DNA of 12,881 nucleotides. Origin: Elainellaceae cyanobacterium. Lineage in GTDB: Bacteria > Cyanobacteriota > Cyanobacteriia > CAZCXK01. Position 1 is the first letter of the stretch, and each line of letters begins with the position of its first letter. A program made the translations under genes and the position numbers. The notes below the pieces were generated by a model. The model saw only the letters and a list, made by a program, of their open reading frames with translations. It was not told the origin of the DNA and searched no databases. The stretch covers positions 11,114 through 23,994 of the forward strand of contig JBNPEG010000246.1 of the NCBI GenBank assembly GCA_051117555.1. Reading direction: 5' to 3'. Positions 1-12,881 of the stretch are shown piece by piece.

Positions 1-87
1 CAATATAACTAACTGCCACCACTTAAATTGAATCATGTTGCCCTCGAAGCCCTTTAAGCCAGTCTATAGCAAAAGAATGAAAGTAGA

Positions 88-189
88 AGGCAAGAGGCAG
101 TTCGCGAAGCGTTGCGCAGCAAAGGCAAGAGGCAGAAGCAAAAGGCAGAAGGCAGTTCGCGAAGCGTTGCGCAGCAAAGGCAGAAGGCA
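88..189 (+). repeat. Heptamer tandem repeat (AGGCARR) array containing two identical 21-nt inserts; gives a 33-bp direct repeat at 95-127 and 150-182
   Basis: AGGCAAG/AGGCAGA/AGGCAAA units; GTTCGCGAAGCGTTGCGCAGC at 100-120 and 155-175; resembles cyanobacterial STRR/short dispersed repeats. Confidence 0.8.
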
Positions 190-401
190 CATGCCTGCTA
201 TTGGGTTGTTCCAGCCATTTAGGGGGTCATAATGTCCACTTCACGTGCTATATCTTTCTCGCATGCGGTTCATAGGTTTCCTGCTATTTTCTAGCGAGTA
301 ATCCTCAAACTTCTATCCACTGGATGAAGCCAATTTACAGAATGATGTGTCAACAGGATGCGCCAACAGAAAGTATTACCGTGACGCATTTTTAATAATC
401 C

Positions 402-893
402 CTAAGCCGCTCTGAGATTTGTAGACCTCAGCGTGTAATGAACGGGGGGGCGAGTCGATCGAGAGGTCGCCGTTAGCAATCGAGGAATTTCAGCGCTGTT
501 ATAGACTCGAAATTCGCTTTGGATGGTAGCCTTGGCTGTTCTAACGGCCTGATTGAGAACTAATGAACCCTCTGGGTCAGATACTGAACGGTGGAACGTT
601 CCTGGAGGAATCCGCAGAATATCGCCATTGGCGTCAAGACGCACGATGTGAAAGGGATCGTCCCAGGCTAGATTTACCAAATAAAAGGTACGCCCTCCTG
701 TAAGTGCCAACAGATTGTCTTCTTGATTGGGATGGAGATAAAACTGCCAATATCCATCTGGGCTATTGTTTGGACTCACGGCAGGGCCCTCGTGAAAGAC
801 TAAATCACGAGCGTTAGAATTGGGGATCGTAACGTCGAAGAAGCGGACACTAGGAGTATCACGAAATTTGGAATACGGAATTAGCTCAAACAT
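402..893 (-). CDS. Conserved cyanobacterial cupin-fold (RmlC-like) protein, function unknown
   Basis: 163 aa, ATG start; cupin-like motifs YLHPNQEDNL and LRIPPGTFH; divergent from LysR gene. Confidence 0.75.
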   Translation of the reverse strand: MFELIPYSKFRDTPSVRFFDVTIPNSNARDLVFHEGPAVSPNNSPDGYWQFYLHPNQEDNLLALTGGRTFYLVNLAWDDPFHIVRLDANGDILRIPPGTFHRSVSDPEGSLVLNQAVRTAKATIQSEFRVYNSAEIPRLLTATSRSTRPPVHYTLRSTNLRAA

Positions 894-1025
894 GGATTCT
901 GATGTTGCGTCTGTTTGGGTGGGCAGAGCCTGTGAATTTGATCACAGTCGCTTTAATTCAGCCGATGTCAAACTACGTTAGCTTGGGCATTTGTTGAGGA
1001 TCAAAACAGATTGCGAGTCCAATCT

Positions 1026-1040
1026 ATTCGGAAACCGAAT
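1026..1040. promoter_or_regulatory. LysR-type recognition box (T-N11-A palindrome ATTCGG-AAA-CCGAAT)
   Basis: Perfect 6-bp inverted repeat with T1027-N11-A1039, immediately before the LysR start and upstream of the divergent gene. Confidence 0.7.
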
Positions 1041-1042
1041 TG

Positions 1043-1927
1043 ATGAATATCTTTCATTTACAGGTTCTATTAACCGTTGTCGAATGTAATAACTTTTCAG
1101 CGGCTGCACTGAAGCTCGATATTTCCCAGGCCGCAGTAAGTCGGGCGATCGCCGCCTTAGAAGACGAACTTGGCGTGTCTCTGCTCACTCGGGGTCGATT
1201 TGGCGCACGGCCTACCCTAGTAGGCGAACGGGTACTCTATCACGCTCGCCAAATTTTGCAGTCTCGCGACAACATTGACTATGAAATTAACTTGATGAAG
1301 GGGCTAGAAGGGGGGCGAGTGCGCGTTGCATCGTTTCGCAGTGCAGCCACTCATCTACTGCCTCCGCTGATTGCTCAATTTAGTCACCGATTTCCTAACA
1401 TCGACGTAACGCTCACCGAAGATGACCCTAATGGAGTCGAACAAGCCTTACGAGAAGGGCGGGTTGATATTGGCTTAGTCCCCCTCCCGCGCTCATGCGA
1501 AGACCTTGATACCTGGGAAATTGCTAAAGATGAATTTGTCGTACTGCTGCCATCGCCACGTCAACCCATTCCAGACTCGTTGACCTGGGAAGCGCTCTCG
1601 GCATACTCGTTTATTTTATTTAATTACGCAGAATGTACCTCAGAAGTACGAAACCATTGGGCAAAGTGGGATCAATCATTTAAGGTTGCCTTCGAAATCA
1701 AGGAAGATTCAACCATTGTCAGCATGGTTGCTCAAGGATTGGGGGCTGCTGTGCTCCCTCGCCTCGCAGCACTGCCTATTCCAGATGACGTCGAAGTGCG
1801 ATCGCTCCCCGTTCCATTGTTTCGAGTGATTGGGGCAGCCGTCATGTCAAATGTATTGCATCCGCCAGCCGTCTTTGCGTTCCTAGATCTACTTCGTGGC
1901 ACCGGGCTATTTGCAAAATCGGCTTGA
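1043..1927 (+). CDS. LysR family transcriptional regulator
   Basis: N-terminal HTH NFSAAALKLDISQAAVSRAIAALEDELG, then a substrate-binding domain (VDIGLV, MVAQGLGAAVLP); ATG 1043 (TTG 1040 alternative). Confidence 0.95.
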   Translation: MNIFHLQVLLTVVECNNFSAAALKLDISQAAVSRAIAALEDELGVSLLTRGRFGARPTLVGERVLYHARQILQSRDNIDYEINLMKGLEGGRVRVASFRSAATHLLPPLIAQFSHRFPNIDVTLTEDDPNGVEQALREGRVDIGLVPLPRSCEDLDTWEIAKDEFVVLLPSPRQPIPDSLTWEALSAYSFILFNYAECTSEVRNHWAKWDQSFKVAFEIKEDSTIVSMVAQGLGAAVLPRLAALPIPDDVEVRSLPVPLFRVIGAAVMSNVLHPPAVFAFLDLLRGTGLFAKSA

Positions 1928-1983
1928 GTCACCTTCTATAAAATACAGTAATTTTCAAATCGCGCTAAGTATAGAAATGGTGA

Positions 1984-2113
1984 TGTGGGACACGCCGCGC
2001 CCCACACACCGTGCTTATCCCAAGCATATACCGCTACAGCCATAGCAATCCCGTATGGGTTGTGAGCGGTGGGGCAGGCGGCGCCCGCGACGTGAGTGAG
2101 ACGCTCACACTAC
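1984..2113. repeat. Cluster of REP/MITE-like GC-rich hairpins between convergent genes
   Basis: TGTGGG...CCCACA (1984-2006), GTGAGTGAGACGCTCAC (2092-2108), and a degenerate copy of a dispersed repeat (2011-2036). Confidence 0.45.
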
Positions 2114-2174
2114 GGGTATGAAACTTCCGCCATCTTGTACTAGAAACCTAGGCAACAACAAGGCGATAGAAAAA

Positions 2175-2528
2175 CTACCATTGCTGTGCAACTTTAACAT
2201 TCGCATTTTGCAAGCCGGGGCGCTTTACATCTGCTAATGCTCTATTCACTGCATACTTCTGATTGATCGAAGAAATCAGCCCAGACGTATCATGCCCTGC
2301 TGAAACTCCCCAAAGGTCAGCCACGATACTCAATGAACCCCTTTCATTTCGAGCCCAACCAATATCATAGTCACCCTCTAAAACCGCTACAACATCAGCT
2401 TGAACCCGTTGACAGCCAGCACCTCTTACCTCTGCGTAAGTCTTAACGTTGATTCCCAGATCTTGAAGAGACGCTTTAAGCATCTCGACATCGTCGAGCT
2501 TAGTGCGTAATGTACTGAAATGAGACAT
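2175..2528 (-). CDS. ycf35: DUF1257 / Ycf35-like protein
   Basis: MSHFSTLRTK N-terminus, YDIGW, ADLWGV, INQKYAVN motifs; AGAGGA SD upstream; may be a paralogue. Confidence 0.88.
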   Translation of the reverse strand: MSHFSTLRTKLDDVEMLKASLQDLGINVKTYAEVRGAGCQRVQADVVAVLEGDYDIGWARNERGSLSIVADLWGVSAGHDTSGLISSINQKYAVNRALADVKRPGLQNANVKVAQQW

Positions 2529-2616
2529 ATGTCCTCTCTCGTCTATACAACTGGAACGACCACCCCAATTAGTTCCGTAGAACTAACCAGTTGGGTACGG
2601 TCAGAGTCAAATTTTG

Positions 2617-2634
2617 TTTACATTTCTTTACCTA
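2617..2634 (+). promoter_or_regulatory. HLR1-like (RpaB) direct repeat upstream of ycf35
   Basis: TTTACATT-TC-TTTACCTA against consensus (G/T)TTACA(T/A)(T/A)-N2-(G/T)TTACA(T/A)(T/A): one mismatch. Confidence 0.45.
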
Positions 2635-2724
2635 AAAAATGCATCTTTATACTAGCCGTTAATCTGACAACCTTTGCTCTATCAATAGGGGAGTATCACA
2701 TCCGCTAATTTTATTTTGCAAATC

Positions 2725-2753
2725 TATATAGCCCTACGGGCTTAGATAAGCAC
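2725..2753 (+). repeat. Dispersed TATAGC-ended intergenic repeat (MITE-end-like)
   Basis: Reverse complement matches 9796-9813 at 17/18 and 2011-2036 at about 19/26. Confidence 0.55.
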
Positions 2754-2821
2754 ACCTTACGAGTTGCATAGATGCCGGTAAAGACTCTTCTACTCTGCTT
2801 TTCAACGATCTTACAGCGGCA

Positions 2822-4384
2822 TTAGGGCAACTCCTGCGACAGGGTAGTCAATTTGATTTGGAGATGGGCGATCGCCTCGTACTCTTTTGCAAATACATCA
2901 ACTAACCGTTCAAACACCGGAAGTACTGTTTGATAGATAGCAACATTGCCAGCATTGGGCGAATGGTGATAGGTTTTGCCCACCATTGTCGTGGCGACGT
3001 CTAGTGAACTGACTTCGCCCAGCGCATAGAGTCCCAAAATTGCAGCTCCCAAGCACGAGCTTTCATACTGCTCAGGAATCACGACCTCGCGATTAAAAAT
3101 ATCCGCCATCATCTGTCGCCACACCGCTGATTCGACAAACCCTCCCGTGGCTTGAATGTGGGTAGCTTCTCCAGCAAAATCTTCGAGCGCCTTAAAGACC
3201 AGATACAGGTTGTAAATAATACCTTCCAATACAGCACGAACCAGGTGTGACTTAGTATGGTTGAGGCTTAGCCCAAAGAAGGATGCCCGGGCGTCAGCAT
3301 TCCATAGAGGCGATCGCTCTCCCATTAAATACGGATGGAAGATCAGCCCGTCCGAACCAGGCGGCACGGTCTCTGCCAGCATGGTTAATAGCTCGTACAC
3401 GTTTTTACCGAGGCGTTCAGCAGTGGCAATTTCGGCATCAGCCAACTGGTCGCGAACCCAGCGCAGAGCAATGCCCCCATTGTTAACCGATCCACCAATG
3501 ACCCAGGATTGCTCGGTCAGCGGATAGCAAAACAGACGCGCTTTGGGATCAGTAGTGGGGCGATCGATGACAGCGCGAACGGCTCCGCTGGTGCCAATCG
3601 TGATAGCGACAACATTGGGGGCGATCGCCCCGACACCTAGATTAGACAACACGCCATCACTTGCTCCCATCACGACTGGGGTTTCCGGTAAAATTCCCAT
3701 TGCCGCCGCCATATCGGGCTGCATCGACTGCAAAACCTGAGTAGTGGGGACTAATTCAGACAGCAAATTTTTTGATATTCCGGCTAGCTCAAGTGCCTCC
3801 GCATCCCAATCGAGGTGATGAATATTCAATAAGCCCGTGGCAGTTGCGATTGAGTGATCTACTACATATCGGCGAAATAACCGATAAAACACATACTCTT
3901 TAATTGAAATGAATTTAGCAGCTCGGCTGAATAAGTCGGGTTGCTCGTGGCGCAACCACATCAGTTTCACCAAGGGAGACATAGGATGGATGGGAGTTCC
4001 CGTGCGGCGATAGATCCCATGACCGTCATAATCTTGTTTAATCCGCGTGGCCCATGCTGCACTGCGGTTGTCAGCCCAGGTTATACTGCGTGTCAGAGGA
4101 TCTCCCTCGGCATCTACCCCGATTAAGCTATGCATCGCAGCACTCACCGATAGGCAGAGAATATCACGGGGCTGGATTTGGCATGTGTGAATAACCCGGC
4201 GCACCGTGTCAACCACAGCAGCAACAATTTGATTGGGATCTTGTTCAGCAGTAGACCTATCAGGTGTATACAAGGGGTAGCCTTGGGATGCCTTGCCCAC
4301 CATCGTGCCTGCTGCTGTAAACAGCACTGATTTGGTGCTAGTCGTGCCAATGTCAATCCCGATGACATATTGATGGTTTGCCAT
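2822..4384 (-). CDS. gntK: Gluconokinase, FGGY carbohydrate kinase family
   Basis: IGIDIGTTSTK, WADNRS, GTPIHPMSPL, GASDGVLSNLGVG, PYLMGERSP, ATGGF motifs typical of Bacillus-type GntK; 520 aa. Confidence 0.88.
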   Translation of the reverse strand: MANHQYVIGIDIGTTSTKSVLFTAAGTMVGKASQGYPLYTPDRSTAEQDPNQIVAAVVDTVRRVIHTCQIQPRDILCLSVSAAMHSLIGVDAEGDPLTRSITWADNRSAAWATRIKQDYDGHGIYRRTGTPIHPMSPLVKLMWLRHEQPDLFSRAAKFISIKEYVFYRLFRRYVVDHSIATATGLLNIHHLDWDAEALELAGISKNLLSELVPTTQVLQSMQPDMAAAMGILPETPVVMGASDGVLSNLGVGAIAPNVVAITIGTSGAVRAVIDRPTTDPKARLFCYPLTEQSWVIGGSVNNGGIALRWVRDQLADAEIATAERLGKNVYELLTMLAETVPPGSDGLIFHPYLMGERSPLWNADARASFFGLSLNHTKSHLVRAVLEGIIYNLYLVFKALEDFAGEATHIQATGGFVESAVWRQMMADIFNREVVIPEQYESSCLGAAILGLYALGEVSSLDVATTMVGKTYHHSPNAGNVAIYQTVLPVFERLVDVFAKEYEAIAHLQIKLTTLSQELP

Positions 4385-4402
4385 GCCTTGAAAAGACTAA
4401 AA

Positions 4403-4474
4403 AGCCCGTGACGAGGATTGAACTCGTGACCTCACCCTTACCAAGGGTGCGCTCTACCACTGAGCTACACGGGC
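4403..4474 (-). tRNA. trnT: tRNA-Thr (GGT)
   Basis: GCCCGTG acceptor stem, D-loop AGTGGTA, anticodon arm CACCC-TTGGTAA-GGGTG, T-loop TTCAAT; CCA not encoded. Confidence 0.97.
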
Positions 4475-4494
4475 AAAAGACCATCACTATGCAG

Positions 4495-4579
4495 TGGTGG
4501 GCCGGGCTGGATTCGAACCAGCGTAGGCATAGCCAGCGGATTTACAGTCCGCCCCCATTAACCACTCGGGCACCGACCC
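4495..4579 (-). tRNA. trnY: tRNA-Tyr (GTA)
   Basis: GGGTCGG acceptor, anticodon arm GCGGA-CTGTAAA-TCCGC, long variable arm, GTTCGAATC, encoded CCA. Confidence 0.97.
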
Positions 4580-4600
4580 GTCTAACGTGCACGGATATTG

Positions 4601-4609
4601 ATGTTAACA
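4601..4609 (-). promoter_or_regulatory. Putative extended -10 promoter element of the trnY-trnT operon
   Basis: TG-T-TAACAT ending about 22 nt upstream of the tRNA-Tyr 5' end. Confidence 0.45.
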
Positions 4610-4677
4610 CACTGTCGGCACCATCTGTACAAAACTCAGGGGGGATTTTTATCGAATTTGGACGGGCGTTGCAAAAT

Positions 4678-5907
<1,230 letters not shown>

Positions 5908-6201
5908 CTACACACAACAGCGAAGAAACGGCTGAACCAGCCCAGTTTCCATCGCCGATTTCTAGAATCGAAACCTTAATACTCAAGACCAGATTGCTGG
6001 CTTTCGATGCGATCGCGCCAGCGTACCAATCTGTTCCCCAACATTCACCGATCGCGTCCTTATCGGGCGTGCAGTTCATCTGTAAAAATAGAGGACTATT
6101 CTGAGATGATACTCTTCTCTTGAGATTGAGGATAGAGGGGAACACACCATTAACTAATATTTTATTAAGGCAAGATATTGGAGCCGGATGTCGTAGACGC
6201 G

Positions 6202-7131
6202 TTACTCTTCGTTATCATGCTCTGGAATATCGGCTACTGCTTGCAGTTGACCATAAGTTCCCTCAGCAAATCCAGTGAATTTATACTGAGAGTTGCTGTT
6301 TGCCTTGGCAGAAAGTTCTAAATGTTTCCAGGTTAATCCCTGATCAGAGTGTCTCCAATAGTGAACCGCTTCAATCGCAGCCTTAATCTGTGGGCTTCGA
6401 GTATTAACCTGCTTCAAGGCAATTTCAATATCTTGATCTGAAGCTTCACGCAAATTAATCCGATGTTCTGGCGGTGTGACCGATGAGGGCTTTCCAGAAA
6501 ACCTTAGCTGTTGCTGAATATCATCCAGTTTTTCTAAAACCTTTTTTAAATCGTCCAAACTATTGCTTGCGTTGCTGAGACTATCAATTCTGTAATGTAG
6601 AACTTTTAATTTTTCATCCAAATCACTTCTAATTCCATTGAGGAGAGGAGTGATTGAATTCCTAATCGAATTAGTAGTAAGTTGAAGTTTTTGATCGATC
6701 AGAACGGCAATATCAGAATCTATAGAATCAGGACCTTTTGTAGATGTTTGGGTTTCTTGAATACCTCCCGTTAACATTTCCATTTCATCAATGGCAGCGA
6801 TCGCCTGTTCATCGGTCATATCAAAGACCCATGCCCACACCTTTTCAATATCTAGCTCTTGAGCAACCTGTAGCCAATCAGCGCCATATACCAACTCATA
6901 TTCAATGTCTTCATCTTCATAGGCATCGGTGCGGCGTATGATCAGTGAAATCAAATTACTTTGATGAGCAAGGAGGCTTTTCTCAATAGCCTGTCGTTGC
7001 TCTAACGAAATCGTTTGTTTTCTAGAGTCGGGGAGGGCAATTTGAAAGGTATAAACTTGCCCATGATTAATGGGTTTGATGCCCAAGTTTTTACTAATAA
7101 GCTCACGCCGAATATCTTGACTCATGCTCAA
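6202..7131 (-). CDS. Degenerate ParB/Srx-like N-terminal domain + coiled coil + HhH(ComEA)-like C-terminal domain protein
   Basis: SNLISLIIRR...YELVYGADWLQVAQELDIEKVWAWV has the ParB-fold pattern; heptad-rich middle; INLREAS...AIEAVHYWR...FTGFAEGTYGQL is HhH-like; TAAGGAG SD overlaps the upstream stop; start TTG 7131 or ATG 7125. Confidence 0.7.
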   Translation of the reverse strand: MSMSQDIRRELISKNLGIKPINHGQVYTFQIALPDSRKQTISLEQRQAIEKSLLAHQSNLISLIIRRTDAYEDEDIEYELVYGADWLQVAQELDIEKVWAWVFDMTDEQAIAAIDEMEMLTGGIQETQTSTKGPDSIDSDIAVLIDQKLQLTTNSIRNSITPLLNGIRSDLDEKLKVLHYRIDSLSNASNSLDDLKKVLEKLDDIQQQLRFSGKPSSVTPPEHRINLREASDQDIEIALKQVNTRSPQIKAAIEAVHYWRHSDQGLTWKHLELSAKANSNSQYKFTGFAEGTYGQLQAVADIPEHDNEE

Positions 7132-7140
7132 TAGATCTCC

Positions 7141-8565
7141 TTAGATTACACTCATCAAGTGGCTAGCTAAATTTTCCAGCCTTGAAATTGCAGCTTGAGC
7201 CGATTCCCGATCTTGAGAACTCAATTCATCATCAAGTTCTGCGTGTTGAATCGGATAGCCCTGCTCAGGACATTTAGAAATAATATTTAATCGGGGTATC
7301 CACGTACTTTCTGGAAATAATTTGATGGCTCTATTTTCTGAGTTTTTAGTTAAGATATCCCGAAAAGATTCTTCCATCGAATGATTAAAGCTAGACGATC
7401 GCTGATCATACATACTCACAGCAATTCCCAGAATAGGCAATGGATCATCTTTGAAGTCTTCTACCTCTTCTACACGTCCAATTACATACTCCAAGGCTCG
7501 AATTGGGTAGGGTGACAGTTGGGTAGGAATTAAAATTCCTGATGATGCCATTAGCGATATGCTGTTAACCTTACCAAACGATGGAGGCGGGTCGATAAAA
7601 ACAAAATCATAGTCATGGTTTCTTAGCTTCTTGACCAGAATGCGATCGCTATCAACCGTCTGAATTAATTCGCTCTCCATCTTACTCAATCGTATATGAG
7701 ATGGAACGATATCTAATTGAATATCTCCCCAGCGCTTGCGATAAATTACATCATTGAGTTTAGTTCTTGGCTCTAGTAGTAGATGAGTAATGTCTTTCTT
7801 GCCTGCTAATTCGACATCATTTAAGGGGTCAATTCCCAGACCTGTTGATAAATTGGCTTGAGCGTCAATATCAATCAGCAGTACTCGTTTACCCAACTTC
7901 GTCAGCATTCCTGCTAGATTAATCGTCAATGTGGTTTTACCTACACCGCCTTTGTTATTAAAAACAGTAATAATCATAGACTTTCGTTCCTTCTGAGCTG
8001 GTTGACTGATCGGGTCGGACTTTACACCTAGGAGCCTTAACAGCGCTTGACTGGCAAATGCCTTTGAAATCGATTGAGCGAATTTAAATTGAATATGTTG
8101 CTGACTGCGATTTAGCGCGTCTTCTACTTTTAGGCAGGTTGCCTTGCTGAGCAGGTTATAGATCAGACCAAAATGTTCAGCTAGGGTTGACTGAGAATAT
8201 TCAGAAATCGTGACGACCTGCCCTTGATAGTGATACAGGAGATGAAACACGTAGCCATTTGTCAGCAGCCCAAGAATGGCCTTGGATTGCCGCATATATT
8301 CACTAATTTGCCAAACGCTCTGAGCGATTTTCTTGTTGGGTGCTTTTACCTCTATAACAAGATATGGCAGTTGATGCACCGATGAACTGGGAGGGTGAAC
8401 TAGGAAGTCCGCTTTATTTTTACCAATTCCAACTTGAGATTTCCAGTCAGCATCACGATAGCCAAGAATGGTGAGAAGCGGAAGCACAACCTTATACGTG
8501 ATGTCAGACTCATTACTCTCTGGAGTGATAGACTCAAGGAATTTTAGTTGAGGGAGAGTATTCAA
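7141..8565 (-). CDS. HsdR-N-like PD-(D/E)XK nuclease fused to ParA/Soj-family ATPase
   Basis: E19, D53, E72-x-K74, Q86xxxY90, LLTNG nuclease motifs; deviant Walker A KGGVGKT (K205), DIDAQAN, Walker B FVFIDPPP; TTG start. Confidence 0.9.
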   Translation of the reverse strand: MNTLPQLKFLESITPESNESDITYKVVLPLLTILGYRDADWKSQVGIGKNKADFLVHPPSSSVHQLPYLVIEVKAPNKKIAQSVWQISEYMRQSKAILGLLTNGYVFHLLYHYQGQVVTISEYSQSTLAEHFGLIYNLLSKATCLKVEDALNRSQQHIQFKFAQSISKAFASQALLRLLGVKSDPISQPAQKERKSMIITVFNNKGGVGKTTLTINLAGMLTKLGKRVLLIDIDAQANLSTGLGIDPLNDVELAGKKDITHLLLEPRTKLNDVIYRKRWGDIQLDIVPSHIRLSKMESELIQTVDSDRILVKKLRNHDYDFVFIDPPPSFGKVNSISLMASSGILIPTQLSPYPIRALEYVIGRVEEVEDFKDDPLPILGIAVSMYDQRSSSFNHSMEESFRDILTKNSENRAIKLFPESTWIPRLNIISKCPEQGYPIQHAELDDELSSQDRESAQAAISRLENLASHLMSVI

Positions 8566-8613
8566 AATATTAAGCCAGCCTACGCTCTCACCAGTTTAAC
8601 AGGGGACGATCTT

Positions 8614-8997
8614 ATGCAAATTACAACACCCGCGCTTTTATTTCCTGCAATTTCATTGCTGCTTTTAGCGTATACCAATCGGTTTCTGGTACTTGCACAA
8701 CTCATCAGACAACTACATAGTTCACGAGACACCGATAAGAGTCATTTAATCGTGCGTCAGATTTCGGGACTCCGCAAACGCATTATTCTAATCAAGCAAA
8801 TGCAATCCTTTGGAGTGATTAGCTTTCTATTGTGTACGGGATCGATGTTTTCGCTGTTCTTAAATCTGGAACCGATGGGCGAGATTTTATTTGGAATGAG
8901 CGTGTTGGCCTTATCGACATCTCTGATTTATTCACTGTATGAGGTCAGTATTTCAACCAATGCCCTATCCGTTGTTCTAGAAGATATGGATCGATAA
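8614..8997 (+). CDS. DUF2721-like small membrane protein
   Basis: MQITTPALLFPAISLLLLAYTNRFL start, about three hydrophobic segments; AGGGGA SD before ATG 8614 (the ORF-track start 8548 overlaps the neighbouring gene). Confidence 0.82.
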   Translation: MQITTPALLFPAISLLLLAYTNRFLVLAQLIRQLHSSRDTDKSHLIVRQISGLRKRIILIKQMQSFGVISFLLCTGSMFSLFLNLEPMGEILFGMSVLALSTSLIYSLYEVSISTNALSVVLEDMDR

Positions 8998-9005
8998 TCT
9001 TCTTT

Positions 9006-9027
9006 TCCATTAACGTTTTTTAATGGA
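9006..9027. terminator. Possible hairpin downstream of the DUF2721 gene
   Basis: TCCATTAA-cgtttt-TTAATGGA 8-bp stem, AT-rich and weak. Confidence 0.3.
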
Positions 9028-9069
9028 CGATCGTCACATTTACCGTCACATTTAAGAGATCATCACACT

Positions 9070-9100
9070 AAAAACGGCATCAGGAAATATCCCATGCCGC
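9070..9100 (-). terminator. Rho-independent terminator of infC
   Basis: Minus strand GCGGCATGGGA-TATT-TCCTGATGCCGT followed by TTTT. Confidence 0.65.
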
Positions 9101-9191
9101 TTCTAAAGGCGCTTTAAGACATCGCAGTGCTATGTCCCCACGCAAAAACTGTAAAAGTTTATGATTCTGACAATCTTTGATTCATCCGTGT

Positions 9192-9683
9192 CTAGGATGG
9201 AGCAACTTGAAGAATGAGCGATCGCCTATCAAATGATTGCACTTTGCCCGCATCACCCAAGTCGGTCACAACTCTTTCTAAAAGCTCTGCAGCGCGATCG
9301 CGGTGTTGATGCTCTCGCCCCCGAAGCCGAACTTGAAACTTAACGGAATCGCCCTTTTCTAACCATTTCAAAGCTTTCTTGATGCGAATGCCATAATCAT
9401 TGTCATCGACATTTGGACGAAGCTTGACTTCTTTCAGCGATGGCTTAGAACTCTGGCGCTGACGTTTCTTTTGCTGATATTGATGCTTACCATAGTCCAT
9501 GACCTTGGCAACCGGCGCATCTTTACTTTGAGAGACGACCACCAGATCAAGACCCGCATCTTGAGCCACTTGTAGGGCTTCGCGAGTGTTGATCATGCCA
9601 CGATTGTTATTCTCGTGGTCAATTAAAAGAACTTCGGGAGATTTAATTTGACGGTTGACTAATTGCTTCTGTGCTTTAGCGAT
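9192..9683 (-). CDS. infC: Translation initiation factor IF-3 (163 aa) with non-canonical ATC start
   Basis: VNRQIKSPEVLLID, EALQVAQDAGLDLVVV, KVMDYGK, KEVKLRP, LEKGDSVK, RLRGRE; AGGAGG 8 nt before ATC 9683; in-frame TAG five codons upstream. Confidence 0.93.
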   Translation of the reverse strand: MAKAQKQLVNRQIKSPEVLLIDHENNNRGMINTREALQVAQDAGLDLVVVSQSKDAPVAKVMDYGKHQYQQKKRQRQSSKPSLKEVKLRPNVDDNDYGIRIKKALKWLEKGDSVKFQVRLRGREHQHRDRAAELLERVVTDLGDAGKVQSFDRRSLILQVAPS

Positions 9684-9795
9684 AGGTCGTTCCTCCTAAA
9701 CCCAATAACTTGACAAGCATATACTCACTAGAATAACGCACCCCTGGCGAATGGCAAATCTTGCTCAGGGAAGAGACACAAAGTGGGAGCATTCC

Positions 9796-9813
9796 AAGCC
9801 CGTAGAGCTATAT
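9796..9813 (-). repeat. Second copy of the dispersed TATAGC-ended repeat
   Basis: AAGCCCGTAGAGCTATAT against the reverse complement of 2726-2743, AAGCCCGTAGGGCTATAT. Confidence 0.55.
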
Positions 9814-9891
9814 TGACGGCTGATCGAGAATTATGGCATCAACGCATTGGACAATGTTTCGCCCACATTTAGCTAGACAGCTTGCAAAACA

Positions 9892-11550
9892 ATGATGAAT
9901 ATCGATCCTAAATCGGGGCATCACGCTATCTTCATCCCGATTAAACGACCTCTGGTTCGCTGGCTTGTCTTAATTCTGCTTGGCTTAGGGCTGTTGTTTC
10001 GCGTCGCCAACCTTGATCAGCGTATTTATTGGGTGGATGAGGTCGCCACGTCAATTCGGGTGGCGGGCTATACCCGCGAGGAGGTTACTCAAACTCTTGC
10101 AAATGGGGAGGTCTGGGCGATCGCCCCTATACAGCACTATCAGCAGCTTACCTCTGAGCGAGGCTGGGCAGACACGCTTGACGCACTCAGGCAAAGCCCC
10201 GAACATGCACCGCTCTATTTCATCCTGGCTCGACTCTGGGTGCAGCTATTTGGCAGTTCAGTAGTGGCAATTCGTTCACTATCAGTCATTTGTAGCCTGA
10301 TGGCGCTGCCCTGTTTCTACTGGCTGGCGGTTGAATTGTTTAAGTCGCCATTGGTAGGCTGGATGGCGATTGGCCTGCTGTCAGTATCGCCCTTCTTCGT
10401 GGCATATGCTCAAGAAGCTCGCCCCTATAGCCTTTGGTCGGTGACGGTGCTGCTCTCTGGGATTGCTTTGTTGCAAGCCTTGCGGCTGAATACGAGAACC
10501 CGTTGGGGGCTCTATGCGCTGACATTAACGCTGACTCTCTACACGTCACTACTGTCGGTGTTTGTTGCACTTGGACAGGGCTTGTATGTTGCAGGGATGG
10601 CATGGTCTGCATCATCATTTCAGTCCAAAGGATTAATGCGTCGCTATTGGGCTGCAACAGGAGTGGCGATACTTGCCTTCTCACCATGGCTTATGGTCAT
10701 TGCTCATCACTGGACGATGCTGCAAGACAATACCACCTGGGCGCGATCGCCCCTCAATCCATTAGCAATGGTCGCAATCTGGCTGTACAGTCTTGCAGTT
10801 ATTGTTTTCGATGTATCTGTATCTGTAGATTTATCCATTGAGACAGTTGCGAAAGGGATAATGGCATCTGTCGTGCTTGGCATCATGGGGTATGCCGTTT
10901 ATTGGCTGTGGATGACAGCGTCGCGACGAACCGGATTATTTGTGATATTGCTGATCATTTCAACGCCCGCTGCTCTTATCAGCCTCGATCTGATTCGTGG
11001 CGGACAAGCCTCTGCGACCCCCAGATACTTGATTCCCTGCCAGTTGGGAATGCTGTTATCTGTGGCATATTTCCTGAGCGATCGCCTCACGTCATTCTCT
11101 CGCCAGCGCATGATACTTGGAATCACGGGGCTTTGGGTTACCCTCAGTCTTTGGTCGTGTGTTGGCAATCTTAACCGCACTCCAGACTATCAGAAGGCTC
11201 GAAACCAAGCAAACCCGGCGATCGCTGCCATTCTCAACCAAGCCCCGGCATCAATTCTGATTGCTGAACCTGAGTACGCAATGGATGTAGTATCGCTTAG
11301 TTATGCGTTAAATTCTGATCTGCGCATTCAAATTGTGTCTGCTGATAACGCGGTTTTTGAACAAGGTCACGAGTACAAGTACGATAACAGCGTGTTTATT
11401 CTCAATCCGTCGGATGCACTACGACGCCGTATTGAAAGGGGCGATCGCTTCGATGTAGAAAAAGTCTATCAACCTGAATTATTGACACCCGATGATGTGC
11501 ATTTATCGCTATGGAAGCTTCAACTCGATTCAAATCCTGAAAGTAGATAA
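9892..11550 (+). CDS. GT-C fold glycosyltransferase family 39 (PMT_2/ArnT-like) membrane protein
   Basis: LLFRVANL...YWVDE, EHAPLYF, AIRSLSV, SPFFVAYAQEARPYSL, PRYLIP motifs; many TM helices. Confidence 0.88.
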   Translation: MMNIDPKSGHHAIFIPIKRPLVRWLVLILLGLGLLFRVANLDQRIYWVDEVATSIRVAGYTREEVTQTLANGEVWAIAPIQHYQQLTSERGWADTLDALRQSPEHAPLYFILARLWVQLFGSSVVAIRSLSVICSLMALPCFYWLAVELFKSPLVGWMAIGLLSVSPFFVAYAQEARPYSLWSVTVLLSGIALLQALRLNTRTRWGLYALTLTLTLYTSLLSVFVALGQGLYVAGMAWSASSFQSKGLMRRYWAATGVAILAFSPWLMVIAHHWTMLQDNTTWARSPLNPLAMVAIWLYSLAVIVFDVSVSVDLSIETVAKGIMASVVLGIMGYAVYWLWMTASRRTGLFVILLIISTPAALISLDLIRGGQASATPRYLIPCQLGMLLSVAYFLSDRLTSFSRQRMILGITGLWVTLSLWSCVGNLNRTPDYQKARNQANPAIAAILNQAPASILIAEPEYAMDVVSLSYALNSDLRIQIVSADNAVFEQGHEYKYDNSVFILNPSDALRRRIERGDRFDVEKVYQPELLTPDDVHLSLWKLQLDSNPESR

Positions 11551-11715
11551 ACAAAGTAGATACACCGATCAGGCAGGATTCATGCGTCAAAATTTGATTG
11601 CCCCACACTACTATTAAACAAGCTGACTTGCACCAGATACATATCTGTATCCAAGCAAGCCAGTTTTGAAAGTGGCGATCGCACTCGAGTTAGTATAGGT
11701 CGGGGTTAAGACATA

Positions 11716-12414
11716 CTAGCCCTTGGCTGTAGCCACATCAATAAATGCATCCCAGGTGTTTTCGCCCACAATACCGTCGGCTTCAAGTCCTACATACGGT
11801 TCTTGAAATGCAATGACGGCAGCACGAGTGCTGGCTCCAAAAATGCCATCGACAGCACCGCTGTAGTAATTATTTGTTTTGAGGAAAGCCTGCACTGCCT
11901 CAACCGCAGGCCCCCTAATGCCATAGGCAAGAGTTGGAGCAGTTTCGGGATTGTATTCCGTGATGGCATCCTCGCCTACGTCAGGAGAGGTTCGATTATA
12001 GGCATCAAGCAATGCTTCCCAGGTACTTTCGCCCACAATGCCATCGGCGGATAGGTTGCGCGATCGCTGAAACGTAATGATGGATGAAACGGTTCGTGGA
12101 CCATACACACCGTCGATTACGCCATTGTAAAAGTCCTGGCGTTGCAAAAATGACTGCACAGCTTCGACGGCTTCTCCGCTTCGCCCCTCGTAGAGTAAGG
12201 GTGCCGTTTCTGGCGAGTATTCACTCAAATCGGAAGATGCTTCTGTGGGTGTCTCCGTTGCTGACTCGCTAGCGCTTGATTCGCTAGTTGTGGGTGACTG
12301 AGCAACCGCGATCTGAGGTATGGCGATCGCAGGCGCAACTAGCATTGTTGAAACAAGTCCAAGCTTCATCAAATGAGTTTTTATCCAGTTATGGGCAATG
12401 GTTCGCATTCTCAT
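11716..12414 (-). CDS. Secreted protein with two peptidoglycan-binding (PG_binding_1) domains
   Basis: Signal-like segment ending AVA-Q, S/T/E-rich linker, two copies of G..VEAVQ.FL....Y.G..DG..G..T......FQ....L.ADGIVGE.TW.A; GGAGG SD favours ATG 12414 over 12429. Confidence 0.9.
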   Translation of the reverse strand: MRMRTIAHNWIKTHLMKLGLVSTMLVAPAIAIPQIAVAQSPTTSESSASESATETPTEASSDLSEYSPETAPLLYEGRSGEAVEAVQSFLQRQDFYNGVIDGVYGPRTVSSIITFQRSRNLSADGIVGESTWEALLDAYNRTSPDVGEDAITEYNPETAPTLAYGIRGPAVEAVQAFLKTNNYYSGAVDGIFGASTRAAVIAFQEPYVGLEADGIVGENTWDAFIDVATAKG

Positions 12415-12535
12415 AGTGCGGACCTCCATATATTACGTCTTCATACCCATCCAAATACCCGCTGGCAGATTTGCACCAATTCTTGATTTTAGAGGGTTGA
12501 TTTTGGATTCATTTCGAGAAATGATAATAAGTGGC

Positions 12536-12561
12536 TGGTCTAGATCAATGGTCTAGATCAA
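12536..12561 (+). repeat. 13-bp perfect tandem duplication TGGTCTAGATCAA x2
   Basis: 12536-12548 and 12549-12561 are identical. Confidence 0.8.
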
Positions 12562-12881
12562 ATGATTGAATTTATTAATCCAGATTTATTAGTGTAGATG
12601 CACGTCTATGGATGCACATTCTTTAATCCTGCATCGCTTAGGGCGTCTATTCTTACTATTTCATAATCGTTGCAAGTTGCCCTCCTACTGAAGTACAGTT
12701 CCTCTCTCAACCAAAAGATTAGTTTTGGTAGTGCTCATCTGTAGACAATTCTGAGTATACCGTTCTCAAATAGGACATGAACAATAACCGTACATGAATG
12801 CTTTAGGAAAAGCGAAGGTTTGCAAATGCGTTACCAGTCCAAATAGCAACTTAACCGACTTGAATTTCTTGCACATGCGAG

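What the first reader, a model, noticed from the sequence alone, without database searches (positions are those of the whole stretch)
6202..8565. Nuclease-ParA fusion plus atypical ParB-like partner: candidate defence or DNA-surveillance module
Seen: a tight two-gene operon (stop TAA overlaps the SD TAAGGAG of gene 2), visibly AT-richer than its neighbours (roughly 40% against 50% GC by eye), lying among ordinary housekeeping-type genes. Gene 1 has a full HsdR-N-type catalytic set (E19, D53, E72xK74, QxxxY) fused to an intact ParA ATPase. No methyltransferase, HsdS, helicase, Rep or canonical parS is in the window. Known: ParA partition ATPases do not normally carry nucleases, and nuclease+NTPase pairs are a common anti-phage/anti-plasmid architecture. 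Inference: a ParAB-derived switch in which the ParB-like partner gates or targets the nuclease. I recall similar fusions in cyanobacteria carrying only generic annotations, but cannot confirm that here.
Basis: partly seen in the sequence, partly recalled or inferred. Interest (0 to 1): 0.82.

Follow-up and report, generated by a model that had tools for sequence, protein, structure and literature searches.

The report
Nuclease-ParA with degenerate ParB partner
A cyanobacterial two-gene cassette joins a restriction-type nuclease to a ParA ATPase and pairs it with a ParB-like DNA-binding protein that has lost its CTP motif; it fits a recently predicted but untested class of bacterial immune systems.

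Summary
On the minus strand, 7141-8565 encodes a 474-aa protein. Its N-terminal domain is an HsdR-N-type PD-(D/E)xK nuclease with an intact catalytic set. Its C-terminal domain is a Soj-like ParA ATPase. Nine bases downstream, 6202-7131 encodes a 309-aa protein with a ParB-N/sulfiredoxin fold in which GERR has become GADW. That is followed by a coiled coil and a helix-hairpin-helix (HhH)-like C-terminal domain.

- **Pairing:** gene 1 lies directly upstream of gene 2 in 59 of 66 related cyanobacterial loci.
- **Distribution:** patchy, in 20 of 401 sampled cyanobacterial genomes.
- **Composition:** lower in G+C than its flanks in 52 of 52 loci.
- **Selection:** both genes are under purifying selection.
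- **Partner variability:** the partner's C-terminal DNA-binding domain has been exchanged at least 14 times, even between systems whose nuclease-ParA is 94-96% identical.

This architecture matches the "effector-ParAB system" predicted to be immune by Li, Burroughs and Aravind (bioRxiv, October 2026). No experiment exists for it. The locus is therefore a new member of a known, uncharacterised kind.

The immune reading is plausible but unproven. Most neighbours are housekeeping genes, the gene tree tracks taxonomy, there is no specific PADLOC match, and the partner gene was found on none of the plasmid or phage records searched.

The parts
7141..8565 (-). Gene 1: 474-aa nuclease-ParA fusion (TTG start at 8565, TAA stop at 7143-7141)
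   Evidence: ORF and translation. Homologues begin at the same position. Pfam HSDR_N_2 plus AAA_31/CbiA. AlphaFold model mean pLDDT 80.7.
8107..8526 (-). PD-(D/E)xK nuclease domain (residues about 14-153) with E19, D53, E72-x-K74, Q86xxxY90
   Evidence: VIA-align 2 matches: HsdR N-terminal fragment 3h1t Z 12.2 (121 residues aligned, rmsd 3.1), BpuSI 3s1s Z 11.6, DrdV 7lo5 Z 11.3. Catalytic residues kept in 61-63 of 63 homologues.
7978..8106 (-). Helical stalk and variable linker (residues about 154-196; 182-194 disordered in the model)
   Evidence: pLDDT below 50 at residues 182-194. Length and sequence vary in the alignment.
7144..7977 (-). Soj-type ParA ATPase domain (residues 197-474) with deviant Walker A KGGVGKT, including signature lysine K205
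   Evidence: ParA 8ray Z 30.3, McdA 6noo Z 27.1. Best sequence hits in the PDB are T. thermophilus Soj 1wcv (E 4.1e-24) and H. pylori Soj. K205, K210, D232, D234 and D325 are each kept in 63 of 63 homologues.
7137..7143 (-). Stop codon of gene 1 (TAA) abutting the GGAG Shine-Dalgarno of gene 2
   Evidence: Read directly from the sequence.
6202..7131 (-). Gene 2: 309-aa (307 aa from the ATG at 7125) degenerate ParB-like partner
   Evidence: ORF. 189 homologues at E <= 0.001, all without a name or named hypothetical/ParB-like. Gene 1 lies directly upstream in 59 of 66 loci.
7078..7125 (-). N-terminal basic peptide (MSQDIRRELI...; R8 nearly invariant), candidate ParA-contacting and ATPase-stimulating tail
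   Evidence: Conservation in 26 homologues. The function is inferred by analogy with the N-terminal peptides of ParB/Spo0J (recalled; not tested here).
6760..7077 (-). ParB-N/sulfiredoxin-fold domain (residues about 19-124) lacking the GERR arginine patch (GADW instead)
   Evidence: Foldseek: Noc 7ol9_B E 3.4e-5, ParB 7bm8/6sdk. VIA-align 2: PadC Z 11.3, KorB Z 10.7. The phmmer alignment puts YGADWLQVA opposite AGERRWRAV of Noc. Pfam ParB_N hits 17 of 26 members at E <= 1.
6499..6723 (-). Variable coiled-coil region (residues about 137-211)
   Evidence: Long helices of low confidence in the model. Only coiled-coil-type hits in Pfam and PDB profile searches. Length varies among homologues.
6217..6468 (-). 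C-terminal HhH-like DNA-binding domain (residues about 222-305)
   Evidence: pLDDT about 92. ComEA 8dss Z 5.2, GspK/XcpX Z 5.0-5.2. Six of 10 structural neighbour clusters in the ESM Atlas have PF12836 HHH_3 as the aligned part, and a seventh carries it in 14% of members; TM 0.50-0.59, all scored "under the bar" by the tool. No Pfam HhH family hits by sequence.

Best explanation
The locus is a member of the "effector-ParAB" class: a chromosomal two-gene cassette derived from a ParAB partition system and predicted to act against invading DNA.

Gene 1 joins an intact restriction-type PD-(D/E)xK nuclease to a Soj-like ParA ATPase. Gene 2 is a ParB-N-fold protein without the CTP-binding arginine patch. 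It carries a coiled coil and a sequence-independent HhH DNA-binding domain in place of the parS-reading HTH.

Proposed mechanism (inferred, not shown):
1. ATP drives the ParA domains into a sandwich dimer that binds DNA non-specifically. This brings two nuclease heads together so they can cut both strands.
2. The gene 2 protein, tethered to DNA through its exchangeable C-terminal domain and probably dimerised by the coiled coil, meets the ParA dimer through its conserved basic N-terminal peptide and ParB-N domain.
3. That contact either recruits the nuclease to the DNA on which gene 2 sits, or stimulates ATP hydrolysis and so limits how long the nuclease stays on host DNA.
4. The net effect is restriction of foreign DNA, or of the host chromosome as a last resort.

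Shown here: the domain identities, conservation of the catalytic and ATPase residues, loss of GERR, strict gene pairing, the accessory distribution, and the modular exchange of the partner's DNA-binding domain.

Inferred: dimer-licensed cleavage, the regulatory contact, and the immune role.
For: **Architecture.** Pfam HSDR_N_2 plus ParA. Fold matches to the nuclease heads of HsdR-N, BpuSI and DrdV (Z 11.3-12.2) and to ParA (Z 30.3). Gene 2 has the ParB/Noc/KorB/PadC fold with GERR replaced by GADW, and an HhH-like C-terminus.

**Residue conservation.** E19 62/63, D53 62/63, E72 63/63, K74 63/63, Y90 63/63. Walker A K205 and K210 63/63.

**Pairing.** Gene 1 ends less than 200 nt before gene 2 in 59 of 66 loci that have enough upstream DNA.

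**Accessory character.**
- Present in 19 of 401 genomes with the full-length query and 20 of 401 with the nuclease domain alone; 15-16 of 151 genera.
- The window's flanking genes recur in only 1 of 71 related loci.
- A same-family genome carries the pair on a different contig from the CNNM neighbour.
- Pair G+C is below the flanks in 52 of 52 loci, by 7.4 points on average.
- Degraded copies occur: L038 carries a deletion fusion; L047 and L067 give only partial matches; G147, G080 and G183 have an internal stop or a partial match.

**Conflict-type modularity.** The partner's C-terminus falls into window-type HhH (36), Rho_N/HeH (23), ComEA-like HhH (5) and other (3) among 67 homologues. At least 14 class changes are needed on the gene 1 tree of 59 rows. 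Four pairs have gene 1 94-96% identical but unalignable partner C-termini.

**Not the housekeeping partition system.** A canonical ParA plus ParB_N pair (94 bits) lies on contig C97, and a second pair on C48.

**Published prediction.** The same architecture is described, with the same domain options and a cyanobacterial bias, in sections 15 and 41 of 10.64898/2026.10.19.760177.
Against: There is no experimental evidence for any member.

- PADLOC gives only a weak P-loop hit (PDC-M28B, E 5.5e-8 over 60 residues) and sub-threshold Cas4 hits.
- Among 135 representative neighbour proteins from 32 loci, most are housekeeping: IleRS, glycosyltransferases, MreBCD, ribosomal proteins, IF3. The only strong defence-type neighbour is an SspH-like FtsK nuclease in 4 loci.
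- The gene 1 tree follows taxonomy: Nostocales, 25 rows, need 2 changes.
- Whole families keep the pair: f1 in all 4 genomes examined (G000, G141, G401, G402), f19 in 5 of 5.
- Both genes are under purifying selection at the level of their neighbours: dN/dS 0.060 and 0.179 against 0.019-0.180.
- The ParA domain is unusually conserved for an arms-race protein, 55-60% identical across orders.
- Gene 2 has no match in 72,556 plasmid or 50,697 phage records.
- The HhH assignment rests on weak structural scores (Z about 5, TM 0.5-0.6).
Confidence: 0.55

Rival explanations
1. A housekeeping or lineage-specific positioning or partition system. The ParA gradient on the nucleoid, together with the ParB-like adaptor, positions chromosome copies or another cargo in polyploid cyanobacteria. 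The nuclease-fold domain serves only as an extra DNA-binding or regulatory module.
For: - The ParA domain is closest to chromosomal Soj and to McdA and is highly conserved.
- The gene tree tracks taxonomy, and the pair is retained in whole families.
- Both genes are under strong purifying selection.
- Neighbours are mostly housekeeping.
- Gene 2 was not found on plasmids or phages.
Against: - The full catalytic set of the nuclease is kept in 62-63 of 63 homologues, which argues against a purely structural role.
- The pair is present in only 20 of 401 sampled cyanobacterial genomes.
- A canonical ParA-ParB pair exists elsewhere in the same genome.
- The partner has lost the CTP motif and the HTH.
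- The window has no parS-like pattern or notable repeats.
- The partner's C-terminal domain is exchanged frequently.
- G+C is consistently lower than the flanks.
Confidence: 0.15
2. A selfish addiction (toxin-antitoxin-like) cassette. The nuclease-ParA is a DNA-damaging toxin held in check by the ParB-like partner, and the pair persists because its loss kills the cell, with no benefit against invaders.
For: - A tight two-gene operon with overlapping translation signals.
- Strict co-occurrence.
- An AT-rich cassette with variable neighbourhoods.
- Occasional neighbours of TA type: HepT, PIN, UPF0175.
Against: - No association with plasmids, phages, integrases or transposases in most loci.
- The tree tracks taxonomy rather than showing promiscuous transfer.
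- Degraded copies exist in which both genes decay together, for example the L038 deletion fusion. That would be lethal for a classical addiction pair with a stable toxin.
- The partner is large and modular, unlike typical antitoxins.
Confidence: 0.12
3. A host DNA-processing device. It would carry out ATP-gated cleavage of the cell's own or incoming DNA for physiology rather than defence, for example trimming chromosome copies, programmed DNA degradation in differentiating or dying cells of filaments, or handling of transforming DNA (the C-terminus is ComEA-like).
For: - The HhH domain resembles ComEA.
- The preprint reports enrichment in multicellular taxa, and most loci are from filamentous cyanobacteria.
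- Long vertical retention and purifying selection.
- In 4 Nostocales loci the pair sits beside an exonuclease-PD-(D/E)XK-FtsK translocase.
Against: - It is also kept in all 5 sampled genomes of family f19, which have small genomes (2.4-3.5 Mb).
- Most filamentous genomes lack it: family f7, 4 of 46.
- No linkage to competence or differentiation genes was seen in 32 loci.
Confidence: 0.1

Closest known systems
Effector-ParAB system (Li, Burroughs and Aravind, bioRxiv 10.64898/2026.10.19.760177, October 2026; computational prediction)
   Same: - An operonic ParA-ParB pair.
- An effector domain N-terminal to ParA, most commonly a restriction endonuclease domain.
- A ParB domain predicted to be inactive.
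- A variable nucleic-acid-binding domain (HhH or Rho-N-type HeH) in place of the ParB HTH.
- Over-representation in cyanobacteria.

All of these were met here.
   Different: Nothing architectural differs. I could not see the preprint's supplements, so I cannot say whether this very family is in their set.

Added here:
- Most loci are not in defence islands.
- The tree tracks taxonomy.
- Purifying selection matches that of the neighbours.
- The pair is AT-richer than its flanks in 52 of 52 loci.
- The partner's C-terminal domain is swapped between near-identical systems.
Classical chromosomal ParABS (Soj/Spo0J)
   Same: A Soj-like deviant Walker A ATPase (1wcv E 4.1e-24; 8ray Z 30.3). A ParB-N fold in the partner. 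Gene order ParA then ParB. A basic N-terminal tail on the partner.
   Different: - A nuclease is fused to ParA.
- GERR is lost.
- There is no HTH and no parS.
- The distribution is patchy.
- The genome has a separate canonical pair.
HsdR N-terminal nuclease domain of type I, and nuclease heads of type IIG/IIL restriction enzymes (3h1t, BpuSI 3s1s, DrdV 7lo5)
   Same: The PD-(D/E)xK fold with E...D...ExK and QxxxY.
   Different: There is no SF2 translocase, methyltransferase or specificity subunit in the window. The motor here is a ParA-type dimerising ATPase, not a helicase-like translocase.
McdAB carboxysome positioning system
   Same: A cyanobacterial ParA-family ATPase with a non-canonical partner; structural match to Cyanothece McdA 6noo at Z 27.1.
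   Different: McdB has no ParB fold and McdA has no nuclease domain (recalled). No carboxysome genes are nearby. The distribution is patchy.
Repurposed ParB-fold proteins (Noc, KorB, PadC)
   Same: The ParB-N fold is used outside chromosome segregation.
   Different: Those proteins bind CTP (recalled from the entry titles and the literature). This one lacks the arginine patch.

Membership tests
Effector-ParAB system (Li, Burroughs and Aravind 2026) | Operonic coupling of a ParA gene and a ParB-fold gene | tested here: met
   A 9-nt gap with the stop codon abutting the SD. Adjacent in 59 of 66 loci.
Effector-ParAB system (Li, Burroughs and Aravind 2026) | Enzymatic effector domain fused N-terminal to ParA (most often a restriction endonuclease) | tested here: met
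   HSDR_N_2. HsdR-N Z 12.2. Catalytic residues in 62-63 of 63 homologues.
Effector-ParAB system (Li, Burroughs and Aravind 2026) | ParB domain with a degenerate (predicted inactive) nucleotide site | tested here: met
   ParB fold. GERR aligns to GADW. The motif is G(A/S)(D/E)(W/L) across 25 of the 26 aligned homologues (the 26th is N-terminally truncated).
Effector-ParAB system (Li, Burroughs and Aravind 2026) | Variable nucleic-acid-binding domain (HhH, Rho-N HeH) C-terminal to ParB in place of the HTH | tested here: met
   Window copy: HhH-like by structure only, and weakly. Relatives: Rho_N E 5.5e-8 and HeH. Three main classes among 67 homologues.
Effector-ParAB system (Li, Burroughs and Aravind 2026) | ParA belongs to their ConB1 clade (conserved valine in Walker A) | tested here: inconclusive
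   KGGVGKT with V208 invariant in 24 sequences. That valine is common in ParA proteins, and I built no tree against their reference clades.
Effector-ParAB system (Li, Burroughs and Aravind 2026) | Immune (anti-selfish-element) function | not testable with these tools
   The literature holds only a prediction. Context evidence here is mixed.
Classical ParABS partition system | CTP-binding ParB with GERRxR, an HTH, and a cognate parS | tested here: not met
   GADW instead of GERR. No HTH in the model. 0 parS matches.
Type I restriction-modification (HsdR) | SF2 helicase-like motor in the same protein, plus HsdM/HsdS partners | tested here: not met
   Only the nuclease head is present. No helicase, methyltransferase or specificity domains among 12 window ORFs.
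Known defence systems in PADLOC-DB v2 | A specific model hit over most of the protein | tested here: not met
   Gene 1: PDC-M28B E 5.5e-8 over residues 176-235 only, and Cas4 at E 0.019. Gene 2: no hits.

The most novel reading that the evidence does not exclude
Self and non-self are told apart by neither sequence nor modification, but by occupancy. The CTP-dead ParB-like protein coats the resident nucleoid through its generic HhH/HeH tether, and its N-terminal peptide keeps firing the ParA ATPase, so nuclease dimers never dwell on host DNA. Newly entered DNA that is not yet coated lets the ATP-locked dimer persist and cut. The frequent swapping of the tether domain would then be a response to invader proteins that mimic or strip the coat.
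Probability: 0.2. Interest if true: 0.8.

Novelty: new member of a known kind. Interest (0 to 1): 0.45.

Why it matters
If the prediction is right, this is a restriction device whose motor is a ParA dimerisation switch rather than a helicase. It would have no methyltransferase and so a different logic of self-protection.

Its carriers appear to include Thermosynechococcus-type strains, which I recall as genetically tractable. I infer this from genome sizes and one locus title; it is not shown by name. If so, the published but untested "effector-ParAB" idea could be tested directly.

The comparative results here sharpen what such a test should look for: strict pairing, exchange of the DNA tether between near-identical systems, long vertical retention, and the absence of defence-island context. 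They also caution that an immune role is not yet the only reasonable reading.

Tried and rejected
- **Complex prediction** (gene 1 with residues 1-125 of gene 2) was not available. Binding and the interface remain untested.
- **RNA evidence:** no RNA holder is listed for the stretch.
- **Pfam by sequence** finds no HhH family in any of 26 gene 2 homologues.
- **Profile search of A2 against PDB sequences** returned only coiled-coil noise.
- **Promoter and terminator scan** of 5800-9300: 2 promoter-like sites against 8.2 expected and 2 terminator-like against 2.7 expected, so uninformative.
- **Repeats:** only short chance-level repeats around the operon.
- **Empty-site test:** the DUF2721 neighbour was found at E <= 1e-10 in only 4 of 41 relatives. 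Three of these are the window's own genus including G000, and the fourth is a 44%-identical match elsewhere. No genome with the same flanks but without the pair could be found.
- **McdAB reading** was rejected: there is no carboxysome context, and the partner has a ParB fold.
- **Type I R-M fragment reading** was rejected: there is no motor, HsdM or HsdS, and the fusion is conserved as such in 120 of the 120 listed homologues.
- **Literature:** two searches for an experimental study of such fusions found none beyond the preprint. One search term was rejected for syntax, as was one find term (re-sent).
Full report
**Observation.** The window carries two co-directional ORFs on the minus strand, 7141..8565 (474 aa, TTG start) and 6202..7131 (309 aa). 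The TAA of the first is followed at once by GGAG. A TTG lies 5 nt further on and an ATG 11 nt further on, and most homologues start at the position of the ATG. The pair has 41.0% G+C against 47.8% for the rest of the window. The other ORFs are ordinary: LysR regulator, DUF1257, FGGY kinase, CNNM-CBS, DUF2721, IF3, PMT_2 glycosyltransferase and a peptidoglycan-binding protein. None is a methyltransferase, HsdS, helicase or Rep protein. The canonical parS pattern has no match with up to three mismatches, and only chance-level repeats surround the operon.

**Gene 1.** Pfam gives HSDR_N_2 (residues 44-108, E 2.2e-6) and AAA_31/CbiA ParA (198-410, E 5.4e-43). An AlphaFold model built on 24 homologues has mean pLDDT 80.7, with a disordered linker at 182-194.
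- Searched against 48,161 solved chains, residues 194-474 match ParA (8ray Z 30.3, rmsd 2.2, 251 aligned) and Cyanothece McdA (6noo Z 27.1).
- Residues 14-153 match the HsdR N-terminal fragment 3h1t (Z 12.2, 121 aligned) and the nuclease heads of BpuSI (Z 11.6) and DrdV (Z 11.3).
- By sequence, the ATPase is closest to Thermus and Helicobacter Soj.
- In 63 homologues taken from genomes, conservation is: E19 62, D53 62, E72 63, K74 63, Q86 61, Y90 63. The deviant Walker A lysines K205 and K210 and the aspartates D232, D234 and D325 are each kept in 63. The one gap is a truncated contig.

Both the nuclease and the ATPase therefore look active.

**Gene 2.** No Pfam or NCBIfam model passes on the window protein, but 17 of 26 homologues touch ParB_N at E <= 1 (best 1.4e-5). 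The model (pLDDT 69.7) has three parts: a confident domain at about 19-124, long low-confidence helices at 137-211, and a confident domain at 222-305.
- **First domain.** It has the ParB/Noc/sulfiredoxin fold: Foldseek 7ol9_B E 3.4e-5, with 12 hits at E <= 0.001; PadC Z 11.3, KorB Z 10.7, pNOB8 ParB-N Z 9.9. In the phmmer alignment to Noc, YELIAGERRWRAV faces YELVYGADWLQVA, so the arginine patch that holds CTP in ParB proteins is gone.
- **Last domain.** It resembles ComEA (Z 5.2, 64 aligned, rmsd 2.4) and the HhH-bearing GspK/XcpX (Z 5.0-5.2). In the ESM Atlas, six of ten structural neighbour clusters have HHH_3 as the aligned part, and a seventh carries it in 14% of members (TM 0.50-0.59, flagged "under the bar" by the tool). 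I treat the HhH assignment as moderately supported.
- **N-terminus.** MSQDIRRELI... is conserved, with R8 nearly invariant. By analogy with the ParA-stimulating tails of ParB proteins (recalled, not tested), this is a candidate contact peptide.

**Relatives and pairing.** The fusion protein has many full-length relatives. The 120 best listed are 55-100% identical over at least 76% of the query, and wherever a source names the organism it is a cyanobacterium, apart from one bin labelled Actinomycetota. Gene 2 has 189 relatives at E <= 0.001. A scan of one genome per GTDB species with the gene 2 alignment returned 71 loci. All are cyanobacterial by title except two metagenomic bins. In the gene 1 tree, the contigs of those two bins nest inside Oscillatoriales and are probably misbinned. 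In 59 of the 66 loci with at least 1.5 kb upstream, a gene 1 homologue ends less than 200 nt before gene 2. The seven exceptions are:
- three degraded or partial copies (L038, L047, L067);
- one fragment (L098);
- one locus with an extra gene 2-like ORF in between (L065);
- two loci of a divergent three-gene variant (L066, L068).

**Distribution and context.**
- In 401 cyanobacterial genomes drawn evenly from the phylum, 19 have a full-length match at E <= 1e-60 (15 of 151 genera).
- In that scan only four candidates per genome were scored, so I repeated it with the nuclease domain alone. That gave 20 of 401 (16 of 151 genera) and the same genomes plus one weak hit.
- Presence is clustered. 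The window's own family f1 has it in all 4 genomes examined, f19 in 5 of 5, f15 in 2 of 3, f7 in 4 of 46, f3 in 1 of 26, f18 in 0 of 33, and 12 further families in 0 of 217.
- The window's flanking genes recur only in the closest relative, L028, out of 71 loci.
- A same-family genome of another genus has the pair (63% identity) on a different contig from its CNNM orthologue (84% identity).
- The gene 1 tree nevertheless follows taxonomy: Nostocales, 25 rows, need two changes, and all eight groups need 12 changes against a shuffled mean of 22.4.
- In 52 of 52 loci the pair has lower G+C than its flanks (mean -7.4 points), while tracking host G+C from 27% to 48%.
- Against L028, dN/dS is 0.060 for gene 1 and 0.179 for gene 2. 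This lies within the range of the five flanking genes (0.019-0.180), and dS is similar, so the pair has been resident since those two genomes split.
- Gene 2 has no match in 72,556 plasmid or 50,697 phage records. The nuclease domain hits a single haloarchaeal HsdR-N protein on a plasmid.
- The genome holds a canonical ParA plus ParB_N pair on contig C97, and a second ParA/ParB-like pair on C48.

**Neighbourhoods.** I called ORFs within about 5.5 kb on either side of the pair in 32 loci with full flanks, out of the 34 that have them. L038 and L047 were dropped as degraded. The 328 ORFs were clustered, and 135 representatives were scanned; singletons under 125 aa were dropped.
- Pfam shows mainly housekeeping functions.
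- Items typical of conflict or mobile DNA occur sporadically: Uma2 (2), HepT, PIN, UPF0175, an IS605 OrfB, a Mutator transposase, an nSTAND1-WD40 protein and a CHAT protein.
- PADLOC adds only one notable hit. An 861-aa neighbour, combining a 3'-5' exonuclease, a PD-(D/E)XK domain and FtsK domains, matches the C-terminus of SspH at E 3.8e-70. It is present in 4 loci, with fragments in others.

Defence-island context is therefore not general.

**Modularity of the partner.** All 67 complete gene 2 homologues keep the N-terminal ParB-like domain, but their C-termini fall into classes:
- the window's HhH-like type, 36;
- a Rho_N/HeH type, 23 (Pfam Rho_N E 5.5e-8 and HeH E 5.3e-5 on one member);
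- a ComEA-like HhH type, 5;
- three others, one of which is a frameshifted copy.

On the gene 1 tree these three main classes need at least 14 changes among 59 rows, where the minimum possible is 2. The tree has 21 unresolved forks, so the count is approximate. More directly, four pairs of loci have gene 1 94-96% identical and the gene 2 N-domain 90-94% identical, yet C-terminal 90-residue stretches that do not align at all. The DNA tether is thus exchanged on a short time scale while the rest is conserved.

**Comparison with what is known.** A bioRxiv preprint of October 2026 (Li, Burroughs, Aravind; 10.64898/2026.10.19.760177) defines an "effector-ParAB system". I read the abstract, sections 11, 15, 16 and 41, and search passages; its supplements are closed. 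The definition is an operonic ParA-ParB pair with three features:
- an effector N-terminal to ParA, most commonly a restriction endonuclease domain;
- a ParB predicted to be inactive;
- a variable nucleic-acid-binding domain such as HhH or Rho-N-type HeH in place of the HTH.

The preprint reports over-representation in multicellular taxa such as cyanobacteria. The authors propose that the ParB recognises invader DNA, recruits ParA into a static coat, and that the fused effector acts as a force multiplier or suicide back-up. Every architectural feature is met here; see the membership table. Their clade assignment (ConB1) I could only touch through the Walker A valine, which is not specific. Two further literature searches found no experimental work on such fusions. 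The locus fails the defining features of classical ParABS (no GERR, HTH or parS) and of type I restriction enzymes (no motor, HsdM or HsdS), and it has no specific PADLOC model.

**Mechanism.** What is shown:
- an apparently active PD-(D/E)xK nuclease tethered by a flexible linker to an apparently active, dimerising Soj-type ATPase;
- an obligately co-encoded ParB-fold protein that cannot bind CTP in the canonical way;
- a conserved basic N-terminal tail, a coiled coil and an exchangeable generic DNA-binding domain on that partner.

What I infer: ATP-driven ParA dimerisation on DNA pairs two nuclease heads for double-strand cleavage. The partner, bound to DNA through its tether, contacts the ParA dimer and either recruits it or resets it by stimulating hydrolysis. 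I give 0.55 to the overall reading that this is a conflict system acting on foreign DNA.

The points against an immune role are real: housekeeping context, taxonomy-tracking tree, family-wide retention, strong purifying selection, and no carriage on plasmids or phages. They keep three rivals alive: a positioning system (0.15), an addiction cassette (0.12) and a physiological DNA-processing device (0.10).

**Verdict.** The locus is a new member of a known, uncharacterised kind. Interest is moderate. It is not a discovery of a new class, but it is a clean candidate for the first experimental test of that class, apparently including genetically tractable carriers. The comparative facts above were not stated in the parts of the preprint I could read.

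Noticed in passing
L069, L076, L088, L091 (e.g. L076:12024-14609, minus strand); fragments in L070, L071, L057, L045: An 861-aa protein lies next to the pair in several Nostocales. It combines a 3'-5' exonuclease, a PD-(D/E)XK nuclease, FtsK_alpha and an FtsK/SpoIIIE ATPase, and its C-terminus matches PADLOC SspH at E 3.8e-70. No full homologue exists in the window's genome.
   Followed up: partly
L037, L056, L057, L069, L071, L076, L088 (e.g. L056:10944-13052, minus strand); own genome G000:C121:7958-9964 (L100): A protein of about 700 aa with only a weak AAA_16/AAA_22 P-loop signal recurs within 1-5 kb of the pair in 7 of 32 loci from at least three lineages. In four loci a 169-285-aa protein of no known family lies near it. 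The window's genome has a 39%-identical copy elsewhere, preceded by a 274-aa ORF.
   Followed up: partly
L050, L056, L057, L060, L069, L070, L071, L076, L077, L084, L091 (e.g. L077:7064-8065, minus strand): A second ParA gene without an effector domain (about 294-405 aa) sits upstream of the pair on the opposite strand in 11 of 32 loci. Its best matches in the window's genome are only 29-35% identical, and one of them is gene 1 itself, so the window's genome has no orthologue.
   Followed up: partly
L066 and L068 (e.g. L068:7216-8694, 8694-9602, 10001-11083): A three-gene variant: a divergent HSDR_N_2-ParA (27% identical to gene 1, with the catalytic E, D, E and K kept), then a protein with a Pfam-detectable ParB_N domain, then a gene 2-like protein with a HeH tail.
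   Followed up: partly
L065:8109-8876 and L065:10007-11155: Two gene 2-like genes lie in tandem behind one gene 1. The first has a Rho_N/HeH tail. The contig is labelled Actinomycetota but nests among Oscillatoriales in the gene 1 tree, as does L064 (labelled Obscuribacterales). Both are probably misbinned.
   Followed up: partly
L028:10920-13136 compared with window 5896-6201: In the closest relative, a 738-aa PAS histidine kinase sits between gene 2 and the CNNM-CBS gene. The window has only about 300 bp there, so this is an insertion or deletion polymorphism right beside the cassette.
   Followed up: no
window 9192-9596, minus strand: The IF3 ORF as listed is short (134 aa), and its Pfam IF3_N match begins at profile position 23. 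The real start is probably an unusual codon further upstream, as is common for infC (recalled), which the ATG/GTG/TTG ORF list cannot show.
   Followed up: no
window 8548-8620: The listed TTG start of the divergent DUF2721 ORF (8548) overlaps the start of gene 1 (8565) by 18 nt. The orthologue in L028 is 131 aa and the Pfam match starts at residue 26, so DUF2721 more likely starts at an ATG near 8613-8619. That leaves a divergent intergenic region of only about 50 bp.
   Followed up: no
L038:9301-10795; G147:C1:4867389-4868825; G080:C14:217768-218493; G183:C1:3479755-3481100: Degraded copies of the cassette. In L038 a deletion fuses residues 1-234 of gene 1 to residues 49-309 of gene 2. Copies in three sampled genomes have an internal stop or give only partial matches.
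   Followed up: partly
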